Sequence record: OR062945.1 | DNA length: 64,000 nucleotides | Direction: 5' to 3' (one strand) | DNA from: Escherichia phage 308Ecol101PP | Shown here: one piece after another, positions 1 to 64,000 of the stretch | Layout: each line of letters starts with the position of its first letter | How positions within the stretch are numbered: the first letter of the stretch is position 1 | The notes under the pieces: model-generated | The model's database searches: none | The model's input: only the letters and a program-made list of their open reading frames with translations | Told to the model about the DNA's origin: nothing | Program-made: the position numbers and the translations under genes

Positions 1-210
1 GATAAAATCCACGGTGAAGAAGAGTTCGTTCCTCCGGCATGGAACGAAATAATGAAAATGGTTGAACGACGTGAAAATGCTGCCAAATCGGCAGCAAAAC
101 ATCCGTGCCCGGAATGTGGAACTATCCAAGTCCAACTGGTTAACTGGACCACTAATAACTTGAAATTGAAATGCCGTAAATGCTTCCACAAATTTGAGAG
201 AACATTATAA
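1..210 (+). CDS. hypothetical protein, C-terminal fragment with zinc-ribbon-like Cys pairs; 5' end lies outside the window
   Basis: Frame 1 is open from the window edge to TAA at 208-210; translation ends ...CPECG...CRKCFHKFERTL. Confidence 0.4.
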   Translation, partial: DKIHGEEEFVPPAWNEIMKMVERRENAAKSAAKHPCPECGTIQVQLVNWTTNNLKLKCRKCFHKFERTL

Positions 211-623
211 TGAGATATAGCCTTCGTTGTTTTATCGCAGCTTTAGTTTTTGCTATTATTCCATTCATTTGGAACAGCCAGAATACTTACATGGAAACTA
301 AAGTAATTCCTGTGGAGGTAGTGGAATTAATCTCAGGCCAATCTACAGGAAAATATTCTAAATTAGAATTTATTGCAGTCTATAAAGATGAGCAAGGACG
401 AGTTTTTGACAGGCGTGTATCGCCATCGTTTTATACGCTTCTGAATAAAGGTGATACGATAGCTATAGAAATTCGTGAGATGGATATCAAACAAACTACT
501 AAAGATAACTTGATTTGGTTCTTTGGTACAGTGTTGTTGGTTTCTATCTGTATCACAGGTTTTATTACATGTATTGTATTTGGCATTGCATATTTAATCG
601 ATGAAAGGAAAAATAATGTTTAA
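210..623 (+). CDS. hypothetical membrane protein
   Basis: 137-aa ORF with hydrophobic N- and C-terminal segments; start overlaps upstream stop (TAATG). Confidence 0.5.
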   Translation: MRYSLRCFIAALVFAIIPFIWNSQNTYMETKVIPVEVVELISGQSTGKYSKLEFIAVYKDEQGRVFDRRVSPSFYTLLNKGDTIAIEIREMDIKQTTKDNLIWFFGTVLLVSICITGFITCIVFGIAYLIDERKNNV

Positions 624-879
624 AGTGTACGGGTATGACTCTACTATTCATAAATGCATTTATTGCGATAATGCGAAACGATTGCTGACTGTTAAGAAAC
701 AACCATTCGAATTCATTAATGTTATGCCAGAAAAAGGTGTGTTCGATGATGAGAAAATTGCTGAGCTTCTGGTTAAGCTTGGTCGTGAATCACAAGTTGG
801 ATTGACTATGCCTCAAGTGTTTGCTCCTGATGGAACTTCGATCGGTGGCTTTGACCAACTACGAGAATATTTTAAATGA
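616..879 (+). CDS. nrdC: NrdC thioredoxin/glutaredoxin
   Basis: 87 aa starting MFKVYGYD with a CIYC redox motif; matches T4 NrdC in length and sequence from memory; start moved from track ATG 601 to ATG 616. Confidence 0.85.
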   Translation: MFKVYGYDSTIHKCIYCDNAKRLLTVKKQPFEFINVMPEKGVFDDEKIAELLVKLGRESQVGLTMPQVFAPDGTSIGGFDQLREYFK

Positions 880-1232
880 CATATTCATTAAATCTTAAAG
901 ATTTCCAAGATGTATACGAAGTTTGTGCCAATGAACTTGGTCCTGATGCTCCAACTATTATTGAAGTTTTAAATGTGCTCCCTTCATCATTAGCTTACGA
1001 AGCCAAATCATGTGGTTGGAACGACACTGTCGTTCGTGATGACCTTTACGTCCTGATGAACGATATGATGGTTAAAAAGGCAGAACCGGTTGCACCAATG
1101 GTTACCATTACCGTTGAAGAATATAATCGCCTGCAAGCCATTGAAGAGCTTCTGTGGAACATTGAATGTGACCTGCCATCCGGACTAGAATCCTGGATTG
1201 ATTATGAAGAGCTCAATAAACTCCGGGGTTAA
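876..1232 (+). CDS. hypothetical protein
   Basis: 118-aa ORF, start overlaps nrdC stop; acidic. Confidence 0.45.
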   Translation: MTYSLNLKDFQDVYEVCANELGPDAPTIIEVLNVLPSSLAYEAKSCGWNDTVVRDDLYVLMNDMMVKKAEPVAPMVTITVEEYNRLQAIEELLWNIECDLPSGLESWIDYEELNKLRG

Positions 1233-1360
1233 ACCGTGGTATTCGGCTCGATGGGAGACAGTCGAGCCAGACGTCGAAACAGTTTACAATGACGAAGAAA
1301 CGTGTTATGATGAACCTTCAATAAATGAATTAATTGATATGGAAATGGGAAGAGATTATT

Positions 1361-1531
1361 ATGCAAGTTAAATTATTGTACCGTTTATTAAAAAATGGCA
1401 AGCATGATTGGTATTTGCTTATTAAAACCGATCCGAATTTTTTCTCTGGACAACCATTTACAGTTCGTCCTACTAAACGTCAGCTTCGCAAAGCTAAACG
1501 TTCCCATCGTAACTTTTATAGAGAATATTGA
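1361..1531 (+). CDS. small basic protein with C-terminal RPTKRQLRKAKR tail
   Basis: Track ORF 1334..1531 begins at TTG; first ATG at 1361; the C-terminal motif recurs in three other small ORFs in the window. Confidence 0.4.
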   Translation: MQVKLLYRLLKNGKHDWYLLIKTDPNFFSGQPFTVRPTKRQLRKAKRSHRNFYREY

Positions 1532-1532
1532 T

Positions 1533-1946
1533 ATGAATATTTCTGAAACTCGCGGTAAATGGTTCAAGATTGTTAAAGAAGACGAAGAACTCCAAGATAA
1601 GTTTCCTGAATTAAAGAAAGATACGATCATCAAGGTAATTGGTACTACTACCGAAGATGGTTATGGCGACCATGGCATTATCGAAGTGATGTTGAACACA
1701 GGTGAGAAACTTTGCATCTATGACCGTGATACTTCTCTTTGGTGCTTCTGGGAATCCCATTCAATAGATGAACTCGAAGAAATTGACCAAGTAGTTTGTG
1801 ATGGTGGACTTGGCGAATTCGAAGGTGAACGTATTTCTTATGCTTTAGCTAAATTAGCCGCCCAAGAAAATAATGACGGTTATGAAGGTAATCTGATGCA
1901 AGCCGCAGCGGAATACATTGAATATTTAGAAAGACGTTTAAGTTAA
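1533..1946 (+). CDS. hypothetical acidic protein
   Basis: Track ORF 1395..1946; internal ATG at 1533 follows the stop of the preceding ORF. Confidence 0.45.
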   Translation: MNISETRGKWFKIVKEDEELQDKFPELKKDTIIKVIGTTTEDGYGDHGIIEVMLNTGEKLCIYDRDTSLWCFWESHSIDELEEIDQVVCDGGLGEFEGERISYALAKLAAQENNDGYEGNLMQAAAEYIEYLERRLS

Positions 1947-1955
1947 GGGCTTATT

Positions 1956-2135
1956 ATGAAAACTGCATTATTTTTTGGCGAAAGAACAAACGGTCAAAAA
2001 TCTTGGAAATTTGTTATAATTGGTGCTCCAAACAATCCGAACATGAGGACTTCAATCATTTCGGTAACACGTCCTACTAAAAGAATGATTCGCCAATACA
2101 AACGTTTCCATCGTGACTTTTATAACATTTATTAA
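1956..2135 (+). CDS. small protein with C-terminal RPTKRMIRQYKRFHRDFY tail (not in ORF track, 59 aa)
   Basis: Hand-translated ATG 1956 to TAA 2133-2135; its 3' end is about 75 percent identical at DNA level to the 3' end of 1361..1531. Confidence 0.4.
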   Translation: MKTALFFGERTNGQKSWKFVIIGAPNNPNMRTSIISVTRPTKRMIRQYKRFHRDFYNIY

Positions 2136-2137
2136 AT

Positions 2138-2145
2138 TATAAATA
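2138..2145 (+). promoter_or_regulatory. T4-type late promoter (TATAAATA) upstream of gene 49
   Basis: Exact TATAAATA about 29 nt upstream of the gene 49 ATG. Confidence 0.5.
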
Positions 2146-2168
2146 CCCTTATCTAATATGGTAAGGGT
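2145..2168 (+). promoter_or_regulatory. inverted repeat that can sequester the gene 49 ribosome-binding site
   Basis: Arms ACCCTTA (2145-2151) and TAAGGGT (2162-2168); the downstream arm contains the Shine-Dalgarno sequence. Confidence 0.45.
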
Positions 2169-2173
2169 TTATT

Positions 2174-2647
2174 ATGTTATTATCTGGCAAATTATACAAA
2201 GAAGAAAAACAAAAATTTTATGATGCACAGAATGGTAAGTGTCCTATTTGCCACCGTGAATTAGACCCTGATGTTCAAGGTAACCATCTTGACCACGACC
2301 ACGAATTAAACGGGCCAAAAGCAGGTAGAGTTCGTGGGTTACTCTGTAATCTGTGCAACGCAGCAGAAGGCCAAATGAAGCATAAGTTCAACCGTTCCGG
2401 TCTTAAAGGACGTGATGTCGACTACCTCGAATGGCTTGAAGCTCTTCTTGCTTATTTGAAACAAGATTATTCTGATAATAATATCCATCCTAATTTTGTT
2501 CCAGACAAAACTAAAGAGTTCTCAAGACTAGGTAAAGAGGAAATGATGGCTGAGATGCTTCAAAGAGGATTTGAATATAATGAATCTGATACCAAAACAC
2601 AATTAATAGCTTCATTCAAAAAGCAGCTTAGAAAGAGTTTAAAATGA
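2174..2647 (+). CDS. 49: endonuclease VII (Holliday junction resolvase)
   Basis: 157 aa, N-terminal CPIC...C...C zinc site and HLDHDHELNG motif; matches T4 gp49 from memory. Confidence 0.9.
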   Translation: MLLSGKLYKEEKQKFYDAQNGKCPICHRELDPDVQGNHLDHDHELNGPKAGRVRGLLCNLCNAAEGQMKHKFNRSGLKGRDVDYLEWLEALLAYLKQDYSDNNIHPNFVPDKTKEFSRLGKEEMMAEMLQRGFEYNESDTKTQLIASFKKQLRKSLK

Positions 2648-4461
2648 AAATTGAAAAAGAAATTGAAGGATTAATTCATAAAACTAATAAAGATCTTTTG
2701 AACGAGAATGCTAATAAAGATTCTCGTGTTTTTCCAACTCAACGGGACCTTATGGCTGGTATTGTGTCTAAGCACATTGCCAAAAATATGGTCCCGTCTT
2801 TTATTATGAAAGCACATGAAAGCGGAATTATCCATTTCCATGATATTGATTATTCCCCTGCTCTTCCATTTACTAATTGCTGTTTAGTAGATTTAAAAGG
2901 AATGCTTGAAAACGGGTTTAAGCTAGGTAATGCTCAAATTGAAACGCCTAAATCGATTGGTGTTGCTACTGCAATTATGGCACAAATTACCGCACAGGTT
3001 GCTTCACATCAGTACGGCGGAACGACTTTTGCTAATGTAGATAAAGTACTTTCTCCTTATGTTAAACGCACCTATGCAAAACATATTGAGGATGCAGAAA
3101 AATGGCAAATCGCTGATGCGTTGAATTATGCCCAATCTAAAACAGAAAAAGACGTATACGATGCATTTCAAGCTTATGAGTATGAAGTAAATACTCTTTT
3201 TAGCTCAAACGGTCAAACGCCTTTTGTAACAATTACATTTGGTACTGGAACTGACTGGACTGAACGAATTATTCAGAAAGCAATTCTTAAAAACCGCATT
3301 AAAGGCCTTGGTCGTGATGGAATAACTCCTATTTTCCCTAAACTTGTTATGTTCATTGAAGAGGGTGTCAATCTTTATAAAGACGACCCGAACTATGATA
3401 TTAAGCAGCTTGCTCTAGAGTGTGCAAGCAAAAGAATGTATCCTGATATTATTTCAGTTAAGAACAATAAAGCTATCACTGGTTCATCTATTCCTGTTTC
3501 TCCAATGGGTTGTCGTAGTTTCTTGAGTGTATGGAAAGATTCGACTGGAAATGAAATTCTTGATGGACGTAATAATCTTGGTGTTGTAACACTGAATCTT
3601 CCTCGTATTGCGTTAGATTCTTATATTGGAACACAATTCAATGAACAGAAATTTGTTGAGCTATTTAATGAACGAATGGATCTGTGTTTTGAAGCCTTGA
3701 TGTGTAGAATTAGTTCTTTAAAGGGTGTTAAAGCAACTGTTGCTCCTATTCTTTACCAAGAAGGTGCATTCGGGGTTCGTCTTAAACCTGATGACGATAT
3801 AATTGAGTTATTTAAAAACGGTAGAAGTTCAGTGTCCTTAGGATACATTGGTATTCACGAATTGAATATTCTTGTCGGTCGTGATATTGGACAAGAAATT
3901 TTAACTAAAATGAATGCTCGTCTTAAGCAGTGGACTGAAAGAACCGGTTTTGCTTTTAGCTTGTATTCTACTCCTGCTGAAAACCTGTGCTATCGCTTCT
4001 GTAAACTTGATACCGAGAAATATGGAAGTGTAAAAGATGTTACTGATAAAGGCTGGTACACTAATAGTTTCCATGTTTCAGTAGAAGAAAATATCACTCC
4101 GTTTGAAAAGATTTCTCGCGAAGCCCCATATCATTTCATTGCGACTGGCGGACATATTTCTTATGTTGAACTTCCTGATATGAAAAATAACCTAAAAGGT
4201 CTTGAGGCTGTATGGGATTATGCTGCACAACATTTAGATTATTTTGGTGTTAATATGCCAGTAGATAAATGTTTTACATGTGGAAGTACTCATGAAATGA
4301 CTCCTACTGAAACCGGATTTGTTTGTTCTATTTGTGGAGAAACTGACCCTAAAAAGATGAACACCATAAGAAGAACATGCGGTTATCTTGGAAATCCTAA
4401 CGAACGCGGATTTAATCTCGGCAAAAATAAAGAAATCATGCATAGGGTTAAACACCAATGA
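2644..4461 (+). CDS. nrdD: anaerobic ribonucleoside-triphosphate reductase
   Basis: 605 aa, C-terminal glycyl-radical region and CxxC zinc site (CFTCGS...CSICGE); uninterrupted ORF. Confidence 0.9.
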   Translation: MKIEKEIEGLIHKTNKDLLNENANKDSRVFPTQRDLMAGIVSKHIAKNMVPSFIMKAHESGIIHFHDIDYSPALPFTNCCLVDLKGMLENGFKLGNAQIETPKSIGVATAIMAQITAQVASHQYGGTTFANVDKVLSPYVKRTYAKHIEDAEKWQIADALNYAQSKTEKDVYDAFQAYEYEVNTLFSSNGQTPFVTITFGTGTDWTERIIQKAILKNRIKGLGRDGITPIFPKLVMFIEEGVNLYKDDPNYDIKQLALECASKRMYPDIISVKNNKAITGSSIPVSPMGCRSFLSVWKDSTGNEILDGRNNLGVVTLNLPRIALDSYIGTQFNEQKFVELFNERMDLCFEALMCRISSLKGVKATVAPILYQEGAFGVRLKPDDDIIELFKNGRSSVSLGYIGIHELNILVGRDIGQEILTKMNARLKQWTERTGFAFSLYSTPAENLCYRFCKLDTEKYGSVKDVTDKGWYTNSFHVSVEENITPFEKISREAPYHFIATGGHISYVELPDMKNNLKGLEAVWDYAAQHLDYFGVNMPVDKCFTCGSTHEMTPTETGFVCSICGETDPKKMNTIRRTCGYLGNPNERGFNLGKNKEIMHRVKHQ

Positions 4462-4928
4462 ATTATGATAGATTTTATCCTTGCGATTTTGTGAATGGCC
4501 CTGGTTGCAGGGTCGTTCTTTTCGTTACAGGTTGTTTGCATAAATGCGAAGGGTGTTATAATAAATCAACATGGAACGCTAGAAATGGTATTCCATTCAC
4601 GGGTGAAACACTAGAGCAATTAATTGAATGTTTGAATAATGATTATATAGAAGGATTAACTATAACTGGAGGAGACCCTCTCTATCCCGATAACAGAGAT
4701 GTTGTTCATTGCATTGCTCAAACAGTAAAAAATCTTTATCCCAATAAAAGCATTTGGTTGTGGACAGGATATAAGTTTGAAGATATTAAACAACTAGAAA
4801 TGCTTAAATATGTTGATGTTATTATTGATGGGAAGTATGAGAAAAATCTTCCGACTAAAAAGATGTGGCGAGGATCAGATAATCAGCGACTTTGGTCAAA
4901 TACCGATGGGGTGTGGAAACATGATTAA
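4458..4928 (+). CDS. nrdG: anaerobic RNR activating protein (radical SAM)
   Basis: 156 aa with Cys cluster CLHKCEGCYN; start overlaps nrdD stop (ATGA). Confidence 0.85.
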   Translation: MNYDRFYPCDFVNGPGCRVVLFVTGCLHKCEGCYNKSTWNARNGIPFTGETLEQLIECLNNDYIEGLTITGGDPLYPDNRDVVHCIAQTVKNLYPNKSIWLWTGYKFEDIKQLEMLKYVDVIIDGKYEKNLPTKKMWRGSDNQRLWSNTDGVWKHD

Positions 4929-5038
4929 ATTGAATTACATTATGGATACTATAAATGATATGATTTTTCGTTTTGGTCCAGAATTTTATTCGCAGTATAG
5001 TTTGGTGTTTATCAATGCTTAGTTAATTAAGGGTAAAT

Positions 5039-5254
5039 ATGTACAAATTTCGTAAAGGTTTAGCTGATTTTCTTACAACTGTAACGTTCTTTTTGTTTAT
5101 GGCAGTTGGAGCTATTTTTCTTATTCCTTTTACTGTTGTATTTTTCTTGATTAGTTTAATTTCTCCGGAAAAGGGTTTATCCTCCAGCGAATTCAATGAA
5201 CGTTTGGACAAAATTACTAATAAACTGAATTCTGTTCTTGATAAAAAGGCTTAA
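5039..5254 (+). CDS. hypothetical membrane protein
   Basis: 71 aa with one long hydrophobic segment. Confidence 0.45.
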   Translation: MYKFRKGLADFLTTVTFFLFMAVGAIFLIPFTVVFFLISLISPEKGLSSSEFNERLDKITNKLNSVLDKKA

Positions 5255-5256
5255 TT

Positions 5257-5574
5257 ATGATTAGTTTTGAGCGGTATGTGGTAGAGAGTTGGAAAGGTTT
5301 TGATATGTTCGGTAATGACTATTATTTTTACGAATGTAATCTAAATCCTAGTTTTTGGGCTGGACGTGAACGAGATCTCGAAGAAATTAATGCTCGTGCC
5401 GAATTGTTAGGTGAACTGCCTACGGTTTATTTTACCTTTGATGAATCTGGATTTGTTATCCAGGTTTATTTTCCTGAAGAAAACTCTGGTGAGGATTCTG
5501 TTAATCCTCCTTATTGGGCTTACCAAGGAATTATTTCTCGTGGAACAAAACTCGAACTTAAAGAACAAGATTGA
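5257..5574 (+). CDS. hypothetical protein
   Basis: 105-aa ORF immediately after previous stop. Confidence 0.45.
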   Translation: MISFERYVVESWKGFDMFGNDYYFYECNLNPSFWAGRERDLEEINARAELLGELPTVYFTFDESGFVIQVYFPEENSGEDSVNPPYWAYQGIISRGTKLELKEQD

Positions 5575-5863
5575 AATTTATGGCATCCCTGAAGAAGTAG
5601 GACGTTGTCCAGGATGTTATACTGTTACAAAACTTTTAAAGGAGCTCAATGCTCCTTATACATTTTATAAAGTCCTCACTAATAATGGTAAGATTGAATA
5701 CGACCGTCCTTTAATCGTATCTCTTGCTAAACGTGCAGGATTCACTTCACTTAATATTCGTTATCCTGTCATATTTTTAAATGATAAGAAACAAAAGAAT
5801 ATTGCAGAGTTTAAAAAGTCCTTGATTTCATTAGGATACGACTCTGATATCATAGAAGATTGA
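5570..5863 (+). CDS. nrdH: glutaredoxin-like protein (NrdH-like), start codon uncertain
   Basis: CPGC redox motif and glutaredoxin-like sequence begin at KIEIYGIPEEVGRCPGCY; no in-frame ATG/GTG/TTG near the homologous N-terminus (in-frame ATT at 5570). Confidence 0.55.
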   Translation: MEIYGIPEEVGRCPGCYTVTKLLKELNAPYTFYKVLTNNGKIEYDRPLIVSLAKRAGFTSLNIRYPVIFLNDKKQKNIAEFKKSLISLGYDSDIIED

Positions 5864-5889
5864 CCAGGTGCCGCCTGGTCTTCTTTATC
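5862..5889 (+). terminator. rho-independent terminator after nrdH
   Basis: Stem GACCAGG/CCTGGTC with loop TGCCG, followed by a T-rich tract. Confidence 0.55.
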
Positions 5890-5971
5890 TCATTTCTAAT
5901 ATAATCCATTGGAATCTTCACTTCACTATCTCCTTGTGCCCCTCTCAAATCGAAAATATTTTCATAAAACA

Positions 5972-6000
5972 GTTTACATCCTCAATAGATGTGTTAAGAT
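5972..6000 (+). promoter_or_regulatory. candidate early promoter (GTTTAC ... TAAGAT)
   Basis: -35-like GTTTAC and -10-like TAAGAT with 17-nt spacing. Confidence 0.35.
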
Positions 6001-6028
6001 TAAACCATCTACTATAGAGGAAAATAAA

Positions 6029-6211
6029 ATGACAATTGAAGATAAAGAAATTAAGGTCGACCAGTACTATTCTGTCAATGGTAATGCAGTACAGATAACC
6101 AGAGTTTCAAGCCTGGATGTTTGGTACCGTTCAATCAAATATCCAGAAATTGGTGAAATGCTTTGTGACCGTGGTATCTTCTGTTCAATTGCAAAGGAAA
6201 TTAAGCCATGA
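6029..6211 (+). CDS. hypothetical protein
   Basis: Track ORF 5909..6211; ATG at 6029 preceded by AGGAAAATAAA. Confidence 0.35.
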   Translation: MTIEDKEIKVDQYYSVNGNAVQITRVSSLDVWYRSIKYPEIGEMLCDRGIFCSIAKEIKP

Positions 6212-6456
6212 TTAGTTTAGATTCAAAGAAAGTTGTTCTAACTCTTAATGTAAACAACGAACGTCTGGTGTTCATTACCATTTCTGATTTGAACGTTGAA
6301 ATTGCTAATGGCGTCCGTACTTATCAAACGTATAAAACACATTGGGACTATATCCCAATGTTGACGCTTACTCAGCGTTTAGAATCAATTGGTCTTAAAG
6401 ACCTTTCAGTAAGTGAAGTGAATTTTATCAAACGCATTGTATCAATCAACCTCTGA
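6208..6456 (+). CDS. hypothetical protein
   Basis: 82-aa ORF, start overlaps previous stop. Confidence 0.4.
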   Translation: MISLDSKKVVLTLNVNNERLVFITISDLNVEIANGVRTYQTYKTHWDYIPMLTLTQRLESIGLKDLSVSEVNFIKRIVSINL

Positions 6457-6463
6457 GGTACTT

Positions 6464-6757
6464 ATGGGTAAAACGTATCGTCGTAAAGATTTGAAAGTTC
6501 GCGATTACGACTATTTTGGTAAGCGTAAAGCTCCTGACGGTGTTAGTCACAAAGACATGGTTGAAAACATTTTCCGCTCAGATAAATGGAAACGTATGAA
6601 AGGCGTTGATTCCGAAGTCAAGAACGAAATGAATCGACAACTCCGCAAAGAAGTTCGTAAGTTGAAAAAAGATGTTTACAGTAAAGAAGATTATGATTAT
6701 AATACTTCTCATACTGAAGCCAAACGTAAAGCTAACGAATGTTATCGTTACAGTTGA
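6464..6757 (+). CDS. hypothetical basic protein
   Basis: Track ORF 6437..6757; ATG 6464 preceded by GAGGTA; Lys/Arg-rich. Confidence 0.4.
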   Translation: MGKTYRRKDLKVRDYDYFGKRKAPDGVSHKDMVENIFRSDKWKRMKGVDSEVKNEMNRQLRKEVRKLKKDVYSKEDYDYNTSHTEAKRKANECYRYS

Positions 6758-6764
6758 GGAAATT

Positions 6765-6899
6765 ATGAATATCAAACGAATGCTTTTTAAGCAGGGATTA
6801 TATACTTTAAATGTTAATCCAAAGGGTGATACAACTAAATGGTCCGTAAATGACTGGATTAAGTTCATCGATGAAAATGGGGCGTGGAACACAAAATGA
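6765..6899 (+). CDS. hypothetical small protein (44 aa)
   Basis: Internal ATG of track ORF 6672..6899 with GAGGA Shine-Dalgarno. Confidence 0.3.
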   Translation: MNIKRMLFKQGLYTLNVNPKGDTTKWSVNDWIKFIDENGAWNTK

Positions 6900-7096
6900 A
6901 TCCTGAAAATATTGTGTCATGGCAACTTCGTGAAGAACGTGCCGAATTCTTTGCCAATATGAAACTCAACGGCGTTGAGGACGAAGACTTTTTACGTTGG
7001 TTCTGGATTTACAAATACAAAGAATGCCAGCACGCTGTACTACTGACTTGTGCAGCTATGTATGAAGGCTGGAAAGGCGCTAAAAAGTTCGGTTAA
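6896..7096 (+). CDS. hypothetical protein
   Basis: ATG 6896 overlaps previous stop (ATGA). Confidence 0.4.
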   Translation: MNPENIVSWQLREERAEFFANMKLNGVEDEDFLRWFWIYKYKECQHAVLLTCAAMYEGWKGAKKFG

Positions 7097-7099
7097 TAA

Positions 7100-7128
7100 T
7101 GTACAACGATAGGAAGACGTGTTATTAT
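7100..7128 (+). promoter_or_regulatory. candidate early promoter (TGTACA ... TATTAT) inside a 10-bp inverted repeat
   Basis: 17-nt spacing; arms GATAGGAAGA (7108-7117) and TCTTCCTATC (7129-7138) flank the -10. Confidence 0.45.
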
Positions 7129-7159
7129 CTTCCTATCGTCTTAAAATGAGGAAAATATC

Positions 7160-7399
7160 ATGGAACAAGAATTAGACGTTATTACATCGAAAAAACGTCT
7201 TGAAGTCGTAGTGAATGGCTCAACTATTAAGTTTGTATATGACACTTTAACTGATGCTATTACCGTTAGTTGTGGTGGAAAGGCTTTTAGTCTAGATTCT
7301 ACTGAAAACAAATACCCGTTCTATAAAGGTATCTTTGATATGGGTGTTGATATCAGTGTTCGTCAAGCAAACTATTTACATTATCTTATCACGGAATAA
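7160..7399 (+). CDS. hypothetical protein
   Basis: 79-aa ORF with GAGGAAAATATC upstream. Confidence 0.45.
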   Translation: MEQELDVITSKKRLEVVVNGSTIKFVYDTLTDAITVSCGGKAFSLDSTENKYPFYKGIFDMGVDISVRQANYLHYLITE

Positions 7400-7428
7400 T
7401 GCACAAACTCTTGAGAGCAGAGTATAAT
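7399..7428 (+). promoter_or_regulatory. candidate promoter (ATGCAC ... TATAAT) with 6-bp inverted repeat; element recurs at 52681
   Basis: TATAAT at 7423-7428 flanked by GAGAGC/GCTCTC; a near-identical 33-nt element lies at 52684-52716. Confidence 0.45.
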
Positions 7429-7467
7429 GCTCTCTCATTGGATAATAAAATAACCGAGGAAAATAAT

Positions 7468-7800
7468 ATGTCTACTAAAATCAAAAACGTAGTTAATTCT
7501 TTCGCTTTCGATAAAGTTGTTGCTCTTCTGGAATCCGGCAATATTGTTACTCCTCAAGTCCTTGACGCGTGGGAATTCCGTCTTTATGAAATCATGCAAA
7601 AACACGACCAGAAAATTGGACGTAATTCTATTCGTGAAATTCTAGTACAATATATTCTTTCTGAATTTGACGTTGCTGCATTTGGTGTTGAATCTAAAGC
7701 TTATCAGAAACATGAAATCTCTGAAAAGACTATCCGTCGTATGAAAAATCAACGTAAGAAAAAATTCGTTGACCTGAAAATTGTTAAGGCGGTAAAATGA
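7468..7800 (+). CDS. hypothetical protein
   Basis: Track ORF 7399..7800 starts inside the promoter element; ATG 7468 has GAGGAAAATAAT upstream. Confidence 0.45.
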   Translation: MSTKIKNVVNSFAFDKVVALLESGNIVTPQVLDAWEFRLYEIMQKHDQKIGRNSIREILVQYILSEFDVAAFGVESKAYQKHEISEKTIRRMKNQRKKKFVDLKIVKAVK

Positions 7801-8024
7801 GCGTATTAACAGAATCTTTGATTAATGACCTGCGTCTAGCTGGTTACGAAGTTGGTACAAATAGCCTAGGTCTTTCTCAGATTGAAGGGCTTGGATTTAT
7901 CCTAGAATATGAATTCAAACAATGGTGGCTATATGCTACGGCTGACGATGCGTTGAATATCGATTTCGTTGACCAATTTGATTCGTTGGATGATGCTCTT
8001 GAAGCAGCAAAGGAACTAGAATGA
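7797..8024 (+). CDS. hypothetical acidic protein
   Basis: 75-aa ORF, ATGA overlap with previous gene. Confidence 0.45.
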   Translation: MSVLTESLINDLRLAGYEVGTNSLGLSQIEGLGFILEYEFKQWWLYATADDALNIDFVDQFDSLDDALEAAKELE

Positions 8025-8290
8025 AATTAACTCGAATCAGTATAACTGAAGAAAAGCTGGGCGAATTTTATGTTGACGAATATATGAAAGTCACGTATTT
8101 TCCATTCGTTAAAGGTGTTGGTTTTTGGGAAACTCATGTATCTCAATTAAACGAAGGCGACTATAACGAAACACATGAGAACTTTTTAGATTTTCTTTAT
8201 AATGCCGGTCTTACTGAGCTTTATATCGATATCCATGAGTTCAAACGTTTAATGGAAAAAGTGTTTCAGGCTTATTGTTTGCTCCGATAG
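8021..8290 (+). CDS. hypothetical protein
   Basis: 89-aa ORF, ATGA overlap with previous gene. Confidence 0.45.
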   Translation: MKLTRISITEEKLGEFYVDEYMKVTYFPFVKGVGFWETHVSQLNEGDYNETHENFLDFLYNAGLTELYIDIHEFKRLMEKVFQAYCLLR

Positions 8291-8297
8291 TATCTCG

Positions 8298-8341
8298 TGC
8301 TTTAAGATAGGTCTCTAAATATTATGATATAATAGACCTAT
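8298..8341 (+). promoter_or_regulatory. promoter region upstream of gene 55 (TGCTTTA box; TATAAT at 8328-8333; inverted repeat ATAGGTCT/AGACCTAT)
   Basis: The -10 hexamer sits in the loop of an 8-bp inverted repeat; the MotA-box-like TGCTTTA is too far from this -10 to be its partner. Confidence 0.4.
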
Positions 8342-8362
8342 GAATTGAGCTAAGAGGTACTT

Positions 8363-8920
8363 ATGACTGAACAAAAACCTAAAAATAACTATGTGAATAA
8401 TAAAGAGCTTCTCGCCGCTATAATCGAGTGGAAAAAGGAGCTCTTAAATAATAAAGACCCAAACAAAATTATTCGTCAGAATGATACCATCGGTTTAGCA
8501 ATTATGCTTATCGCCGAAGGCCTGTCCAAACGTTTCAACTTTTCAGGATATACCCAGTCTTGGAAGCAGGAGATGATTGCAGATGGGATTGAAGCCTCTA
8601 TTAAGGGACTTCATAATTTCGACGAAACTAAGTACAATAACCCACATGCATACATAACTCGAGCTTGTTTTAATGCTTTTGTCCAACGTATCAAAAAAGA
8701 ACGTAAGGAAGTTGCAAAGAAATATAGTTACTTCGTTCATAATGTCTACGACAGTCATGACGATGATATGGTAGCGTTGGTAGATGAAACGTTTATTCAA
8801 GACATCTACGATAAAATGACGCATTATGAAGAATCCGCTTATAAAGCTCCTGGGGCTGAAAAGAAGGAAGTTGTTAGCGATTCGCCTAGTTTGGATTTTT
8901 TATATGAGGATGACAATTGA
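8363..8920 (+). CDS. 55: late-transcription sigma factor gp55
   Basis: 185 aa, same length as T4 gp55; matches T4 gp55 from memory. Confidence 0.9.
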
Positions 8921-9119
8921 CATCTCTAACTACTTAGAAGAACCTTTTGACGAAGCAATCCCTTATTTGGTAAAACTGTTGGGTCGTGAATTTAAGATTA
9001 ATTTTGACATCGACCCTTTGAACCCACATGACGTGTCATTTTCGATAAATGGGACTCCGGTTGAGTATGAGTTCTGTATTGAAGAGGATGGACGTTTTTA
9101 TTTTAATTTAATGAGATAA
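8910..9119 (+). CDS. hypothetical protein (start uncertain)
   Basis: Track ORF 8826..9119 overlaps gene 55; internal ATGs at 8904 and 8910. Confidence 0.35.
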
Positions 9120-9120
9120 T

Positions 9121-9444
9121 ATGACTACCGAGATTATTGAAAATAAAGAAGCAGAAGATGCAGTAGCTAAAATGCTACAAGAAATCCAAAAGAAAAATGA
9201 AGCTGAAGCACGTAAAAAATCCGAAAAGATTCTTAAAAAGAATCGTTTTGAACTAAACCGTCTTTATGCTCATGCTCAAGAAGCAGCAATTCAAAACAAC
9301 TTCGAAGCTTACGAATATGCTATTAAGAAATCTCGGGATATTCTACGACAACCATATAATGACAAGTTAATTAAAATCCAGTGGGTTACTACTCGTCAGG
9401 CTATTGAGGACATCATTAACGGCGCTAGTTCAAACAAAGTTTAA
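9121..9444 (+). CDS. hypothetical coiled-coil protein
   Basis: 107 aa, Lys/Glu-rich. Confidence 0.45.
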   Translation: MTTEIIENKEAEDAVAKMLQEIQKKNEAEARKKSEKILKKNRFELNRLYAHAQEAAIQNNFEAYEYAIKKSRDILRQPYNDKLIKIQWVTTRQAIEDIINGASSNKV

Positions 9445-9664
9445 ACGTCTGAAGCTGAACGCAGGGTTCACTCTTAAATTGGGAGGTCCTCTTTGTGTTA
9501 AAATCTCTGAAAAGGAATATCACGACGGTTCTATTACAGAAATTTGTCCGCCTATTGTAAAGGCAGACCCAAAACAACTCGTGTGGGTCGATTCATTTCA
9601 AGTTAAGAAATGGTGGAAACGATGAGAGAAATCGATTTAGGTATTTTCTGAGAGGTGATTATGC

Positions 9665-9838
9665 ATGACGAACGACCTGACCTCTGAAAATTTCGATAAA
9701 ATCCGTAAAGGCAAAGCAGAAAGAATGAGACGTTTTAAAGAGTCTTATGATAAAGCTAAAGCCGAAGGAACTATTACATACAAGCCCATTCGATTTAAAA
9801 GTTCAAATGAGCCTCTGTACGGTGTACTATGTGGATAG
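9665..9838 (+). CDS. hypothetical small basic protein (57 aa, not in ORF track)
   Basis: Hand-translated ATG 9665 to TAG 9836-9838 with GAGGTGA upstream; lies at the locus where T4 carries agt. Confidence 0.3.
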   Translation: MTNDLTSENFDKIRKGKAERMRRFKESYDKAKAEGTITYKPIRFKSSNEPLYGVLCG

Positions 9839-9862
9839 GAACTCTTCGGAGTTCCTTTTTTG
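9838..9862 (+). terminator. rho-independent terminator (UUCG tetraloop)
   Basis: GGAACTC-TTCG-GAGTTCC followed by TTTTTTG. Confidence 0.6.
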
Positions 9863-9907
9863 CTTTATAAACGGATGATAGAATGAATTAACTAATGAGG
9901 AAATAAT

Positions 9908-10927
9908 ATGAAAATTTTGCACTTAGGCGACTTCCATATCGGAGTCAAACAAGATGACCCATGGGTTCAAGATATTCAACGTGATGGTATTCGTCAAGCA
10001 ATTGAATACTCTAAGAAACACGGGATTAAAACTTGGATTCAGTACGGTGATTGGTTTGACGTCCGTAAAGCAATAACACATCGTACAATGGAATTCAATC
10101 GTGAAATCGTTGATATGATTTCTAAAGCAGGCATTCACGTTCATGTCACGATAGGAAACCACGACATGGCGTTTAAGAATACAATAACACCTAACACTGT
10201 TTCTGAATTGTTAACTCAATTTGAAAACTTTACTATTTATGAGCATCCAACTACTGTAGATTTTGACGGATGTCTGATTGATATCGTTCCATGGATGTGT
10301 GAAGAAAATACGGGTGAAATCTTAGAGCACATCAAGACTTCTTCTGCTGCGTATTGTGTTGGGCACTGGGAACTGAATGGCTTTTATTTCTATAAAGGAA
10401 TGAAGTCTCATGGGCTTGAACCTGATTTCTTAAAGACCTATAAACAAGTCTGGTCCGGCCACTTCCACACAATCTCTGAAGCTGCTAACGTCAAATATAT
10501 TGGGACACCATGGACCCTTACTGCAGGTGATGAGAACGACCCGCGCGGATTCTGGGTATTTGACACTGATGTTGAACGTATGGAATTTATTCCTAATGAA
10601 ACAACATGGCATCGACGAATCACTTATCCATTTAAAGGCAAAATCAATTATTCTGATTATACTAATCTAGCCGTACGTGTTATAGTATCAGAAATTGATT
10701 CAGAGTTGACTAAGTTTGAATCTGAACTTGAAAAAGTAGTTCACTCTCTTCGTATGGTTTCTAAAGTTGATAACAGTGTTGAATCTGATGACGACCAGGA
10801 AATCGAGATTAAATCACTTCAAGATATCATTAAAGAATATATTGACGCGATTCCAGATATCTCAGACGAAGACAGAGAAGCGCTGGTCAAATATTCCAAC
10901 GAACTTTATATTGAGGCAACACAATGA
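9908..10927 (+). CDS. 47: recombination nuclease subunit gp47 (Mre11-like)
   Basis: 339 aa, phosphoesterase motifs (DFHIG, GNHD, GHWE); matches T4 gp47 from memory. Confidence 0.9.
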   Translation: MKILHLGDFHIGVKQDDPWVQDIQRDGIRQAIEYSKKHGIKTWIQYGDWFDVRKAITHRTMEFNREIVDMISKAGIHVHVTIGNHDMAFKNTITPNTVSELLTQFENFTIYEHPTTVDFDGCLIDIVPWMCEENTGEILEHIKTSSAAYCVGHWELNGFYFYKGMKSHGLEPDFLKTYKQVWSGHFHTISEAANVKYIGTPWTLTAGDENDPRGFWVFDTDVERMEFIPNETTWHRRITYPFKGKINYSDYTNLAVRVIVSEIDSELTKFESELEKVVHSLRMVSKVDNSVESDDDQEIEIKSLQDIIKEYIDAIPDISDEDREALVKYSNELYIEATQ

Positions 10928-11181
10928 CTTTAGATGAATTTAACAATGCTGGACTCGGGCTTGAAGTTGAAATAGACGTTAAAGATGATGATGGATTCGA
11001 GAACACTATCAAGTATTGGATTGAGCCATTACGCGTTGAAGGCAATGAAGTTAAAGCAGTTCATGTCTGCACAGACTGGGCTATTGAATTTAGCTTTAAT
11101 ATAATGGACAACGATACTCCTGGCTCTATTCTTAAAATGGCTGAAGCGTGTATTGAGGACGCGTATAATGACGAAGACTGA
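10924..11181 (+). CDS. hypothetical protein (46.x locus)
   Basis: 85-aa acidic ORF between 47 and 46. Confidence 0.45.
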   Translation: MTLDEFNNAGLGLEVEIDVKDDDGFENTIKYWIEPLRVEGNEVKAVHVCTDWAIEFSFNIMDNDTPGSILKMAEACIEDAYNDED

Positions 11182-11407
11182 TTATGAAATCCATCGTCAT
11201 GAATTTAGTATTGGTGACGGTTATATTGGTGTCGTTGAATGGACTGAGAATTACGAGGAATCAACTCCTCGTTTCTTTGGAACAATGTATGTTACCTGTG
11301 AGTACGCGCCAGGTGTTGTTATTTATGCAGAACTAGATGAATATTTTGCTGATAGAGATGACATGTTAAAATATGTAGAGGACTTCATTCGAAGAGAATA
11401 CATATGA
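11168..11407 (+). CDS. hypothetical protein (46.x locus)
   Basis: Track ORF 11153..11407; ATG 11168 chosen to limit overlap. Confidence 0.4.
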   Translation: MTKTDYEIHRHEFSIGDGYIGVVEWTENYEESTPRFFGTMYVTCEYAPGVVIYAELDEYFADRDDMLKYVEDFIRREYI

Positions 11408-13092
11408 AATCATTTAAATTAAATCGTGTTCGTTATCAAAACATCATGTCGGTAGGTGGGAATCCTATTGACATCCAATTAGATAAAGTCCAAAAGACAT
11501 TAATCACTGGTAAAAATGGCGGTGGTAAATCTACGATGTTAGAAGCCATTACTTTCGGACTTTTCGGTAAACCATTTCGTGATGTTAAGAAAGGGCAAAT
11601 CATTAATAGCACGAACAAGAAAGAGCTCTTAGTTGAGCTTTGGATGGAATTCGATGGTAAAAAATACTTCATTAAACGTGGCCAAAAGCCCAATATTTTC
11701 GAAATCTCCGTTGACGGTGTTCGTCTCGATGAATCTGCCAGCAGTCGTGACTTCCAAGAAGAATTTGAACGTAGCATCGGAATGTCATACGCGTCTTTTA
11801 AACAAATCGTTGTGCTTGGGACGGCAGGGTATACCCCTTTCATGGCTCTTAGCACCCCTGCTCGTAGAAAACTTGTCGAAGACCTTTTAGAAGTCGGCAC
11901 ACTCGCCGAAATGGATAAAATCAATAAGTCTCAAGTTCGAGAACTTAATTCTCAGGGACAAGTTCTTGATGCCAAGAAAGATGGTATTATCCAACAAATT
12001 AAGATTTATAATGAGAATATCGAACGTCAAAAGAAATTATCTGGTGATAATGTAGCGCGTCTACAGAATATGTATGACGACCTAGCCAAAGAAGCTCGTT
12101 CATTAAAAGCAGAAATCGAAGAAGCTAATGAGCGACTACTTAATATCGTTCTTGATGAAGACCCTACTGAGGCATTCAACAAGATCGGACAAGAAGCATT
12201 CTTGATTAAATCTAAAATCGACTCATATAACAAAGTTATTAAGATGTATCATGACGGTGGTACATGTCCTACTTGTGCATCGCAGTTGCACCAGGGTGAT
12301 CCTATTGTCTCTAAGATTACCGATAAGCTTCACGAATGTAATCACTCATTCGAGCAACTTACATGTCACAGAGATAATCTGAGTGTCCTAGTGGACGAAT
12401 ATAGAGCTAATGTTAAGACTAAACAGGACCTTGCATCTGATATTCGTACCAAGAAACAAGCAATGATTGCCACTATTGATAAAGCTAAGAAAGTTAAAGC
12501 TGCAATAGAGCAAGCCTCAGCAGAATTTATCGACCATGCCGATGAGATAGCTTTGCTTCAAAAAGAACTTGATAAAATCATTAAAACAAAATCAGATATC
12601 GTTCTTGAAAAATACCATCGTGGTATTATCACAGATATGTTAAAAGATTCTGGTATTAAAGGTGCTATCATTAAAAAATATGTGCCTCTGTTCAACAAGC
12701 AGATTAACCATTATCTTAAAATCATGGAAGCTGATTACGTGTTTTCTATTGATGAAGAATTCAATGAATCTATAAAATCACGTGGCCGTGAAGAGTTCAG
12801 TTATGCTTCATTTAGTCAAGGCGAAAAAGCGCGTATCGATATCGCATTGTTGTTTACATGGCGAGATATTGCTGAAAAGGTCTCTGGTGTTAGAATCAAT
12901 ACATTAATTATGGACGAAGTCATGGATTCCGCGACTGATTCTGAAGGTATTAAAGCTATTTCAACAATTCTTAACTCTCTAACCGATGCAAACGTGTTTA
13001 TAATTAGTCACAGAGACCATGACCCACAAGCTTATGGACAACATCTTCAAATGAGCAAAGTTGGACGATTTACTGTAATGACTGTTTCATAA
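11404..13092 (+). CDS. 46: recombination nuclease subunit gp46 (Rad50/SbcC-like ATPase)
   Basis: 562 aa, Walker A GKNGGGKST, coiled-coil middle with CPTC zinc hook, C-terminal signature/Walker B. Confidence 0.9.
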   Translation: MKSFKLNRVRYQNIMSVGGNPIDIQLDKVQKTLITGKNGGGKSTMLEAITFGLFGKPFRDVKKGQIINSTNKKELLVELWMEFDGKKYFIKRGQKPNIFEISVDGVRLDESASSRDFQEEFERSIGMSYASFKQIVVLGTAGYTPFMALSTPARRKLVEDLLEVGTLAEMDKINKSQVRELNSQGQVLDAKKDGIIQQIKIYNENIERQKKLSGDNVARLQNMYDDLAKEARSLKAEIEEANERLLNIVLDEDPTEAFNKIGQEAFLIKSKIDSYNKVIKMYHDGGTCPTCASQLHQGDPIVSKITDKLHECNHSFEQLTCHRDNLSVLVDEYRANVKTKQDLASDIRTKKQAMIATIDKAKKVKAAIEQASAEFIDHADEIALLQKELDKIIKTKSDIVLEKYHRGIITDMLKDSGIKGAIIKKYVPLFNKQINHYLKIMEADYVFSIDEEFNESIKSRGREEFSYASFSQGEKARIDIALLFTWRDIAEKVSGVRINTLIMDEVMDSATDSEGIKAISTILNSLTDANVFIISHRDHDPQAYGQHLQMSKVGRFTVMTVS

Positions 13093-13118
13093 ACGCTTTA
13101 ACACGATGTGGTTATAAT
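13092..13118 (+). promoter_or_regulatory. candidate MotA-dependent middle promoter
   Basis: AACGCTTTA box, then 12 nt, then TATAAT (13113-13118). Confidence 0.4.
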
Positions 13119-13146
13119 GACCACATCAAATTAAATGGAGAACAAC

Positions 13147-13335
13147 ATGGAGTATTCAACTGGCCAACATCTTCTCGTTGTCCCTGAAATTAAAAAATAT
13201 GTTTTGACCAATACGTTTTCAGGTGAAGAACATATTGTTACTGAACAAATGCTCAAATCTGCTTTTAAAGATGAGTATAATAAAATAATGTCTAATCGCA
13301 ATTCCGCATGGACAGTTACCGACTTCTACGAATAA
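13147..13335 (+). CDS. hypothetical protein (45.2 locus)
   Basis: Track ORF 13135..13335; second ATG has GGAGA upstream. Confidence 0.4.
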   Translation: MEYSTGQHLLVVPEIKKYVLTNTFSGEEHIVTEQMLKSAFKDEYNKIMSNRNSAWTVTDFYE

Positions 13336-13347
13336 GAGAGAAATAAT

Positions 13348-13764
13348 ATGTTTACTACTGCTAAAGGTTTCACTGCTGCTGATCTGAAAGTTACTTCTAT
13401 CCGTACTGACGCTAACCCACATAACCATAATCGTGTTCGTAAAGCATGGGTCCTGCATTGTGATGACGCAAGTGCTAAAAAACTCCAATCTTTGCCACAA
13501 GAAACTCGTTTTATGATTTATGGTTTTATTGATAACGATGTATCTGATATGTGGATTCATCTGATGCGTAAGCACTATAAAGATTCTATTGAAGCCGGCG
13601 GAAAAATCGTTCTTGATAAAGATGGTTCTGAGCGTCTGGAAGATCTCTACTGTGTTGATGCCGACGAACAACTAATTGCAGCTGGTGAAATTGTTGCTTC
13701 TAAAATTCCAGAATATATTGAATCACTGCCTGAAGCTATTAAAAAGCAGATGGTTGCTGCATAA
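13348..13764 (+). CDS. rpbA: RNA polymerase binding protein RpbA (by position)
   Basis: 138 aa, directly upstream of gene 45 as in T4; no recognisable motif. Confidence 0.5.
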   Translation: MFTTAKGFTAADLKVTSIRTDANPHNHNRVRKAWVLHCDDASAKKLQSLPQETRFMIYGFIDNDVSDMWIHLMRKHYKDSIEAGGKIVLDKDGSERLEDLYCVDADEQLIAAGEIVASKIPEYIESLPEAIKKQMVAA

Positions 13765-13806
13765 TAAATTTGTTATAAACTTTGAATTGTCTTGAAAGGA
13801 AATAAA

Positions 13807-14493
13807 ATGAAACTGTCTAAAGATACTATCGCTATTCTGAAAAACTTTGCCTCTATTAACTCCGGCATTCTGCTGAGTCAAGGTAAATTTATTATGACTC
13901 GTGCAGTTAATGGCACCACTTATGCGGAAGCAAATATCTCTGATGAAATTGATTTTGACGTAGCACTTTATGATTTGAATAGCTTCTTAAGCATTTTGAG
14001 TCTAGTGTCTGATGATGCTGAAATTTCGATGCACACCGATGGCAATATTAAAATTGCAGATACACGTTCCACGGTTTATTGGCCTGCCGCTGACAAGAGC
14101 ACCATTGTTTTTCCTAATAAGCCAATTCAATTCCCAGTGGCTTCTGTGATTACTGAAATTAAAGCCGAAGACCTTCAACAATTGCTTCGAGTTTCACGTG
14201 GTCTTCAGATTGATACAATTGCTATTACAAATAAAGATGGTAAAATTGTTATCAACGGCTATAATAAAGTTGAAGATTCTGGACTAACTCGTCCTAAGTA
14301 TTCTTTGACTCTTACCGATTATGATGGTTCTAACAATTTTAACTTCGTAATCAATATGGCTAATATGAAAATCCAGCCAGGTAACTATAAAGTAATGTTG
14401 TGGGGAGCTGGTGATAAAGTTGCAGCCAAGTTTGAAAGCTCTCAAGTAAGTTATGTTATTGCGATGGAAGCCGATTCTACTCACGACTTCTAA
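13807..14493 (+). CDS. 45: sliding clamp gp45
   Basis: 228 aa starting MKLSKDT; matches T4 gp45 in length and sequence from memory; track start 13792 is TTG. Confidence 0.9.
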   Translation: MKLSKDTIAILKNFASINSGILLSQGKFIMTRAVNGTTYAEANISDEIDFDVALYDLNSFLSILSLVSDDAEISMHTDGNIKIADTRSTVYWPAADKSTIVFPNKPIQFPVASVITEIKAEDLQQLLRVSRGLQIDTIAITNKDGKIVINGYNKVEDSGLTRPKYSLTLTDYDGSNNFNFVINMANMKIQPGNYKVMLWGAGDKVAAKFESSQVSYVIAMEADSTHDF

Positions 14494-14496
14494 GTC

Positions 14497-14523
14497 AAAG
14501 CTTTACGTTTATTGTGATACGAT
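14497..14523 (+). promoter_or_regulatory. candidate MotA-dependent middle promoter upstream of gene 44
   Basis: AAAGCTTTA box, then 12 nt, then TACGAT. Confidence 0.4.
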
Positions 14524-14526
14524 TAT

Positions 14527-14542
14527 GGAGGAGAAATCCTCC
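14527..14542 (+). promoter_or_regulatory. 5' UTR hairpin upstream of gene 44
   Basis: GGAGG-AGAAAT-CCTCC inverted repeat 27 nt upstream of the start. Confidence 0.35.
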
Positions 14543-14568
14543 GGTTTAATGATAATGAGGAAAATTAC

Positions 14569-15531
14569 ATGATTACTATCAATTCCAAAGAACACATTCT
14601 AGAACAGAAATATCGTCCTTCTTCCATTGACGAATGTATTCTGCCTGCGTATGACCATGAAACATTCAAGTCTTTAGTATCTAAAGGAAAACTTCCTCAT
14701 ATTATTTTGCACTCTCCTTCTCCTGGTACAGGTAAAACAACCGTAGCAAAAGCATTATGTAATGATATCAATGCCGAAATGATGTTCGTCAACGGTTCTG
14801 ATTGTAAGATTGATTTTGTACGGGGACCGTTAACCGCATTCGCTCGTTCAGTCTCAATGGAAGGCAAGCCTAAAGTTATTGTTATTGATGAATTTGACCG
14901 TAGTGGCCTCGCCGAATCACAACGTCACCTTCGTACGTTTATGGAAGAATTCTCTAGTAACTGCTCTATTATTATTACTGCTAACAACATCGATGGAATT
15001 ATTGAACCATTACGTAGTCGTTGTCGAGTTATCGAATTCGGACGTCCAACCGAAGAAGATAAAATCTCGATGATGAAGAAAATGATTCATCGTATGGTTG
15101 AAATCTGTAAGAACGAAAATATCGAAATCGCTGATATGAAAGTTGTTGCAGCTCTGGTTAAAAAGAACTTCCCAGACTTTCGTCGAACAATTGGCCAATT
15201 AGACCAGTACTCGTCTAAAGGTGTTCTTGATGCGGGTATTTTGTCTATCGTAACTAATGACCGTGGCACAGTCTCTGATGTTATCGAAGCAATGAAGAAC
15301 AAAGATATCAAACAGCTTCGTGCATTAGCTCCAAAATATGCCGCAGATTATTCATGGTTCATCGATAAATTAGTTTCAGAATGTTATGACCAAGTTGCAC
15401 CTGGTAAAAGTATTATTTCGCTTTATGAAATTGCAGGCGAAAACAATAAGTTTCATGGATTAGCAAGTAATATTGAATTACATGTTATGTATATGCTTCT
15501 TCAACTGACCTGCGAACTGACTTGGAAATAA
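14569..15531 (+). CDS. 44: clamp loader large subunit gp44 (AAA+)
   Basis: 320 aa, Walker [11 protein letters not shown], Walker B VIVIDEFD. Confidence 0.9.
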
Positions 15532-15532
15532 T

Positions 15533-16096
15533 ATGAACTTATTCGATGATGACGTCCAGCTTAACGAGCACCAAATTGCATGGAAGTCTAATGACGCTGA
15601 TGCGATTCAAAAATGTGCTGATATGTTTAAAGAAAAACCTGAGAATGAATTCTTTAAAATCATTAATGCTATTAATGAAAAGAAATCTATGTCAATTGCT
15701 CAGGTCGACTACTCAAAATTTATGGTTGAGAACTCATTATCCCAGTTCCCAGAATGTATGCCAGCTGTTTACATGATGAACTTAGTCGGTTCTGAATTAA
15801 GTGATGAAGCGCACTTCAACTATATGATGGCGGCAATTCCGCGTGGTCGTCGATTCTCTAAATGGGCTAAACTAGTCGAAGACACTTCAGAGTTACTAGT
15901 TATCAAACTGTTGATGAAACATTACACAATCAACATGAATGATGCTACTGAGTATAAGCGGCTCCTTGAAAAAAATAACAAGTTGCCAATAGTCCTTAAA
16001 GAACTGAAGGCCATGGTCACTGATGAGTTTCTCAAAGAAGTTACAAAAAATGTGAAAGAACAAAAACAATTTAAAAAATTAGCATTGGAATGGTAA
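15533..16096 (+). CDS. 62: clamp loader small subunit gp62
   Basis: 187 aa, same length as T4 gp62, immediately after gene 44. Confidence 0.85.
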
Positions 16097-16098
16097 AA

Positions 16099-16467
16099 AT
16101 GATTGAAATTAAATTGAAGAACCCTGAAGATTTTCTGAAAGTCAAAGAGACTTTGACCCGTATGGGCATCGCTAATAACAAGGATAAAGTCCTTTACCAG
16201 TCTTGTCATATCCTCCAAAAGCAAGGTAAGTACTATATCGTCCACTTTAAAGAAATGCTGCGTATGGACGGACGTCAGGTTGATATTGACGGTGAAGACT
16301 ATCAGCGACGTGATTCGATTGCTCAGTTGCTTGAAGACTGGGGATTGATTGTTATTGAAGACTCTGCTCGTGAAGATCTGTTTGGCCTGACTAATAACTT
16401 CCGTGTTATCTCTTTTAAACAGAAAGATGACTGGACTTTGAAAGCAAAATATACAATTGGTAATTAA
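16099..16467 (+). CDS. regA: translational repressor RegA
   Basis: 122 aa starting MIEIKLKNPEDFLKVKETLTRMGIANNKDKVLYQSCHILQK; matches T4 RegA from memory. Confidence 0.85.
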   Translation: MIEIKLKNPEDFLKVKETLTRMGIANNKDKVLYQSCHILQKQGKYYIVHFKEMLRMDGRQVDIDGEDYQRRDSIAQLLEDWGLIVIEDSAREDLFGLTNNFRVISFKQKDDWTLKAKYTIGN

Positions 16468-16472
16468 AGCAA

Positions 16473-16491
16473 TGGGACTTCGGTCCCATTT
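16473..16491 (+). terminator. hairpin with UUCG tetraloop after regA (short U tract)
   Basis: TGGGAC-TTCG-GTCCCA followed by TTT, then TATAAT at 16496. Confidence 0.4.
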
Positions 16492-16548
16492 GGAGTATAA
16501 TAAGTTCATCAACAAACAAAAGACAATAACTCGTCTAAAGGAAATTAA

Positions 16549-19260
16549 ATGAAAGAATTTTACTTAACGGTTGAACAGATTGGTGATTCAATTTTTGAAC
16601 GTTACATCGATTCTAACGGCCGTGAACGTACTCGTGAAGTAGAATATAAACCATCACTGTTTGCTCATTGTCCAGAAAGTCAGGCTACGAAATATTTCGA
16701 TATCTACGGTAAGCCGTGTACTCGTAAGTTGTTCGCCAATATGCGTGATGCCTCCCAATGGATTAAACGCATGGAAGATATCGGACTTGAAGCACTTGGC
16801 ATGGATGATTTCAAATTGGCGTATTTGTCTGACACTTATAACTATGAAATCAAATACGACCATACAAAAATTCGTGTGGCTAACTTCGACATCGAAGTAA
16901 CATCTCCGGACGGGTTCCCTGAGCCGTCACAAGCAAAACATCCGATTGATGCTATCACTCATTATGACTCAATTGATGACAGGTTTTATGTATTTGACCT
17001 TTTGAATTCTCCATATGGTAATGTAGAAGAATGGTCTATTGAAATCGCTGCTAAGCTTCAAGAACAAGGCGGTGATGAAGTTCCATCTGAAATTATCGAT
17101 AAAATCATTTATATGCCGTTCGATAACGAAAAAGAATTGTTGATGGAATATCTCAACTTCTGGCAACAGAAAACTCCTGTCATTTTGACTGGATGGAACG
17201 TTGAGTCATTTGATATTCCATATGTGTATAACCGAATCAAGAATATTTTTGGCGAATCTACTGCGAAACGTTTATCACCACATCGTAAAACTCGTGTTAA
17301 AGTTATCGAAAACATGTATGGTTCTCGTGAAATCATTACATTGTTCGGTATCTCTGTTCTTGATTACATTGACCTTTACAAAAAATTCTCTTTTACCAAT
17401 CAACCATCATATTCTCTGGATTACATTTCAGAATTTGAATTGAACGTTGGTAAACTGAAATATGACGGCCCTATTTCTAAGCTTCGTGAAAGCAATCACC
17501 AACGATATATTTCTTATAACATTATCGACGTGTATCGTGTATTGCAAATTGATGCTAAACGTCAGTTCATCAACTTGAGTTTGGACATGGGTTATTATGC
17601 TAAGATACAGATTCAATCTGTGTTTAGCCCAATTAAAACATGGGATGCTATTATTTTTAATAGCCTTAAAGAGCAGAACAAGGTGATTCCACAAGGTCGT
17701 TCTCACCCGGTTCAACCTTATCCCGGCGCTTTTGTTAAGGAACCTATTCCAAATCGATACAAATATGTAATGAGTTTCGACCTTACATCTCTGTATCCAA
17801 GTATTATTCGCCAAGTGAATATTAGCCCAGAAACAATAGCAGGAACGTTTAAAGTAGCTCCACTACATGATTATATTAACGCAATCGCTGAACGTCCTTC
17901 TGATGTGTACAGTTGTTCTCCTAACGGCATGATGTATTATAAAGACCGTGACGGTGTTGTTCCAACTGAAATCACTAAAGTCTTTAATCAACGTAAAGAA
18001 CATAAAGGTTACATGCTTGCAGCTCAACGTAATGGCGAAATAATTAAAGAGGCATTGCATAATCCTAATCTTTCTGTTGACGAACCATTAGATGTTGATT
18101 ATCGTTTCGACTTCAGTGATGAGATTAAAGAAAAGATTAAAAAGTTGTCTGCTAAATCTCTTAATGAAATGTTGTTTAGAGCTCAACGTACTGAAGTTGC
18201 AGGTATGACTGCCCAAATTAACCGTAAATTGCTTATCAACTCACTTTATGGTGCACTTGGCAACGTTTGGTTCCGTTATTATGATTTGCGTAATGCTACT
18301 GCAATCACAACATTCGGGCAAATGGCTTTACAGTGGATTGAACGTAAAGTTAATGAATATCTGAATGAAGTTTGTGGCACAGAAGGTGAAGCTTTCGTTC
18401 TTTATGGTGATACAGACTCTATTTACGTATCTGCTGATAAAATTATCGATAAGGTTGGTGAATCTAAATTCCGTGATACCAACCATTGGGTAGACTTCTT
18501 AGATAAGTTTGCACGTGAACGTATGGAACCAGCTATTGATAGAGGTTTCCGTGAAATGTGTGAATACATGAACAATAAACAACACTTAATGTTCATGGAC
18601 CGAGAAGCTATCGCTGGGCCTCCACTCGGTTCTAAAGGTATTGGTGGATTCTGGACTGGTAAGAAACGTTATGCATTAAACGTGTGGGATATGGAAGGAA
18701 CCAGATACGCTGAGCCTAAACTCAAAATCATGGGTCTAGAGACTCAGAAATCTTCGACTCCTAAAGCAGTACAGAAAGCTCTTAAAGAATGTATTCGTCG
18801 TATGCTTCAAGAAGGTGAAGAATCATTACAAGAATATTTTAAAGAGTTTGAAAAAGAATTCCGTCAATTGAATTATATTAGCATCGCGTCGGTATCTTCT
18901 GCGAATAACATTGCTAAATATGATGTAGGTGGATTCCCTGGTCCTAAATGCCCGTTCCATATTCGTGGAATTCTGACGTATAACCGGGCTATCAAAGGTA
19001 ATATCGATGCACCGCAAGTTGTAGAAGGTGAAAAAGTATATGTTCTGCCTTTACGTGAAGGAAACCCATTCGGTGATAAATGTATCGCATGGCCTTCTGG
19101 TACTGAAATCACAGATTTAATTAAAGACGATGTACTTCATTGGATGGACTACACTGTTCTCCTTGAGAAGACATTTATTAAACCACTTGAAGGATTCACA
19201 TCAGCAGCGAAACTCGATTACGAGAAGAAAGCATCTCTGTTCGATATGTTCGATTTTTGA
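16549..19260 (+). CDS. 43: DNA polymerase gp43 (family B, with 3'-5' exonuclease)
   Basis: 903 aa; exonuclease motif FDIEV, polymerase motifs DLTSLYPSI, KLLINSLYG and YGDTDS; N-terminus matches my memory of RB69 gp43. Confidence 0.95.
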   Translation: MKEFYLTVEQIGDSIFERYIDSNGRERTREVEYKPSLFAHCPESQATKYFDIYGKPCTRKLFANMRDASQWIKRMEDIGLEALGMDDFKLAYLSDTYNYEIKYDHTKIRVANFDIEVTSPDGFPEPSQAKHPIDAITHYDSIDDRFYVFDLLNSPYGNVEEWSIEIAAKLQEQGGDEVPSEIIDKIIYMPFDNEKELLMEYLNFWQQKTPVILTGWNVESFDIPYVYNRIKNIFGESTAKRLSPHRKTRVKVIENMYGSREIITLFGISVLDYIDLYKKFSFTNQPSYSLDYISEFELNVGKLKYDGPISKLRESNHQRYISYNIIDVYRVLQIDAKRQFINLSLDMGYYAKIQIQSVFSPIKTWDAIIFNSLKEQNKVIPQGRSHPVQPYPGAFVKEPIPNRYKYVMSFDLTSLYPSIIRQVNISPETIAGTFKVAPLHDYINAIAERPSDVYSCSPNGMMYYKDRDGVVPTEITKVFNQRKEHKGYMLAAQRNGEIIKEALHNPNLSVDEPLDVDYRFDFSDEIKEKIKKLSAKSLNEMLFRAQRTEVAGMTAQINRKLLINSLYGALGNVWFRYYDLRNATAITTFGQMALQWIERKVNEYLNEVCGTEGEAFVLYGDTDSIYVSADKIIDKVGESKFRDTNHWVDFLDKFARERMEPAIDRGFREMCEYMNNKQHLMFMDREAIAGPPLGSKGIGGFWTGKKRYALNVWDMEGTRYAEPKLKIMGLETQKSSTPKAVQKALKECIRRMLQEGEESLQEYFKEFEKEFRQLNYISIASVSSANNIAKYDVGGFPGPKCPFHIRGILTYNRAIKGNIDAPQVVEGEKVYVLPLREGNPFGDKCIAWPSGTEITDLIKDDVLHWMDYTVLLEKTFIKPLEGFTSAAKLDYEKKASLFDMFDF

Positions 19261-19300
19261 TATAATGACATGGACGGTAAACTAATTAAATGAGAGAAAT

Positions 19301-19936
19301 ATGAAAACTACTCCTATTACTATCGCTATTGACGCAATCATAAAACAAGCTTCTTCTTTGGCCGCTATGGCCAAAGTAATTAGTCAAAACCCTGCTCGTT
19401 ATAATGCTATTCTAGAAACTCTTCGACGCCCAGGACTTAGTAATTATGAAAGCCGAGTAATTATTACAGGTGTTGGTAAGAATGCTAATATTGCAACTAA
19501 AGCTTCTGAGACATTTGCTTCACTTGGTATCCCGAGTATGTACTTGAACACTGGGCATTATTCTCACGGTGATGCAGGATTCATTGCGCCTAATGATGTG
19601 TTGATTCATATTAGTCGTTCTGGTAAAACTGAAGAAATGATAGGCGTGGCTAAGCATCTTAAAATGATTCGTCCGAACGTCAAACAGATTCTGTTGCATT
19701 GTAACCCGGACATTCCACAAGAATACGAAGCTCTTTTTGATTATACGTTCTGTACAGGCATCGCAGTAGAGGTTGATGAGAATTCTCTGGCTCCGACCAT
19801 GTCCACTACATTGTTGTTAGCGCTTATCGATACGTTTGCTATCAACCTTTCGTCTGAACGTGGATTTACCTCTAATGACTTCCTTAAGTTCCACCCTGGT
19901 GGTGCACTAGGTGCCATGTTACGAGGCGAACAATGA
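19301..19936 (+). CDS. SIS-domain sugar-phosphate isomerase (KdsD/GutQ-like or GmhA-like, no CBS domains)
   Basis: 211 aa; SIS-like pattern GVGKNANIA...SRSGKTEE and C-terminal HPGGALG, characteristic of arabinose-5-phosphate isomerase SIS domains. Confidence 0.7.
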   Translation: MKTTPITIAIDAIIKQASSLAAMAKVISQNPARYNAILETLRRPGLSNYESRVIITGVGKNANIATKASETFASLGIPSMYLNTGHYSHGDAGFIAPNDVLIHISRSGKTEEMIGVAKHLKMIRPNVKQILLHCNPDIPQEYEALFDYTFCTGIAVEVDENSLAPTMSTTLLLALIDTFAINLSSERGFTSNDFLKFHPGGALGAMLRGEQ

Positions 19937-20076
19937 AAGCAATAACAATAGGACTTTTACTATTGATGCTTGTCATGACTATCTACTGGAGCTTAACGGC
20001 TCCAGTAATGATTCCGACTCTTATAATCGGATGGATTATGATTGGACTACAAGCAAAGTATGAATGCTTTAACTAG
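19933..20076 (+). CDS. hypothetical small membrane protein (47 aa, not in ORF track)
   Basis: Hand-translated ATG 19933 (ATGA overlap) to TAG 20074-20076; almost entirely hydrophobic. Confidence 0.35.
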   Translation: MKAITIGLLLLMLVMTIYWSLTAPVMIPTLIIGWIMIGLQAKYECFN

Positions 20077-20117
20077 AATAGTGTACAATACTCCTACTTA
20101 CCAATGAGGACCACAAC

Positions 20118-21803
20118 ATGAAAAAAGCTGTTATTCTTGGTGCTGGACTGGCAACTCGTTTGTATCCAATAACGCATCATATTCCTAAGGTGCTTGTTAA
20201 CTATAAACAAGACACTATTCTGAGCAATTTGTATACAATTTATTCTGACCTTGGCGCAGATGAAATTATTGTAGTAGTTCATTCAAAATTTGCTGAAACT
20301 GTTCGAGCTTATTGTGAGCAAGAAGGGTTCAATGTGACTATTCGTACAGTTGATGAAGCGTATGGTTCTGCTTATGCTCTTGCTAAATTGCACAAAGATT
20401 TAGACGGCCATAATGTAATTGTTAACTGGTGTGATATTATTCCTGATTTTGGTTCGTGGTCTTGGAATGTTAACGCAATCTATGTTAAGGGTGACGAATG
20501 TCGATATAATTTCGACGGTGAAAATATCACTAATGTAGGTTCAACAGGTGGTAATGTTGTAGGAATTTATCAGTTCAAAGACTGGGAATTCTATATGGGT
20601 TCTACTGATGAGGAAATTCATGAATACTGCAAAGGACGTGATTTCGTAGAATTCCTTTACGGCAGCGCATTCAATAAATCAGAGCTTATGAATCTAATTG
20701 ATTTAGGTGATATGCCTAAACTTGAAAAAGCTCATGAAGTTCGTGAACTTAATCGTAGTTTTAATGCAGTTGAAATTGGTGAAGAAACTGTAACTAAATT
20801 CGCATTAACCGAACAGGGCCGAGCTCTTCAGAAAGATGAGATTTCATGGTATCTTAAAGTGAAATCAGATTCAGTTCCTCAGTTAGTTTCTGTTAATGAA
20901 AATAACTTTGAAATGGAACGCATTAAAGGTAAGCCGGCATTTGAATATATTAAATCCAAATCAAGTCTTGCTCGTCCACAAATTGTTGATGCAATTTTAG
21001 ATGCACTGAAATTCAGCACAGACACTTATTTTGTAAGTCCTGAAACTGTTCGTCGTGATTTCACTAAAGAATTCTATACTAAAGTTATTGATCGTTGTGA
21101 AAGTATTCAACCATTGATTGATTCATTTGGTAAAATCACACATGTGAACTACACTAAGATTGGGCGTCTGAAGCCAATGTTGAAACAAGCTTTAGAACAC
21201 CTTATTCGTTATCATAACCGTTCTCAGGGACAGTACTCTGTTATTCATGGTGACCCGAACTTCAGTAATACTATGATTACTGATAATGGTGAAGTCAAGT
21301 TTATCGACCCTCGTGGATATTTTGGTGAAACCAAGATTTATGGGCCAAAATTGTATGATGAAGCTAAAGTGCTTTACGCTGTTTCAGGTTATGATGAATT
21401 CAACGCTAATCCGACTTGGGGACAGTTTACTATTGATGAAACAACTTGTAATGTGACTATTAACATCAATCCGTTAGTTTACAAATATGGAAAGATGAGT
21501 TCGTTTAACGAGTATCATCATTTGGCAGTGGCAATTATCTGGATTGCATTAGGTGGTTATTTCAAGAATAATCCACTTAAAGCGGTAGCCGCATATTATA
21601 AAGGTATGGAACTTCTGACTAAGCAATTACGTAATATGGGCCGTGTACTTCAGGACGGCACTATTAGTTATGATGTAGCAGAACCTGTAACGGCTACTCT
21701 GATTACAAAAAATCCTGGTAAATGGGTACTAACTGATAAAGAAACTGGTGTTTCTTATCGTCCAATCGGTGGCGATATCACTCATCAATGGGAACGAATC
21801 TAA
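20118..21803 (+). CDS. bifunctional sugar-1-phosphate nucleotidyltransferase / kinase-fold protein
   Basis: N-terminus ILGAGLATRLYPIT resembles the G-x-G-T-R motif of sugar nucleotidyltransferases; C-terminal HGDPNFSNTMI...KFIDPRG resembles the catalytic loop of APH/choline-kinase-fold kinases. Confidence 0.7.
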   Translation: MKKAVILGAGLATRLYPITHHIPKVLVNYKQDTILSNLYTIYSDLGADEIIVVVHSKFAETVRAYCEQEGFNVTIRTVDEAYGSAYALAKLHKDLDGHNVIVNWCDIIPDFGSWSWNVNAIYVKGDECRYNFDGENITNVGSTGGNVVGIYQFKDWEFYMGSTDEEIHEYCKGRDFVEFLYGSAFNKSELMNLIDLGDMPKLEKAHEVRELNRSFNAVEIGEETVTKFALTEQGRALQKDEISWYLKVKSDSVPQLVSVNENNFEMERIKGKPAFEYIKSKSSLARPQIVDAILDALKFSTDTYFVSPETVRRDFTKEFYTKVIDRCESIQPLIDSFGKITHVNYTKIGRLKPMLKQALEHLIRYHNRSQGQYSVIHGDPNFSNTMITDNGEVKFIDPRGYFGETKIYGPKLYDEAKVLYAVSGYDEFNANPTWGQFTIDETTCNVTININPLVYKYGKMSSFNEYHHLAVAIIWIALGGYFKNNPLKAVAAYYKGMELLTKQLRNMGRVLQDGTISYDVAEPVTATLITKNPGKWVLTDKETGVSYRPIGGDITHQWERI

Positions 21804-22189
21804 TGCACCGTGTAAAAAACATGCTTAATCTTTGTTTTGATGTCGATGATTGTATAACAGAGTGGAATAACAATCGTGATTACGTGAACTTCAAACCAGA
21901 CGTCGAAATGGTGTCTGCCATTAATGCCCTGTATGATGCAGGGCATACCATAACGCTTTACACTGCTCGCGGTATGAAGTCAGTAGGTCCTGGTCGTATA
22001 GCAATTGACATTCTCCCAAGTCTGATTCAGAACTTGGCAAACATTGGATTGAAGTACCATAATTTGCTAACACATAAACCAGTATATGATTGGATTATCG
22101 ACGACAAAGCTATGCGTCCTGACGAATTCAAAGCTCTTATGAATAAAGGCGAATTCGAAACATTTAAATCATATAAACCGAATCTATAA
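21803..22189 (+). CDS. HAD-superfamily phosphatase
   Basis: 128 aa with HAD motif I (FDVDDCIT); TAATG overlap with upstream gene; track start 21788. Confidence 0.6.
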   Translation: MHRVKNMLNLCFDVDDCITEWNNNRDYVNFKPDVEMVSAINALYDAGHTITLYTARGMKSVGPGRIAIDILPSLIQNLANIGLKYHNLLTHKPVYDWIIDDKAMRPDEFKALMNKGEFETFKSYKPNL

Positions 22190-22235
22190 TAATTTAAGTA
22201 AGACCTGCAAAAACCATCGCATCAATTAACGTGGG

Positions 22236-23411
22236 ATGCAAAAAAAAAAAATGAATACTTTTAAAATCGGAACGAATTTTGATTTAGCTCTTCTTGATAA
22301 AATCGTAGAGCTCAATAAAACTTATCCTAATAGCTTGATAAACGAAGTATACGGCTCTACAAGAGAAATGGCTTTTGTAGCAGCCAGACCTGATTTTAGG
22401 CTTCCTGACGTTGACAAAAAGATGTTAGAAGATTACGTTAAACGTTGTAACGAATTAGGTATTTGCTTTAACTATACACTCAACACGATAAATCCTGGTT
22501 CAAAAAGAGAACTAGTTGAGTGGAAGAAGAAAGCTATTCAGGATTATGTTCAGTATCTTTGGTCAATAGGCGTATGGCGTATTACTATCGCTAACCCTGT
22601 TGTTATGGAAATTGTTCGTGAAGTCAATAAAGACATTGAGATTGAAGTTTCAACAATTCTACATGTCGATGCTGTAACTCAAATCAAATACTTGCATGAC
22701 CAATATAATATCAAAAAGGTCTGCTGTGGAATTCATAAGAACCGTTCAGTTTCTTTCCTGAAACGTGCAGCAGAGTTTTGTAATAAGAACAATATAATAT
22801 TTGAAGTTCTTGTAAATGAGTTCTGTTCTAATGCTGGTAAAGGGTACACAACACATTGTAGCTATCGTGACTCTTGCTATATTTTCCATAGCACCGATGT
22901 TACAGTAGATGATGCCAAATCCTTAAATGGATATCCAATGCAACACTGTATTAAAGCTCGTGATACAGATCCATTTAACTGGTTGAGAACTCGTTTTGTT
23001 CGTCCTCAAGATTTGAAACTTTATAATGATATTGGTATCACTCAATTTAAAGTTTCAGGACGTACAGGTAGCACCGACTACATTTTAAAAGTTCTTGAAG
23101 CTTACGCTTCTGAAAAGTTTGAAGGTAATTTGTTGGAATTGTGGAAGCCTTTAGAGACCATTTTCACTCTTGAAAATGAGACTGAGTTTTCACATACGGT
23201 AAATATTGAAACCTCTTTGTTAGACGGCTTTTTAGAAAAAAGGTGGTTCAAACATCCAGATTTCGATTGTGCTAATGAAATCTGCGGGACGACGTGTACA
23301 TATTGTGAAAGATATTATAAACGTCAGTTATCTAAAAATGGGTTATCAGAAAACTCTATATCTATTATTGATATAACTAACTCTGATGACGCTTTGAGGT
23401 ACCCAGAATGA
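22236..23411 (+). CDS. hypothetical Cys-rich protein (start at ATG 22236 or 22251)
   Basis: 391 aa with many Cys (CCGIH, EFCSNAG, HCSYRDSC, CANEICGTTCTYCE); an A12 tract lies between the two candidate ATGs. Confidence 0.5.
   Translation: MQKKKMNTFKIGTNFDLALLDKIVELNKTYPNSLINEVYGSTREMAFVAARPDFRLPDVDKKMLEDYVKRCNELGICFNYTLNTINPGSKRELVEWKKKAIQDYVQYLWSIGVWRITIANPVVMEIVREVNKDIEIEVSTILHVDAVTQIKYLHDQYNIKKVCCGIHKNRSVSFLKRAAEFCNKNNIIFEVLVNEFCSNAGKGYTTHCSYRDSCYIFHSTDVTVDDAKSLNGYPMQHCIKARDTDPFNWLRTRFVRPQDLKLYNDIGITQFKVSGRTGSTDYILKVLEAYASEKFEGNLLELWKPLETIFTLENETEFSHTVNIETSLLDGFLEKRWFKHPDFDCANEICGTTCTYCERYYKRQLSKNGLSENSISIIDITNSDDALRYPE
22240..22251 (+). repeat. homopolymeric A12 tract at the 5' end of the Cys-rich gene
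   Basis: ATGCAAAAAAAAAAAATG read directly from the sequence. Confidence 0.8.
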
Positions 23412-23493
23412 TTTCTAGAAAAACTTTTAACCACCAACTTAACGAAGAGATTTTGACTATTAAAATTAACAGCAACGAACAAATTCTTAAAAA

Positions 23494-23513
23494 GGCCCTT
23501 ATGGGCCTGTTTG
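23494..23513 (+). terminator. candidate weak terminator hairpin
   Basis: GGCCC-TTAT-GGGCC followed by TGTTTG. Confidence 0.3.
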
Positions 23514-23645
23514 AAACTAAAGCGGCTAAAGTGATTAAAGAAACCTGTTCAACTAGAATACTACGCTGATGCATTTCTTCATAGTGTTCTTGGAAATATC
23601 GATGCTGAAGCTTTACGTTATATCAACATCGCTAAGAAATTCAAA

Positions 23646-23671
23646 TAAGCTTTATGAATTGAGTATATAAT
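23646..23671 (+). promoter_or_regulatory. candidate MotA-dependent middle promoter upstream of gene 42
   Basis: AAGCTTTA box, then 11 nt, then TATAAT (23666-23671). Confidence 0.4.
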
Positions 23672-23689
23672 AACTGTATTGAGGTAAAC

Positions 23690-24406
23690 ATGGGAAAACA
23701 TAACACAATGAAATATATTAAAGCCGCAGATTTTCAATCCGCATTTAAAGCTGTCAATCGTGAAATTTTAGAAAATCCACAGTTCGTTACTGATTCTCGT
23801 ATTGGACGTTGTAATGAAATTGGGTCTATGACAGTAGTTGTTGATACCCCTTCATCATTCAAAATGACCGACCCACGTATTAATCGCATCTCTTATGAAT
23901 ATGCTGAAGATTTCTGGAAATTTATGATTTCTGGTGGTACTGATGCAAAAGAAGCATTTAAGGCATATCCTAACGTTGCTAAATTTATTTCTAAACCTAA
24001 ATCAGACGCTTTGCCTGCAAACTTCAACACTTTCTATGGTCCACGAATTGCGGCCCAGTTACCAGCTCTTCTCAAAGAACTTAAAGAGAAACCTAATTCA
24101 CGAAGAGTTGTGTTTCAAATTCTTGAAAGTTCAGATCAGGCTTTGCTTGATTCGGATGAAACGCTTGAATATCCATGTACTGACTCAGTGACTTATTATA
24201 TTCGTGATGGTAAGCTTTATACCCACTGTCATATGCGTTCTCAGAACTGTGCTGTTGTTATGCAGTTGGATTTTTATCTCCAAGGAAAATTACTTCATTA
24301 TATCGCTAACGAATGTGGTGTAGAAGTTGGTGATTATACTCATACCATGGTAAGTGCCCATGTGTTTGAACGTGATTTTGATTATGTTAAAGGATTCCTT
24401 GACTAA
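23690..24406 (+). CDS. 42: dCMP hydroxymethylase (thymidylate-synthase fold)
   Basis: 238 aa; TS-family pattern SRRVVFQIL ... YPCTDS (catalytic Cys) ... QLDFY (Asp 31 residues after the Cys, as in cytosine-specific members). Confidence 0.7.
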   Translation: MGKHNTMKYIKAADFQSAFKAVNREILENPQFVTDSRIGRCNEIGSMTVVVDTPSSFKMTDPRINRISYEYAEDFWKFMISGGTDAKEAFKAYPNVAKFISKPKSDALPANFNTFYGPRIAAQLPALLKELKEKPNSRRVVFQILESSDQALLDSDETLEYPCTDSVTYYIRDGKLYTHCHMRSQNCAVVMQLDFYLQGKLLHYIANECGVEVGDYTHTMVSAHVFERDFDYVKGFLD

Positions 24407-25305
24407 TGGCTATTTTCCGCGTACCTATCTTGAGTATGCGGTCTTATGAAACTGGACAGTATGCTATCCTTAAGGATGGCAACTTCCAACTTCATTTGCA
24501 CCGTGCTAATCCGGGTGATGTGATTACATATCCACGTAATGCATCTGATATTAAAGAATGCGAACGTCTTTTTCCAGAATTTAAGTTTGTTCCATTATGG
24601 TATAAAGATAACGCGTATAACACTCGTAAATATTTCTGGTCTGAAAATGAATTTGTGGTTGATTCATTAATTGCTTATTATGATTGTGATTTTCTAATCA
24701 CAGATATCACTGGATATGACGGCGCTTTTGATGTGGAATTCAATTTCAATATCACTGCAGACCCTAATAAACCACGTTTTTATATTGACGAATTCTTAAA
24801 AACCGACATGTTGTCGGTTAATCGTTCACTTCAAACTACTGTGTTGAATGAACGTCAAAAAGAAGTGCTGGTTAACGCAGGTGCAGATGGTAATAAGATT
24901 ATCGTAACCCAGAAAGTTATACGTCCTTCCATCATGCAGCGTCTTGTAGGTGATTTGGCTCCTATTCATCTAGATGGTATTTTTCATCCATTTCGAATTA
25001 GTGACCCGTGCTATCGTTTTGAACAAGTGGTTGAATGTGCAATTCAATTAGGTCAACCGCTTTATATAACTGATCCAAATAATAGTTTCGACAGAAATAA
25101 GTATCCTGAAGAAGCGCTGATTCGAATTTTTAATCCAACTAAAACTGAGTACTATCAAATTCTTAAAGGACGTCCGAAGATTCAATATTTCGAAAATCCT
25201 GAAGAAGTATTCCATCCAGGTCTTGGTGAGTTCATCTACTTTAATGCTTTAATTTCTTCGCCGTATAATATACCTAAATACGAAGATGTCGTAATCGAGG
25301 AATAA
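24406..25305 (+). CDS. hypothetical protein at the locus where T4 encodes beta-glucosyltransferase
   Basis: 299 aa, TAATG overlap with gene 42; no resemblance to T4 beta-GT that I can see. Confidence 0.5.
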   Translation: MAIFRVPILSMRSYETGQYAILKDGNFQLHLHRANPGDVITYPRNASDIKECERLFPEFKFVPLWYKDNAYNTRKYFWSENEFVVDSLIAYYDCDFLITDITGYDGAFDVEFNFNITADPNKPRFYIDEFLKTDMLSVNRSLQTTVLNERQKEVLVNAGADGNKIIVTQKVIRPSIMQRLVGDLAPIHLDGIFHPFRISDPCYRFEQVVECAIQLGQPLYITDPNNSFDRNKYPEEALIRIFNPTKTEYYQILKGRPKIQYFENPEEVFHPGLGEFIYFNALISSPYNIPKYEDVVIEE

Positions 25306-25306
25306 A

Positions 25307-25855
25307 ATGGTTAAAATTATTTTAGTAGATGGCCCGGATAATGCCGGTAAAACAACTTTCATTAATGACATAATGGAAATTAGTGAAAGATATGTAAAGA
25401 TTGATTTCCCTAAACGAACAGTTGATGGACGTTTCGATGTTAAGTCTCGAAATGAAGTTGGCTGTTTCGAAACGATGTTGAATTATTTAGACCCTACTAA
25501 GATTTATCTGTTAGACCGTGGATATATTAGTAACTGGGTTTATGGACGTATTCGACAAGATGCGGACTCGGTTCTTGACGTTTATGAACAGGATTATGTT
25601 CGTCTTTGCCAAAACCATGATGTGTTCACAATTATTTTAACACGTAACGAAATGACTGAAAGTTTTGAAGACGACCTTATTACTTTGTCTTCATTCGGTT
25701 TTAATACAGTCATTTCATATTTTGAAGAGTTTGCAATTCATAACAAAATCCAAACGTATCAATTACTTAATCATGACGGTGCTAACAAAGTTATAGGATT
25801 TAATGCAAGCGAACGTAATTATTTGATTACAGAAATTATCAAATGGGCTCGTTAA
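25307..25855 (+). CDS. P-loop nucleotide kinase, thymidylate-kinase-like
   Basis: 182 aa; Walker A VDGPDNAGKTT and DRGY motif as in the Tmk family. Confidence 0.55.
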   Translation: MVKIILVDGPDNAGKTTFINDIMEISERYVKIDFPKRTVDGRFDVKSRNEVGCFETMLNYLDPTKIYLLDRGYISNWVYGRIRQDADSVLDVYEQDYVRLCQNHDVFTIILTRNEMTESFEDDLITLSSFGFNTVISYFEEFAIHNKIQTYQLLNHDGANKVIGFNASERNYLITEIIKWAR

Positions 25856-25873
25856 GAGCCTGTTTAAAGTTTT

Positions 25874-25901
25874 AAATGCTGTATAACCCTTAGTATATAA
25901 T
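25874..25901 (+). promoter_or_regulatory. candidate middle promoter upstream of uvsX
   Basis: AAATGCTGTA box-like element, then 12 nt, then TATAAT (25896-25901). Confidence 0.35.
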
Positions 25902-25954
25902 CGTCTTATCTTTTAAACATGAGTAAAATATAATGATGCCTATGGAAAAATACA

Positions 25955-27127
25955 ATGTCTGATTTAAAATCTCGTCTGATTAAAGCTTCTACTTCTAAAA
26001 TGACTGCAGACTTGACTAAGTCTAAGCTGTTTAATAATCGTGATGAAGTCCCTACTCGTATTCCGATGTTGAATATTGCATTAGGTGGTGCACTGAATGC
26101 CGGGTTGCAATCAGGCTTAACTATTTTTGCTGCTCCTTCTAAACACTTTAAAACGTTGTTTGGGCTGACCATGGTTGCAGCATATATGAAGAAATATAAA
26201 GATGCAATTTGTTTGTTCTATGATTCAGAATTTGGTGCTTCAGAATCTTATTTTCGTTCAATGGGTGTTGATTTAGACCGTGTAGTTCATACTCCTATTC
26301 AATCTGTCGAACAACTTAAAGTTGATATGACTAATCAGCTTGACGCGATTGAACGTGGTGATAAAGTTATTATCTTTATCGATTCAATCGGTAATACTGC
26401 ATCTAAGAAAGAAACCGAAGATGCGTTGAACGAGAAAGTCGTAGGTGATATGTCTCGTGCTAAGGCACTTAAATCTCTTTTCCGTATTGTGACCCCGTAT
26501 CTGACTATTAAAGATATTCCGTGTGTTGCAATTAACCATACAGCAATGGAAATCGGCGGATTGTATCCTAAAGAGATTATGGGCGGTGGTACAGGTATTC
26601 TTTATTCTGCCAACACGGTATTTTTTATCTCTAAACGTCAGGTTAAAGAAGGCACAGAATTGACCGGTTATGACTTCACGTTGAAAGCAGAAAAATCTCG
26701 AACCGTTAAAGAAAAATCTACTTTCCCAATCACGGTTAATTTTGATGGTGGTATCGACCCATTCAGTGGCTTGTTAGAAATGGCAACTGAAATTGGTTTT
26801 GTAGTTAAGCCTAAAGCCGGGTGGTATGCTCGAGAATTCCTTGACGAAGAAACAGGCGAAATGATTCGTGAAGAAAAATCATGGCGTGCTAAAGCTACTG
26901 ATTGTGTAGAATTCTGGGGACCGTTGTTTAAACACAAACCTTTCCGAGACGCAATTGAAACTAAATATAAACTAGGTGCTATCTCTTCTATTAAAGAAGT
27001 TGATGACGCTGTTAATGACCTTATTAATTGCAAAGCAACAACTAAAGTTCCGGTTAAAACTTCTGATGCACCGTCTGCAGCAGATATAGAAAACGACCTT
27101 GACGAAATGGAAGATTTCGATGAATAA
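25955..27127 (+). CDS. uvsX: RecA-like recombinase UvsX
   Basis: 390 aa; N-terminus and RecA-fold core match T4 UvsX from memory. Confidence 0.9.
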   Translation: MSDLKSRLIKASTSKMTADLTKSKLFNNRDEVPTRIPMLNIALGGALNAGLQSGLTIFAAPSKHFKTLFGLTMVAAYMKKYKDAICLFYDSEFGASESYFRSMGVDLDRVVHTPIQSVEQLKVDMTNQLDAIERGDKVIIFIDSIGNTASKKETEDALNEKVVGDMSRAKALKSLFRIVTPYLTIKDIPCVAINHTAMEIGGLYPKEIMGGGTGILYSANTVFFISKRQVKEGTELTGYDFTLKAEKSRTVKEKSTFPITVNFDGGIDPFSGLLEMATEIGFVVKPKAGWYAREFLDEETGEMIREEKSWRAKATDCVEFWGPLFKHKPFRDAIETKYKLGAISSIKEVDDAVNDLINCKATTKVPVKTSDAPSAADIENDLDEMEDFDE

Positions 27128-27461
27128 TCTCGATGATTTAAATCTAGAAATCGTTGATGAATCCCCTTCTTCGGAAGGGGAAGACATTCGCAAAGAACGA
27201 GTGTTTAATGAATCTCTTAAAATTATCCGTTCAGCAATGGAAAATGTCATTCAAGAGATTCTGATTACACTTGAAGACGGTTCTCATCATATAGTCTATA
27301 TTACAAAACTAGACTGGGTTGATGGTAAAATCGTAATGGACTTTGCAGTTCTTGACCAGGATAGAAAAGCAGAACTTGCACCACATGTTGAAAAATGTGT
27401 TACAATGCAAGTACAACAAGCTTTTAATGAACGGACCAAGAAAAAATTTAAATTCTTTTAA
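27120..27461 (+). CDS. 40: gp40 head vertex assembly chaperone (by position)
   Basis: 113 aa between uvsX and 41; track ORF begins at TTG 27099, first ATG at 27120. Confidence 0.5.
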   Translation: MNNLDDLNLEIVDESPSSEGEDIRKERVFNESLKIIRSAMENVIQEILITLEDGSHHIVYITKLDWVDGKIVMDFAVLDQDRKAELAPHVEKCVTMQVQQAFNERTKKKFKFF

Positions 27462-27470
27462 GGAGTTATC

Positions 27471-28913
27471 GTGGTAGAAATTATTTTGTCTCATCTAGTA
27501 TATGACCAGGCTTATTTTTCTAAGGTCTGGCCTTATATGGATTCTGAGTATTTTGAGCGTGGACCGGCAAAAAATGTCTTTAAAATTATAAAGAGCCACG
27601 TTAACGAATATAATGCAATGCCATCTATCAATGCGTTAAAGGTGGCTTTAGATAACAGTTCTTTAACTGAAGCCGAATATAAAGGAACTTCAGACCTAAT
27701 TGAAAAATTGGCTGATACTCCTGAAGACCATGAATGGTTGGTTAAAGAAACTGAGAAATATGTCCAGCAAAAAGCGATGTATAATGCTACGTCCAAAATC
27801 ATTGAGATTCAGTCTAATGCTGAATTACCTCCAGAACAACGTAACAAGAAAATGCCTGATGTAGGAGCTATTCCTGATATTATGCGTCAAGCACTTTCAA
27901 TTTCGTTTGATAGTTATGTTGGGCATGACTGGATGGAAGACTATGAAGCACGCTGGCTTTCTTATCTAAACAAAGCACGTAAGGTCCCGTTCAAATTAAA
28001 CATTCTGAATAAAATCACTAAAGGTGGTGCTGAAACCGGTACACTGAATGTTTTAATGGCTGGTGTTAACGTTGGTAAATCTTTAGGCCTTTGTTCACTT
28101 GCTGCAGATTATCTTCAAACAGGTCATAACGTTCTTTATATTTCTATGGAAATGGCTGAAGAAGTTTGCGCTAAGCGTATAGATGCAAACATGCTTGACG
28201 TATCACTTGATGATATTGATGATGGTAACGTATCTTATGCTGAATATAAAGCCAAGATGGAAAAATGGCGTTCAAAATCCACATTAGGACGTTTAGTAGT
28301 TAAACAGTATCCTACTGGCGGAGCTAATGCTAATACATTCCGTGCATTGCTTAATGAATTGAAACTCAAGAAGAACTTTGTGCCATCTGTAATCATGGTT
28401 GATTACTTAGGTATTTGTGGGTCTTGTCGTATCAGAGTTTACACTGAAAATAGTTACACATTAGTTAAAGCTATCGCAGAAGAACTTCGTGCATTAGCAG
28501 TAGAATCTGAAACAGTTCTATGGACTGCAGCTCAAGTAGGACGTGCAGCATGGGATGCTTCGGATATGAACATGAGCGATATTGCAGAATCAGCAGGTTT
28601 ACCAGCAACGGCAGATTTCATGTTGGCCGTAATTGAAACCGAAGAACTTGCACAAGCCGAACAACAACTTATCAAACAAATCAAATCACGATACGGCGAT
28701 AAGAATAAGTGGAATAAATTCCTGATGGGTGTACGTAAAGGCAACCAGAAATGGATTGAGATTGAGCAAGAAGGCATGAACACATCTAACACAGTAAATG
28801 AAAACGCAGGTGCTCAGATGCGTCAGGCAGAGGTGAATCGTACGGAACGCGTAGGTAAAGCCAAAGCAACACGTGCTGACCTAGATAGCTTAGCCAATGA
28901 GTTAAAATTTTAA
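27471..28913 (+). CDS. 41: replicative DNA helicase gp41 (DnaB-like)
   Basis: 480 aa, GTG start with AGGAG upstream, Walker A GVNVGKS; matches T4 gp41 from memory. Confidence 0.9.
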   Translation: MVEIILSHLVYDQAYFSKVWPYMDSEYFERGPAKNVFKIIKSHVNEYNAMPSINALKVALDNSSLTEAEYKGTSDLIEKLADTPEDHEWLVKETEKYVQQKAMYNATSKIIEIQSNAELPPEQRNKKMPDVGAIPDIMRQALSISFDSYVGHDWMEDYEARWLSYLNKARKVPFKLNILNKITKGGAETGTLNVLMAGVNVGKSLGLCSLAADYLQTGHNVLYISMEMAEEVCAKRIDANMLDVSLDDIDDGNVSYAEYKAKMEKWRSKSTLGRLVVKQYPTGGANANTFRALLNELKLKKNFVPSVIMVDYLGICGSCRIRVYTENSYTLVKAIAEELRALAVESETVLWTAAQVGRAAWDASDMNMSDIAESAGLPATADFMLAVIETEELAQAEQQLIKQIKSRYGDKNKWNKFLMGVRKGNQKWIEIEQEGMNTSNTVNENAGAQMRQAEVNRTERVGKAKATRADLDSLANELKF

Positions 28914-28919
28914 TAAAAA

Positions 28920-28938
28920 GGAGACTTCGGTCTCCTTT
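28920..28938 (+). terminator. hairpin with UUCG tetraloop after gene 41
   Basis: GGAGAC-TTCG-GTCTCC followed by TTTCGGGG. Confidence 0.45.
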
Positions 28939-28942
28939 CGGG

Positions 28943-28972
28943 GTTTACATCTTCCTCTAGGCATGATACGAT
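28943..28972 (+). promoter_or_regulatory. candidate early promoter (GTTTAC ... TACGAT)
   Basis: 18-nt spacing. Confidence 0.4.
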
Positions 28973-29001
28973 GTACTTACACCAACCAAGAGGAAAACAT
29001 T

Positions 29002-29376
29002 ATGAATATGTCTCAAGCAATTTTTACTGCAATCACCGAAAACACAACTGTTGAAGTAGTTTCTCCACTGGCAACCTACGTTATTCTTGCTCCTAAAACT
29101 ATTGTATCTCGTATGGAAAACATGGGCAAACGTATCGTACAAATTGTTGGAGCCGGAAATCAAAAACTTGATTATCTGCGAACCATCAAAGCTTATGAAC
29201 ATTTCCAACTCGAAAAAGGTTCTCCTATCCAGGTAGAACTCGTAAATGGTGATATCGTTCGAGCAATGTTCCATCATTTCTATGCATTGAATGACCCATC
29301 TAAAGCAGTTCGTTTAATTGCATACGACGCAAACCAAACCGAAATCAACGCAGATGTATCTAAATTACGTTTTTAA
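29002..29376 (+). CDS. hypothetical protein
   Basis: Track ORF 28963..29376 starts in the promoter; ATG 29002 has AGAGGAAAA upstream. Confidence 0.45.
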   Translation: MNMSQAIFTAITENTTVEVVSPLATYVILAPKTIVSRMENMGKRIVQIVGAGNQKLDYLRTIKAYEHFQLEKGSPIQVELVNGDIVRAMFHHFYALNDPSKAVRLIAYDANQTEINADVSKLRF

Positions 29377-29405
29377 GTTTACTTCTCCAGTAGTTGTGTT
29401 ATTAT
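29377..29405 (+). promoter_or_regulatory. early promoter (GTTTAC, 17 nt, TATTAT) inside a 12-bp inverted repeat
   Basis: Arms CTCCAGTAGTTG (29385-29396) and CAACTACTGGAG (29414-29425); the downstream arm contains the Shine-Dalgarno sequence of the next gene. Confidence 0.5.
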
Positions 29406-29431
29406 AGACCTATCAACTACTGGAGAACAAA

Positions 29432-29749
29432 ATGAAAACCATCGATTGTAAAGCAGAATTTAAGATTTTTTATCACGGTTCAAGTAGTTCAGCTAACATC
29501 GAAAACATGCTTTGTCCTCCTGAGGAAACAGGAGTTCTGTCTGAAACCGGACGTAAGAAAAACTTGGATCGTGTATTCTTTACTGAAGATATCGGTTTAG
29601 CAAAGATTTATGCAGGACGAGCAGCACGCTCTTATGGAGGTGAACCACGTCTCTATCGAGTAATTTCTCCGGTAGACGTAGTTCAAATGAATGATACTAA
29701 AGGTGCTACAGTTTATCACGCTGAATGGGCATTTTGTGAGGAAATATGA
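29432..29749 (+). CDS. hypothetical protein
   Basis: 105-aa ORF. Confidence 0.45.
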   Translation: MKTIDCKAEFKIFYHGSSSSANIENMLCPPEETGVLSETGRKKNLDRVFFTEDIGLAKIYAGRAARSYGGEPRLYRVISPVDVVQMNDTKGATVYHAEWAFCEEI

Positions 29750-29937
29750 GCAAATTAACTAAAGTTACTTTTATAGGTTGGTTTAAAAGCGGTGAGATGT
29801 TCACTAAAGATATCATGTTATCAGGTGATCGCGAAGAAATCGAGTGGGTTACGGTACAACTTGCTGAAGTGAACAACGCATTAGTTAAAGCATTTGTTAA
29901 TGACGAGAAAGTTTTTGAAGCTGATTTCAGAGGATAA
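29746..29937 (+). CDS. dmd: Dmd-like antitoxin (inhibitor of host RnlA/LsoA RNase toxins)
   Basis: 63 aa with pattern FIGWFKSGEMFTK...LAEVNNALVKAF, which resembles T4 Dmd as I remember it; sits between 41 and 61. Confidence 0.65.
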   Translation: MSKLTKVTFIGWFKSGEMFTKDIMLSGDREEIEWVTVQLAEVNNALVKAFVNDEKVFEADFRG

Positions 29938-29938
29938 T

Positions 29939-30151
29939 ATGTATTCAACTGTGTTTAAACCATCAACATACGAATTTGCATCAACTACACAATGGAAAGC
30001 TCTTATTCTGGAAGGATGGGAACTAATGATGGACTGTGAAGCATCTGAAAAGTTTCCGCACGGCAAAGTGGACTTCGTTAAATTTGCTGTACGTCCGACT
30101 AAACGACAGATTCGTCAAGAAAAACGCAAATTTCGCAAAAGTTTAAAATAA
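29939..30151 (+). CDS. small protein with C-terminal RPTKRQIRQEKRKFRK tail
   Basis: Track ORF 29894..30151; ATG 29939 follows the dmd stop; third member of the RPTKRQ-tail family. Confidence 0.4.
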   Translation: MYSTVFKPSTYEFASTTQWKALILEGWELMMDCEASEKFPHGKVDFVKFAVRPTKRQIRQEKRKFRKSLK

Positions 30152-30153
30152 CT

Positions 30154-30183
30154 GTTTACAAGCACCACATACTGTGTTACTAT
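30154..30183 (+). promoter_or_regulatory. candidate early promoter (GTTTAC ... TACTAT)
   Basis: 18-nt spacing. Confidence 0.4.
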
Positions 30184-30211
30184 CTTTTTATCAACTACAG
30201 AGGAAATTAAA

Positions 30212-30580
30212 ATGAAAAAATTAATCGCTTTAGCAATGGTATTTGGATTAACCGGATGTGGTGCCCATGGCTTTATCCCTAATAACGTTGGCCAATTGAT
30301 TTACAATCCGAATGTTAAACAATATGAACAACCTAAAGTTGAAGTGGAAGACCCGGTTACTGTAGGTAATCGAATGATTCAAGCTGATGCCCATGCTCAA
30401 CGTTATCGTGACTCTGATACTGTAGCTGTGTCAAAGGAACAGCGCGTTAAAGAACATTGCTTACAGGCTACTGAAATCGCATTCATTCGCTATGTTGAAA
30501 CAACCGGTAAAGAGCCTACCCAGAAACAAATCGCGAATAACTACGTCCAGTGTATTGAACGTTTAAACAAATTTAATTAA
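30212..30580 (+). CDS. putative lipoprotein
   Basis: Signal peptide with lipobox LTGC (MKKLIALAMVFGLTGC). Confidence 0.55.
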   Translation: MKKLIALAMVFGLTGCGAHGFIPNNVGQLIYNPNVKQYEQPKVEVEDPVTVGNRMIQADAHAQRYRDSDTVAVSKEQRVKEHCLQATEIAFIRYVETTGKEPTQKQIANNYVQCIERLNKFN

Positions 30581-30641
30581 TTGGTTTACGCCAAAGTTAA
30601 AACAAGATGCTATAAACATAACAAATCAAGAGGAAATTAAC

Positions 30642-30890
30642 ATGGAATTATTCGTGGCTAGTTCAGTAGCAGTTTTAATCGCAGGTATTGGTTCAATCAT
30701 CATTTACATGTTGCCTTGGGTAATCGCACTTATTCGTGGCACAAAAAGCACAACAGCAATCTTCTTTGTATCTTTACTCTTTAACTGGACGATGATTGGT
30801 TGGATTGGAACTTTAATTTGGTCTATTGTTGCCGAAAAGAAATCTGCTCAGCAGCCTCAACAAGTAATTATTATTCGCGAAAAAGAATAA
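30642..30890 (+). CDS. hypothetical inner-membrane protein
   Basis: 82 aa with two hydrophobic helices. Confidence 0.5.
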   Translation: MELFVASSVAVLIAGIGSIIIYMLPWVIALIRGTKSTTAIFFVSLLFNWTMIGWIGTLIWSIVAEKKSAQQPQQVIIIREKE

Positions 30891-30894
30891 ACTT

Positions 30895-30924
30895 GTTTAC
30901 ATTATAGATGGACTATAGTATAGT
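30895..30924 (+). promoter_or_regulatory. candidate early promoter (GTTTAC ... TATAGT) with palindromic -10 region
   Basis: 18-nt spacing; GGACTATAGTATAGTAGTCC. Confidence 0.4.
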
Positions 30925-30953
30925 AGTCCTATCAAATCAACTAAGGAGTTAAA

Positions 30954-31247
30954 ATGAAAAAGTTATCATTGGCAGCAATCTTACTCGCAGTATCATGTGC
31001 ACCAGCTCCAGTTACGGCAGGTTATGATAAAGACCTCTGTGAGTGGTCAATGACTGCAAATCAAGAAGATGTTGAACAACAAATCTTCTCTGATATCATG
31101 AACATCACTAAACGAGACCGTCCTAATATGGTTAATAAAGTTGTTGAACAACTTAAGTCCGGTGGTATCATGCAGTACAATTATGTTTTGTATTGTGACC
31201 CTAATTTCGATAACAAAGATATCGTAACCGAAATCACAGGTGAATAA
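30954..31247 (+). CDS. sp: Spackle-like periplasmic protein (superinfection exclusion)
   Basis: 97 aa with signal peptide MKKLSLAAILLAVSCAPAP; T4 Sp is also 97 aa and encoded near dmd and 61. Confidence 0.6.
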   Translation: MKKLSLAAILLAVSCAPAPVTAGYDKDLCEWSMTANQEDVEQQIFSDIMNITKRDRPNMVNKVVEQLKSGGIMQYNYVLYCDPNFDNKDIVTEITGE

Positions 31248-31248
31248 T

Positions 31249-31899
31249 ATGATTTATTACATGCACAAAAACGCGCCATTTAAATATGGTAAATTTCCTA
31301 ATGCACAATGTTATAATATAACGCCGAATGAAAATAATAACGGTTATCATATTGGTGTAATTTTTGTAATTGTTAAAGATAACGAAATCGTTGCCTGGGC
31401 TGATTTTAAAGGTACAACGTATGATGTTAATCCGGTGCCTTTCACATATTACAATATAATGGATTTGGCATATGATTATAATTGGTTTAATCATGACGCG
31501 TTGGCTCATATTGAAGGTGTAGGATTTGACATCTCTTATTCTAGCTATTCATTATGTCCTATGAGCCGAGCTCACGGTAAAGATGCATCATATCTTTCAT
31601 TTCGGAAACGTGTAAACTTCAAACGTAGTACAGAGTATGTCGGTGGACTCTTTGTTAAAGATAATAAAATAACCCGTATTAGTTATCCTTTAAGTGTAGG
31701 TCAAAAAGATGTTGATGTTGATTTAGACTTAACTGAAAATAACATTAATCATATTGCTTCTGTATATTTTGATATCGATGAAAAAATTGTAGTGTGTGGA
31801 TACGAATTACCACCTGAAGAAAAGGCTGAAGCAATTGAAGTCGAATTAGAAATTTCTGTTGATGACCAAATATTTAATGCATTTATGAATCGAGGTTAA
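31249..31899 (+). CDS. hypothetical protein
   Basis: 216 aa; noticeably AT-rich codon usage. Confidence 0.45.
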   Translation: MIYYMHKNAPFKYGKFPNAQCYNITPNENNNGYHIGVIFVIVKDNEIVAWADFKGTTYDVNPVPFTYYNIMDLAYDYNWFNHDALAHIEGVGFDISYSSYSLCPMSRAHGKDASYLSFRKRVNFKRSTEYVGGLFVKDNKITRISYPLSVGQKDVDVDLDLTENNINHIASVYFDIDEKIVVCGYELPPEEKAEAIEVELEISVDDQIFNAFMNRG

Positions 31900-31900
31900 A

Positions 31901-32098
31901 ATGACTACTGCAATTTGCACTGGTTCTAAAATTAGTGTTTTTACAAGTTTTGAAGATTATGAAGTTGTTTCAAAACACCAATACCATATTAGCGTAAAAG
32001 CTAATGATGGTGTAATTTGGAATATTCCACAGTATGAAGGCACTACATATGAAGTCACAGATATAAATGGTGACAAAGCAATCTTTGTAATTGATTAA
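31901..32098 (+). CDS. hypothetical protein
   Basis: 65-aa ORF. Confidence 0.4.
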   Translation: MTTAICTGSKISVFTSFEDYEVVSKHQYHISVKANDGVIWNIPQYEGTTYEVTDINGDKAIFVID

Positions 32099-32117
32099 AT
32101 ATACTCAGGAGGTACCT

Positions 32118-32585
32118 ATGGGTATTATTAACACTGCAATAGATTCTGTTTACGCATATAAGTTTATTCGACTAATGCAAAAACCTTTTACCGAATGGAA
32201 AGCATACGAAGCCAAAATCATCGATGAACGTGGAAGTGTTCTTAAACGTCCTTCTACTCCCGAAGAGAAAGCGGCGTATACACCTTTTCATGCTTCAGTT
32301 CGTTCAATGAAGCGAATGATGAGCACTGTTCCAGGTCTTAATGGAATGGCCTCAATGATGTCTGCCTGGAGTGCTGTAGCTTCACGCTATAACATTACGG
32401 AAGAACAGCAGAAAGAAATATTTAAAGAACTCCCTTTATTTGAGGATATGGTTGCTGGTGATTCAGGTGGCAGCCCTCAAGCTATTGCATCAGGAACAAC
32501 TACAGGTGCAGTCGTAAATAAAGGTCCAGAACAAATTCCTTCCAAGAAAAGAAAGCGAATTAAAGTAAATATTAATAAGTTGTGA
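32118..32585 (+). CDS. hypothetical protein
   Basis: Track ORF 32091..32585; ATG 32118 has AGGAGGTACCT upstream. Confidence 0.45.
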   Translation: MGIINTAIDSVYAYKFIRLMQKPFTEWKAYEAKIIDERGSVLKRPSTPEEKAAYTPFHASVRSMKRMMSTVPGLNGMASMMSAWSAVASRYNITEEQQKEIFKELPLFEDMVAGDSGGSPQAIASGTTTGAVVNKGPEQIPSKKRKRIKVNINKL

Positions 32586-32624
32586 TATGATGGCCTTATT
32601 AATTTAAGGCCTCTGGAGAATACT

Positions 32625-33647
32625 ATGGCTGAATGGATAGATAATGAATTTGCTTATCGTGCGTTTTCTCACCTACCTCGTTTTAGACAAATCAATAATT
32701 CAAGCACATTTAAATTAACATTTCGTTGTCCAGTTTGTGGCGACTCCCAGACAGATGCAATGAAAGCTCGTGGATGGTATTATGGCGGTACTCCTGGTAA
32801 TGTACATTGCTATAATTGTCAATACCACAATACAATTTCCGGATACTTAAAAGAATATGACGAAGAGCTTTATCGCGAATATCTAATGGAAGTTCGTAAA
32901 GAAAAAGCTAGAATGGAACCAAAGATTGAAAAGGTTCCTGAAGCTAAGCCGGAGCCAGAGAAAAAGACTATAAATTCTTTACCGTCTTGTTCTCGTCTGG
33001 ACAAGCTGCCTGAAGAGCATCCTATTGTGAAATATGTTAAGTCTCGATGCATTCCTAAAGAATCATGGAACAGATTATGGTTCACATTAGAATGGCCTAA
33101 ATTGGTCAACAAGATTCAACCTGGTACGTATAAGAAAGAGATTCCCGAACCACGTTTAGTGATTCCTATTTTTAATAAAGATGGGAAGGCCGAGTCATTC
33201 CAAGGGCGTGCACTTCGTAAAGATGCTCCTCAGAAATATATCACTATTAAAGCGTTTGAGTCTGCAACAAAAATTTATGGTGTTGAACGTGTTAAGGAAG
33301 GAGACGTCTGGGTAATGGAAGGCCCTATTGATAGTTTATTCATACCCAATGCAATCGCTATTACAGGCGGCTCAATAGATTTAGATGTGGTACCATTTAA
33401 AGAACGTCGGGTATGGGTAATGGATAATGAACCTAGGCATCCGGATACTATAGCTCGCATGAAGCGATTAGTTGATGCAGGCGAACGTGTCATGTTCTGG
33501 GACCGAGCTCCATGGAGATCAAAGGATGTGAATGATATGGTAATGAAAGAAAATGCAACACCACAAGAAATTTTAGAATATATGAAACAGAATATTTCAA
33601 GTGGGTTGCATGCTAAAATGAGATTATCTCGTTATTCGAAGATTTAA
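32625..33647 (+). CDS. 61: DNA primase gp61
   Basis: 340 aa, N-terminal zinc ribbon CPVCGDS...CYNC, TOPRIM core; matches T4 gp61 from memory. Confidence 0.9.
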   Translation: MAEWIDNEFAYRAFSHLPRFRQINNSSTFKLTFRCPVCGDSQTDAMKARGWYYGGTPGNVHCYNCQYHNTISGYLKEYDEELYREYLMEVRKEKARMEPKIEKVPEAKPEPEKKTINSLPSCSRLDKLPEEHPIVKYVKSRCIPKESWNRLWFTLEWPKLVNKIQPGTYKKEIPEPRLVIPIFNKDGKAESFQGRALRKDAPQKYITIKAFESATKIYGVERVKEGDVWVMEGPIDSLFIPNAIAITGGSIDLDVVPFKERRVWVMDNEPRHPDTIARMKRLVDAGERVMFWDRAPWRSKDVNDMVMKENATPQEILEYMKQNISSGLHAKMRLSRYSKI

Positions 33648-33841
33648 ACAAGCCCTATAATAGCAAAGGCCAAATCAACTACAGTATCCAATGGAACAGA
33701 AGGAACTATAATACCATTAGCAACTAACAATGGTGCAATCCCGAAGTTCCATGAAATAATGCCACCTACAACTATTGCGGCGATAGCAGTTTTCTTTTTA
33801 TTGCCTTTAATAGCGTTTATTAACGATGGAAGTTTAAACAT
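33644..33841 (-). CDS. hypothetical small membrane protein encoded antisense to the surrounding early genes
   Basis: 65 aa, hydrophobic; AGGAGATATT Shine-Dalgarno on the minus strand; near-consensus late-promoter-like AATAAATAA upstream. Confidence 0.4.
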   Translation of the reverse strand: MFKLPSLINAIKGNKKKTAIAAIVVGGIISWNFGIAPLLVANGIIVPSVPLDTVVDLAFAIIGLV

Positions 33842-33929
33842 AATATCTCCTTAGTTACCTATTATTTATTACGCTTTATAAAATTAATGTTAGAATTAAC
33901 TCTCTTATACTGAATTGAAAGGAAAAATA

Positions 33930-34451
33930 ATGGCACACTTTAACGAATGTTCACAACTTATTTCTGGTGTTGATAAAGCAGAAGAAGCTTATTTTAATGC
34001 TCTGATTCACGAAGATAAAGACCCACTTCAGGTAATGCTTGATATGCAGAAATCTTTACAGGTTCGTTTGGCAAATGACAAGCCTGAACATAACAAACAT
34101 CCTGATGAATTGGCCACTGCAGGCGACGTTGTTGATTGGCTGCGTAATCAGAAAGATTATATTGATGATGAATTCCGTGAACTGCTGACTTCACTTGGTG
34201 GTATGAGCAATGGTGAAAAAGCCGCCAGCAGTGTATGGAAGCCGTGGAAAGCACAACATGCTGAATATCGTAATCGTCGTATCGATGAACTGTCTCCTGA
34301 AGACCAGCTTGAAATTAAATTTGAGATGATTGATATTCTGCACTTCGTTCTGAACATGTTCCAAGGTCTGGGTCTTTCTGCTGAAGAAATCTTTAAACTG
34401 TATTATCTGAAGAATGCTGAAAACTTTGCTCGTCAAGACCGAGGTTATTAA
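33930..34451 (+). CDS. 56: dCTP/dUTP pyrophosphatase gp56 (MazG-like)
   Basis: 173 aa starting MAHFNE with acidic MazG-type helices; track start 33915 is TTG. Confidence 0.75.
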   Translation: MAHFNECSQLISGVDKAEEAYFNALIHEDKDPLQVMLDMQKSLQVRLANDKPEHNKHPDELATAGDVVDWLRNQKDYIDDEFRELLTSLGGMSNGEKAASSVWKPWKAQHAEYRNRRIDELSPEDQLEIKFEMIDILHFVLNMFQGLGLSAEEIFKLYYLKNAENFARQDRGY

Positions 34452-34624
34452 TGGCTCGTTTAAATAAACGTCAGCTTAAGAAAGCTCATAAGAAACGTAT
34501 TGACCAACTATTTAAAAATGATAACAGTGAGCTTATTTGTAAGCTCCTGTCTAATCAGCTTCAGCATGTTAGTCAATTATCAGACCATCTACATATGGTT
34601 GATTGGGTTGCAAATGAAACTTGA
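34451..34624 (+). CDS. hypothetical small basic protein (57 aa, not in ORF track)
   Basis: Hand-translated; N-terminus MARLNKRQLKKAHKKR resembles the RPTKRQ tail motif. Confidence 0.3.
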   Translation: MARLNKRQLKKAHKKRIDQLFKNDNSELICKLLSNQLQHVSQLSDHLHMVDWVANET

Positions 34625-34838
34625 TTTTTATGCATGGCAAAAAGCCGGGAGACCGGCTAATAAAGCATTCGGCTCTGATGGATATAATACTAGACTCCAC
34701 TGGAAATTTAATACTCCAGATGATTATTCTCCGGTAATAATTAACGGTGATGTTGTTATATTAGCTAAATTCGGATATTTTATTGTCCCGAAGAAATTCA
34801 TTATAAATACACCTGTAATTAAACAACAAAGGAGTTAA
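34614..34838 (+). CDS. hypothetical protein
   Basis: Internal ATG of track ORF 34500..34838. Confidence 0.3.
   Translation: MKLDFYAWQKAGRPANKAFGSDGYNTRLHWKFNTPDDYSPVIINGDVVILAKFGYFIVPKKFIINTPVIKQQRS
34802..34809 (+). promoter_or_regulatory. T4-type late promoter (TATAAATA) upstream of soc
   Basis: Exact TATAAATA about 31 nt upstream of the soc ATG. Confidence 0.55.
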
Positions 34839-34840
34839 TT

Positions 34841-35077
34841 ATGGGTGGTTATGTAAACATCAAAACCTTTACGCATCCTGCTGGTGAAGGTAAAGAAGTT
34901 AAAGGTATGGAAGTTTCTGTGCCGTTTGAGATTTATTCAAACGAACATCGGATTGCAGATTCTCATTACCAAATCTTTCCATCAGAAAAGGCAGCTTATT
35001 CTACTGTAGTTTCTGATGCAGCTGACTGGAAAACTAAGAACGCTGCAATGTTTACCCCTACACCAGTAAGTGGTTAA
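34841..35077 (+). CDS. soc: small outer capsid protein Soc
   Basis: 78 aa with GYVNIKTF...YQIFPSEKAAYSTV, matching T4 Soc from memory; has its own late promoter. Confidence 0.7.
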   Translation: MGGYVNIKTFTHPAGEGKEVKGMEVSVPFEIYSNEHRIADSHYQIFPSEKAAYSTVVSDAADWKTKNAAMFTPTPVSG

Positions 35078-35086
35078 ATAATTTAA

Positions 35087-35113
35087 GGAATCCTTCGGGG
35101 TTCCTTTTTTTTT
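35087..35113 (+). terminator. rho-independent terminator (UUCG tetraloop) after soc
   Basis: GGAATCC-TTCG-GGGTTCC followed by T9. Confidence 0.7.
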
Positions 35114-35122
35114 GTTTCTACA

Positions 35123-35152
35123 GTTTACAAACACTAAAAACTGTGTTAAGAT
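35123..35152 (+). promoter_or_regulatory. candidate early promoter (GTTTAC ... TAAGAT)
   Basis: 18-nt spacing. Confidence 0.4.
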
Positions 35153-35180
35153 ATTCTTACTTACTCAAGAGGAGAATAAT

Positions 35181-35408
35181 ATGTTAAATCGTTGGATTAA
35201 ACCTAATAACACATTAGGTGCTTTGATTGCTCAAGAAGTTTCGTTGAAATACGGTCTTGGATATTACGATGATGTAGTCGTACACTCATTCATGATGGAT
35301 GGTGAAGACGTCAAATTTAATGCCGAAATCCGTTGGGATGATGGTGGTGTTCGTTTTGTTCGAGGAACAATTAATGCTTACGATACTGAAGAAGTTGTTT
35401 GCTGTTAA
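35181..35408 (+). CDS. hypothetical protein
   Basis: Track ORF 35112..35408; ATG 35181 has GAGGAGAATAAT upstream. Confidence 0.4.
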   Translation: MLNRWIKPNNTLGALIAQEVSLKYGLGYYDDVVVHSFMMDGEDVKFNAEIRWDDGGVRFVRGTINAYDTEEVVCC

Positions 35409-35421
35409 ACCAGGCGAAGGT

Positions 35422-35610
35422 ATGATGCCTATTCCTGATACACACGAAAAAAGTTGGGAATACATTGGTGACGGCATGATGGAAGAAGTTATTCGTCCTA
35501 AGTCTGCTTCAAACTCTTCAAGTTATAATCATTCATACGTATCGTCTTGGCCCGGTGATTCTGGGTCAAGTTATTCTGATTGTGGTTCAAGCTCAGGGAG
35601 CTGCGAATGA
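35422..35610 (+). CDS. hypothetical Ser-rich protein
   Basis: Internal ATG of track ORF 35299..35610 after the previous stop. Confidence 0.35.
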   Translation: MMPIPDTHEKSWEYIGDGMMEEVIRPKSASNSSSYNHSYVSSWPGDSGSSYSDCGSSSGSCE

Positions 35611-35786
35611 ACAAGATAGTTAAATGGTTTAAAAGCTGGGACGATGGTGTCGGTCCAGAAGATTGGCTGGATGTTCTTGAAGAGAATATGGCTAAAGAAT
35701 TCCAGAAACATGAAGAAAAGCTCGTCGAAGATGAAGGCGAACGTATTGTAAAACTTTATATGGGTGAACCATCGAGGAAATTATAA
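35607..35786 (+). CDS. hypothetical protein
   Basis: ATGA overlap; track ORF 35580..35786. Confidence 0.4.
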   Translation: MNKIVKWFKSWDDGVGPEDWLDVLEENMAKEFQKHEEKLVEDEGERIVKLYMGEPSRKL

Positions 35787-36250
35787 TGGATGCTATGCTA
35801 TTTAAAATGTATTTGCTTGAAGCCAAGTCATTTAAACATATACCAGTGGAAGATAAGACTCCACTAGAAATAGCTATTCTAATTAACAAAAGTCTAAATA
35901 ATCCGCAATATATCGTAGAAGAATTCTGCAAATTGCAGATTCCTAAAGGTTACAAAATTCGTGTAGAGCGAGTTGGAGCTATTACTCGTTCTAAAAATTC
36001 TCCGTTTAGTCTTGAAGAAGGCATAAAGGACTTAGGTTATGAATCTACGGAAAATGCCGTTTATGTGAATCCTGAAAAGCGTTTAGACCTGTTTGAAAAG
36101 CGAGACCATAAGTATTTTGCCAAAAAATACTTTATTACATCATTAGCAGATTTAATCCATTTGCAACGAGCTATTTGGAAATTTTTTAAGACAAAAGGTG
36201 TAGCACTAGAAACATTCTCTGAACCGGCTAGTTTTTATCTAGGTGAATAA
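35786..36250 (+). CDS. hypothetical protein
   Basis: 154-aa ORF. Confidence 0.5.
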   Translation: MDAMLFKMYLLEAKSFKHIPVEDKTPLEIAILINKSLNNPQYIVEEFCKLQIPKGYKIRVERVGAITRSKNSPFSLEEGIKDLGYESTENAVYVNPEKRLDLFEKRDHKYFAKKYFITSLADLIHLQRAIWKFFKTKGVALETFSEPASFYLGE

Positions 36251-36431
36251 TATGGACCTTATGAGTATGTTTGACGAGCCTGAAGTTGAGGCTCCTAAAG
36301 TGCATCGTAGTGAACTTATTGATGAACTAGATAGTATTATACAACGACACGGCTTTAGTTTACCTGTTGAAGCCCTGAAAGACCTTGCATCTTATTATGA
36401 CGACCCTCCACCATGGAGTCCTTGGAAATGA
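36243..36431 (+). CDS. hypothetical acidic protein
   Basis: 62-aa ORF. Confidence 0.4.
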   Translation: MNNMDLMSMFDEPEVEAPKVHRSELIDELDSIIQRHGFSLPVEALKDLASYYDDPPPWSPWK

Positions 36432-36592
36432 AAGAGAAATTGAAAGAGAAATTCTTACTAGAAATCAAGGAAAAAGACTTTGAGACATGGTATCGAATGG
36501 TGAAAGGGCTGACATTGCTTTTTAAAGCATCGTTATTCATGTTAGAACAACCTGGTCCTGATGGGCCTTTAGTAGGAAAGCTTAAAAAGTAG
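36428..36592 (+). CDS. hypothetical protein (54 aa, not in ORF track)
   Basis: Hand-translated ATG 36428 (ATGA overlap) to TAG 36590-36592. Confidence 0.3.
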   Translation: MKEKLKEKFLLEIKEKDFETWYRMVKGLTLLFKASLFMLEQPGPDGPLVGKLKK

Positions 36593-36620
36593 TTTACATT
36601 CCCTCCTCTCGTGTTATGAT
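36592..36620 (+). promoter_or_regulatory. early promoter (GTTTAC, 17 nt, TATGAT) upstream of modA
   Basis: Hexamers read directly. Confidence 0.45.
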
Positions 36621-36647
36621 AGGCTTATCTTTAAATGGAGGTCTATC

Positions 36648-37229
36648 ATGACATGTCAATCTGAACTTCAAGAACGTGAATACCTAACAAATCTGATTGA
36701 TAGCAAATTCACCCGCCAAGAACAAAACATTCTCTGGGCTTGCACCGATTCTAAGGAAGACCCAGATTTCCACTATGAATTAGACCATCTTGTTCGTAAG
36801 CATATGACTTCTACAGTACCAGTAGAACTCTACCGTGGTGTAACTCCAGAAGAAGTAGAACGTCTTTCCCTTCTTTCTGTGGGATGCCATTGGTCTCCTG
36901 GACGAGTAACATCGTTCACAACTGATTTCAGTACAGCTCGTCAATTCTCCGGGAGATGGGAATATCAGACGTACACTATTCTTAGTCTCAGGAATGCTCC
37001 GTTCATTTTTGATTACTACCAAAACATGGTTAACATTGTACTCGCCGGAAAGAACCCTAAGCATGTTATGGAAGAAACTCGTATCGATGTCCTAGATATG
37101 ATTGAATCTGAGCAAGAGTACATGGTCTCAGGTATCTCTAGATTTGAGATTGTGGAAATTGAAGACTTAGAATATGACCCTTTATCTCGGTTATACAAAA
37201 TCATTCATTTGAAAATGTTGAATTTTTAG
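36648..37229 (+). CDS. modA: ADP-ribosyltransferase ModA-like
   Basis: 193 aa with ART R-S-ExE pattern (LYRGV ... SFTTDFSTA ... ESEQEYM); T4 modA and modB are adjacent as here. Confidence 0.7.
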   Translation: MTCQSELQEREYLTNLIDSKFTRQEQNILWACTDSKEDPDFHYELDHLVRKHMTSTVPVELYRGVTPEEVERLSLLSVGCHWSPGRVTSFTTDFSTARQFSGRWEYQTYTILSLRNAPFIFDYYQNMVNIVLAGKNPKHVMEETRIDVLDMIESEQEYMVSGISRFEIVEIEDLEYDPLSRLYKIIHLKMLNF

Positions 37230-37258
37230 TGTACAAACTCTTCCGATGATGATACTAT
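37229..37258 (+). promoter_or_regulatory. candidate early promoter (GTGTAC ... TACTAT)
   Basis: 18-nt spacing. Confidence 0.4.
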
Positions 37259-37286
37259 ACCTTTATCAACCATAGGAGAAACCTAA

Positions 37287-37895
37287 ATGTTTATGCCGTA
37301 TAACGAGTGTGAAATTGAAGAAATGGTTCGTCGTGCTCAAAACCCCGAATATCAAGATGTATTGCAGTACGAAATTGATAGTCAATTCAGCGATAATGAA
37401 CAAAGCGTCCTTTGGCAGTGTATGGAAAACAAGCCAGACTGTATTCAACAGGAGTTAAGTTCAATCGTTCGTAGAAATTGGACGTCTTCTGTTCCTGAGA
37501 CAATGTATCGTGGAATCTCTAAGAAAACTATGGCCACACTCGATGATAAAGGCATTGGTAGTATTATTAAATTTGACAGAGTAATGAGCTTCAGCCCAGT
37601 GTTCGGTGTAGCGCGTAACTTTGCTTCGTATAATTTTTACGGAACATTTAATATGTTCTGCATCAAAGATGCACCATTTGCTTTCAACTTCCGTGAACAT
37701 ATGCTTAATATGATTCTGGCTGCACCATCTTGTGAGTTCAATGGAGCTTTCCCTGAAGCGACAAGACGGTCTAATGCTAGACTTATATCTGACGAATGTG
37801 AATTTATGCTCCCTATAGGGACTACACTGCGTGTAGATTCTATTATTCAAGATGGACGTTATACAATCTGGAATCTGTCTATTGTCAGTTACTGA
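37287..37895 (+). CDS. modB: ADP-ribosyltransferase ModB-like
   Basis: 202 aa with ART pattern (MYRGIS ... SFSPVFGVA ... SDECEFM); paralogous to the upstream gene. Confidence 0.7.
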   Translation: MFMPYNECEIEEMVRRAQNPEYQDVLQYEIDSQFSDNEQSVLWQCMENKPDCIQQELSSIVRRNWTSSVPETMYRGISKKTMATLDDKGIGSIIKFDRVMSFSPVFGVARNFASYNFYGTFNMFCIKDAPFAFNFREHMLNMILAAPSCEFNGAFPEATRRSNARLISDECEFMLPIGTTLRVDSIIQDGRYTIWNLSIVSY

Positions 37896-37969
37896 CTGAA
37901 TTGGAATAACCGGATGGAACTCAGAACCATTATAACACATAAAAAATTAAAGCATTTTATGAAAAAAGA

Positions 37970-37998
37970 GTGTACACTACCTGAGGGCATGATATTAT
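37970..37998 (+). promoter_or_regulatory. candidate early promoter (GTGTAC, 17 nt, TATTAT)
   Basis: Hexamers read directly. Confidence 0.4.
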
Positions 37999-38048
37999 AA
38001 GCTTATCAGCTAAACGACCTTAACGTCCGTAAGACAGAGGAAAATATT

Positions 38049-38795
38049 ATGTTATCAAATAATAAAATTAACAAAATTAATCGTCGTCTTGACCACACCA
38101 GAGCTTCTGCGAAGAGACGCTCTAAGGATTTTAACTTAGACTTTAATTACCTTAAAAACATTCTTGATCAAAAGGTCTGTGCTTACTCAGGTGAATCTTT
38201 TAATAACTCTGTTGAAGGTGAGAAATTATCCTTAGAACGTTTTAATAATGATATAGGCTACATTAAAGGTAATGTTATCCCGGTTAAGAAAAAATATAAC
38301 ACGGCTCGTTCTGATTTAACATTAGAAGAACTTATTGAGAAACGCGATGCCATTGCAAGACGTATCGCTAATCCTTCGGCCCGTAAAGTAGAGAAACTTA
38401 ATCTCGACGAGAAGAAATGGGCCCAAATTAAAAAGGTTTATGGTACTATTTTAAAAATCCGAGCAAAACGTGAAAATCGTGTTAAGCATATGGCGAACAT
38501 GATGAAAAATCAACCTTTATCTAACGAATCTAAACTTAGAATTGTTGCTTTGAAAGCACGCATTAATGGCTCACATCAAGCAGAAGGCCATGAACTTACT
38601 AAACTCAACGTTCTTCTTAAAGGCTCTGACTGGAAAACTAAAACTAAATTAACTGACGCTGAATCGCTTTTCGATACATATGATAAAGTTATCCAAGGTC
38701 TGCAACGTTTTGAAAAGATTGGTTTCATTGGTAAATTAAAATTGAAACGTGGCTTACCACTTAGCGCATCATTATTCCAACTGATTAAAGGTTAA
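38049..38795 (+). CDS. srd: Srd-like protein (by position between modB and dda)
   Basis: 248 aa basic protein; assignment rests on synteny only. Confidence 0.4.
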   Translation: MLSNNKINKINRRLDHTRASAKRRSKDFNLDFNYLKNILDQKVCAYSGESFNNSVEGEKLSLERFNNDIGYIKGNVIPVKKKYNTARSDLTLEELIEKRDAIARRIANPSARKVEKLNLDEKKWAQIKKVYGTILKIRAKRENRVKHMANMMKNQPLSNESKLRIVALKARINGSHQAEGHELTKLNVLLKGSDWKTKTKLTDAESLFDTYDKVIQGLQRFEKIGFIGKLKLKRGLPLSASLFQLIKG

Positions 38796-38797
38796 TT

Positions 38798-39109
38798 ATG
38801 GTTTATGTATATGCAATAGTTTATCGAGATATGGAAGGATTTACTGTCCCGGTTCCACTTGATGAGCATCGTCCTGCAGTATTTTTTAGAAAGGATATTG
38901 CAGATAAAGTTTTCGATACTTTGAAAACACAGTATAAAACAGATTTAAAAATGGGAGTTCTAAGAATGGTTGAAACTCCGCGTAAGTTCTGGTTTAATAA
39001 GCTTGAAATGAAACACGTTAAACTAGATGCGGAGACGCAAAGATTGTATCAACGAATCCTGGACACAGGCCGTATTGTTAGTATTCCAATTGCAGGGACT
39101 TTACGATGA
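38798..39109 (+). CDS. hypothetical protein (dda.1 locus)
   Basis: 103-aa ORF. Confidence 0.45.
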   Translation: MVYVYAIVYRDMEGFTVPVPLDEHRPAVFFRKDIADKVFDTLKTQYKTDLKMGVLRMVETPRKFWFNKLEMKHVKLDAETQRLYQRILDTGRIVSIPIAGTLR

Positions 39110-40419
39110 CATTTGATGATTTGACTGAAGGCCAGAAAAACGCCTTCAACGTTGTTATGGAAGCTATTAAAGAAAAGAAACATCATGTAACTATTAATGG
39201 ACCTGCTGGTACAGGTAAAACAACCCTTACTAGATTCATCGTTGAAGCCCTTATTTCTTCTGGAGAATCAGGTATTATTTTAGCAGCCCCTACACATGCT
39301 GCTAAAAAGGTTCTAAGCAAACTTGCTGGTCAAGAAGCATCGACTATTCATAGCATTCTTAAAATCAACCCAACTACATACGAAGAAAACGTATTGTTTG
39401 AACAGAAAAAGGTTCCAGACTTAGCCTTGTGTCGTGTACTGTTATTTGATGAAGCGTCAATGTGCGACCGTTCTCTGTTTAAAATAATGTTAGCTAGTAT
39501 CCCTAAATGGTGTACAGTAATTGGAATCGGCGACCGATGCCAGATTCGTCCGGTAGACCCAGGCGAATCAACTGCGTATCTAAGTCCTTTCTTCACTCAC
39601 AAAGACTTCGTGCAATGCAACCTTACAGAAGTTAAACGTAGCAATGCACCAATTATTGATGTTGCGACTGATATTCGTAATGGCAAATGGATTTACGATA
39701 AAGTAGTTGATGGGCACGGCGTTCATGGATATACAGACCTTAAATCGTATATGATGAACTATTTTAACGTCGTTAAAACTCCTGAAGACCTTTTCGAAAA
39801 TCGAATGATGGCATTCACAAATAAGTCGGTGGACAAGTTAAATTCAATTATTCGCCGAAAACTTCTTGAAACAGAAAAACCATTTATTAAAGACGAAGTC
39901 ATTGTTCTACAAGAGCCATTTACTAAGACATATAAGCTAGACGGTAAAAATATGACCGAAATGCTTTTCAATAATGGGCAATTCGTTCGTATTCGAGATG
40001 CTGTAGAAACGTCTACATTCGTTAAAGCACGTGGTGTTTCAGGCGAATATATGATACGATACTGGAATCTTACAGTAGAAACATATGGTGATGATGAAGA
40101 ATACGTCCGAGAGGATATAAAGGTTATTTCTTCTGAAGAAGAGCTTTATAAATTCAATTTGTTTTTGGCTAAGACCGCAGAAACATACAAATTCTGGAAT
40201 AAAGGTGGTAAAGCTCCATGGAGCGAATTCTGGGATGCTAAACGTATGTTCACTAAGGTGAAGGCACTACCAGTATCAACCTTCCATAAGGCCCAGGGTA
40301 TGTCTGTTGACACAGCCTTTGTTTATACACCGTGTATCCATTATGCCGATTCAGAATTAGCTAAACAGTTATTGTATGTCGGCACAACTCGTGGTCGGTT
40401 TGACGTCCATTTTATTTGA
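39106..40419 (+). CDS. dda: DNA helicase Dda (SF1)
   Basis: 437 aa, Walker A GPAGTGKTT, Walker B LLFDEASM. Confidence 0.85.
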   Translation: MTFDDLTEGQKNAFNVVMEAIKEKKHHVTINGPAGTGKTTLTRFIVEALISSGESGIILAAPTHAAKKVLSKLAGQEASTIHSILKINPTTYEENVLFEQKKVPDLALCRVLLFDEASMCDRSLFKIMLASIPKWCTVIGIGDRCQIRPVDPGESTAYLSPFFTHKDFVQCNLTEVKRSNAPIIDVATDIRNGKWIYDKVVDGHGVHGYTDLKSYMMNYFNVVKTPEDLFENRMMAFTNKSVDKLNSIIRRKLLETEKPFIKDEVIVLQEPFTKTYKLDGKNMTEMLFNNGQFVRIRDAVETSTFVKARGVSGEYMIRYWNLTVETYGDDEEYVREDIKVISSEEELYKFNLFLAKTAETYKFWNKGGKAPWSEFWDAKRMFTKVKALPVSTFHKAQGMSVDTAFVYTPCIHYADSELAKQLLYVGTTRGRFDVHFI

Positions 40420-40428
40420 GAGAAAATT

Positions 40429-41106
40429 ATGAGCACTGACGTTATTATAGATTTTGAAACATTCGGCAATACATCAAAAGCGGCTGTTATTGACCTTGCG
40501 GTTATTGCATATAATTCCGACCCTGAAGTTGTTGAATCATTTGAAGAACTTGTTCAACGAGGTAAGCGAATTAAATTTAATTTAGCTTCTCAGAAAGGGA
40601 AGCGAGTTTTCGCTAAATCCACTATGAAATGGTGGAAAGAACAATCGGCTGAAGCACGTAAAAACTTGGCTCCGTCTGAAGACGATGTCACTACGCTTGA
40701 AGGCATCAAAATCTTTTTAGATTATTGCCGAGCTAATAAAGTTGACCAATGGAAATCACAGATGTGGTGCCGTGGTATGAGCTTTGACTTCCCGATCTTG
40801 GTCGATTTGATTCGTGACCTCTATCGTGATGAAGGTGTTCTTGAACCAGATATTGATACTGATAAATTAGAACCGGTTAAATTCTGGGCTCAACGCGATA
40901 TTCGTACGGCAATCGAAGCTTACTCGTTGACACGAGGATTAAGTATGTGTCCATTACCGATGGGTACGCTAAAAGGATTCGTTGCCCATGATAGTGTTCA
41001 TGATTGTGCTAAAGATATTTTGATGTTAAAATATGCTCAGCGTTATGCGCTTGGTCTTGAAGATGTCCCTGAGAATCCTGACCCGTTAAGTGTAAAACAG
41101 CGATAA
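40429..41106 (+). CDS. dexA: exonuclease A (DnaQ-like 3'-5' exonuclease)
   Basis: 225 aa with exo motif IIDFETFG; T4 DexA is 227 aa. Confidence 0.8.
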   Translation: MSTDVIIDFETFGNTSKAAVIDLAVIAYNSDPEVVESFEELVQRGKRIKFNLASQKGKRVFAKSTMKWWKEQSAEARKNLAPSEDDVTTLEGIKIFLDYCRANKVDQWKSQMWCRGMSFDFPILVDLIRDLYRDEGVLEPDIDTDKLEPVKFWAQRDIRTAIEAYSLTRGLSMCPLPMGTLKGFVAHDSVHDCAKDILMLKYAQRYALGLEDVPENPDPLSVKQR

Positions 41107-41111
41107 AATCA

Positions 41112-41141
41112 GTTTACAACCAAGGACGGTTGGAGTATAAT
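41112..41141 (+). promoter_or_regulatory. early promoter (GTTTAC, 18 nt, TATAAT)
   Basis: Hexamers read directly. Confidence 0.5.
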
Positions 41142-41171
41142 CTTTCTATCTTAACCAAACGGGAAACAATT

Positions 41172-41666
41172 ATGAATATCAATACTACGTCTACTTACAT
41201 CCTGAAAGACGAAAAACAAATCAACTGGTACGGTGCTTCAGTGCGAGCTTATGAAAAGTTTTGTGAAATTTTAGGTGCCACTCAAGGTAATAGTTTCACT
41301 ATTGTTAACTTCATCAAACAAGTTGAAGGCCCTTGGTTATTCTTAGAAATTAAAAATTCATACGGTACAATTTCTACTACTGCCCTTCCGAGCACCGACT
41401 TTGAACTCTTGATTGAAGAAGCACCTGTTAAAGATGGTCTCCACTTTGATATGGATATCGTTTGTATGTACGGTACTCTGATTAAGCCTATTGAGCCTAC
41501 TGATTTATTGTGTAAATATGTTTCAATTCGACGCCCATTCGATGGTCCAGTAAATGGATGGGTAACTGACCAGTGGATTGAAGATGGGGTTGAACTTCTG
41601 AACGTTGTTCATGCCGGTGATTTTAGTGTGGTTCCGCGTAGTGCTGTGGTTAATATCCTTAATTAA
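41172..41666 (+). CDS. dexA.1-family paralog A
   Basis: Track ORF starts at TTG inside the promoter; ATG at 41172; C-terminal module GWVTDQWIEDGVELLNVVHAGDFSVVP shared with the next two genes. Confidence 0.5.
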   Translation: MNINTTSTYILKDEKQINWYGASVRAYEKFCEILGATQGNSFTIVNFIKQVEGPWLFLEIKNSYGTISTTALPSTDFELLIEEAPVKDGLHFDMDIVCMYGTLIKPIEPTDLLCKYVSIRRPFDGPVNGWVTDQWIEDGVELLNVVHAGDFSVVPRSAVVNILN

Positions 41667-41668
41667 TG

Positions 41669-41698
41669 TTGTACATCCAAGGATGGATGGAGTATAGT
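41669..41698 (+). promoter_or_regulatory. candidate early promoter (TTGTAC ... TATAGT)
   Basis: 18-nt spacing. Confidence 0.4.
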
Positions 41699-41726
41699 GA
41701 ATTCAATTTAAACAAAGAGAGAAATT

Positions 41727-42257
41727 ATGATTACTATTGGTGAAATCCTTCGTGTATCTCCTGCTTCTCGTTCTAAAGCTGCAGGTCGTCTGGTTGAAGT
41801 AGCAGGACTTCGTACTAACGGCATGGGACGTGTTAAAGAAGTTAAAGTTCGAATCATCCCCAGTTTTGGCGGACAAGACGCCCAGTATGCTTACGTAAGT
41901 CCTAAATTCCTGGAAAAACATATACGAGTCCAATTTGCTTCAAGCGAAGAAGTTGCACCTGCACACTTTGCTTCTGTTGAAGAAGTTGAATCACGTGATG
42001 GATACGTATGTGAATCCACTGAGCCTAATGTACAGTTCAAATGGGCCCTTTGCAAAGGCGTTGAATTTATAACCGATAAAGAATTTGATTACATCGACGA
42101 ATACGGTTATCCAAGCAAAACTGATATTATGTGTGGCTTCATTAGTGACCAATGGGTTGAAGATGGTGAAAAGTTATACAATATCGTATTCTTAGGTGAC
42201 TTCCGAGTTGTTAAAGAATCTGAAATCACTCGCTATGTGTCTCCTCGTAAAGCTTAA
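41727..42257 (+). CDS. dexA.1-family paralog B
   Basis: 176 aa; N-terminal ASRSKAAGRLVEV and C-terminal GFISDQWVEDGEKLYNIVFLGDFRVV shared with paralog C. Confidence 0.5.
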   Translation: MITIGEILRVSPASRSKAAGRLVEVAGLRTNGMGRVKEVKVRIIPSFGGQDAQYAYVSPKFLEKHIRVQFASSEEVAPAHFASVEEVESRDGYVCESTEPNVQFKWALCKGVEFITDKEFDYIDEYGYPSKTDIMCGFISDQWVEDGEKLYNIVFLGDFRVVKESEITRYVSPRKA

Positions 42258-42266
42258 GGAATTATT

Positions 42267-42686
42267 ATGAATATTGTAAATCTCTCTACAGGTGATTACG
42301 TATATGTATCTGTTGCTTCTCGCTCTAAAGTTGCCGGGAAGTTGGTTGAAGTTCTTTCTGTGAGTGATCCGGTTTTTGGTCGTAACCAAGTTAAAGTTCG
42401 TGACGCTGATGGCAACATTGGTTACGTTAAAAGCCAATTCATTGAACCGGAAGAAAAAGCGTTCAAATGGAAACTGTGCAGGTCTGTTTTAGTTGTAAAA
42501 GACCATGAATTTACTATTGCTGCTGCAACTGACGGGTCTCCATGGTCAACGAATCAAGTTGCTGGTTTTATTTCGGACCAATGGGTAGAAGATGGTGTTA
42601 AGCTTTATAACATCGTTTTCGCTGGACAGTTCATGGTAGTTCCTGAGTTCCAAATCAAAAAATATTGTCCAGCATCTTTTGCATAA
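42267..42686 (+). CDS. dexA.1-family paralog C
   Basis: 139 aa; ASRSKVAGKLVEV ... GFISDQWVEDGVKLYNIVFAGQFMVV. Confidence 0.5.
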   Translation: MNIVNLSTGDYVYVSVASRSKVAGKLVEVLSVSDPVFGRNQVKVRDADGNIGYVKSQFIEPEEKAFKWKLCRSVLVVKDHEFTIAAATDGSPWSTNQVAGFISDQWVEDGVKLYNIVFAGQFMVVPEFQIKKYCPASFA

Positions 42687-42690
42687 AGTT

Positions 42691-42719
42691 GTTTACTTCT
42701 CCTCTGGATTTGGTATTAT
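42691..42719 (+). promoter_or_regulatory. early promoter (GTTTAC, 17 nt, TATTAT) inside a 10-bp inverted repeat
   Basis: Arms TCTCCTCTGG (42698-42707) and CCAGAGGAGA (42731-42740); the downstream arm contains the Shine-Dalgarno sequence. Confidence 0.5.
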
Positions 42720-42745
42720 ATCCATATCAACCAGAGGAGAATAAT

Positions 42746-43270
42746 ATGTTAGTTTACCGCGTAGAACGTAGTTTTTGTACTCAACGTGAATCATTACCAG
42801 GAATTGCTATCGAAGATGGTAAAGCCGTCAGAATTTGGGAAACCTCTTGGAATAAAGAACCTCGCTCGCCATACGGCTGGTCGGGCACCGACAACTCTGA
42901 AGAAACATGGGAGTTCCTTGATAAGCATGGAATACTCTCAGGTAACTTCTACCATCATGGCGACAACTATAATGTCCCTAATCGTCCTACAGTAAATGAA
43001 GACAAACTCCTTGAACAAAATATCTTAAGATACTATAGAATTGATCACACATTTGAATTGAGTGAAGATTGGGCTCAAGGGTTCTATTTTGGATTTGAAA
43101 GTGTTGACGCGGTTTATGCATGGTTTGATGACCAGGTGGATGTTGAACTCTTGAAAGCTAAAGGATACTACATCGCGGTCTATGAAGCACCTGATTTCAT
43201 CCTCGGAAGTTGTCAATTAATGTTTAGACGTTCATTGGCAGAACAAGTTGATTTTATTTTGCTAAAATGA
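42746..43270 (+). CDS. hypothetical protein
   Basis: Track ORF 42665..43270 starts upstream of the promoter; ATG 42746 follows the Shine-Dalgarno sequence. Confidence 0.45.
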   Translation: MLVYRVERSFCTQRESLPGIAIEDGKAVRIWETSWNKEPRSPYGWSGTDNSEETWEFLDKHGILSGNFYHHGDNYNVPNRPTVNEDKLLEQNILRYYRIDHTFELSEDWAQGFYFGFESVDAVYAWFDDQVDVELLKAKGYYIAVYEAPDFILGSCQLMFRRSLAEQVDFILLK

Positions 43271-43299
43271 TGTACAACAACTATGGCCTATGATACTAT
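43271..43299 (+). promoter_or_regulatory. candidate early promoter (TGTACA, 17 nt, TACTAT)
   Basis: Followed by the TAGACCTATCAA motif. Confidence 0.4.
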
Positions 43300-43327
43300 A
43301 GACCTATCAAAACAAGAGGAGAATATT

Positions 43328-43555
43328 ATGAAACGTCAAATCATTAAAAACGTAACTACTGATTCAAACATCGATGAGTTTGAAGATGTTCTGTTTAATC
43401 CTGATTTAGTTGTTGTACAGAAAAACTGGACCGAATTTTTATGCTACACCGAAGTGGTTTACGTTTACGAAAAACTCGGTGATGAAATGCCTATCTATGG
43501 TATCTTCCGTGAAATCACTGAAAACGGTACAACTTATTGGAAGGAAACTTATTAA
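43328..43555 (+). CDS. hypothetical protein
   Basis: Track ORF 43283 starts inside the promoter; ATG 43328 has AGAGGAGAATATT upstream. Confidence 0.4.
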
Positions 43556-43965
43556 TGGCTAATAAATTCCGCGTTAACTCATGGTACCAATTTATAGATA
43601 AACGTACCCAAAAAGAGTTTATTAAAAACCACACTGATAATGGGATTTATGCACGACGTCTTGGCATGGAACCATTTAAAGTATTAGATGTTGACCATCT
43701 TGGCCGTCCTACTAAAATTGTGACATCTACTGGCACGGTTGGATACGCAACAGGCGGTGATATTCTTGATGAAAACTTTATCTGGCTCTCTACTAGTGAA
43801 GCAGAGTTTTTTGATGAAGTGGGAAATCCATATCAAGCGTCCGAAGAGCAAGATTCTGGTGAACTTGACGAATTGACTGAATTTCCTGTGACGACGATTA
43901 CTATCGAAAATAACGACCAGGCATGGTCTTTGTATCAAATGTTGAAAGCACATTTTAAGGAATAA
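43555..43965 (+). CDS. hypothetical protein
   Basis: TAATG overlap; 136 aa. Confidence 0.45.
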
Positions 43966-43967
43966 TA

Positions 43968-44147
43968 ATGCCGTTATACGACTATAAATGTCAATCTGAA
44001 GATTGTGGCCATGAATATGAAAAAATTAAAAGGATTTCTGAACGAGAAAACGATGTTTGTCCTGAATGTCATCGTCTGTCTACTCGTCGGGTTTCTGCTC
44101 CTAAACATGTGAACGGTGGTTTTTACGACTTACTTAAGAAGGGTTAA
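43968..44147 (+). CDS. small zinc-ribbon protein (59 aa, not in ORF track)
   Basis: Hand-translated MPLYDYKCQSEDCGHEYE...CPECH; two CxxC pairs, FmdB-like zinc-ribbon pattern. Confidence 0.5.
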   Translation: MPLYDYKCQSEDCGHEYEKIKRISERENDVCPECHRLSTRRVSAPKHVNGGFYDLLKKG

Positions 44148-44149
44148 TT

Positions 44150-44572
44150 ATGGCTTTTAAAGGTTTTGAAGTTGGTAAGAAATATCGTATTATCAAAGGA
44201 CAGGAAGATAATTTCTTGAGAATTCTTAATACGACTGGTAAACGTCTTAACACTACTCTGCATACAGTTTTATTATCAAGAGATTTTATCGTAGAAGAGA
44301 TGATTGGTTACGGTGTTTCAATGATTGCCGCTGAAACCGATGGACCTGGACGTACAATCATTAGTATGCAAGGTGATATTCTGATTTATGGTGCAGAATT
44401 TAAATTCTTTGAAGAAGTTCCGGAACCAGATACAACTGTCGATTTCAAAAAAGGCTCTATAGAATTTGTTGATGGTTCGGTGATCGTATCAGGCGATGTG
44501 GTCATTACAGTTAAAAGTGAACAAGGGCGTTTGGCTGCAATTGATGCACTTCAGAAAATTAAATTTAAATAA
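44150..44572 (+). CDS. hypothetical protein
   Basis: 140-aa ORF followed by a strong terminator. Confidence 0.5.
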   Translation: MAFKGFEVGKKYRIIKGQEDNFLRILNTTGKRLNTTLHTVLLSRDFIVEEMIGYGVSMIAAETDGPGRTIISMQGDILIYGAEFKFFEEVPEPDTTVDFKKGSIEFVDGSVIVSGDVVITVKSEQGRLAAIDALQKIKFK

Positions 44573-44590
44573 GGGCTTCGGCCCTTTTTG
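44573..44590 (+). terminator. rho-independent terminator (UUCG tetraloop)
   Basis: GGGC-TTCG-GCCC followed by T5. Confidence 0.6.
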
Positions 44591-44635
44591 CTTTAGATTT
44601 CGGATGATAGAATACCTTCATAACGAGGAGACAAC

Positions 44636-46453
44636 ATGATTAAAAATGAAATTAAGGTATTGTCAGATGTAGAACATATTAAGAAACGTAGTGGCATGTA
44701 TATTGGTTCTTCGGCCAAAGAAGCCCACGAGCGTTTTTTGTTTGGTAAATATCAACAAGTTGAATATGTTCCTGGTCTGGTTAAATTAATCGATGAGATT
44801 ATTGACAACTCGGTTGATGAAGCTATTCGTACATCATTTAAGTTTGCAAATAAAATCGATGTGCAAATTAAAAATAATCAAGTTTCGGTGGAAGATAACG
44901 GACGTGGTATTCCTCAAGGTTTAGTTACCGACCAAACAGGTGAACAAATTCCTGGGCCTGTAGCAGCCTGGACTATTCCAAAGGCTGGTGGTAACTTTGG
45001 TGATGACTCTGAACGCAAGACTGGCGGTATGAACGGCGTCGGGAGTAGTTTAACTAATATCTTCTCTACGTTGTTTACAGGCATAACGTCAGATGGCGAA
45101 AATGAAATCACTGTTAACTGTTCAAACGGAATGGAAAACAAATCGTGGTCTTCTAAGAAATCTAAAGGTAAAGGCACTAAAGTAATCTTCACTCCTGATT
45201 TCTCTTCGTTTGAAGAACATAATTTATCTCAAATTTATTTAGATATTACTTTAGACCGACTTCAAACATTGGCAGTCGTTTATCCTGATATCAAGTTCAC
45301 ATTTAATGGTAAAAAGGTTGATGGTAATTTTAAACGATTTGCTAAACAATTTGGCGAAGATAACATCATTCAAGAAAATGATAAAGTCTCTATAGCATTC
45401 ACAACATCACCAGATGGCTTCCGTCATTTAACTTATGTGAATAACATCCATACTAAAAATGGTGGTCATCATGTTGAATGTGTAATGGATGATATCTGCG
45501 AACATCTTTTGCCGGGTATTAAAAAGAAATATAAGGGTATTGAAGTCACTAAAGCTCGTGTTAAAGAATGTCTCACAATGTTGATGTTTATTAGAGACAT
45601 GAGCAACATGCGTTTTGATTCTCAGACTAAAGAACGTTTAACGTCAACGTATGGTGATATTCGTAATCATATCCAATTGGATGCTAAGAAAATTGCTCAG
45701 GCACTTCTTAAAAACGAAGCCTTGATTATGCCTATTGTTGAAGCAGCATTAGCTCGTAAATTGGCAGCAGAAAAGGCTGCAGAAACTAAAGCAGCTAAAA
45801 AGGCAACTAAAGCTAAGGTTCATAAGCATATTAAAGCTAACCAATGTGGTAAAGATGCAGATACGACATTGTTCTTAACAGAAGGTGATTCGGCAATTGG
45901 TTATCTCATTGATGTTCGTGACCGTGAACTACACGGCGGATTCCCATTACGTGGTAAGGTGATGAATAGCTGGGGTATGTCATATGCTGATATGATGAAG
46001 AACAAAGAGCTCTTTGATATCTGTGCTATCACAGGTCTTATTCTTGGTGAAAAGGCAGAGAACACGAACTATCGTAATATTGCAATTATGACCGATGCCG
46101 ATCATGACGGTCTTGGAAGTATTTATCCGGCTTTGCTTGCTTTCTTTAGTAATTGGCCTGAATTGTTTGAACAAGGACGTATTCGCTTTGTTAAAACGCC
46201 TGTAATTATTGCACAAATTGGCAAAACTCAAAAATGGTTTTATACTGTAGCTGAGTATGAAGAAGCTAAAGATACACTTCCTAAGCATAGTATTCGATAC
46301 ATCAAGGGATTAGGCTCCCTTGAAAAGTCAGAATATCGTGAAATGATTCAGAACCCTGTGTACGACGTAGTTAAACTTCCTGAAAATTGGAAAGAACTCT
46401 TTGAAATGTTGTTGGGTGATGATTCAGAACTTCGTAAAGAATGGATGTCCTAA
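44636..46453 (+). CDS. 39: DNA topoisomerase II large subunit, GyrB-like, unsplit (covers T4 gp39 plus gp60)
   Basis: 605 aa; N-terminal GHKL ATPase and C-terminal TOPRIM (IAIMTDADHDGLGSIYP), the part T4 encodes separately as gene 60. Confidence 0.85.
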   Translation: MIKNEIKVLSDVEHIKKRSGMYIGSSAKEAHERFLFGKYQQVEYVPGLVKLIDEIIDNSVDEAIRTSFKFANKIDVQIKNNQVSVEDNGRGIPQGLVTDQTGEQIPGPVAAWTIPKAGGNFGDDSERKTGGMNGVGSSLTNIFSTLFTGITSDGENEITVNCSNGMENKSWSSKKSKGKGTKVIFTPDFSSFEEHNLSQIYLDITLDRLQTLAVVYPDIKFTFNGKKVDGNFKRFAKQFGEDNIIQENDKVSIAFTTSPDGFRHLTYVNNIHTKNGGHHVECVMDDICEHLLPGIKKKYKGIEVTKARVKECLTMLMFIRDMSNMRFDSQTKERLTSTYGDIRNHIQLDAKKIAQALLKNEALIMPIVEAALARKLAAEKAAETKAAKKATKAKVHKHIKANQCGKDADTTLFLTEGDSAIGYLIDVRDRELHGGFPLRGKVMNSWGMSYADMMKNKELFDICAITGLILGEKAENTNYRNIAIMTDADHDGLGSIYPALLAFFSNWPELFEQGRIRFVKTPVIIAQIGKTQKWFYTVAEYEEAKDTLPKHSIRYIKGLGSLEKSEYREMIQNPVYDVVKLPENWKELFEMLLGDDSELRKEWMS

Positions 46454-46495
46454 GCTCCTTCTGGAGCTTCATTTTAATTTTAATAAGGCTTAATT

Positions 46496-47596
46496 ATGAA
46501 AGTTATGTTTATCCCATCTCGCGCAGTCCCATTTAATCCTGACCGTGTACAAGGTGGTCTTGAAGCAGTACATTTAAATGTGTTGAAATATCTTGTGTCC
46601 ATCGGTGCTGATATTGATTATATCGGCTTTGATAATGACACGTTTGGTGACTGGAAAGTTACACACCATCCTGTTGGTCATCTGACTAAATTTAGTCTAG
46701 GTATGAGTTATACTATGGCTCGTAAGATTGTTGAACTAGCCGGCATCCATGAATACGATTTTGTTGTTACTATGGAACCGACTAAACTAACCGTTCAGGC
46801 AATTAAAGACGCAGGTCTCTCTAAAGTTCATAAGAATTTTATGGCAACACCATTTGAACCGGTATCTCGTGGCATTGTTCAAATTTGGGACCAGACTATT
46901 CAAATTCATAAGAATGGTGGTAAGAGTTATGCTCCTACTAAAGCCTTCCGTGAATTTGAACGCAAATATTGTTATATGACTTCAGGTCTGACTGACAAAA
47001 TTGATTATGATTATTGGCGAGCAAATCCGTTGTTTGAAGCCGAAGATTATCCGGTTATTTGTTTGAATGAGAAACCTGAAGTTCTTCCGGCGACTGATCT
47101 GATTATTAGTGCACAACGTTATGACACTAAAATGCGTCGTACTGATGTTGCTCTTGAAGCGATTAAAGCACTAGGCGAAAATGGTGTAGGATACTGTCCA
47201 AGCAAATGGGCACCACCAGCTAAATATCCTGTTATTATTGATGCTCCACACAGTGAAATCATGGAACGTCTTAAAACAGCTAAAGCGCTTATTAATACGT
47301 GTCCTGACACAGGTACGGTAGAGAATAGTTCTATTGAAGCCATCTCTAAAGGTGTCCCTGTAATCCAGTTAGTTTTTAAGGATTATCCTCATGCGACATT
47401 CGAATACGACCCAGATACTGTGCGTGTAGAAATTGATTCCTCTACTCCTAAGAAAGAAGTAGTTGCGCTTTACACAAAAGCTGTATTAGAATTCACTGAC
47501 ACATACGAAGCTCGAGTTAAACGTGCTGAAGCAGTATGGAAGAAGTATAACCGAGATGCAGTTGTTGCGATGTGGGATAAAATCTTCACAGCGTAA
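46496..47596 (+). CDS. GT-B fold glycosyltransferase (GT4-like), candidate DNA glycosyltransferase
   Basis: 366 aa; C-terminal E-x7-E-type motif VENSSIEAISKGVPVIQ typical of GT4 retaining glycosyltransferases; N-terminus MKVMFIPSRAVPFNPDRVQGG. Confidence 0.6.
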   Translation: MKVMFIPSRAVPFNPDRVQGGLEAVHLNVLKYLVSIGADIDYIGFDNDTFGDWKVTHHPVGHLTKFSLGMSYTMARKIVELAGIHEYDFVVTMEPTKLTVQAIKDAGLSKVHKNFMATPFEPVSRGIVQIWDQTIQIHKNGGKSYAPTKAFREFERKYCYMTSGLTDKIDYDYWRANPLFEAEDYPVICLNEKPEVLPATDLIISAQRYDTKMRRTDVALEAIKALGENGVGYCPSKWAPPAKYPVIIDAPHSEIMERLKTAKALINTCPDTGTVENSSIEAISKGVPVIQLVFKDYPHATFEYDPDTVRVEIDSSTPKKEVVALYTKAVLEFTDTYEARVKRAEAVWKKYNRDAVVAMWDKIFTA

Positions 47597-47612
47597 ATCC
47601 TGAATCGCCTGA

Positions 47613-47663
47613 GGCACTATTACACATAAGATGATAAATTATATGGTCTTTAGTAATAGTGCC
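47613..47663 (+). repeat. 11-bp inverted repeat with 29-nt loop between the glycosyltransferase gene and rIIA.1
   Basis: GGCACTATTAC (47613-47623) and GTAATAGTGCC (47653-47663). Confidence 0.5.
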
Positions 47664-47688
47664 CTAGGAATCTACTGAAGAGAATATT

Positions 47689-47889
47689 ATGAGAACATAT
47701 AACGTGGACTTGGAACTTTTTGATAAAGCAGTGCTCCGGGAATTCCGGCTTATCCAAAGATTTTTTGATATCGAGTCAGCAGAGTCCTTTAAAGAACGCT
47801 TTAAAGAAATTCGATATAAAATACAAACCGATACAGCTACTAAAGAAGAACTTCTTGAAGTAGCAGAAATTTTTAAACGTAACTTGTGA
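47689..47889 (+). CDS. hypothetical protein (rIIA.1 locus)
   Basis: 66-aa ORF immediately upstream of rIIA. Confidence 0.45.
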   Translation: MRTYNVDLELFDKAVLREFRLIQRFFDIESAESFKERFKEIRYKIQTDTATKEELLEVAEIFKRNL

Positions 47890-47901
47890 TGAGAGAAAAA
47901 T

Positions 47902-50115
47902 ATGATTATTGAAACGGCTAAAGAAACGATTATTGGTTCAGGCGGTAAGAGCACAGCATTTACTATTCAAGGCAATAGCAAAGTTTATAAGATTTTGTCT
48001 AATGACCTTTATACAAACAAAGAATTGGCTTGTGTACGTGAATTAATCACAAACTGTATTGATGGGCAAATTCTTAATGGTTGCACTGATAAGTTTATTG
48101 TTCAGGCTCCAGGTCGTTTAGACCCACGTTTTGTAGTTCGTGATTTTGGACCTGGTATGAGTGATTTCACTATTCGTGGTAATGACGAAGAGCCAGGAAT
48201 TTATAACTCATATTTTGCTTCAACTAAAACATCGAGTAACGATTTCATTGGTGGATTCGGACTCGGCTCTAAAGCTCCATTAGCATATACTGATACGTTT
48301 AACCTTACGTCTTATCATAATGGTGAAGTTCGTGGTTACGTAATCTACCAAGATGACACAGGTCCACAGATTAAGCCGACCTTTGTAGATAAGATGGGTC
48401 CTGATGACCGTACGGGTGTAGAAGTAGTTGTACCGGTTAACCCGGAAGATTTTGAAAAGTTTGCATCCGAAATTGCATATGTTATGCGTCCTCTAGGTGA
48501 TATTGCAGAAGTTCGTGGTGTTAAAGATATTAAATACTTCCCAGAATTTGATGATGTATATTTGGCCAAGGAAGCTCCATGGGGTGAACGTGGTAATATC
48601 ATGGCTGTTTATGGCGGTATTGTATATCCAATCGGAAGTGTTATTAAAGAACAAACATGGATGATGACACGATGCACTACAGCTTATATTAAATTCCCAA
48701 TGGGTGAACTAGATGTTGCTCCGTCTCGCGAAGCATTGTCATTTGATAAACGTACAGTAGCAAATATCCATAAACGCGTTGCAGAAATCGATGCTAAATT
48801 GTTCGCTGAAGATTCTAAGAAATGGATTGATTGTAAATACCCACGACATGTGTTCCGCGAAATTGATTCTCTTGGCTATACCGCTCGTAAATACATGGAA
48901 AAGGCCGGGTCTAATATTGAATCACTGAAATACTCTAAAGAACAACTAACTTATTCTGAGTTGTACAAACGTTTTAAAATGGGACCTGAGTGGTGTAATC
49001 TTGGTGTCGTATACGATATCGTTGAATCCCCTCGTCTTCGTCGTATTCGTGAAAGTGGTAGCTCATCATCAACCATTTCAATTAACAGCCTGATTGGCAT
49101 TAACATTAAAAACGTTGAAATTGTTATTGACGATGTTAAGGGACGCGTTCCATTAATGCGAGCTCTTAATTCAATTGAAATGTCTAAAGACGAGGTTAAA
49201 TTATCCGGTAAAGTTCCACGCGGTTTTGGTAAAAGCGTACTATTCGTTGACCCTACAGACGAAGATGCAATGAAACTTCTGGAACGCCTTAAAGTTATCT
49301 TTGATGGCGACAACATTAACATGTACAAGACTTCAGAGCTTTTACAAATCGTTAAGCCATGGATTGAAGTCAGGAAACGGACTAATGAGCCTCGTCCTAA
49401 ATCCCCGAGTGCTCATCGATTCTTTAAGAATGAAAACGATGTTTGGGTATCAGAAGACCTCTTTATTCCGGCAAGTGAAGCAGATGAAATCCAAGGTTAT
49501 GCTATAGTTCGTAATCGTTCTAATGCTGAATGTCTTGACGCAGATAAAGGTTGGTTGAACTATGACTCCAATTTCTTGACCCGTATTGCTGATTTGTCAG
49601 GTATTAAAGAGTTCACTGTAGTTCGTCCACAGATTGCTAAGAAAGTTCGTAAACTTGGTGAAGTAGAATGCTTGTTCGAAAAATCAATTAATGACTATAT
49701 TACGCTAATTGATAAAGTGGATTATGATGAGTATGTATCACCAAGTCGTAGAGCACAGCCTTATTTGAATCATATTACTCGTAACGAAGAGCTTAACTTC
49801 CTTAGTAAGTATTTTAGCTCTAAGAACAAAGAAATCAGTAAAGACTTTGCAAAACTCTCAACAGTAAATAATCGTTGGGGATGGAATCGATTCGCAGGTG
49901 CTACTAATACAGACCTGAATAAGAAGTTAGAATTGTGTGCTAAAATTTTCGATAAGCTTAAAGATAATGCTTACGATAATGATGATAAAATGGTTATTGA
50001 ATTCGAAACCAATTATCATATTGTGTCAGAATACATGGGACGACGTGGTACTCTTTCCAAAGAACAGGTCGCTCAAATCGTTAAATTCATGAAGGCCGTG
50101 GAAGCGGCCAAATAA
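47902..50115 (+). CDS. rIIA: rIIA protein
   Basis: 737 aa (T4 rIIA about 725 aa), N-terminal ATPase-like region, position upstream of rIIB. Confidence 0.8.
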   Translation: MIIETAKETIIGSGGKSTAFTIQGNSKVYKILSNDLYTNKELACVRELITNCIDGQILNGCTDKFIVQAPGRLDPRFVVRDFGPGMSDFTIRGNDEEPGIYNSYFASTKTSSNDFIGGFGLGSKAPLAYTDTFNLTSYHNGEVRGYVIYQDDTGPQIKPTFVDKMGPDDRTGVEVVVPVNPEDFEKFASEIAYVMRPLGDIAEVRGVKDIKYFPEFDDVYLAKEAPWGERGNIMAVYGGIVYPIGSVIKEQTWMMTRCTTAYIKFPMGELDVAPSREALSFDKRTVANIHKRVAEIDAKLFAEDSKKWIDCKYPRHVFREIDSLGYTARKYMEKAGSNIESLKYSKEQLTYSELYKRFKMGPEWCNLGVVYDIVESPRLRRIRESGSSSSTISINSLIGINIKNVEIVIDDVKGRVPLMRALNSIEMSKDEVKLSGKVPRGFGKSVLFVDPTDEDAMKLLERLKVIFDGDNINMYKTSELLQIVKPWIEVRKRTNEPRPKSPSAHRFFKNENDVWVSEDLFIPASEADEIQGYAIVRNRSNAECLDADKGWLNYDSNFLTRIADLSGIKEFTVVRPQIAKKVRKLGEVECLFEKSINDYITLIDKVDYDEYVSPSRRAQPYLNHITRNEELNFLSKYFSSKNKEISKDFAKLSTVNNRWGWNRFAGATNTDLNKKLELCAKIFDKLKDNAYDNDDKMVIEFETNYHIVSEYMGRRGTLSKEQVAQIVKFMKAVEAAK

Positions 50116-50124
50116 GGAAACATT

Positions 50125-51072
50125 ATGTACAATATTAAATGCTTGTCCCAAGAAGAACAGTTAGAAGCTTACGGCCTGGTTGAATCAGGCAAATGGACTC
50201 GTAAAGAAATTGCCGATTACTTCGACATTTCAACAGATACTCTTCGTAAGATTGTTAAGAATTTTAAAGCAGAAGGCGTTGTCCCTGAAGCAAACGATGC
50301 CTCTTATGTAATCGAAGAAGTTCCAGAAAATGATGAACCTATTATCGGCGGACATCGTCCTGAAATCGTATGGAACGCGTCATCTAAATTTATTTCAATT
50401 ATTGAAGGACGCGTAGCATACAATGCGACTCCATCAAGTCATGCAAATTTTGAAGAAATTAAAGCTAATCTGGTCGCAGGAAACCTTAGTAAAGCTGTCG
50501 AACTTATTAACATCAAGAAAGCTATTAGTAAGTTTGTTGACGGTAATGTTGTTATTGAAGGTGGTAGTTTATTTTATCAAGGTATAGAGATTCGTTCTGG
50601 CCTGGTTAATCGTATTATTGATTCTATGGAAAAAGGCGAAGACTTTAAATTCTATCTACCGTTCCTTGAAAACCTGTTAGAAAACCCAAGCGAAAAAGCT
50701 GTACAACGTTTATTCGACTTCTTGGTTGCAAATGATATTGAAATCACTGAAGATGGGCATTTCTACGCGTGGAAAGTAGTTCGTAAAGATTATTTAGATT
50801 GCTATAGCGGTACATTTGATAACTCACCAGGTAAAGTTGTTTCAATGCCTCGTACTCGTGTTAACGATGATGATACACAAACCTGCTCCCGTGGTCTACA
50901 TGTTTGCGCTAAATCGTATATTCGTTACTTTGGTTCTAGCTCAGATAAAGTTGTTAAGGTTAAAGTTCATCCACGTGATGTTGTGTCCATCCCAGTTGAC
51001 TATGGCGATGCTAAGATGCGTACTTGTCGTTATGAAGTAATTTCAGACGTTACTGAATTATTTGCAGAATAA
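50125..51072 (+). CDS. rIIB: rIIB protein
   Basis: 315 aa (T4 rIIB 312 aa), by position after rIIA. Confidence 0.75.
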   Translation: MYNIKCLSQEEQLEAYGLVESGKWTRKEIADYFDISTDTLRKIVKNFKAEGVVPEANDASYVIEEVPENDEPIIGGHRPEIVWNASSKFISIIEGRVAYNATPSSHANFEEIKANLVAGNLSKAVELINIKKAISKFVDGNVVIEGGSLFYQGIEIRSGLVNRIIDSMEKGEDFKFYLPFLENLLENPSEKAVQRLFDFLVANDIEITEDGHFYAWKVVRKDYLDCYSGTFDNSPGKVVSMPRTRVNDDDTQTCSRGLHVCAKSYIRYFGSSSDKVVKVKVHPRDVVSIPVDYGDAKMRTCRYEVISDVTELFAE

Positions 51073-51077
51073 TAATT

Positions 51078-51100
51078 GGGGACTTCGGTCCCCTTTTTTT
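51078..51100 (+). terminator. rho-independent terminator (UUCG tetraloop) after rIIB
   Basis: GGGGAC-TTCG-GTCCCC followed by T7. Confidence 0.7.
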
Positions 51101-51114
51101 CTTTAGGGGTAATT

Positions 51115-51402
51115 ATGATTCATCCATTTGACGTATCAGAATCCAAAATTGCTAATCTTCGTGGTCATCATAAGTGTAAATCAGTTTATTGTGCTAAATT
51201 GGTAAAACATCCTGGCGATGCACACTATGGTTGGTTAGAATGCGACGAAGTTGTTATTGAAATCCCACCGGTAGATGCAGAATATCTTGAAGAAGGTGAC
51301 CGCATTTATTTTGGCGAACTACACATCAGAGGTATCTATGGTAAAGACGAACTTGGGACTGTTGAGACTGAAGAATCTTCCGACATTTATCCTGTCGAAT
51401 GA
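51115..51402 (+). CDS. hypothetical protein
   Basis: Track ORF 51076 begins inside the terminator; ATG 51115 has TAGGGGTAATT upstream. Confidence 0.4.
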   Translation: MIHPFDVSESKIANLRGHHKCKSVYCAKLVKHPGDAHYGWLECDEVVIEIPPVDAEYLEEGDRIYFGELHIRGIYGKDELGTVETEESSDIYPVE

Positions 51403-51418
51403 GTTTTTGACTAGTGAA

Positions 51419-51895
51419 ATGAAGGTGAAGATTGCTGACACTGCTCGGTATTCCCTGAGCCAAAATCCTGACCAAAACAAAGAAGATGTAGTTCGACGTT
51501 GTAAGGTTGCGGTCTTTGCAGAGTATGTAGTAGCAAATTGGCTAGACGGATATGTTAATAAAGGTATTGAAGACGTAGAAGACCCGTACACGTATGCATG
51601 GGACGTGTTAGCCCATCCCAAGTATTGTGGAATTCGTGTAGAAGTCAAGACACACCAGATAGATTCTAAATGGATTTCTGTTACCACAGGATACAGTGGT
51701 GATTATCCAGGTGGCAACGGAATCAACATAGGGCCCTTCTTGAACCATCGAGTCGCAGATTGCATTATTATATTAGATGTCAAAGAAACCTCACCTGACG
51801 TCTTCTCTTATTCTATAAAGTTCGTGGGAGACCATGAAGACCTAAAGAAAATCGTCCGCAAGAGCAACTACAACGGGTGGTATCTTCAACTTTAA
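51419..51895 (+). CDS. hypothetical protein at the T4 denB position (start uncertain)
   Basis: Internal ATG of track ORF 51275..51895 after the previous stop. Confidence 0.4.
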   Translation: MKVKIADTARYSLSQNPDQNKEDVVRRCKVAVFAEYVVANWLDGYVNKGIEDVEDPYTYAWDVLAHPKYCGIRVEVKTHQIDSKWISVTTGYSGDYPGGNGINIGPFLNHRVADCIIILDVKETSPDVFSYSIKFVGDHEDLKKIVRKSNYNGWYLQL

Positions 51896-51907
51896 TTTCA
51901 TAAAAGT

Positions 51908-51937
51908 GTTTACAACTAAGTAGGACTATGATATAGT
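51908..51937 (+). promoter_or_regulatory. candidate early promoter (GTTTAC ... TATAGT) with palindromic -10 region
   Basis: 18-nt spacing; TAGGACTATGATATAGTAGTCCTA. Confidence 0.45.
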
Positions 51938-51963
51938 AGTCCTATCTAAAAGAGGATAACATC

Positions 51964-52227
51964 ATGAAATTTAAATTTTTCTACGCAAAACATAAAGTAA
52001 CAGGCGAATTTGTTTCAATGTACAACACTGCAGATGACGAAGGGATGATTTATACCCATTTGGGTCTATCTCATTGGGACTCAGACGTGCCTTATATGTC
52101 ATCTGAAGCCGAAATAACTCGTCTGGTTAATGGACATATGAACTACCATTTTAGTGTTATTCTTTCTAAAGACCTTAAAGAGGTTATCAACAAAGGATAT
52201 ATGGAACTCGCGGAAGTTGAGATATGA
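51964..52227 (+). CDS. hypothetical protein
   Basis: 87-aa ORF with AGAGGATAACATC upstream. Confidence 0.45.
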   Translation: MKFKFFYAKHKVTGEFVSMYNTADDEGMIYTHLGLSHWDSDVPYMSSEAEITRLVNGHMNYHFSVILSKDLKEVINKGYMELAEVEI

Positions 52228-52419
52228 GCTCTAAAATGTGGATCGGAATATGGTTGCTTAGTATCCCTATGATTTGTATAGTATTTTCAATTGTATTGAG
52301 GTACTTATGAAAAATGCACTTATTATTGTACTAAGAACAATTTGTGATACGGGTTTTTACATCGCATGTTCGTTCACTGGATCATGGTTGGCTTTAACAT
52401 ATTTTAATGTAATTTAATT

Positions 52420-52449
52420 GTTTACAACAAGGTAGGATTATGGTATAGT
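52420..52449 (+). promoter_or_regulatory. candidate early promoter (GTTTAC ... TATAGT)
   Basis: 18-nt spacing; GTAGGA/TCCTAC palindrome. Confidence 0.45.
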
Positions 52450-52477
52450 AGTCCTACTGAAACATGAGGAACACAAA

Positions 52478-52678
52478 ATGGCTAAGCTTTTTAAAGATGT
52501 TGAAATTGGTGAAAAATTTGTTCTGAATAATGGTCAGCAGCTTATTCGTGTAGCTTCTATCGCCGGACAAACTCATAACTGTATCGCCACAACGTGTTGG
52601 ACTCGATTCTTTATTGAAGATGACACTGAATGTTTAACTATTGAAGAGCTTTTTGAACGTTCTGATATAGCCGAATAA
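52478..52678 (+). CDS. hypothetical protein
   Basis: 66-aa ORF with GAGGAACACAAA upstream. Confidence 0.45.
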   Translation: MAKLFKDVEIGEKFVLNNGQQLIRVASIAGQTHNCIATTCWTRFFIEDDTECLTIEELFERSDIAE

Positions 52679-52680
52679 AA

Positions 52681-52716
52681 TTGTACAAACTCTTGAGAGC
52701 AGAGTATAATGCTCTC
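52681..52716 (+). promoter_or_regulatory. candidate promoter (TTGTAC, 18 nt, TATAAT) with GAGAGC/GCTCTC inverted repeat; copy of the 7399 element
   Basis: 33 nt near-identical to 7402-7434. Confidence 0.45.
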
Positions 52717-52754
52717 ATGGATTACAAAAACATTAATCAATTGAGGAAATTAGC

Positions 52755-53201
52755 ATGTCCAAATATTTAACTCGTAAAGACCTTCTGGCAGTTGGCGGTG
52801 AAGTTGTTGCAGTAGTTCGTAATGGCGAATACGGTTCTGAAGTTTCTAAAGAGTTTCGTTCTCGTGAAGGTTTTTACTTCTTTGTTAAAGGTTCATCTGA
52901 CTGGCGTCAAGTTGCAGCACGATTCTTTGTAGGACGTCAACGTTCTAAACAAGGGTTGGATGCAATTCTTTCTCACATTCGTCAAGGCCGTTCGCAACTA
53001 GCCCGTACTATGGGCACTAACAATATTGAATATGATGTAATCTTTGTTGCAGCTAAGAACATGAAACCCCTGACTACTGGTTATGGTAAAGGACAATTGG
53101 CTCTGGCATTCACTCGCAATCATACATCAGAATATCAAACACTCACTGAAATGAACCGTCTTCTGGCAGATAATTTCAAATTCGTTCTGCAGAGTTACTA
53201 A
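52755..53201 (+). CDS. ndd: nucleoid disruption protein Ndd
   Basis: 148 aa with [13 protein letters not shown]...[14 protein letters not shown]...[13 protein letters not shown]...[12 protein letters not shown]; matches T4 Ndd from memory. Confidence 0.75.
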
Positions 53202-53209
53202 TTTATACG

Positions 53210-53240
53210 GGCCTATTAAGTTAGGCCTTTAATTTATTTT
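53210..53240 (+). terminator. rho-independent terminator after ndd
   Basis: GGCCTA-TTAAGT-TAGGCC followed by a T-rich tract. Confidence 0.5.
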
Positions 53241-53253
53241 TGAGGTAATTAAA

Positions 53254-53403
53254 ATGGTAGCATGGATTATTGCATTGCTGTGTTGGTCGTTTTTATTCGT
53301 TAACACTTTAGTTACAGGCGAAACAACAGTATTTCAACAGGCTGTGTCACAAGGTACCTTAGCGGTCTTAGCTCTTCTTAACGTATTAAAAGGCGAGCAA
53401 TGA
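53254..53403 (+). CDS. hypothetical small membrane protein (49 aa, not in ORF track)
   Basis: Hand-translated, hydrophobic; GAGGTAATT upstream. Confidence 0.35.
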   Translation: MVAWIIALLCWSFLFVNTLVTGETTVFQQAVSQGTLAVLALLNVLKGEQ

Positions 53404-53540
53404 TTAAGAAAATCTTAGCAGGAGCCTTCGGGCTCTTGTTTTTGCTTACGGTTCTGTACTACGGTGTGATGTTTGGGCTAATCCAAGTAGTGCTTTTCAT
53501 TTCAGATGTTATAATGGTTATTCGTTCATTAATATGGTGA
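53400..53540 (+). CDS. hypothetical small membrane protein (46 aa, not in ORF track)
   Basis: Hand-translated, hydrophobic; ATGA overlap with previous. Confidence 0.35.
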   Translation: MIKKILAGAFGLLFLLTVLYYGVMFGLIQVVLFISDVIMVIRSLIW

Positions 53541-53544
53541 AAAT

Positions 53545-54870
53545 ATGCAATTGAATTCTCGTAATCTAAAAAGTATTATTGATAACGAAGCCTTAGCATA
53601 TGCGATGTACACCGTTGAAAACCGTGCAATCCCAAACATGATTGATGGATTTAAGCCGGTTCAACGTTTTGTGGTTCATCGTGCGTTAGATTTGGCTCGT
53701 GGTAATAAAGAAAAATTTCATAAACTTGCGTCAATTGCAGGCGGTGTTGCAGATTTAGGTTATCACCATGGTGAATCTTCTGCACAAGATGCAGGTGCAT
53801 TGATGGCTAACACATGGAACAACAACTATCCGTTGTTAGATGGCCAAGGCAACTTTGGTTCTAGAACAGTCCAAAAAGCTGCAGCATCTCGTTATATTTT
53901 TGCTCGTGTAAGTAAAAATTTCTATAACGTATATAAAGATACTGAATATGCTCCAGCTCATGAAGATAAAGAACACATTCCACCAAAATTCTATCTTCCT
54001 ATTATTCCGACAGTTCTTTTGAATGGTGTCTCTGGTATTGCAACCGGTTACGCAACAAATATTCTGCCTCATAGTTTTAAATCAGTCAAAAAGGCTGTAT
54101 TACAAGCTCTTCAAGGTAAAAATGTCACTAAGCCAAAAGTTGAATTCCCGGAATTCCGTGGTGAAGTACATGAAGTTGATGGGCGTTATGAGATTCACGG
54201 AACATATAAGTTCACATCTCGCACTCAAATGCAGATAACTGAAATCCCGTATAAATTCGACCGTGAAACGTATGTGAGTAAGGTTCTTGACCCGTTGGAA
54301 GACAAAGGTCTAATCTCATGGGAAGATGATTGCGGTGAACACGGCTTTGGATTTAAGGTGAAGTTCCGTAAAGAGTACTCGCTTCCTGATGATGAAGAGC
54401 TACGTCATGAAAAAATCATGAAAGATTTTAGTCTCATCGAACGTCGTTCACAAAACATCACAGTGATTAATGAAAAGGGTAAATTAGCGGTCTATGATAA
54501 CGTAGTAGACTTAATCAAAGATTTTGTTGAAGTCCGTAAGACTTACGTTCAGAAACGTATTGACAACAAAATCCTTGAATCTGAAAAAGCATTTAAACTT
54601 GCTTTTGCTAAGGCGCACTTCATCAAAAAAGTTATCAACGGTGAAATTGTGATTCAAGGCAAGACTCGTAAAGCTTTGACTGAAGAGCTAGCACAAATCG
54701 AAATGTATAAAGAACATGTCGATAAACTGGTAGGTCTTAACATCTTCCATATCACTTCCGATGAAGCACGTAAATTAGCAGAAGAAGCTAAAGCTAAGAA
54801 AGAAGAAAATGAGTATTGGAAGTCTACTGATGTTGTGACAGAGTACACTAAAGACTTGGAGGCACTTTGA
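53545..54870 (+). CDS. 52: DNA topoisomerase II medium subunit gp52 (GyrA-like)
   Basis: 441 aa (T4 gp52 about 442 aa), GyrA-like N-terminal region. Confidence 0.85.
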   Translation: MQLNSRNLKSIIDNEALAYAMYTVENRAIPNMIDGFKPVQRFVVHRALDLARGNKEKFHKLASIAGGVADLGYHHGESSAQDAGALMANTWNNNYPLLDGQGNFGSRTVQKAAASRYIFARVSKNFYNVYKDTEYAPAHEDKEHIPPKFYLPIIPTVLLNGVSGIATGYATNILPHSFKSVKKAVLQALQGKNVTKPKVEFPEFRGEVHEVDGRYEIHGTYKFTSRTQMQITEIPYKFDRETYVSKVLDPLEDKGLISWEDDCGEHGFGFKVKFRKEYSLPDDEELRHEKIMKDFSLIERRSQNITVINEKGKLAVYDNVVDLIKDFVEVRKTYVQKRIDNKILESEKAFKLAFAKAHFIKKVINGEIVIQGKTRKALTEELAQIEMYKEHVDKLVGLNIFHITSDEARKLAEEAKAKKEENEYWKSTDVVTEYTKDLEAL

Positions 54871-54946
54871 GTGCCCTAGCCTTAGGATTTCTCAGTGCAA
54901 TAGCTGCACTAGTGATTTGGCTGTATTGGTTGGACAAACATGATTA

Positions 54947-54967
54947 GGGAGCTTCGGCTCCCTTTTG
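54947..54967 (+). terminator. rho-independent terminator (UUCG tetraloop) after gene 52
   Basis: GGGAGC-TTCG-GCTCCC followed by TTTTG. Confidence 0.6.
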
Positions 54968-54989
54968 TGCATTTTTTTTTCACAAAACA

Positions 54990-55018
54990 GTTTACATGTG
55001 CTTCAAACATGATATTAT
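54990..55018 (+). promoter_or_regulatory. early promoter (GTTTAC, 17 nt, TATTAT) upstream of motA
   Basis: Followed by the TAGACCTATCAA motif. Confidence 0.5.
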
Positions 55019-55057
55019 AGACCTATCAAATCAAAACAACCAAATTGGAGAAATAAA

Positions 55058-55690
55058 ATGTCTAAAGTTACTTACATCATCAAAGCTTCTGAAAACGCTC
55101 TGAATGAAAAAACTGCTGCAATAATGGTTTATATCATTAAGAACAACTTCACCACTGCTGCCAATGTCCGTGAAGCTCTGGAAGCAGAATACAATGCATC
55201 GGTTGTTAACTCTAACATTGGTGTATTGATTAAGAAAGGTTTAGTCGAAAAATCTGGTGATGGACTTGTAGCAACAGGCGAAGCAATGGATATTATCCAA
55301 AAAGCTGCAGACCTCTTTGCCCAAGAAAATGCTCCAGAACTTCTTCAGAAACGTAACACTAGAAAAGCACGTGGAGTTACTCCTGAAATGCATGAATTAG
55401 CAAACTTTGTTTTTGAAAATATTAAAGATAAAGTTGAAGTTAAAGAAATTGGTGAAAACCGTAGTAACTTGGAAGTTCGATTCGCTAAACGAGTTCTAGG
55501 CATTCGCCAAATTGAAATTCGACGAGATGGCGCTCTTAGAATCTTTGCATACAACATGTCAGAAACTGAATCAAAGCTGTTTACTTCTCTTGAAAATGAT
55601 GTTAAGATTAAGATCGGTGGTAAATATACTTACATTGACTTCCCTAATGTGTCCAAAGAAATCATTACCCTTGTAACTAACGTACTGTGA
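55058..55690 (+). CDS. motA: middle-transcription activator MotA
   Basis: 210 aa starting MSKVTYIIKAS with SNIGVLIKKGLVEKSGDGL; matches T4 MotA from memory. Confidence 0.85.
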   Translation: MSKVTYIIKASENALNEKTAAIMVYIIKNNFTTAANVREALEAEYNASVVNSNIGVLIKKGLVEKSGDGLVATGEAMDIIQKAADLFAQENAPELLQKRNTRKARGVTPEMHELANFVFENIKDKVEVKEIGENRSNLEVRFAKRVLGIRQIEIRRDGALRIFAYNMSETESKLFTSLENDVKIKIGGKYTYIDFPNVSKEIITLVTNVL

Positions 55691-55700
55691 GGAATACATA

Positions 55701-56030
55701 ATGAATAAGCTGAATATTATTAACGAACTTCGTAAATGTGCAGAACCTACTCAGGAAGGATGGGATATTTGGTACCACGGGGCTTATTTAGGGACAATTG
55801 TAAAGATTAAAGCAGGCCAATATACGGTTATTCGTGAAAATAATGACGCGCCATTTGGCCTTCGTAAAAACTACATGGCAGCGATCAGTTCATTTGTTGA
55901 TGCAGCTTACGAAATCTATAAAGAAGATTATAAAGAATATCAACAGTCACAACCGGTTATTCGTTCGATTGGTGTAAATAAACAAGCACAAAAATCTATT
56001 TGGCAACGTATTAAGGAATGGTTTAAATGA
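55701..56030 (+). CDS. hypothetical protein
   Basis: 109-aa ORF. Confidence 0.45.
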
Positions 56031-56488
56031 AAACTTTTAAAGAACGTTTAGCTCTGTTAGATAAAGCTTTGTCGCGTGAGACTCCGGAAAGTCTAGCTGC
56101 TAAATTAGCTTCTTACGGTGGTGAATATACAGAACAAAATGTTTTAGATGAAGTTCCTGAAATCTGTTGGCAGACTCTGTATTGGGATGAAAACCAAAAG
56201 TATCAACGACGAATTGTCTGCGCAGCCAACCGTTTTAAATTAAAAGATGGACGAACTCTTATTATTCCAGGTGCTCGTCATTACTCTAAAGATATGGCTG
56301 AAGTACTTGATATAGTTGGTCCTCAATTAGTCTCGCAACAAGTTTGTGGCGACGACCAAGGCTTTATCGACCAATACTCTAATTACTGGACGCGTGAAGA
56401 AGCAATGATTATTGCAACGTATGCTGGACAGGTACGTATTGAACGTGGCGGAAGTGAGAAAGAACTTTATTCAGAGGACCTTTATTAA
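56027..56488 (+). CDS. hypothetical protein
   Basis: 153-aa ORF. Confidence 0.45.
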
Positions 56489-56769
56489 TGAATATTAAAC
56501 AACTCCAGATTGATGCTATTGAAGCCCACATTAATCATATCAAACGCCTGAATGCTATGATGGAAGAAAATTATGGTATGTATGCTAATCAGCCTGGTTG
56601 GGATGCTTTAGACCATCCTTATTTGGTTAATTTATGTAAAGGTGACACGTTAGCAATTATTCGTGATGGGTTAAAACCTTTCTTGCGTGACATGTATATT
56701 AAAATGAACGAAGAAATTATTAGCTCGTTGCAATATCAATTAAGGAAATTAGACGATGAGAATAATTGA
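56488..56769 (+). CDS. hypothetical protein
   Basis: 93-aa ORF. Confidence 0.45.
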   Translation: MNIKQLQIDAIEAHINHIKRLNAMMEENYGMYANQPGWDALDHPYLVNLCKGDTLAIIRDGLKPFLRDMYIKMNEEIISSLQYQLRKLDDENN

Positions 56770-56980
56770 TTCTAAAGTAGATTATTTTAATTCCGTTAAT
56801 GATAAGAATAAAGCTTTAATTCGCCACTTTATTACTGAGATGGGTTATACCGACTCTAAAGATTTGAAAGAGCACATTATCGAATGTTCTGTGGCTAAAA
56901 AGTTTTCTTTCACAGACAAATGTTTAAACGAGGTTATAAAGCATTATGAACAATCTTGTAGCAAAACACGATTTCAATAA
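56756..56980 (+). CDS. hypothetical protein
   Basis: 74-aa ORF. Confidence 0.4.
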   Translation: MRIIDSKVDYFNSVNDKNKALIRHFITEMGYTDSKDLKEHIIECSVAKKFSFTDKCLNEVIKHYEQSCSKTRFQ

Positions 56981-57054
56981 GGCTTCCGTCCATAAGGACA
57001 AAAAGAAATCAGAACTTCAATCTAAACGTAAACAAAAACATAAGGGTAAAGACT

Positions 57055-57354
57055 ATGCTTACTAAAATCAAAGAAAATCCTGCCACTGAACTTGTTATTC
57101 GATGTGAAGAACTTGCAGAGCTTTATCAGGTTAACCGAGAAGTGTGTCGTAGTGTTATCGTAGATATGGAAGATGAAGTCTGTTCTCGAATTGAGTTTAG
57201 TGTTGATTTCAGTCATTCTAAACCCGGTGAAATCACTATCGTATTTGGTTCTGACTACACTGAAGAACAGGCTCTTAATGTCTTAGAATATGAAATGTCA
57301 TTCTTTGACATACAGGACTACATTGATAGTTATAAGGAACAATATGAGTCATAA
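57055..57354 (+). CDS. hypothetical strongly acidic protein (possible DNA mimic)
   Basis: 99 aa, Asp/Glu-rich throughout; lies between motA and asiA where T4 carries arn. Confidence 0.4.
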   Translation: MLTKIKENPATELVIRCEELAELYQVNREVCRSVIVDMEDEVCSRIEFSVDFSHSKPGEITIVFGSDYTEEQALNVLEYEMSFFDIQDYIDSYKEQYES

Positions 57355-57505
57355 TCTTCAGAACGTAGTAGAGGCCGAACGTGAGCGTGAGGCTTTAGTC
57401 TATAATGAACTATTAGTTCAGTTCTTGGCCTTACACTCGTACGAACAGGAAGACTATACCAATTACGTTAAAAGCGTAGAAAAAGCTGTTTACAATCAAC
57501 ACTGA
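57344..57505 (+). CDS. hypothetical protein (53 aa)
   Basis: Internal ATG of track ORF 57290..57505. Confidence 0.3.
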   Translation: MSHNLQNVVEAEREREALVYNELLVQFLALHSYEQEDYTNYVKSVEKAVYNQH

Positions 57506-57551
57506 TAATGGTACTATATCCATATCAACTAAGTGGAATGAATAAAACGTT

Positions 57552-57824
57552 ATGAATAAAGACATTGAAATCGTACGTGAAATTATTACTATTGCTTCTA
57601 TTTTGATTAAATTCTCTAGGGAAGATATTGTTGAAGACCGAGCAAGTTTCATCGGATTCTTGAATGAGATTGGAATTAAAAAAGATGGTCGGCAGCTAAA
57701 TCAGAATTCTTTTAGAAAACTAATTACAAATTTAACTGCCGAAGAAAAGAAAACACTGATTAGTGAATTCAATGAAGGTTTTGAAAATATTTATCGTCAT
57801 TTAGCGATGTATTCTAACAACTAA
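57552..57824 (+). CDS. asiA: anti-sigma70 factor AsiA
   Basis: 90 aa, MNKDIEIVREIITIASILIKFSREDIVE...; matches T4 AsiA from memory. Confidence 0.85.
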   Translation: MNKDIEIVREIITIASILIKFSREDIVEDRASFIGFLNEIGIKKDGRQLNQNSFRKLITNLTAEEKKTLISEFNEGFENIYRHLAMYSNN

Positions 57825-58484
57825 TTATTTAGCCCTTCCTAGTATTCGGATCGCTTGGTTGCATATAGCCGCTAAGCGATCTTCCTCAAGTATATTACTC
57901 CCCTTATACCAATACATCGTCACAGTTCCGGCATAGATGTTATCCAAATTAAAGTATGGACAACTATACATATAAGAAAGTTCGGCAGTCTTAGATTTTG
58001 TAGGCAAAAATGCAAATTCTGATTTAGATGAGAAATGACGGCCACTTAAATGAATTATATATTCATTGGCCGTTTTATCCACCGGGAATCCGCCAAGGGA
58101 CTTTTCAGAAATTGTGCTAGGTAGTTTGCCTTCATAAGCTATAAGGTCGACAAAATAATTTAAGTTTTTAGGTCTGAAAGAATACACAGCACTAAAATCT
58201 GCACCAGATGAGATATGAACTATTTGCAGTTGTTCTAGAGCCGCAGATTCAAAACGTAAAGCTCGTTCTTTTTGGATTATTTCAGTATAAGTATCATACT
58301 TAGCTCTTACATAATAATCCAGCAAAATACTTCCTTTGTACCATATTAGTGCCATTAGGAACAAAAGAATAATTACCGCTACTCGGGACATTAAAACCTT
58401 TCCGGTAGCGTTATCTTTGAAAATACGATCTAGCAACCCAAATAGAATATCACTAAGCGAAAATGATACTTTTGGTGTTGCCAT
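57825..58484 (-). CDS. t: holin T
   Basis: 219 aa with a single N-terminal transmembrane helix and large C-terminal domain; T4 T is 218 aa. Confidence 0.85.
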   Translation of the reverse strand: MATPKVSFSLSDILFGLLDRIFKDNATGKVLMSRVAVIILLFLMALIWYKGSILLDYYVRAKYDTYTEIIQKERALRFESAALEQLQIVHISSGADFSAVYSFRPKNLNYFVDLIAYEGKLPSTISEKSLGGFPVDKTANEYIIHLSGRHFSSKSEFAFLPTKSKTAELSYMYSCPYFNLDNIYAGTVTMYWYKGSNILEEDRLAAICNQAIRILGRAK

Positions 58485-58493
58485 AATACCTCC

Positions 58494-59045
58494 TTACTTA
58501 AAGATATTTATAATCGCTTTGATAATAGATTTGTTTTCAAGGTCAGGGAATTTAGGGAATTCGCCGCCAAGATGTTCATGTTTTTCTAAAAGGGCAAAGA
58601 ATTTTTTGAGCTCTTTAAATTTTCGTTTTTCTTCTCTATTAGCAACCTCTGCGTCAATAAGAGAACTTAAAACACTGAATAATTTATAGAGTTCATGAAT
58701 TTTCTTATCACGTTGAACTACGCGTTTATATGCTTCATCTTCCTTCCACCCGTCGTCGGTCCAAATGTCAAATTCACCGGGTTCTTCTGTAGTAACATTT
58801 TGAAGAGCACCTGGAGTGTCAATAACAATTTTTTGCTTATCATAAGTCCATACTGTTTTTCCACGATGGTCTTCAACATATACCCATTCTTGTTCGCGTT
58901 CATCAAATACAACAGCATAGCCTTCTTTAGGGTCTAAAGGTTTTTTTGGTGTCGAATGAGCCGGAAATCCTACGCCTTTTAATGGTTTATAATTTTCTTC
59001 TTTGTAAAATTCTTTAGTGTCAAAATAATAGTGATAGAGTTTCAT
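58494..59045 (-). CDS. 38: gp38 tail fibre assembly chaperone (T4 type)
   Basis: 183 aa, MKLYHYYFDTKEFYKEENYKP...; same length as T4 gp38. Confidence 0.8.
   Translation of the reverse strand: MKLYHYYFDTKEFYKEENYKPLKGVGFPAHSTPKKPLDPKEGYAVVFDEREQEWVYVEDHRGKTVWTYDKQKIVIDTPGALQNVTTEEPGEFDIWTDDGWKEDEAYKRVVQRDKKIHELYKLFSVLSSLIDAEVANREEKRKFKELKKFFALLEKHEHLGGEFPKFPDLENKSIIKAIINIFK
58505..58512 (-). promoter_or_regulatory. T4-type late promoter (TATAAATA on minus strand) for t, inside the 3' end of gene 38
   Basis: Plus-strand TATTTATA 21 nt upstream of the t start. Confidence 0.5.
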
Positions 59046-59077
59046 ATTATAAAAAAGGGACAGAAGTCCCTTCTCCT
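59046..59077 (-). promoter_or_regulatory. structured translation-initiation region of gene 38 (hairpin between Shine-Dalgarno and AUG)
   Basis: Minus strand reads AAGGAGAA-GGGAC-TTCT-GTCCC-TTTTTTATAAT-ATG; the hairpin sits between the Shine-Dalgarno sequence and the start codon. Confidence 0.5.
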
Positions 59078-62000
59078 TATGCTAAACGAACGATATAGTT
59101 AAAAGCAACGTTTTTAACTGTGTTTTCTGTATTTCCTGTGGCATTTACAGTTATTGTATGACCATGAGAACCAATCGCTACCGAATGAGAGTGGGCACCA
59201 ATACCTACAGTATGTGTATGGGCACCAATACCAACGGTGTGGGCATGGTTACCTGTGGTACTTGTAGTTCCTGACCAACTATGAGTGTGGGCACCATCTG
59301 AAGAAGTTTTGGCCATATTCGACGCTGCAGTAGCACCGCTCACGGATCCAGTGATTTTAGCGTTGCCGTTTGGTCCCGCACTATTGTATCCATCATAGAA
59401 TATGCTAGTGGGTACGCCGCCTTGTATCTGAGGGCCTGAACGCGCGTGTTGGTGCGCACCAGCGGAACCAGTATTACCACTCACTGTATGGTTATGATTA
59501 CCAGTGGTATTGCTGGTCTTAGTACCATAGTCGAAGCTACTTGTCGTCTTAGTACCATAATCAAAACTTGACGTGGTCTTAGTACCCAAATCTGTGCTTG
59601 ATGCACTTGCACTATGGCTATGTGACTTAACACCGTCTGCTTCTGTACTTAGTACAGCACGCCCGGATGGTTTACCCTTGATAGTTTGACCACGCATATC
59701 AGGCAGAGCGCCGGAAGGATACACCGCAGCTAACTTAGGATACAAGCCAGCATCAAATGTTTGACCTTCCATTATGGCATAACCTTCAGGAGGTGTATCA
59801 GTAGGCCAAGGAATCGGAGCACCAATTGGATAACTTGAGACAATATCTGTCTTAAGGTTATTTATTGTGGTATTCAAGTTAGCAAAATTACCAGAACCAC
59901 CAGTAATATTACCATCAGTACCGAATTGAGCATTACCAACTTTTAATGGTTTAGTAATATCGACAGAATCAGAGTTTAATGCAATACCATGTGAATATGT
60001 GTAGCTGTGCATACGAACGACGTTGCCGCCATCGCCAATACCTAAATACCATTTCGGAACATCTGCTTTACGTCCTTGAATGAAGTTAGAAGACTCTTGT
60101 GTTGGAGCATTTATTCTAATAGCATCTGATGCCATATTTACTGTTATGCGTTGACCAGCCGTAGTACCAGTTGTATCTACTTTAAATCTACCACCGCCGA
60201 TATCTACTACATGGTCCATAGAAACTTGGCCATCGCCTAAATTGATATAAAACGGGCGAAGATTACTTATTCCACCACTTTCACCGGCATCTTTAGGAGT
60301 CGGAATAATGTACAGACTTGTTTCTGAACGTCGGAAAATAGCGCCGTATTCAGCGTTCCAAATTCTTAATGCGTCGGCTGTTCCACCGAATTTAGCTTGG
60401 CCGTTTACAGATAATCCATTATTTGCAACTAAACTTGATTCGCTAACAATAGAACCGGCCGATATAATACCACCACCCACACGTAAAGCGCCGGAAATTC
60501 TGAATTGAAGAGCACCGACAGTTTCAGAACCCGTCGGTGCTAAACGTTGAGAATAAAAATGATAGCCCTGGCCATCATACAATTCAAATACGGTTTCACG
60601 ATTACCGGCGGTGGAGTCGAATGCATTACCCCAGGCTTTCATAGTCAGATAACTTTTATTTTGTCCTGAACGGGTCCCGGCGTTCCACTGGATAGTTCTC
60701 GAGCCATCAACTTTGCTAGGGGCGCCAAATTTAAGGCCTTCGGTATTATTAGAACTATTTAAAAATAATTCGTTGTCTAATTTAACAGGTTGGATAGAAG
60801 AAATAGTGCCGTCAGCATAAAACTGTACATTATTAGAGCCAGTTACCAATTTCAAAATACCCGGATTAACTTCCATGCCTTCTTGAGTATTAATATTAGT
60901 TTTGCCTTTACCACGGAAATAGTGGTTCATTTTTCCGCCAGAATTATATCCAATATGGGTTTGACCATCTCCAGCAGAGTTTTCATCAGCCTGAGTTTGG
61001 ACTGATAAAAGAGCGGCGTTGGTTCCAGGCATAATCCATGTGGTTCCTTGGTCTTCTGAACGTCCAAATAAACCTTTGCGAGTACTACGGAAACTGTCAG
61101 GAGTAATAGAAGCAACAGAATTCCCTGAACCAACTAAATCATAAACACCGGTTTTTTTGTATGATAGCCCCGTCCCGTTATCGCCTAGAGCTAAATAAAC
61201 ACCGAATCCTAAAGCGGCACCATTACCATAGTCGCTTGACGGGTATCCTGCAGTCACAGTACCGATGGCCAGGCTATTGCGGATAATCATTCTGCCGTCA
61301 TTACGAATACCATATAATTTAAATGATGGTGTATTACCAGACCACCAAGAAACTTCATCAGCCTGGCCTGTTTGTGCAGTAACAATTTCATGATACATTG
61401 TACTACCGGATTTAGCTCGCACTTTACGAAGATAGTTTACACCATTCGTTTCGCCGGTGCCTGGATATACATAATTAACTAATGAATCTGTATCATATAC
61501 ACCAAAGGCTTTGCCACCGTGGATAACTGTATCAGCTGCAATGCGTTTAGTTACTAACGAATCTGATGCTAAAATACGGTTGGCTTGAAATTCACCGCCG
61601 TTTATAGAACGGAAATAGAATTCGCTATTAACGGTGCTTCCTGTTCCTTGTCTAACTCTAAGACGTATTTCACCATCAGTTGTAGTTTGAGGACGAGCAT
61701 ATATAACGCCTCGTTCAGTGCCATCAGCATTTTCAAACCATAAATGGGCATTTGATGTTTCACCAGGTGAAGCTCTTGTATAAAACGAACCTTGCAATGC
61801 TCTAAAAGTTTGAGCTGAAATACTAGTACCAGCGGTAATCTGGCCACTTGTGGAAAAATTTCCAAAATTGTTTATTGGCCCATTAACACGTAAAGTTCCA
61901 TTAATAGTAACGTTGCCGTCAACCTGGCCACCTTTAGCAAAGCCTAGGCTAATAATATTACCGAGGTCATCTTTAGTAAAAAGAGTTCGATCTTTTAAGT

Positions 62001-62094
62001 TTATCGCTAATTCGCCTTCGGCTAATTGTGCTGCAGTAGGATTAACTCCTGCCACTTTGCTTCTTTTAAATTGTATCTGTTTTAATGTAGCCAT
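59077..62094 (-). CDS. 37: long tail fibre distal subunit gp37 (receptor-binding)
   Basis: 1005 aa; C-terminal His-x-His repeats ([24 protein letters not shown]) and Gly/Ser/Thr-rich repeats. Confidence 0.85.
59150..59245 (-). repeat. tandem DNA repeats encoding the HxH motifs of the gp37 tip
   Basis: Repeated GGGCACCAATACC...GTGTG units readable in the plus-strand sequence. Confidence 0.5.
59515..59605 (-). repeat. three imperfect 30-33-nt tandem repeats inside gene 37
   Basis: GTCTTAGTACCATA... repeated three times, encoding [11 protein letters not shown] three times. Confidence 0.6.
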
Positions 62095-62102
62095 AAGTCC
62101 TC

Positions 62103-62765
62103 TTAATAATAGCCGAAATCTTGAACAGAATCTTTAATTACAATCTGGTCGAAACGAGGAACATGATTAGCCTCAGACGCCGGATTCTGTGAGAAAAAGT
62201 TTGGTGCTGTTAAAGTACCAATCATGGTATCGCCAGAACGCAATACACGGGAATTTGTGTTATCCGTAACAATATTTATTCGTCCATCAACATAATCTTT
62301 TCGTGTGAGATCATTTGCTGCAACCGGAGCAGTAGCGTTAGAACGGACAGGACCAATTGCATAAAAACCGCCCTTAGTGCTGATATCACCGGTACGAGCG
62401 TTAATAACAACAGTTCGGTCTGCTGAACCTTGTGATGACTTAAAACCAATACCATTCCACGAAACGATGTCAATATTTGCCATATCAAAAGTAGCTGCAT
62501 CACCGTTACCTGGATAAACACCACACTGTTGACTACTACCTACAGTAGGAACATGTACGCCTCCATTAAATCGAACAGTTGCAGCGTAAGTACCACCATT
62601 AGCTTTAGAAACGAAATCGTTATCAGCAGCTTGTGGTTTATTATATTCTGAATAGAGTTTAAACGTTTTATACAGGACGTCATCACCTGCTGGCATTAAA
62701 GGGAAATTACCTTGATGCCATATAACGGCACCGCCAGTTGTACTACCAGCTTTTAAATCGGCCAT
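62103..62765 (-). CDS. 36: long tail fibre distal connector gp36
   Basis: 220 aa (T4 gp36 221 aa), directly upstream of gene 37. Confidence 0.8.
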
Positions 62766-62789
62766 AGTTGTCTCCTTATATGTATACCA

Positions 62790-62797
62790 TATTTATA
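62790..62797 (-). promoter_or_regulatory. T4-type late promoter (TATAAATA on minus strand) upstream of gene 36
   Basis: Plus-strand TATTTATA about 25 nt upstream of the gene 36 start. Confidence 0.5.
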
Positions 62798-62822
62798 CAA
62801 AAATGGGAGACCGAAGTCTCCC
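62798..62822 (-). terminator. rho-independent terminator (UUCG tetraloop, minus strand) after gene 35
   Basis: Minus strand reads GGGAGAC-TTCG-GTCTCCC followed by ATTTTTG. Confidence 0.55.
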
Positions 62823-62827
62823 TAAAT

Positions 62828-63955
62828 TTATTCTGATGCTTCTTTAAATTCTTGTCCAAATACCTTACCAGTATCAGTTGAAGATTGAGTAGGTAATGTC
62901 ATTATGTCTGGAGCACTTAAAGATTCTGAAACATAATTTACACGAATACCATTTACACCAAACTCAGCAGGTTTTGAAACACTTCCATTACATGATACTT
63001 CAGTGAATATAACGTTTCTTAATCCACCTTGCCCGACTGGAGCTGTACGATAACAATAAATCGTGTACCCATCAGCTCCAGCAGGAATTTCTATATAGTC
63101 TTCATATATCTTCCATTCACCTGCGCCCCCATCAAAGTTTATATCCTTAAATGAAATAGGTGAAGTAGAAGGAGATTTAAAGAACCGAATAGAAAGTCGT
63201 GTCGTCCCTTGTGCTAACAAATCAGCATCAGCCATTAGTTGGAATTTCATATAAAGGAAATCTCCAGGCTTCAATTTATACCCAGCGAGAGGTGTAATAA
63301 GGGACGTTGTAGGCATCCTTTTAATTTCATTATTAGTACCTCCAACAGCAGATAAAAATGTGTCTGTCGATTCGTACGTACGACTAGGGAAGCCGGTAGC
63401 ACCAATATCATCGATCGTGTCGTACACAACATCAAGTGGTGTACTATAGTCGGTTGAAGTTTTCTTATTACTATACTTAATATGTTCTAGTGCTATAGCA
63501 TTCTTACCAGAAATATAAAATGCTGAATAAGAAATGTCCACTATATTTAAAACTTGTTGAGCTAATGGAATAACAGAACTCCCAGCTTTAGTAAACCATG
63601 CGAGAACTTCGGGTGGAAAGTTTGTTTTAGCATTAGTAACAAGAGCAAATATAAAATTTGAAGCGTATGTGTCCATGTAAGTAACGAATGCGCTTGACGT
63701 GGCGTCGTTTTCAGTAGAGAAATTATATGTCTTAGATTCAACTACTGCACCTGTTGTAGGATTTATTACACGAACGTTTAATCCAACAGAAAAAACCTGG
63801 GACCCAAGTGGATTATCTTGGAACTTAATATAAGCAGGAGATGTTGATAGCGGGCAAGAGCCCGCTATGCTTAATTTAAATCGTACTGAATTGCTTTCCG
63901 ATAAAAATGGCGTTTGGACGTATCCTTGTCCAAACTTAGCCATAAATTTTTCCAT
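62828..63955 (-). CDS. 35: long tail fibre proximal connector gp35
   Basis: 375 aa (T4 gp35 372 aa), by position upstream of 36. Confidence 0.8.
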   Translation of the reverse strand: MEKFMAKFGQGYVQTPFLSESNSVRFKLSIAGSCPLSTSPAYIKFQDNPLGSQVFSVGLNVRVINPTTGAVVESKTYNFSTENDATSSAFVTYMDTYASNFIFALVTNAKTNFPPEVLAWFTKAGSSVIPLAQQVLNIVDISYSAFYISGKNAIALEHIKYSNKKTSTDYSTPLDVVYDTIDDIGATGFPSRTYESTDTFLSAVGGTNNEIKRMPTTSLITPLAGYKLKPGDFLYMKFQLMADADLLAQGTTRLSIRFFKSPSTSPISFKDINFDGGAGEWKIYEDYIEIPAGADGYTIYCYRTAPVGQGGLRNVIFTEVSCNGSVSKPAEFGVNGIRVNYVSESLSAPDIMTLPTQSSTDTGKVFGQEFKEASE

Positions 63956-63964
63956 AATACCTCT

Positions 63965-64000
63965 TATTCAATCCACTCAAATTTAACAGTTTTATTCACA
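63965..64000 (-). CDS. 34: gp34 long tail fibre proximal subunit, C-terminal fragment
   Basis: Open minus-strand frame ending ...EWIE-stop at 63965-63967; assignment by synteny only. Confidence 0.3.

Follow-up and report, generated by a model that had tools for sequence, protein, structure and literature searches.

Described systems include those of phages RB69, NP, Bas46/47 and HY126, relatives of the phage studied here in whose virion DNA arabinosylated 5-hydroxycytosine has been demonstrated chemically; in the present phage it is predicted from the genes. 5-Hydroxylase activity has been demonstrated for RB69 gp48 (PMC13326640), and the supply of the sugar has been ascribed, as summarised in PMC13326640, to AfhE-like proteins, with a role in UDP-arabinofuranose synthesis, and to AfhF, which in phage HY126 is an arabinose-1,5-bisphosphate 5-phosphatase. 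The homologous pair RB69 gp46:47 and DLP3 gp79 has been published as a putative ‘arabinosyltransferase 1’ (Lee et al., NAR 2026, PMC13326640), and the homologue in phage Thanatos is described as that phage’s single arabinosyltransferase (PMC13326640). The gp1-type kinase RB69 gp159 converts 5hodCMP to 5hodCDP (PMC13326640). A further set of proteins, RB69 gp45, DLP3 gp78 and RL38J1 gp214, are named just ‘nucleotide kinase’ in PMC13326640, without an assigned function. The bioRxiv version calls RB69 gp45 and DLP3 gp78 ‘cognate dNMP kinases’, with a legend in which they are co-expressed with the hydroxylase, whereas the published legend (PMC13326640) instead names gp1-type kinases as the co-expressed partners.

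The window analysed here is the whole 64,000-nucleotide stretch of Escherichia phage 308Ecol101PP (OR062945.1). It belongs to a Mosigvirus, an RB69-like relative of T4, and phages F2 and HY126 share 98% nucleotide identity with it. The features considered below are as follows.

19301..19936, + strand: arabinose-5-phosphate isomerase, SIS-domain protein of 211 aa (Pfam SIS; annotation in phage 348Ecol098PP)
20118..21803, + strand: AfhE-like sugar-1-phosphate nucleotidyltransferase plus APH-like kinase, 561 aa (Pfam NTP_transferase, weak kinase-family matches)
21788..22189, + strand: AfhF-like HAD phosphatase, 133 aa (phrog_1238, TIGR01689)
22236..23411, + strand: U32-family Fe-S-type protein, 391 aa, inside the cluster (Pfam Peptidase_U32)
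23690..24406, + strand: dCMP 5-hydroxylase (5hodCMP synthase), ThyA-family, flavin-dependent (PDB match, RSQN...D signature)
24406..25305, + strand: transferase of 299 aa, compact GT-B (GT4-like), predicted first arabinofuranosyltransferase
25307..25855, + strand: P-loop kinase of 182 aa with a thymidylate-kinase fold
46496..47596, + strand: second glycosyltransferase, 366 aa, RB69 ORF003c homologue (PDB 9iqz/9ir0, E 4.7e-251)

The 299-aa and 182-aa reading frames, singled out in an earlier note on this DNA, lie exactly where that note had them, and the 299-aa gene does occupy the b-gt slot of T4, where the order is 43, imm.1, imm, 42, b-gt, segA, uvsX. Both genes had also been described as coupled through a TAATG overlap. 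This holds for the hydroxylase/transferase junction, at which the hydroxylase stop TAA (24404-24406) shares a base with the transferase ATG at 24406, but not for the transferase/kinase junction, which reads TAAAATG with no overlap: the transferase stop at 25303-25305 is followed by one spacer base and the kinase ATG at 25307, with a GAGGA Shine-Dalgarno sequence 5′ of it. The latter junction is one of tight coupling rather than overlap. A promoter and terminator scan gave no signal above shuffled controls. The two frames match phrog_3891 (299 aa, E 1.5e-155) and phrog_761 (182 aa, E 4.6e-44) and have 138 and 27 homologous clusters, respectively, in a 5.8-billion-protein set; given these matches, the clusters and the phage homologues described below, both are far beyond chance.

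The gene upstream had been taken for a T4-type gene 42 (dCMP hydroxymethylase); by PDB match and signature, it is rather a dCMP 5-hydroxylase. Its ThyA-family product is near-identical to the crystallised chains 9iqc, 9ir2 and 9iqu (9iqc, E 1.7e-163), and carries RSQN...D, that is, D169N together with N177D, where T4 gp42 has RSND. D169N marks flavin-dependent dCMP 5-hydroxylases and, with N177D, is the signature of the arabinosyl-5-hydroxycytosine module; it is present at 23690..24406. Because the upstream gene is a dCMP 5-hydroxylase, the intermediate of the pathway is 5-hydroxy-dCMP (PMC13326640), and the earlier premise of hm-dCMP was mistaken. The UDP-arabinose genes (A5P isomerase, AfhE-like, AfhF-like) and the second transferase are all present in the window. 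The counterpart of the 211-aa SIS protein in phage 348Ecol098PP is annotated as a phosphosugar isomerase, and the PDB entries matched by the 366-aa protein, 9iqz/9ir0, are titled ‘phage HY126 glycosyltransferase’; the 366-aa transferase is predicted to add the second arabinose.

The 299-aa protein was identified solely by its predicted structure, as sequence-only annotation gave nothing: it has no Pfam family at E values up to 0.1, no sequence membership of Pfam Glycos_transf_1 or Glyco_trans_4, and no NCBIfam match, and its family profile has no PDB sequence match. Structure prediction, a check proposed at the outset for both proteins, returned a thymidylate-kinase fold for the 182-aa protein and, with high confidence, a compact GT-B (GT4-like) fold for the 299-aa protein, comprising two Rossmann-like domains and an inter-domain cleft. 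By this model the protein is a GT-B glycosyltransferase, in line with the earlier suggestion of a divergent transferase. In the C-terminal half of its family R197, K246 and H270-P271-G272 are invariant, and position 275 is always Glu or Asp. No specific sequence or structural similarity to T4 b-gt was found, nor orthology; the likeness lies in the slot, between a ThyA-family gene and uvsX, and in the predicted role, since both would be GT-B enzymes adding a sugar to a hydroxylated cytosine. The homologues RB69 gp46:47, DLP3 gp79 and Thanatos TH1_063 (47% identical) show no material difference from the 299-aa protein; in the RB69 record a sequencing error breaks the gene up into two ORFs, and the gene is intact in this phage.

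We predict that the 299-aa protein is the base-proximal (first, alpha) arabinofuranosyltransferase acting on 5-hydroxycytosine. This role is supported by the position of its gene, which in 50 of the 57 IMG/VR loci directly follows an N-signature ThyA homologue, by the presence of a homologue in the mono-arabinosylating phage Thanatos, and by PMC13326640, which assigns the family likewise. Against it stand two published results. Purified DLP3 transferases, used singly, gave no arabinosylation of 5hoC-containing DNA (PMC13326640), and Thanatos TH1_063 reportedly formed UDP-xylose when given UTP and xylose-1-phosphate, and left DNA, dCMP and dCTP unglycosylated (PMC12838424).

The 182-aa protein had been called thymidylate-kinase-like on its motifs, and structure and motifs both agree: the predicted fold is that of thymidylate kinase, and the closest structural matches are nucleotide kinases. 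Walker A (VDGPDNAGKTT) spans residues 7-17 and LLDRGY residues 68-73, as first reported; within the conserved cores DGPDNAGKTT and LDRGY, conservation of D11, K15, D70 and R71 is 95-100% among 46 diverse members of the family. Homologues are RB69 gp45, DLP3 gp78 and Thanatos TH1_064. In thymidylate kinases the P-loop Asp, the DR pair and the Ser/aromatic residues contact the dNMP through its deoxyribose and phosphate, and thymine O4 is read by an arginine (R78 in E. coli, R76 in human). The kinase retains the P-loop Asp D11, D70-R71 and S75 with Y79, and thus resembles Tmk (PF02223, TIGR00041) in its fold, its P-loop with the characteristic Asp, its DR motif and its Ser-x3-aromatic motif. It differs from Tmk in scoring far under the family cut-offs (PF02223 is not reported; TIGR00041 gives 15.1 bits where the cut-off is 83.25), in an acidic F-E-D-D LID, and in an apparent Leu in place of the thymine-reading Arg. 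Since hhalign to E. coli Tmk aligned the P-loop alone, the comparison of substrate sites relies on a manual motif alignment (Tmk AEVLMF...R against NEVGCF...L in the kinase), which puts the invariant Leu58 at the thymine-reading position; on that alignment, the leucine fits a base other than thymine. The position of the P-loop arginine is taken by an invariant Asn, R113 is conserved, and instead of a basic LID region there is a short, acidic one, with F120, D122 and D123 invariant.

An exhaustive search recovered 291 representative clusters of the kinase family, which is therefore a small, phage-type family and not that of the cellular thymidylate kinase. Some full-length relatives (E down to 8e-19) carry a fused HhH-GPD or UDG domain; a plain nucleotide kinase accounts for neither these DNA-glycosylase-like fusions nor the acidic LID. 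With the T4 gp1-type kinase (1dek/1del) no specific structural similarity was found, and the likeness is probably one of related job, namely phosphorylation of a modified dCMP. A part in sugar activation, also raised in the earlier note, does not fall to this protein: the pathway has its sugar kinase in the C-terminal domain of the AfhE-like protein (20118..21803). The sugar-kinase reading was accordingly rejected, as the dNMP-binding motifs are kept and sugar-kinase motifs are not.

Transferase and kinase are found in nearly equal numbers of phage records (348 and 343) with nearly identical genus counts, and about 345 cultured phages carry the two together, in most cases alongside the hydroxylase. 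Of 57 metagenomic (IMG/VR) transferase loci, 52 include the kinase; it is also found in Thanatos and, in unrelated phages (L022), beside an N-signature ThyA. Morganella phage MP1 encodes an intact kinase with all family invariants, and a search of 145 of its 163 kb, covering everything outside 95001-113299 (about 18 kb within the structural-gene block), turned up no gene for a transferase, a hydroxylase or a U32 protein and none of the sugar genes. That MP1 keeps the kinase where no transferase was found means that the kinase is probably independent of the transferase.

We consider it probable that the transferase and the kinase both belong to the RB69-like arabinosyl-5-hydroxycytosine module, the one as the first-arabinose transferase and the other as a 5-substituted-dCMP kinase, much as the early reading of a transferase and a kinase at a DNA-modification locus would have it. 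In this scheme, the ThyA-like enzyme would hydroxylate dCMP at C5 with flavin and O2, the resulting 5-hydroxy-dCMP would be phosphorylated and then incorporated by the polymerase, and the isomerase, AfhE-like and AfhF-like enzymes would make UDP-arabinofuranose, all steps shown for near-identical proteins. The 299-aa GT-B enzyme would then take arabinofuranose from UDP-Araf and attach it, as the first sugar and in alpha linkage, to the 5-hydroxyl of cytosine, and the 366-aa transferase (46496..47596) may add the second arabinose. On the best reading, the 182-aa protein would be a nucleoside-monophosphate kinase for 5-substituted dCMP, converting 5-hydroxy-dCMP to the diphosphate. As it travels with the module, it would duplicate an activity also held by the T4 gp1-type dNMP kinase; since the gp1-type enzyme accepts 5hodCMP, a second kinase in T4-like phages would be redundant, which weighs against this explanation.

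Alternatively, the three enzymes might form an assembly line at the nucleotide level, with the 299-aa transferase arabinosylating 5-hydroxy-dCMP before replication, the kinase specialised for the bulky arabinosyl-5-hydroxy-dCMP and the polymerase incorporating the glycosylated triphosphate. If true, no earlier case of DNA glycosylation ahead of replication would be known. The genes lie in the order hydroxylase, transferase, kinase, with coupled junctions, which parallels the order of the reactions, and in widely differing phage lineages the kinase and transferase genes adjoin or overlap each other. Members of the transferase family are acidic (median pI 5.1, net charge -11) while the DNA-acting T4 beta-GT has a pI of 9.05, although net charge is a weak hint, the 366-aa transferase, with its DNA-acting relatives, being slightly acidic too. 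To our knowledge, however, all known phage DNA glycosylation is post-replicative. The experiments of PMC13326640 cannot separate arabinosylation of the mononucleotide from that of DNA; the inactivity of single transferases on 5hoC DNA and the handling of plain 5hodCMP by the gp1-type kinase would suit the assembly line, but 5hodC also enters DNA in E. coli without any transferase (PMC13326640). Dhaka-, Marfa- and Proteus-type phages, moreover, have the kinase apart from the transferase, and its evidently constrained retention in MP1, where 145/163 kb yielded neither transferase nor hydroxylase, argues against a kinase specific for a glycosylated nucleotide, so that we regard the assembly line as unlikely. 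By analogy with 5-HMUDK, the 5-hydroxymethyluracil DNA kinase of thymidine hypermodification, and its helix-hairpin-helix glycosylase-fold partner, the kinase might conceivably act on DNA or partner the transferase. The 5-HMUDK systems (SP10, PhiW-14, ViI, M6) likewise link a P-loop kinase genetically to a ThyA-family enzyme, with which 5-HMUDK co-associates (PMC5889632), and in SP10 gp186 5-HMUDK is joined to an HhH-fold enzyme in one protein (PMC5889632), as the relatives fused to HhH-GPD or UDG domains carry a glycosylase-type domain; one such fusion lies between an N-signature ThyA homologue and genes for FMN reductase, SIS isomerase and an AfhE-like protein, and another is followed by a distant 299-aa transferase homologue. 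The window kinase itself is unfused, acidic and without a DNA-binding domain, and its nearest structural matches act on nucleotides. Specific homology to the 5-HMUDK proteins M6 gp54, ViI gp67 or SP10 gp186N, or to the aG/PT-PPlases, was not demonstrated: M6 gp54 lacks the DR motif and matches the kinase family around the P-loop only (hhalign probability 81.6%, E 1.1e-5, 82 columns, N-terminus only; residues 2-25 of gp54 with the broad-family HMM), and between the fused C-terminal domains and the M6 aG/PT-PPlases there is no match. The chemistry of 5-HMUDK, in which a hydroxymethyl is activated for substitution, does not transfer to O-glycosylation, and phosphorylation of a ring hydroxyl would offer no obvious route to an O-glycoside. 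Action on DNA, or as a partner of the transferase, strikes us as improbable.

Equally, the kinase could be an ordinary dTMP (or other canonical dNMP) kinase hitch-hiking in a plastic region, with no link to modification. RefSeq and PHROG label it ‘thymidylate kinase’, the fold is that of thymidylate kinase, and MP1 retains it where the pathway was not found in 145/163 kb. Such a passenger, which we doubt, would hardly be expected to co-occur with the transferase almost one-to-one across about 345 phages, or to keep its linkage to the pathway in distant lineages at only about 30% sequence identity. The small size of the family (291 representative clusters), the scores of the thymidylate-kinase models far under their cut-offs and the leucine that, on the manual alignment, apparently replaces the thymine-reading arginine all speak against it, and these phages already encode a gp1-type kinase, whose specificity we take to cover dTMP. 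As for the 299-aa protein, the UDP-xylose made in vitro by TH1_063, with no transfer to DNA, dCMP or dCTP (PMC12838424), might mark it as a UDP-pentose pyrophosphorylase that makes the donor. This is very unlikely, as the predicted fold is GT-B and not that of a nucleotidyltransferase and a dedicated pyrophosphorylase, the AfhE-like protein, is already encoded in the cluster; the acceptors in the TH1_063 assay, moreover, carried no 5-hydroxyl, so that the negative transfer result would say little.

The U32-family protein (22236..23411) has 13 invariant cysteines. In phage Rgz1 a chorismate mutase adjoins the U32 gene, and kinase-transferase-U32 blocks exist without any ThyA homologue. Possibly, the U32 protein is a prephenate-dependent, O2-independent cytosine C5 hydroxylase.

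The kinase-transferase locus belongs to an ordinary, already published pathway and adds no new system. The question of the kinase substrate is narrowed by the near-universal linkage of kinase and transferase, by the MP1 case and by the glycosylase-like fusions. The pathway, elucidated in 2025-2026, replaces cytosine with arabinose-decorated 5-hydroxycytosine, a hypermodification that shields many coliphages considered as therapeutic candidates from restriction enzymes and CRISPR, and that gives the same protection to phages of Acinetobacter, Klebsiella and Serratia.

Both genes described in the earlier note are present in the window, at lengths of 299 and 182 aa, within a cluster that runs from DNA polymerase through a SIS isomerase, a 561-aa nucleotidyltransferase/kinase, a HAD phosphatase, a U32-family protein and a ThyA homologue to the two genes themselves and uvsX. 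The equivalent T4 interval comprises imm.1, imm, 42, b-gt and segA, and the 299-aa gene occupies the b-gt slot, in agreement with the proposed correspondence of the two loci.

Features of the locus
16549..19260, DNA polymerase, start of the listed gene order
22236..23411, + strand, U32-family protein (Peptidase_U32-type), within the cluster
23408..23569, + strand, 53-aa ORF between the U32 gene and the hydroxylase (ThyA-family) gene, overlapping the U32 stop
23690..24406, + strand, ThyA-family gene, directly 5′ of the 299-aa ORF
24406..25305, + strand, 299-aa ORF, in the slot of T4 b-gt
25307..25855, + strand, 182-aa ORF, with Walker A VDGPDNAGKTT and LLDRGY (DRGY motif)

Translational coupling through TAATG had been proposed for both genes. 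It holds at the ThyA/299-aa junction, where the last A of the TAA stop is the first base of the ATG, but the 299-aa/182-aa junction reads TAAAATG, where a single base separates stop and start and a GAGGA Shine-Dalgarno sequence falls within the 3′ end of the 299-aa ORF. Given these tight junctions, and since a consensus scan of 19000..27300 returned no promoter or terminator above shuffled controls, the stretch reads as a single tightly packed block. The 53-aa ORF gave no family match; records of related phages label it hypothetical, and phage Rgz1 has a 54-aa ORF at the same place. At the DNA level, the segment 20000-27200 of the window shares 98.4% identity with Escherichia phage F2 and 97.8% with phage HY126, and about 150 further records have matches that cover at least 80% of this query; phage 348Ecol098PP, an annotated relative, belongs to Mosigvirus (RB69 group).

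The earlier note took the ThyA homologue for gene 42, and named hm-dCMP among the dNMPs to assay. The gene 42 premise fails. A PDB search with the protein hit chains 9iqc/9ir2/9iqu (E 1.7e-163); these are neighbouring entries of 9iqz, labelled ‘phage HY126 glycosyltransferase’, and we infer that they represent the crystal structure of the HY126 hydroxylase to which a 2026 paper (PMC13326640) refers. In an alignment with T4 gp42, the protein reads MRSQN...D where T4 has MRSND...D, and this D169N change is diagnostic of 5-hydroxy-dCMP synthases (Lee et al., NAR 2026, PMC13326640). Judging by this match and signature, the place of T4 ‘gene 42’ is taken here by a gene for a flavin-dependent dCMP 5-hydroxylase and not for a hydroxymethylase. 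RB69-type phages produce 5-hydroxy-dCMP by means of a flavin-bound ThyA homologue and O2 (PMC13326640; He et al., as cited there), and virion cytosine is mono- and di-arabinofuranosyl-5-hydroxycytosine, not arabinosyl-hmC (PMC13326640).

For the 299-aa protein, sequence libraries (Pfam, NCBIfam, PDB profile) gave only a PHROG of unknown function. Structural modelling was informative: an AlphaFold2 model built from an alignment of 47 diverse homologues reached a mean pLDDT of 94.7 and resembles glycosyltransferases, which bears out the suggestion of a second, divergent transferase.

Comparison of the 299-aa model with known structures (match, score)
Sucrose-phosphate synthase 6kih (270 residues aligned), 17.8
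BshA, 16.9
PimA, 16.0
HY126 366-aa transferase 9iqz, 14.6
T4 alpha-GT, 13.3

T4 beta-GT is absent from the best 60 matches to the model, and the 299-aa protein is predicted to be a transferase in the b-gt position that is not orthologous to b-gt. A published assay of its Thanatos homologue TH1_063 (L020:5995-6897) reported UDP-xylose pyrophosphorylase activity, an assignment hard to reconcile with the GT-B fold of that protein; a secondary activity or contamination may account for it. The window also encodes a 366-aa second glycosyltransferase (46496-47596, + strand), just upstream of a 737-aa ORF (47902-50115). This second transferase has no Pfam match and is near-identical to PDB 9iqz/9ir0.

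In the 182-aa protein, the core conserved among 46 diverse relatives comprises G9, D11, G14 and K15 of the P-loop, D70-R71, S75, N76, Y79, R113, F120, D122, D123 and N133. Thymidylate kinases use the P-loop Asp, the DR motif and the Ser-x3-aromatic motif to bind the dNMP by its deoxyribose and phosphate. The conservation of these elements here agrees with the description of a thymidylate-kinase-like protein and points to a nucleotide rather than a sugar as the putative substrate, which argues against the suggested role in sugar activation. A manual alignment places an invariant leucine where thymidylate kinases carry the arginine that reads thymine O4, a replacement that would fit a cytosine-type base. 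The protein also has an acidic F-E-D-D stretch where thymidylate kinases have a basic LID. In print, RB69 gp45 is listed only as ‘nucleotide kinase’, while the gp1-type gp159 is reported to phosphorylate 5hodCMP (PMC13326640). According to the Fig. 3 legend of the preprint (bioRxiv 10.1101/2025.06.16.659550), the ‘cognate dNMP kinases’ co-expressed alongside the hydroxylase were DLP3 gp78 and RB69 gp45; the legend in PMC13326640 gives gp169 and gp159, both gp1-type. DLP3 gp78 and RB69 gp45 belong to the family of the 182-aa protein, and neither version describes a specific assay of RB69 gp45.

The two genes travel together. By tblastn, 343 phage records have the kinase and 348 have the transferase, with almost equal counts per genus (Escherichia 176/176, Acinetobacter 57/57, Klebsiella 25/26, Shigella 15/15). 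Loci fetched via the kinase hold ThyA, transferase and kinase together in enterobacterial and Acinetobacter phages, and TH1_062, TH1_063 and TH1_064 of Thanatos form the same triad. Of 57 IMG/VR loci fetched via the transferase, a kinase-family ORF is present in 52 and a ThyA homologue with the N-signature (the D169N-type change) in 50; among the five loci that lack the kinase, three stop at a contig edge right after the transferase. The place of the kinase in these loci differs: it is 3′ of the transferase in the Mosig, Karam and Acinetobacter types, before ThyA in the Dhaka type and before U32 in the Marfa and Proteus types. Only 291 kinase clusters at E <= 0.001 came out of an exhaustive HMMER search covering 1.84 billion representatives, so the kinase belongs to a small viral family and is not a cellular thymidylate kinase.

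Morganella phage MP1 (NC_031020; kinase/td-locus entries at L087:20500-21030 and L089:28721-29560) separates the pair. Its order is polymerase, two small ORFs, kinase and uvsX; in the related phage Rgz1, the same interval contains the complete cluster. Profile search of 145 of its 163 kb found no transferase-family member, N-signature ThyA, U32 or sugar genes, and MP1 is absent among the top matches listed for the Rgz1 transferase and hydroxylase. The MP1 kinase is 61% identical to that of Rgz1 (uvsX, 93%) and, since it keeps every family-invariant residue, looks functional without a transferase. The MP1 td-locus ‘thymidylate synthase’ reads QRSADVPLGLNFD, with the cytosine-type Asp at the N177 position, which decides between cytosine and uracil, so MP1 may make another 5-substituted dCMP; DenB-like and dCTPase-like proteins are encoded as well, so the phage may make a different modified cytosine. 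The MP1 pattern speaks for a kinase acting on 5-substituted dCMP, and counts against both an obligate transferase partner and a kinase specific for a glycosylated nucleotide.

A minor rival is that the kinase acts on DNA. [quoted passage not shown]

Kinase fusions
P0179, L022:8001-9074
P0185, L024:127-1092
P0253, L023:200-1129

P0179, in a 47-kb contig, has an N-signature ThyA (RSNN...D) on one side and, on the other, an FMN reductase, an AfhE-like gene and a SIS isomerase that shares 48% identity with the one in the window. After P0185 come a remote homologue of the 299-aa transferase and a family-A polymerase, and the T4-like contig L026 holds ThyA, a 402-aa transferase-family member and the kinase.

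The U32 protein is the best conserved of the cluster (79.5% identity between window and Thanatos, against 43-47% for transferase and kinase), with all 13 cysteines invariant. U32 proteins (UbiU/V, TrhP, RlhA) are associated with O2-independent, prephenate-dependent hydroxylation, including at C5 of RNA cytidine and uridine (PMC10990095, PMC6599085). The phage protein may be a cytosine C5 hydroxylase that depends on prephenate and not on O2. In Rgz1, a type II chorismate mutase, which makes prephenate, lies one small ORF 3′ of U32 and immediately 5′ of the hydroxylase; in four metagenomic loci, U32 forms a block with kinase and transferase, and no ThyA-family ORF is present within 13-17 kb; and the loci of phages of the aerobe Acinetobacter lack U32, whereas phages of Enterobacterales and Shewanella have it. 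Together these suggest an anaerobic route to 5-hydroxycytosine. Our literature search found no paper linking a phage U32 protein to such hydroxylation, and PMC13326640 labels it ‘sugar or heterocycle reductase’.

Further sites of the U32 lead
L086:16667-18397
L074:7457-10048
L075:4268-6862
L080:7424-9970
L078:7316-12176

Both genes, and the proposed role of the transferase, are already in print. Of the original interpretation, the transferase and the thymidylate-kinase-like enzyme survive, while hm-dCMP and sugar activation do not. We favour, with moderate confidence that is greater for the transferase than for the kinase, a module in which the 299-aa glycosyltransferase would add the first arabinofuranose to 5-hydroxycytosine and the 182-aa kinase, travelling with it, would phosphorylate 5-substituted dCMP.

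Follow-up and report, generated by a model that had tools for sequence, protein, structure and literature searches.

The gene at 23690-24406 of the window (the whole 64,000-nucleotide stretch of the Escherichia phage 308Ecol101PP genome that was analysed; all coordinates refer to it and all features named here lie on the + strand) almost certainly encodes AfhB, or 5hodCMP synthase. AfhB is a thymidylate synthase (TS) homologue that hydroxylates dCMP at C5 by means of a flavin and O2, and not of methylene-tetrahydrofolate. None of the results speaks against this assignment. The dCMP 5-hydroxylase identity is already known: there is a crystal structure for this very protein, and its biochemistry has been published. 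The function is assigned here by analogy, from assays of identical or 98.7%-identical proteins and not of phage 308Ecol101PP. Because the protein is a dCMP 5-hydroxylase, the arabinosylated base is expected to be 5-hydroxycytosine and not hmC.

Identity with AfhB and RB69 gp48

The coding sequence, which specifies 238 aa, was defined by its open reading frame, a match to Pfam PF00303 and identity to PDB entries. Over its full 238 aa the protein has 100% identity to that in PDB 9iqc/9ir2 and 9iqu (AfhB of phage HY126) and to the copy in the HY126 genome. It is 98.7% identical to RB69 gp48 (RB69ORF048c), from which it differs by three amino-acid substitutions, and 69% identical to DLP3 gp80. An AlphaFold model of the protein (pLDDT 87.6) matches 9iqc with a TM of 0.95. 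HY126 has the same gene neighbourhood; the window DNA is ~98% and not 100% identical to it, indicating a separate Mosigvirus isolate. In RB69, the cluster order and the signature residues likewise match. The RB69 record splits the adjacent glycosyltransferase and kinase/NTase genes, both of which are intact ORFs in the window; the splits have been attributed to sequencing errors (PMC13326640).

The title of PDB 9IQC reads "monooxygenase dependent on riboflavin with dCMP and FAD", and that of 9IQU names the phage HY126 "dCMP hydroxylase-AfhB", with its substrate dCMP. The structures 9IQC, 9IQU and 9IR2 are those of He et al. (Nat Chem Biol 2026). In published work by others, the identical or 98.7%-identical protein converts dCMP to 5-hydroxy-dCMP, takes the oxygen from O2 and binds FMN or FAD; the 5-hydroxy-dCMP is phosphorylated by a phage dNMP kinase and then built into DNA. 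The sources differ on the flavin: PMC13326640 describes it as FMN-like, and the PDB titles give FAD or riboflavin.

RB69 gp48 and DLP3 gp80 both yield 5hodC in vivo (PMC13326640, NAR 2026). In the same study the RB69 gp48 product was labelled by 18O2, so that its oxygen comes from O2, and FMN co-purified with the enzyme. The product was 5hodC (243 Da) and not 5hmdC in a side-by-side run with T4 gp42. The study took D169N (E. coli ThyA numbering) as diagnostic, and 5hodC was likewise the product of nine other homologues with D169N. NMR and MS of RB69 DNA placed arabinofuranose (Araf) in direct ether linkage to the C5-O of 5-hydroxycytosine, and the base fragment had an m/z of 128, not 142 (PMC13326640). 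A 5-hydroxycytosine/arabinose pathway is also stated for the genus Mosigvirus (PMC13390438).

The first-pass annotation had read the gene as a dCMP hydroxymethylase and had taken hmC as the glycosylated base. Neither reading holds. The first fails on the dCMP 5-hydroxylase activity of the identical HY126 AfhB and of RB69 gp48, on the active-site residue Asn186 and on an identity of 25% to T4 gp42, and the second on the C5-O-linked arabinose of RB69 DNA. The older view agrees with the 2018 literature on RB69 (PMC6024577), which was revised in 2025-2026.

Active-site residues and proposed reaction

In MAFFT alignments with the T4 and E. coli K-12 record sequences, Cys163 (codon 24176-24178) pairs with the catalytic Cys148 of T4 gp42 and Cys146 of E. 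coli ThyA, and it is invariant across 120 homologues. Asp194 (24269-24271) falls opposite Asp179 in T4 and Asn177 in E. coli. This position governs the selection of cytosine over uracil, and PMC13326640 traces Asp as the cytosine selector to Hardy & Nalivaika 1992 and Graves 1992. Because Asp194 is of the cytosine type, dCMP is the expected substrate. Asn186 (24245-24247) stands where E. coli has D169 and T4 has D171; in the published work, an Asn here is what marks a 5hodCMP synthase. Glu160 (24167-24169) corresponds to E. coli L143 and T4 D145 and places an acidic side chain at the active-site mouth (PMC13326640). Cys163, Asp194 and Glu160 make up the set expected of a 5hodCMP synthase, and all three are present.

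Several parts of the first-pass annotation were borne out by these alignments. It had pointed to a TS fold, to a catalytic Cys in YPCTDS (from residue 161) and to a cytosine-type Asp in QLDFY (from residue 192), 31 residues further on, and it had correctly named Cys148 and Asp179 as the T4 equivalents. The spacing of 31 residues is common to ThyA, gp42 and this protein and therefore has no power to separate the sub-families. In the comparison with T4 gp42 and thymidylate synthases that the annotation proposed, the specificity position holds Asp and not Asn. An Asn at that position, or activity on dUMP only, which it had named as refuting its reading, is unable to tell a hydroxylase from a hydroxymethylase.

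How would such an active site hydroxylate dCMP? The Cys163 thiolate would add to C6 of dCMP, as it does throughout TS-family enzymes, while Asp194 would bind N3 and N4 of the cytosine. The activated C5 could then attack a flavin C4a-hydroperoxide seated at the site that holds the folate pterin in TS. At this flavin site Asn186 and Val190 probably stand in for the pterin-binding Asp and Gly. Once C5 has lost its proton and Cys163 has been eliminated, 5-hydroxy-dCMP would be set free.

Arabinose and nucleotide genes around afhB

NDP-sugar synthesis and DNA glycosyltransferase genes accompany afhB in the window, an association expected of a 5hodCMP synthase. Three upstream genes have counterparts in the published pathway (PMC13326640). 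The first, at 19301-19936, encodes a D-arabinose-5-phosphate isomerase (KdsD/GutQ-like SIS; RB69 gp55), matched by Pfam SIS, NCBIfam KpsF/GutQ (2.2e-32) and phrog_5670. The second, at 20118-21803, is one intact 561-aa ORF (phrog_4098) with an NTP_transferase N-terminal domain and a kinase-like C-terminal domain, and encodes a bifunctional Ara5P kinase/UDP-arabinose pyrophosphorylase (AfhE-like; RB69 gp52:53). The third, at 21788-22189, encodes a HAD-type sugar phosphatase (AfhF-like; RB69 gp51; TIGR01689 capsule biosynthesis phosphatase, 4.2e-13).

Directly downstream lies the gene for DNA arabinosyltransferase 1 (RB69 gp46:47; 24406-25305), whose start overlaps the afhB stop (TAATG); it was assigned from phrog_3891, synteny with RB69 and DLP3, and Table 1 of PMC13326640. 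The placement of the gene beside sugar-activation and glycosyltransferase genes, noticed in the first-pass annotation, is thus correct. A thymidylate-kinase-like putative nucleotide kinase (RB69 gp45; phrog_761; PMC13326640 Table 1) follows at 25307-25855. Further away are a gp56-type dCTP pyrophosphatase at 33915-34451 (Pfam dUTPase_2; phrog_173), which supplies dCMP and removes dCTP, and DNA arabinosyltransferase 2 at 46496-47596. The latter sits between topoisomerase gp39 and rIIA and is 99.2% identical to RB69ORF003c (PMC13326640 Table 1; PMC13390438). A tRNA scan of the window found none.

These genes suggest a route in which the gp56 dCTPase would provide dCMP, AfhB would hydroxylate it and kinases would raise the product to the triphosphate. 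The gp43 polymerase would then insert 5-hydroxycytosine instead of cytosine, and the two arabinosyltransferases would attach arabinofuranose from UDP-arabinose. Just upstream of afhB are the genes for the three enzymes that would make the UDP-arabinose, namely the isomerase, the kinase/pyrophosphorylase and the phosphatase.

A possible O2-independent partner

The gene directly upstream of afhB in this cluster, at 22236-23411, encodes a U32-family protein (RB69 gp50; phrog_5757) that matches Pfam Peptidase_U32 (PF01136) at 6.6e-11, above the gathering score. One tentative reading is a dual system in which AfhB serves as the aerobic half and the U32 protein makes 5-hydroxycytosine without O2, with prephenate as the oxygen donor. 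This reading adds to the dCMP 5-hydroxylase explanation and does not replace it. It draws on characterised U32 proteins, which are O2-independent, prephenate-dependent hydroxylases; among them, RlhA makes 5-hydroxycytidine in 23S rRNA (PMC5727448, PMC6599085, PMC10990095).

The distribution of the genes is consistent with such a partnership. In 54 records of related phages, the TS homologue has a neighbour that encodes chorismate mutase, which produces prephenate; in both clusters inspected, this neighbour directly follows the U32 gene. The U32 gene occurs in 221 phage records, all from Enterobacterales or Shewanella phages, and the 57 Acinetobacter phage records with AfhB all lack it. DLP3, which has no U32 gene, still makes tri-arabinosyl-5hoC, so the U32 protein is dispensable for the sugar chemistry.

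Other observations argue against it. When the U32 protein was compared with E. coli UbiU, UbiV, TrhP and RlhA, phmmer gave no matches and the best BLASTP E was 0.14; a sequence search against solved structures also gave no matches. In an alignment at 17-21% identity, C197, C208 and C214 align with known U32 hydroxylases, but the second of the four canonical cluster Cys aligns with a Gly. In UbiU/UbiV, four conserved Cys ligate the 4Fe-4S cluster. The C-terminus carries an additional C345-x4-C350-x3-C354-x2-C357. U32 also appears to be absent from about 40 of the Escherichia phage records that have AfhB, and PMC13326640 lists the U32 protein only as a "sugar or heterocycle reductase".

Mosigviruses, this window included, are also without an intact chorismate mutase. 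In the slot where related phages hold that gene, the window has a remnant of RB69ORF049c (79 aa in RB69) at 23408-23648, in which one additional A within the run 23541-23543 shifts the reading frame. RB69ORF049c has no similarity to phage chorismate mutase and no Pfam match. That the small ORF is a decayed chorismate mutase is suggested by its position only.

Taken on its own, the idea that the U32 gene encodes an O2-independent, prephenate-dependent pyrimidine C5 hydroxylase, giving 5-hydroxycytosine DNA in the anoxic gut, is rather doubtful. If it were true, phages of facultative anaerobes could modify their DNA where the O2-dependent AfhB cannot work, in parallel to the bacterial TrhO/TrhP dual pathway for tRNA, and the frameshifted chorismate-mutase slot would leave the phage reliant on host prephenate. 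A literature search for links of U32 and chorismate mutase to these phages, or for the Afh gene names, returned only PMC13326640 and papers citing it.

Hydroxylase, hydroxymethylase or thymidylate synthase

What sets the dCMP 5-hydroxylase apart from other TS-fold enzymes? The match to the family is far beyond chance, judging from the hits to Pfam Thymidylat_synt (PF00303; E=2.4e-15) and phrog_160 "thymidylate synthase" (E=1.2e-46) and from the 100% identity to a solved structure. The fold, the catalytic Cys and the cytosine-type Asp are together insufficient to distinguish hydroxylases from hydroxymethylases. In E. coli ThyA numbering, the two are separated by position 169 (Asp versus Asn) and, in the sample compared, also by position 173 (Gly versus Val). 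E143, C146, N169, V173 and D177 are found in all 120 database homologues (97-54% identity) as well as in PTm1 and Atu_ph04, whereas T4 gp42, Xp15 and ThyA have D169 and G173. The protein encoded at 23690-24406 has Asn186 and Val190 at these two positions, so it carries the published D169N mark (PMC13326640).

The pre-2025 view was that of a T4-type dCMP hydroxymethylase, a gp42 orthologue that uses CH2-THF to make 5-hydroxymethyl-dCMP, with hmC as the base that is glycosylated. It has several points in its favour. Like T4 gp42, the protein has a TS fold with a catalytic Cys and takes dCMP as substrate; in both, the N177 position is held by Asp, the L143 position by an acidic residue and the H147 position by Thr. 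Its gene occupies the T4 gene 42 slot between DNA polymerase gp43 and uvsX. Several GenBank records label the gene dCMP hydroxymethylase, and the 2018 RB69 paper assumed the same (PMC6024577).

Nevertheless, this view is very improbable. Identity to T4 gp42 is only 25% (pairwise E=1e-12), and Tequatrovirus gp42 genes match the protein only at E of 1e-3 to 1e-4 (tblastn). The pterin-binding Asp (T4 D171) is replaced by Asn186 and the conserved Gly (E. coli G173) by Val190. Identical and near-identical proteins give 5hodC with oxygen from 18O2 and not 5hmdC, RB69 DNA gives the fragment of m/z 128 and not 142 and has the direct C5-O-Araf link by NMR, and the PDB titles speak of a hydroxylase and a flavin monooxygenase. 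In other words, T4 gp42 uses CH2-THF to add a hydroxymethyl, whereas AfhB uses a flavin and O2 to add a hydroxyl. The hydroxymethylase was rejected on residues 169 and 173, on the 25% identity to gp42 and on the published product, by which it is refuted for the identical protein.

Outside the AfhB clade, the nearest solved structure is MilA, the CMP 5-hydroxymethylase of mildiomycin biosynthesis (PDB 5JNH, 5B6D; Foldseek TMq 0.83-0.85, 23-24% identity). MilA has Asp at both the 177 and the 143 positions (PMC13326640). Unlike the protein studied here, MilA depends on folate and uses the ribonucleotide CMP; it is also longer, by ~80 residues, and its product carries a hydroxymethyl.

A genuine thymidylate synthase, converting dUMP to dTMP, is what PF00303, phrog_160 and many GenBank annotations would have the protein be. 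This is exceedingly improbable in view of the Asp at the uracil-specificity position, the Glu for Leu143, the Asn for Asp169, the determined substrate and product (dCMP and 5hodCMP; PMC13326640, PDB titles), and NCBIfam TS equivalog scores of 17-70 bits that all lie far below the cut-offs of 108-427 (best 69.6 against 174.55). Among the thymidylate synthase models, only the Pfam domain-level threshold was passed, and a true thymidylate synthase was discarded on the specificity residues and the sub-threshold equivalog scores. E. coli ThyA shares with the protein the fold, Cys146, Arg166, Ser167, Tyr94 and the consecutive Arg pair of the DSRR/NSRR motif. It differs by N177D, L143E, D169N, G173V and H147T at an identity of 19-23%, and by a C-terminal segment that is missing from the phage protein. 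When T4 gp42 and E. coli ThyA were run by tblastn against the 64 kb window, beyond which lie another ~105 kb of genome, no further match had E<2, and hence no second TS-fold gene was seen in the window.

The distinction between the dCMP 5-hydroxylase and these relatives has practical value as a correction, as the gene is still labelled "thymidylate synthase" or "dCMP hydroxymethylase" in many GenBank records. Knowing that the base is arabinosyl-5-hydroxycytosine and not arabinosyl-hmC matters for predicting sensitivity to restriction, type IV and glycosylase defences. It likewise matters for reading sequencing or mass-spectrometry data of Mosigvirus phages used in therapy.

Putative signals upstream of afhB

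A scan for promoters and terminators around afhB returned sites no more numerous than in shuffled sequence. A putative Shine-Dalgarno GAGG, read from the sequence, is located at 23681-23684, 5 nt 5' of the afhB ATG. Further upstream, at ~23645-23670, AAGCTTTA is followed 11 nt on by TATAAT. Judged by eye, this arrangement resembles a T4 MotA-type middle promoter.

Identity of the AfhB open reading frame

The open reading frame at 23690..24406 (+) begins with ATG, has a GAGG sequence 5 nt 5' of that codon and encodes a protein of 238 residues, AfhB, whose residue numbers are used without a label below. The YPCTDS motif begins at residue 161 (Cys163) and the QLDFY motif at residue 192 (Asp194). 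In an alignment with T4 gp42 (gene 42 from NC_000866) and the E. coli thymidylate synthase ThyA (thyA from E. coli K-12), Cys163 pairs with T4 Cys148 and E. coli Cys146, and Asp194 pairs with T4 Asp179 and E. coli Asn177. The first-pass annotation was thus correct about the location of the gene, the thymidylate synthase (TS)-family Cys and Asp set 31 residues apart, and the T4 numbering. This spacing occurs throughout the superfamily and is therefore uninformative on sub-family. Family membership also appears in matches to Pfam Thymidylat_synt (E=2.4e-15, exceeding the gathering score) and to phrog_160 (E=1.2e-46).

A PDB sequence search identified the protein. Chains of 9iqc and 9ir2 are identical to AfhB over all 238 residues, and a 9iqu chain is identical over residues 5-238. 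An AlphaFold model of AfhB (50 homologues, pLDDT 87.6) matches 9iqc with a TM of 0.95. The entry titles, both released 2025-07-16, read 'Monooxygenase dependent on riboflavin with dCMP and FAD' and 'phage HY126 dCMP hydroxylase-AfhB with substrate dCMP'. The window belongs to Mosigvirus, that is, to the RB69-like T-even phages, and its DNA is ~98% identical to that of HY126, JS09, PNJ-6 and others. In tblastn searches with AfhB, the HY126 copy was 100% identical, RB69ORF048c 98.7%, the Shewanella phage Thanatos-1 homologue 72% and Acinetobacter phage DLP3 gp80 69%, while gp42 of T4-like Tequatroviruses was only ~25% identical. The pairwise comparison with T4 gp42 likewise gave 25% identity (E=1e-12).

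Direct evidence for the chemistry comes from published work on these relatives. E. coli expression of RB69 gp48 and DLP3 gp80 yielded 5-hydroxy-2'-deoxycytidine (5hodC; 243 Da), which was distinct from the 5-hydroxymethyl product (5hmdC) of T4 gp42 in one and the same assay; the 5hodC was labelled by 18O2, and FMN co-purified with the 5hodCMP synthase (Lee et al., NAR 2026, PMC13326640). For the HY126 enzyme, a flavin in the crystal structure and in vitro reconstitution of O2-dependent hydroxylation are reported by He et al. (Nat Chem Biol 2026), as cited in PMC13326640. MS and NMR of RB69 DNA showed beta-D-Araf-3-alpha-D-Araf joined by an ether bond to the C5-O of 5-hydroxycytosine, with a base fragment of m/z 128, not 142 (PMC13326640). 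A separate 2026 paper gives an identical pathway for the genus Mosigvirus (PMC13390438). The gene had been read as a dCMP hydroxymethylase that supplies hydroxymethylcytosine (hmC) for glycosylation, which repeats the accepted view of 2018 (PMC6024577). Of that reading, the TS fold, the dCMP substrate and the sugar-gene context stand, but the chemistry and the modified base do not, as the HY126 and RB69 data identify 5hodC as the product. All tested features of the AfhB / 5hodCMP synthase branch are present in AfhB. This assignment is already known, since a crystal structure and a functional characterisation of the identical sequence exist.

Residues that distinguish AfhB

The alignment separates AfhB, T4 gp42 and ThyA at several active-site positions. 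At E. coli position 143 the residues are Glu160, Asp145 and Leu143, respectively; at position 147 they are Thr164, Thr149 and His147; and at position 169 they are Asn186, Asp171 and Asp169. Asp169-to-Asn (E. coli numbering) has been proposed as diagnostic of 5hodCMP synthases and is the sole diagnostic residue named in PMC13326640. The residue survey covered 120 homologues (97-54% identity), to which PTm1 (39%), Agrobacterium phage Atu_ph04 (32%), Xp15, T4 gp42 and ThyA were added. E143, C146, N169, V173 and D177 occurred in every AfhB-clade member (the 120 homologues, PTm1 and Atu_ph04), and D169 and G173 occurred in Xp15, T4 gp42 and ThyA. Judged from these aligned sequences, Gly173-to-Val, represented by Val190 (codon 24257-24259, +), is a second clade-invariant difference within the surveyed sample.

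AfhB was also considered as a hydroxymethylase of the gp42 type and rejected, as it has neither the pterin-binding Asp/Gly pair nor orthologue-level similarity. It scores far under all NCBIfam thymidylate-synthase equivalog cut-offs. In TS enzymology, ThyA-type Arg166, Ser167, the Arg pair of the NSRR motif and a Tyr are phosphate-binding and catalytic residues. The alignment shows that AfhB keeps Arg183 and Ser184 (ThyA Arg166 and Ser167), Arg138-Arg139 of the NSRR motif and Tyr116. These residues are consistent with nucleotide binding as in TS, and AfhB may also form a TS-like dimer.

Proposed mechanism

For identical or near-identical proteins, the substrate dCMP, the product 5-hydroxy-dCMP, the origin of the oxygen in O2 and the bound flavin are established, as far as PMC13326640 and the PDB titles describe them. 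The steps between can be proposed from TS-family and flavin monooxygenase chemistry. Cys163 would add to C6 of dCMP, and Asp194 would hold N3/N4 of the cytosine. The nucleophilic C5 would attack a flavin C4a-hydroperoxide, which may be lodged in the former pterin pocket, reshaped by Asn186 and Val190. Deprotonation and thiol elimination would release the product. Up to C5 activation, this chemistry would be like that of T4 gp42.

Gene neighbourhood

Profile matches and synteny on the + strand bear out the placement of the gene beside a sugar module. The gp43 DNA polymerase gene (16549-19260) is followed by genes for an arabinose-5-phosphate isomerase (19301-19936), an AfhE-like bifunctional kinase/nucleotidyltransferase of 561 aa (20118-21803), an AfhF-like HAD phosphatase (21788-22189) and a U32-family protein (RB69 gp50; 22236-23411), and by a small frameshifted ORF, a remnant of RB69ORF049c (23408-23648). 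Downstream of afhB lie genes for arabinosyltransferase 1 (299 aa; 24406-25305) and a thymidylate-kinase-like protein (25307-25855), then uvsX (25955-27127) and a gp56-type dCTPase gene (33915-34451). The cluster order equals that of RB69 ORF055c-045c and of the HY126 cluster gene for gene, and in T4 the corresponding slot is taken up by imm, gene 42, beta-gt and segA. No other TS-fold gene was found in the 64-kb window by tblastn with T4 gp42 and ThyA.

At 24404-24408 the stop codon of afhB shares a base with the start codon of the arabinosyltransferase 1 gene (TAATG), which suggests translational coupling of the hydroxylase with the first glycosyltransferase. The RB69 GenBank record splits the kinase/nucleotidyltransferase (ORF053c/052c) and arabinosyltransferase 1 (ORF047c/046c), each of which is one intact ORF in the window. 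The splits have been attributed to sequencing errors (PMC13326640), and the intact ORFs agree with this. A second arabinosyltransferase, 99.2% identical to RB69ORF003c, is encoded at 46496-47596 (+), some 22 kb away from the main cluster and flanked by topoisomerase gp39 and rIIA. This protein is without a Pfam match and falls in phrog_8302 ('unknown function'); its Acinetobacter phage homologues, ~42% identical, are labelled DNA alpha-glucosyltransferase. Public labels of several genes in the main cluster are often misleading: the HAD phosphatase appears as 'phosphoheptose isomerase', AfhB as 'thymidylate synthase' or 'deoxycytidylate 5-hydroxymethyltransferase', and the presumed nucleotide kinase at 25307-25855 as 'thymidylate kinase'.

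The U32 protein and the chorismate mutase slot

The U32 gene product is listed in PMC13326640 merely as 'sugar or heterocycle reductase', without discussion there. As described in PMC5727448, PMC6599085 and PMC10990095, the U32 proteins characterised so far are O2-independent, prephenate-dependent hydroxylases; RlhA forms 5-hydroxycytidine in 23S rRNA, TrhP forms ho5U in tRNA, and UbiU/UbiV contribute to ubiquinone synthesis under anaerobic conditions. By analogy, the phage protein might provide a second, O2-independent route to 5-hydroxycytosine, an idea that is tentative and rather unlikely. Its distribution points towards such a route: the U32 protein was found, at 80% identity or above, in 221 records, from phages with Enterobacterales hosts plus Shewanella phage Thanatos-2, and none of the 221 is from an Acinetobacter phage. 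The AfhB clade comprises 342 records, 57 of them from Acinetobacter phages. DLP3 makes tri-arabinosyl-5hoC (PMC13326640) and is without a U32 gene. Against the idea, pairwise comparison of the phage protein with the E. coli paralogues gave no significant similarity, one canonical cluster Cys position aligns with Gly, and in the record comparison some Escherichia phages with AfhB appear to lack U32. A C-terminal C-x4-C-x3-C-x2-C cluster (DFDCANEICGTTCTYC; U32 residues 345-357, 23268-23306, +) is conserved in the homologues of Erwinia and Shewanella phages, and aligned E. coli UbiU, UbiV, TrhP and RlhA lack it. This cluster may serve as an additional site for a metal or an Fe-S cluster.

The gene context in related phages also points towards a second route: prephenate is made by chorismate mutase, and type II chorismate mutases are encoded next to the U32 gene in two related clusters. 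In Erwinia phage Virsaitis27, ORF37 (locus L011, 7170-7514; Pfam CM_2, 1.7e-11) lies between the U32 and TS homologues, and in Thanatos-2, TH2_069 (locus L012, 8134-8391; CM_2, 8e-8) directly follows the U32 gene. Searches by tblastn found the enzyme in 54 phage records from many enterobacterial genera; among the matches listed, it usually lay under or beside an annotated TS homologue or U32 'peptidase'. The Mosigvirus clusters speak against it, as their corresponding slot holds RB69ORF049c (79 aa in RB69; phrog_8601), in which sequence comparison and Pfam detected no similarity to chorismate mutase. In the window copy (23408-23648, +), one additional A within the run at 23541-23543 shifts the frame, so that a 53-aa ORF ends at 23569 and the remainder continues in another frame to TAA at 23646-23648. 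HY126 and VIPECOMC06 have different indels at the same place, and the gene therefore seems to be undergoing decay in Mosigviruses.

Follow-up and report, generated by a model that had tools for sequence, protein, structure and literature searches.

Two predicted early promoters of Escherichia phage 308Ecol101PP have been found to overlap perfect inverted repeats whose downstream arm carries the Shine-Dalgarno (SD) sequence of the next gene. We propose, with a probability of about two in three, that these elements act as translational filters, the downstream open reading frame being translated only when transcription has started at its own early promoter. The analysis covers a stretch of 64,000 nt from record OR062945.1 (below, the window), whose coordinates are used throughout. 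The initial annotation had already suggested that translation is coupled here to promoter choice, and RNA folding, covariation of the arms in related phages, conservation in motB.2 orthologues and an association with upstream terminators all lend support to such a coupling as the probable function. The elements, with the adjacent genes, are as follows.

Site 1:
29377–29382, plus strand: predicted –35 hexamer GTTTAC of a T4-type early promoter
29383–29396, plus strand: 5' arm TTCTCCAGTAGTTG, the first 14 nt of the 17-nt promoter spacer
29400–29405, plus strand: –10 hexamer TATTAT with TG upstream, within the loop
about 29412, plus strand: putative transcription start, placed by T4 early-promoter geometry
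29414–29427, plus strand: 3' arm CAACTACTGGAGAA, with the SD sequence GGAG at 29422–29425
29432–29749, plus strand: homologue of RB69ORF040c, 105 aa, phrog_2110

Site 2:
42267–42686, plus strand: MotB-like gene 5' of the site
42691–42696, plus strand: –35 hexamer GTTTAC, 4 nt past the stop of the MotB-like gene
42697–42707, plus strand: 5' arm TTCTCCTCTGG, in the promoter spacer
42714–42719, plus strand: –10 hexamer TATTAT, in the loop; predicted start at about 42726
42731–42741, plus strand: 3' arm CCAGAGGAGAA, carrying the SD sequence
42746–43270, plus strand: MotB.2 homologue (ATG at 42746), 174 aa, 34% identity to T4 MotB.2, E 9e-17

The repeat of site 1 is perfect over 14 bp and continues to 19 nt at 89%, and its 5' arm includes the anti-SD tetranucleotide CTCC; the repeat of site 2 is perfect over 11 bp. 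Both repeats had been described as perfect and 10–12 bp long, which is right as to perfection and as to the length at site 2, while site 1 is longer. They had also been described as having the promoter in the loop, and this is true of the –10 hexamer and of the predicted start, but the –35 hexamer lies upstream and the 5' arm coincides with the promoter spacer. The remaining part of this description, that the downstream arm holds the SD of the next gene, is correct at both sites.

A 3-kb piece around site 1 shows 97.9–98.3% identity to RB69 and its relatives (Mosigvirus) and corresponds to the reverse complement of RB69 18901–21900, so that the plus strand of the window is the direction of early transcription. 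Site 1 is placed between the homologues of RB69ORF041c (stop codon 29374–29376, directly abutting the –35 hexamer) and RB69ORF040c, and the latter is followed by dmd, 61.4, imm.1, imm, and sp. Its stop overlaps the start of dmd (29746–29749), and 61.4 begins 1 nt after dmd.

A third, weaker element, absent from the initial annotation, lies upstream of the ORF041c homologue and has the same layout, with an imperfect repeat of 7+2 bp.

Site 3 and the preceding hairpin:
28917–28938, plus strand: terminator-like hairpin AAAGGAGAC-TTCG-GTCTCCTTT after gene 41, just 5' of site 3
28943–29001, plus strand: site 3 as a whole
28943–28948, plus strand: GTTTAC
28952–28961, plus strand: 5' arm TTCCTCTaGG
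28967–28972, plus strand: –10 hexamer TACGAT
28986–28995, plus strand: 3' arm CCaAGAGGAA
29002, plus strand: ATG of the RB69ORF041c homologue

The promoters of all three sites fit the T4 early consensus, being of the GTTTAC-N17/18-TAnnnT type, and are called as extended –10 promoters by the promoter scan. They correspond to promoters predicted earlier in RB69, namely Pe:20537 (site 1), Pe:7443 (site 2) and Pe:20971 (site 3) (Nolan et al., 2006), with coordinates matched after correction of a 234-nt offset; a TransTerm terminator from the same work, at RB69 20965–20980, corresponds to the hairpin after gene 41. Stem-loops, hairpins and inverted repeats are not mentioned in the text of that paper.

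Four perfect repeats of 11 bp or longer, with loops not exceeding 45 nt, occur in the window, compared to a mean of about one in 20 shuffles; all four are intergenic relative to the predicted genes, three of them overlapping a –10 hexamer. When each promoter spacer is compared with the translation start that belongs to it, the longest complementary stretch is 14, 11, and 7 at sites 1, 2, and 3, respectively, versus a maximum of 9 in 272 mismatched promoter/translation-start pairings formed from 17 candidate early promoters. The hairpins of sites 1 and 2 have energies of –21.7 and –22.5 kcal/mol (z-scores of –5.5 and –5.0), and none of 200 shuffles is as good. Chance origin is ruled out by these shuffles together with the cross-pairing of promoters with translation starts of other genes. 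Site 3 by itself falls short of significance (–10 kcal/mol, z = –1.7, with a 7-bp match seen in 7% of cross pairs) and has been retained solely for its identical layout and conserved context.

The SD sequences of the ORF040c and MotB.2 homologues rank first and second by pairing probability among 115 gene starts, with values of 0.99 and 0.97, the median being 0.53 and the value of gene 49 being 0.83. We folded two kinds of RNA for each element, a read-through one, spanning –100 to +35 around the ATG, and a promoter-started one, beginning 5–9 nt after the –10 hexamer. The predicted SD pairing was:

ORF040c homologue (site 1): 0.99 in read-through RNA, 0.33 in promoter-started RNA
MotB.2 homologue (site 2): 1.00 in read-through RNA, 0.66 in promoter-started RNA
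ORF041c homologue (site 3): 0.79 in read-through RNA, 0.46 in promoter-started RNA
gene 49: 0.98 in read-through RNA, 0.29 in promoter-started RNA

In the short promoter-started RNAs the remaining structure amounts to no more than –4 to –6 kcal/mol. This comparison had been named in the initial annotation as a check, and its outcome at sites 1 and 2 agrees with the expectation: computed SD pairing of 0.99–1.00 suggests that read-through RNA would fold so as to hide the ribosome-binding site, and pairing falls to 0.33–0.66 in RNA begun at the promoter, which is predicted to lack the upstream arm, its start lying in the loop 2–5 nt before the 3' arm.

The same layout with a late promoter had been pointed out for gene 49, and we find it there. 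The late promoter motif accompanies only this copy, and both of its arms match T4 gene 49 exactly.

Gene 49:
2138–2176, plus strand: gene 49 leader, with the late promoter TATAAATA at 2138–2145 and ATG at 2174
2145–2153 and 2160–2168, plus strand: arms ACCCTTA(TC) and (GG)TAAGGGT, the second with the SD; 9 bp counting G-U pairs

The T4 precedent was rightly cited as well. In T4 genes e, soc, 49, and I-TevI, and also for mobE and segB, the ribosome-binding site of long RNA is sequestered by a hairpin, and an internal late promoter yields translatable RNA (PMC3014915). Our early elements resemble these systems (as well as mobE of Aeh1) in that the SD is in the 3' arm, the transcript of the embedded promoter is devoid of the 5' arm, and translation of long upstream transcripts is predicted to be blocked; gene 49 of the window is a direct orthologue. 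They differ from T4 e, soc, 49, and I-TevI in that the embedded promoter is an early sigma-70 one rather than a late gp55 one, with the 5' arm in the –35/–10 spacer, and in that the logic would be reversed, expression being limited to the earliest period and to a single promoter, that of the gene itself, instead of being delayed till late. Early-promoter examples are absent from the cases listed in the T4 review (PMC3014915).

For the filter to operate, upstream transcription has to reach the elements. The upstream reading frames finish 0–4 nt before the –35 hexamers of sites 1 and 2, and promoters are predicted further upstream, that of ORF041c being 430 nt 5' of site 1, and those at 41112 and 41669 feeding site 2. 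The terminator scan revealed no terminator-like site on the plus strand between these predicted promoters and either site. A terminating ribosome reportedly unwinds roughly 5 nt. The distance from the end of the upstream stop codon to the 5' arm is greater, 6 nt at site 1 and 10 nt at site 2, so that a ribosome finishing the upstream frame should not open the helix; translational coupling from the upstream frame is therefore unlikely.

We infer the following course of events. The spacer of a sigma-70-type T4 early promoter, 17 nt long, is complementary to the SD region located some 20–30 nt downstream. Polymerase arriving from upstream promoters (gene 41 and the ORF041c promoter in the case of site 1, promoters of the motB region in the case of site 2) would copy both arms, as would any polymerase passing the gene-41 terminator before site 1. 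The resulting read-through RNA would form a hairpin of 11–14 bp, about –22 kcal/mol, burying GGAG and thus blocking 30S initiation on the downstream frame, and such untranslated RNA would then be open to Rho and to decay. RNA from the embedded promoter, if it fires at the predicted start, would begin in the loop, 2–5 nt before the 3' arm, with an open ribosome-binding site. The output of the frame would thereby be restricted to the immediate-early burst, and its dosage shielded from strong upstream promoters. As the stop of ORF040c overlaps the dmd start and 61.4 lies 1 nt beyond, the filter may extend to dmd and 61.4 through translational coupling. One may also speculate that SDs exposed on short early RNAs are cut fast by RegB, sharpening the early pulse.

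The elements are cassettes of the PeSL type (Repoila 1994; Arbiol 2010; Comeau 2014). Like those, they comprise a compact AT-rich upstream region, an early promoter, a stem-loop between or over the –35 and –10 hexamers, an SD, and an ATG, an arrangement of promoter, stem-loop, SD, and ATG that is found at both sites 1 and 2; they are also repeated in hyperplastic regions before small ORFs, with insertions, deletions, and replacements ending in the cassette. PeSL cassettes have been described in RB49/phi1, T4/PST, and KVP40/nt-1, where the stems were taken to terminate or attenuate transcription and to serve in recombination. PeSL-like elements in IP loci are credited to Repoila 1994 by Arbiol 2010 (PMC2839356), and the T4 homologue of site 1 is at such a locus, ipII/denV. 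What distinguishes the present elements from these accounts of a terminator or attenuator joined to a recombination site is the identity of the 3' arm with the SD; the words “ribosome” and “translation” do not occur in the text of Arbiol 2010 (PMC2839356). The stems reported for T4/PST, of the form AGNA-loop-TCNT just 5' of the promoter, resemble hairpins flanking the –10 hexamer in the window and not the SD-covering ones.

The earlier reading suggests an alternative, in which the stem-loop is the attenuator or terminator half of a PeSL cassette insulating adjacent units, and its overlap with the SD is incidental, owing to the very short leader. Such activity has been reported, as the stem-loop of an RB49 PeSL reduced downstream lacZ as much as rrnB T1 did (Arbiol 2010, PMC2839356), and many hairpins flanking –10 hexamers exclude the SD. 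The hairpins of sites 1 and 2 share with intrinsic terminators their stability and an intergenic position 3' of a stop codon, but differ from them in the absence of a U-tract, in loops of 17–23 nt containing the –10 hexamer, and in having the SD of the next gene as the 3' arm. No T-run follows them (GGAGAACAAAATG and GGAGAATAATATG at sites 1 and 2, respectively), and the terminator scan, which calls true terminators nearby, does not call these; we have rejected an intrinsic terminator at sites 1 and 2 on these grounds.

The distribution of terminators upstream of the cassettes is informative here. We considered as an upstream terminator any terminator-like hairpin with a T-run within 85 nt 5' of an anchored cassette (the cassette set is described below). 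Stems preceded by one average 6.5 bp, and only 2 of 12 reach at least 9 bp, one of these two resting on a doubtful terminator call; where no upstream terminator is present, the mean stem length is 10.0 bp, and 45 of 64 stems reach at least 9 bp (Mann-Whitney p = 1.9e-4; Fisher p = 7.5e-4). Among the strict early promoters of T4 and the window, an upstream terminator accompanies 1 of 20 with a stem versus 7 of 27 with no stem. Orthologues of ORF040c situated right after the gene-41 terminator, in LF82-7, LQ5, Yersinia TG1, Pectobacterium PM2, and MN01, have no long stem. The scarcity of long stems behind terminators indicates that stems persist in places where read-through is to be expected. 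This association argues against a role intrinsic to promoter DNA, and being predicted equally by attenuation, it does not separate the latter from SD masking. Moreover, the two may coexist, since blocked translation would itself cause Rho-dependent polarity. Overall we regard attenuation with an incidental SD overlap as unlikely, given the missing T-runs and the behaviour of the arms in motB.2 orthologues described below.

Cassettes of this kind are widespread in T4-type phages, and they show the pairing of the two arms to be maintained. In T4, a 60-nt element between ipII and denV is 84% identical to the cassette of site 1 by BLAST, and its arms, TCTCCTGTAG and CTACAGGAGA, bear a compensatory A>T / T>A pair relative to site 1. 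We scanned IMG/VR for a pattern whose sole anchors were GTTTAC-N-TCTCC, a TAnnnT, and GGAGA, and obtained 94 distinct cassettes, mostly from contigs of about 170 kb; 77 of them have an ATG 2–9 nt past GGAGA. At least three extra base pairs inward of the TCTCC/GGAGA anchors are formed in 57% of these 77, compared to 8.6% when arms are permuted (maximum of 20.8% in 2000 permutations), and the 77 cassettes contain 26 different paired extensions.

Covariation was assessed on 70 arm pairs, with the arms cut out and joined by an artificial AAAA linker holding the register. The covariation score is 0.314 versus 0.109 ± 0.011 for shuffled partners (0 of 500 reach the observed value) and 0.056–0.086 for slid partners; paired cells constitute 80.4% versus 65.8% and 44–47%, respectively. 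There are 153 double-change cells versus 77.7 ± 5.8, and all seven variable pairs show double changes. The cassettes share phylogeny, and their relatedness inflates these figures and makes the p-values optimistic; the slid controls keep the relatedness.

The same data bear on the possibility that a dimeric DNA-binding repressor uses the palindrome as an operator overlapping the promoter. Palindromes centred on the –10 hexamer are typical of operators, but the arms differ by site and by phage and covary, with only the SD/anti-SD core in common and 26 distinct paired extensions, and the arm spacing varies between 17 and 23 nt, with larger values also seen. Sites so variable in sequence and spacing could not be recognised by one and the same protein, and we have rejected the operator as scarcely credible.

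More has to be said about the possibility that the repeats act at the DNA level, as recombination modules or by-products of cassette shuffling (the PeSL mini-circle model), with no function in RNA. Breakpoints of the kind described for PeSL cassettes do occur here. Homology to other genera starts at the promoter (query positions 140–142) or inside it (165–168), phage TH58 has lost ORF041c through a crossover between sites 3 and 1 at the SD, the promoter of LF82-7 is chimeric, and several hybrid cassettes in IMG/VR join a 5' arm of the denV type to a 3' arm of the ORF040c type. Recombinants in which the stem is broken exist and are evidently viable. Internal mismatches of the stems display no sense-strand wobble bias (15 G:T versus 11 A:C), which is compatible with a DNA-level role, and the wobble test does not separate selection at the RNA level from that at the DNA level. 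At the same time, recombination needs direct homology between cassettes and not complementarity inside one, crossovers in the loop break the pairing and yet 57% of cassettes have extended, covarying arms, and stem length follows the presence of an upstream terminator, which is an RNA-level context. We therefore consider a purely DNA-level role improbable, distinctly more so than attenuation.

Orthologues of motB.2, gathered by tblastn against phage records (a search for related loci gave only near-identical relatives), provide a comparison across four genera:

Mosigvirus: arms UUCUCCUCUGG / CCAGAGGAGAA, –22.5 kcal/mol
Tequatrovirus: arms CUUCCUCGGU.AGUUGUGGU / ACCAUAGCU.ACUGAGGA, –23.7 kcal/mol
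Dhakavirus: arms UUCUCCUCAUG / CAUGAGGAGAA, –18.8 kcal/mol
Kanagawavirus PEi26: arms AUGACCUCCU / AGGAGGUCAU, –16.2 kcal/mol

The arm sequences differ, and the SD is hidden in all four, with pairing of 0.78–1.00 in three genera and a weaker 0.55 in PEi26. In the latter phage the 5' arm is shifted onto the –10 hexamer and the discriminator, and the predicted start is inside the arm, so that initiation there would still remove it; in all orthologues the predicted start is after or within the 5' arm. A 5' arm that moves while the 3' arm stays on the SD is expected under SD masking, and is required neither by a terminator nor by a DNA-level role.

Scanning of T4 early regions reveals the same layout at denV (10 bp), 30.8 (8 bp), nrdC.9, motB.2, and regB, the last with 7 bp perfect and about 17 bp with wobbles. 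In read-through RNA the SDs of these five genes are predicted to be paired at 0.97–1.00, and far less in promoter-started RNA.

The presence of regB in this list, and the conserved core of the 3' arm, GGAG(A), agree with one more conceivable function, in which the hairpin sets the fate of RNA, either shielding GGAG in long RNAs from RegB, known to cleave this motif in SD regions of early genes (PMC3014915), or serving as a protective 3' hairpin for processed upstream mRNA. A paired SD would stop ribosomes with or with no RegB, so that shielding could be at most an added layer, and our analysis produced no evidence of processing sites. We judge an RNA-fate role slightly less probable still than a purely DNA-level one.

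Promoter-associated hairpins are not limited to the SD-covering type. At least 12 hairpins overlapping promoters are present in the window, and stems of at least 7 bp accompany 20 of 47 strict early promoters of T4 and the window taken together: seven cover the SD, seven end before the start, six are intermediate, and the remaining 27 promoters have no stem. The SD-covering layout thus accounts for approximately 7 of 47. Many early promoters, both in the window and in T4, have a hairpin around the –10 hexamer leaving the SD untouched, hence some function of promoter hairpins must be independent of SD masking.

A more general reading, which we hold as tentative and rather doubtful, is that SD-covering promoter hairpins constitute an “own-promoter-only” code of the early regions of Tevenvirinae, both arms travelling with a promoter-plus-ORF cassette. 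If so, accessory genes transferred by recombination of cassettes would be shielded from upstream transcription from the outset, the shuffling of PeSL cassettes in hyperplastic regions would be tied to a built-in expression filter, and the decoupling between the timing of mRNA and of protein reported for T4, so far unexplained, could be accounted for in part.

Within the accessible literature, a covarying, orthologue-conserved subclass with the 3' arm coinciding with the SD is apparently new, although an earlier remark is possible. Our search of the literature for denV or dexA hairpins and for T4 start-site maps gave nothing relevant, and denV is not mentioned in the T4 omics paper. If the translational filter is real, a sizeable minority of T4-type early genes, including T4 denV, regB, and motB.2, would be translated only from their own promoters, a part of the stem-loops long noted on T-even early promoters would acquire a function, and a mirror-image early class would stand beside the textbook late-gene examples. 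It would also provide a compact part for phage engineering, with a promoter and a transcript-origin filter in about 55 bp. T4, with its genetics and existing infection-time omics, is readily suited to testing the proposal. To a T4 specialist this interpretation would be plausible rather than startling, its interest, which we consider moderate, being in its generality and quantifiability.

Several further repeats of the window deserve description. Related repeats flanking –10 regions had been listed in the initial annotation, and those at 7106–7139, 8307–8341, 7413–7434, and 52695–52716 do flank a –10 hexamer; the SD is not inside them, and as their 3' arms are upstream of the start and contain no SD, they cannot mask one. 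The repeat at 47613–47663, listed with these, is a real one (11 bp, –27.6 kcal/mol, z = –4.4), but its loop contains no detectable promoter, and it has been rejected as a promoter-in-loop element. Two weaker cases, absent from the initial annotation, are an imperfect version of the layout of sites 1 and 2 and one with a differing geometry:

5972–6031, plus strand: imperfect repeat TCCTC...GAGGA plus ATAGATG/CATCTA, 5' of a 60-aa ORF; –12 kcal/mol, z = –2.7
36592–36650, plus strand: repeat of another geometry, the 5' arm ATGATAGGCT lying over the –10 hexamer and discriminator, and the 3' arm AGGTCTATCATG spanning the SD through the AUG; –13.1 kcal/mol, z = –2.4

The ORF040c stop codon overlaps the start of dmd (window 29746-29749), and 61.4, which we take to be the homologue of T4 tifA, begins 1 nt past dmd (29937-29939). 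If translation of ORF040c is blocked in read-through RNA, which starts at an upstream promoter and carries both hairpin arms, the effect may extend to Dmd, an antitoxin, and likewise to 61.4. In T4, the early-promoter spacer of regB (KJ477684, ~62730-62786) pairs with regB's own Shine-Dalgarno sequence (SD), UUUUCCUCUUGACUGUGG / CUAUCAGUUAAGAGGAGAA, the SD pairing being 1.00 upon folding of the read-through RNA. RegB is a nuclease that cuts GGAG within early SDs (PMC3014915).

An alternative layout is observed in Edwardsiella phage PEi26 (L136, its motB.2 locus, 240-303) and at window 36592-36650, with a 5' arm lying over the discriminator as well as the -10 hexamer, and a 3' arm that spans the SD through the AUG. 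The predicted transcription start lies inside the 5' arm, as it does in the late-promoter cases. Judging by sequence, this geometry would be another route to the same effect as the SD hairpins with an arm in the spacer.

Some early promoters in the window are overlapped by hairpins of a second class, which have their 5' arm in the spacer and their 3' arm, a conserved stretch TAG(A/T)CCTATC or TGCTCTC, directly past the -10 and upstream of the predicted transcription start:

Second-class promoter hairpins in the window
7106-7139, promoter hairpin
7413-7434, promoter hairpin
8307-8341, promoter hairpin
30907-30933, promoter hairpin
51920-51945, promoter hairpin
52431-52458, promoter hairpin
52695-52716, promoter hairpin

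Four of these correspond to repeats placed at the -10 region by the initial annotation (7108-7138, 8307-8341, 7413-7434 and 52695-52716), which is borne out. Folding energies of the window members range from -9 to -16.5 kcal/mol (z from -2.2 to -4.6). As the 3' arm is upstream of the predicted start, the complete hairpin is present only in read-through RNA; the SD is never included, and SD masking does not account for the function of this class. T4 is also rich in such hairpins (dmd, ipII, ipIII, 57977, 73919, and others), and the window members fit the AGNA-loop-TCNT stems of T4 and PST (Comeau 2014).

A further repeat, at 47613-47663, had likewise been assigned to a -10 region. The hairpin is real and strong (47605-47670; 11 perfect bp plus extensions, -27.6 kcal/mol, z -4.4), but no promoter was found in its loop, no T-run follows the stem, and the SD is outside. 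Its neighbors are:

366-aa ORF, stop at 47596, upstream
66-aa ORF, ATG at 47689, downstream; presumably rIIA.1, by position

Terminator hairpins at 44571-44615 and ~9850-9905 are directly followed by MotA box matches (TTTGCTTTA) and a TAGAAT -10; by sequence, these look like terminator-plus-middle-promoter units preceding gene 39 and the gene at 9908, respectively.

An identical 32-nt promoter and hairpin segment, ACAAACTCTTGAGAGCAGAGTATAATGCTCTC, occurs at 7403-7434 and 52685-52716, 45 kb apart, upstream of two different small ORFs, and could serve as a substrate in cassette-mediated recombination. In phage LF82-7 (L127, 350-440), the 3' arm of site 1, the ORF040c cassette, is kept and the spacer is unrelated, hence the stem is lost. 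In phage TH58 (L132, 360-470), the ORF041c homologue is absent and the ORF040c coding sequence is joined at the SD to the promoter and arms of site 3, the ORF041c cassette (GAGGA|GAACAAAATG); this fusion reflects a deletion running from one cassette to the other.
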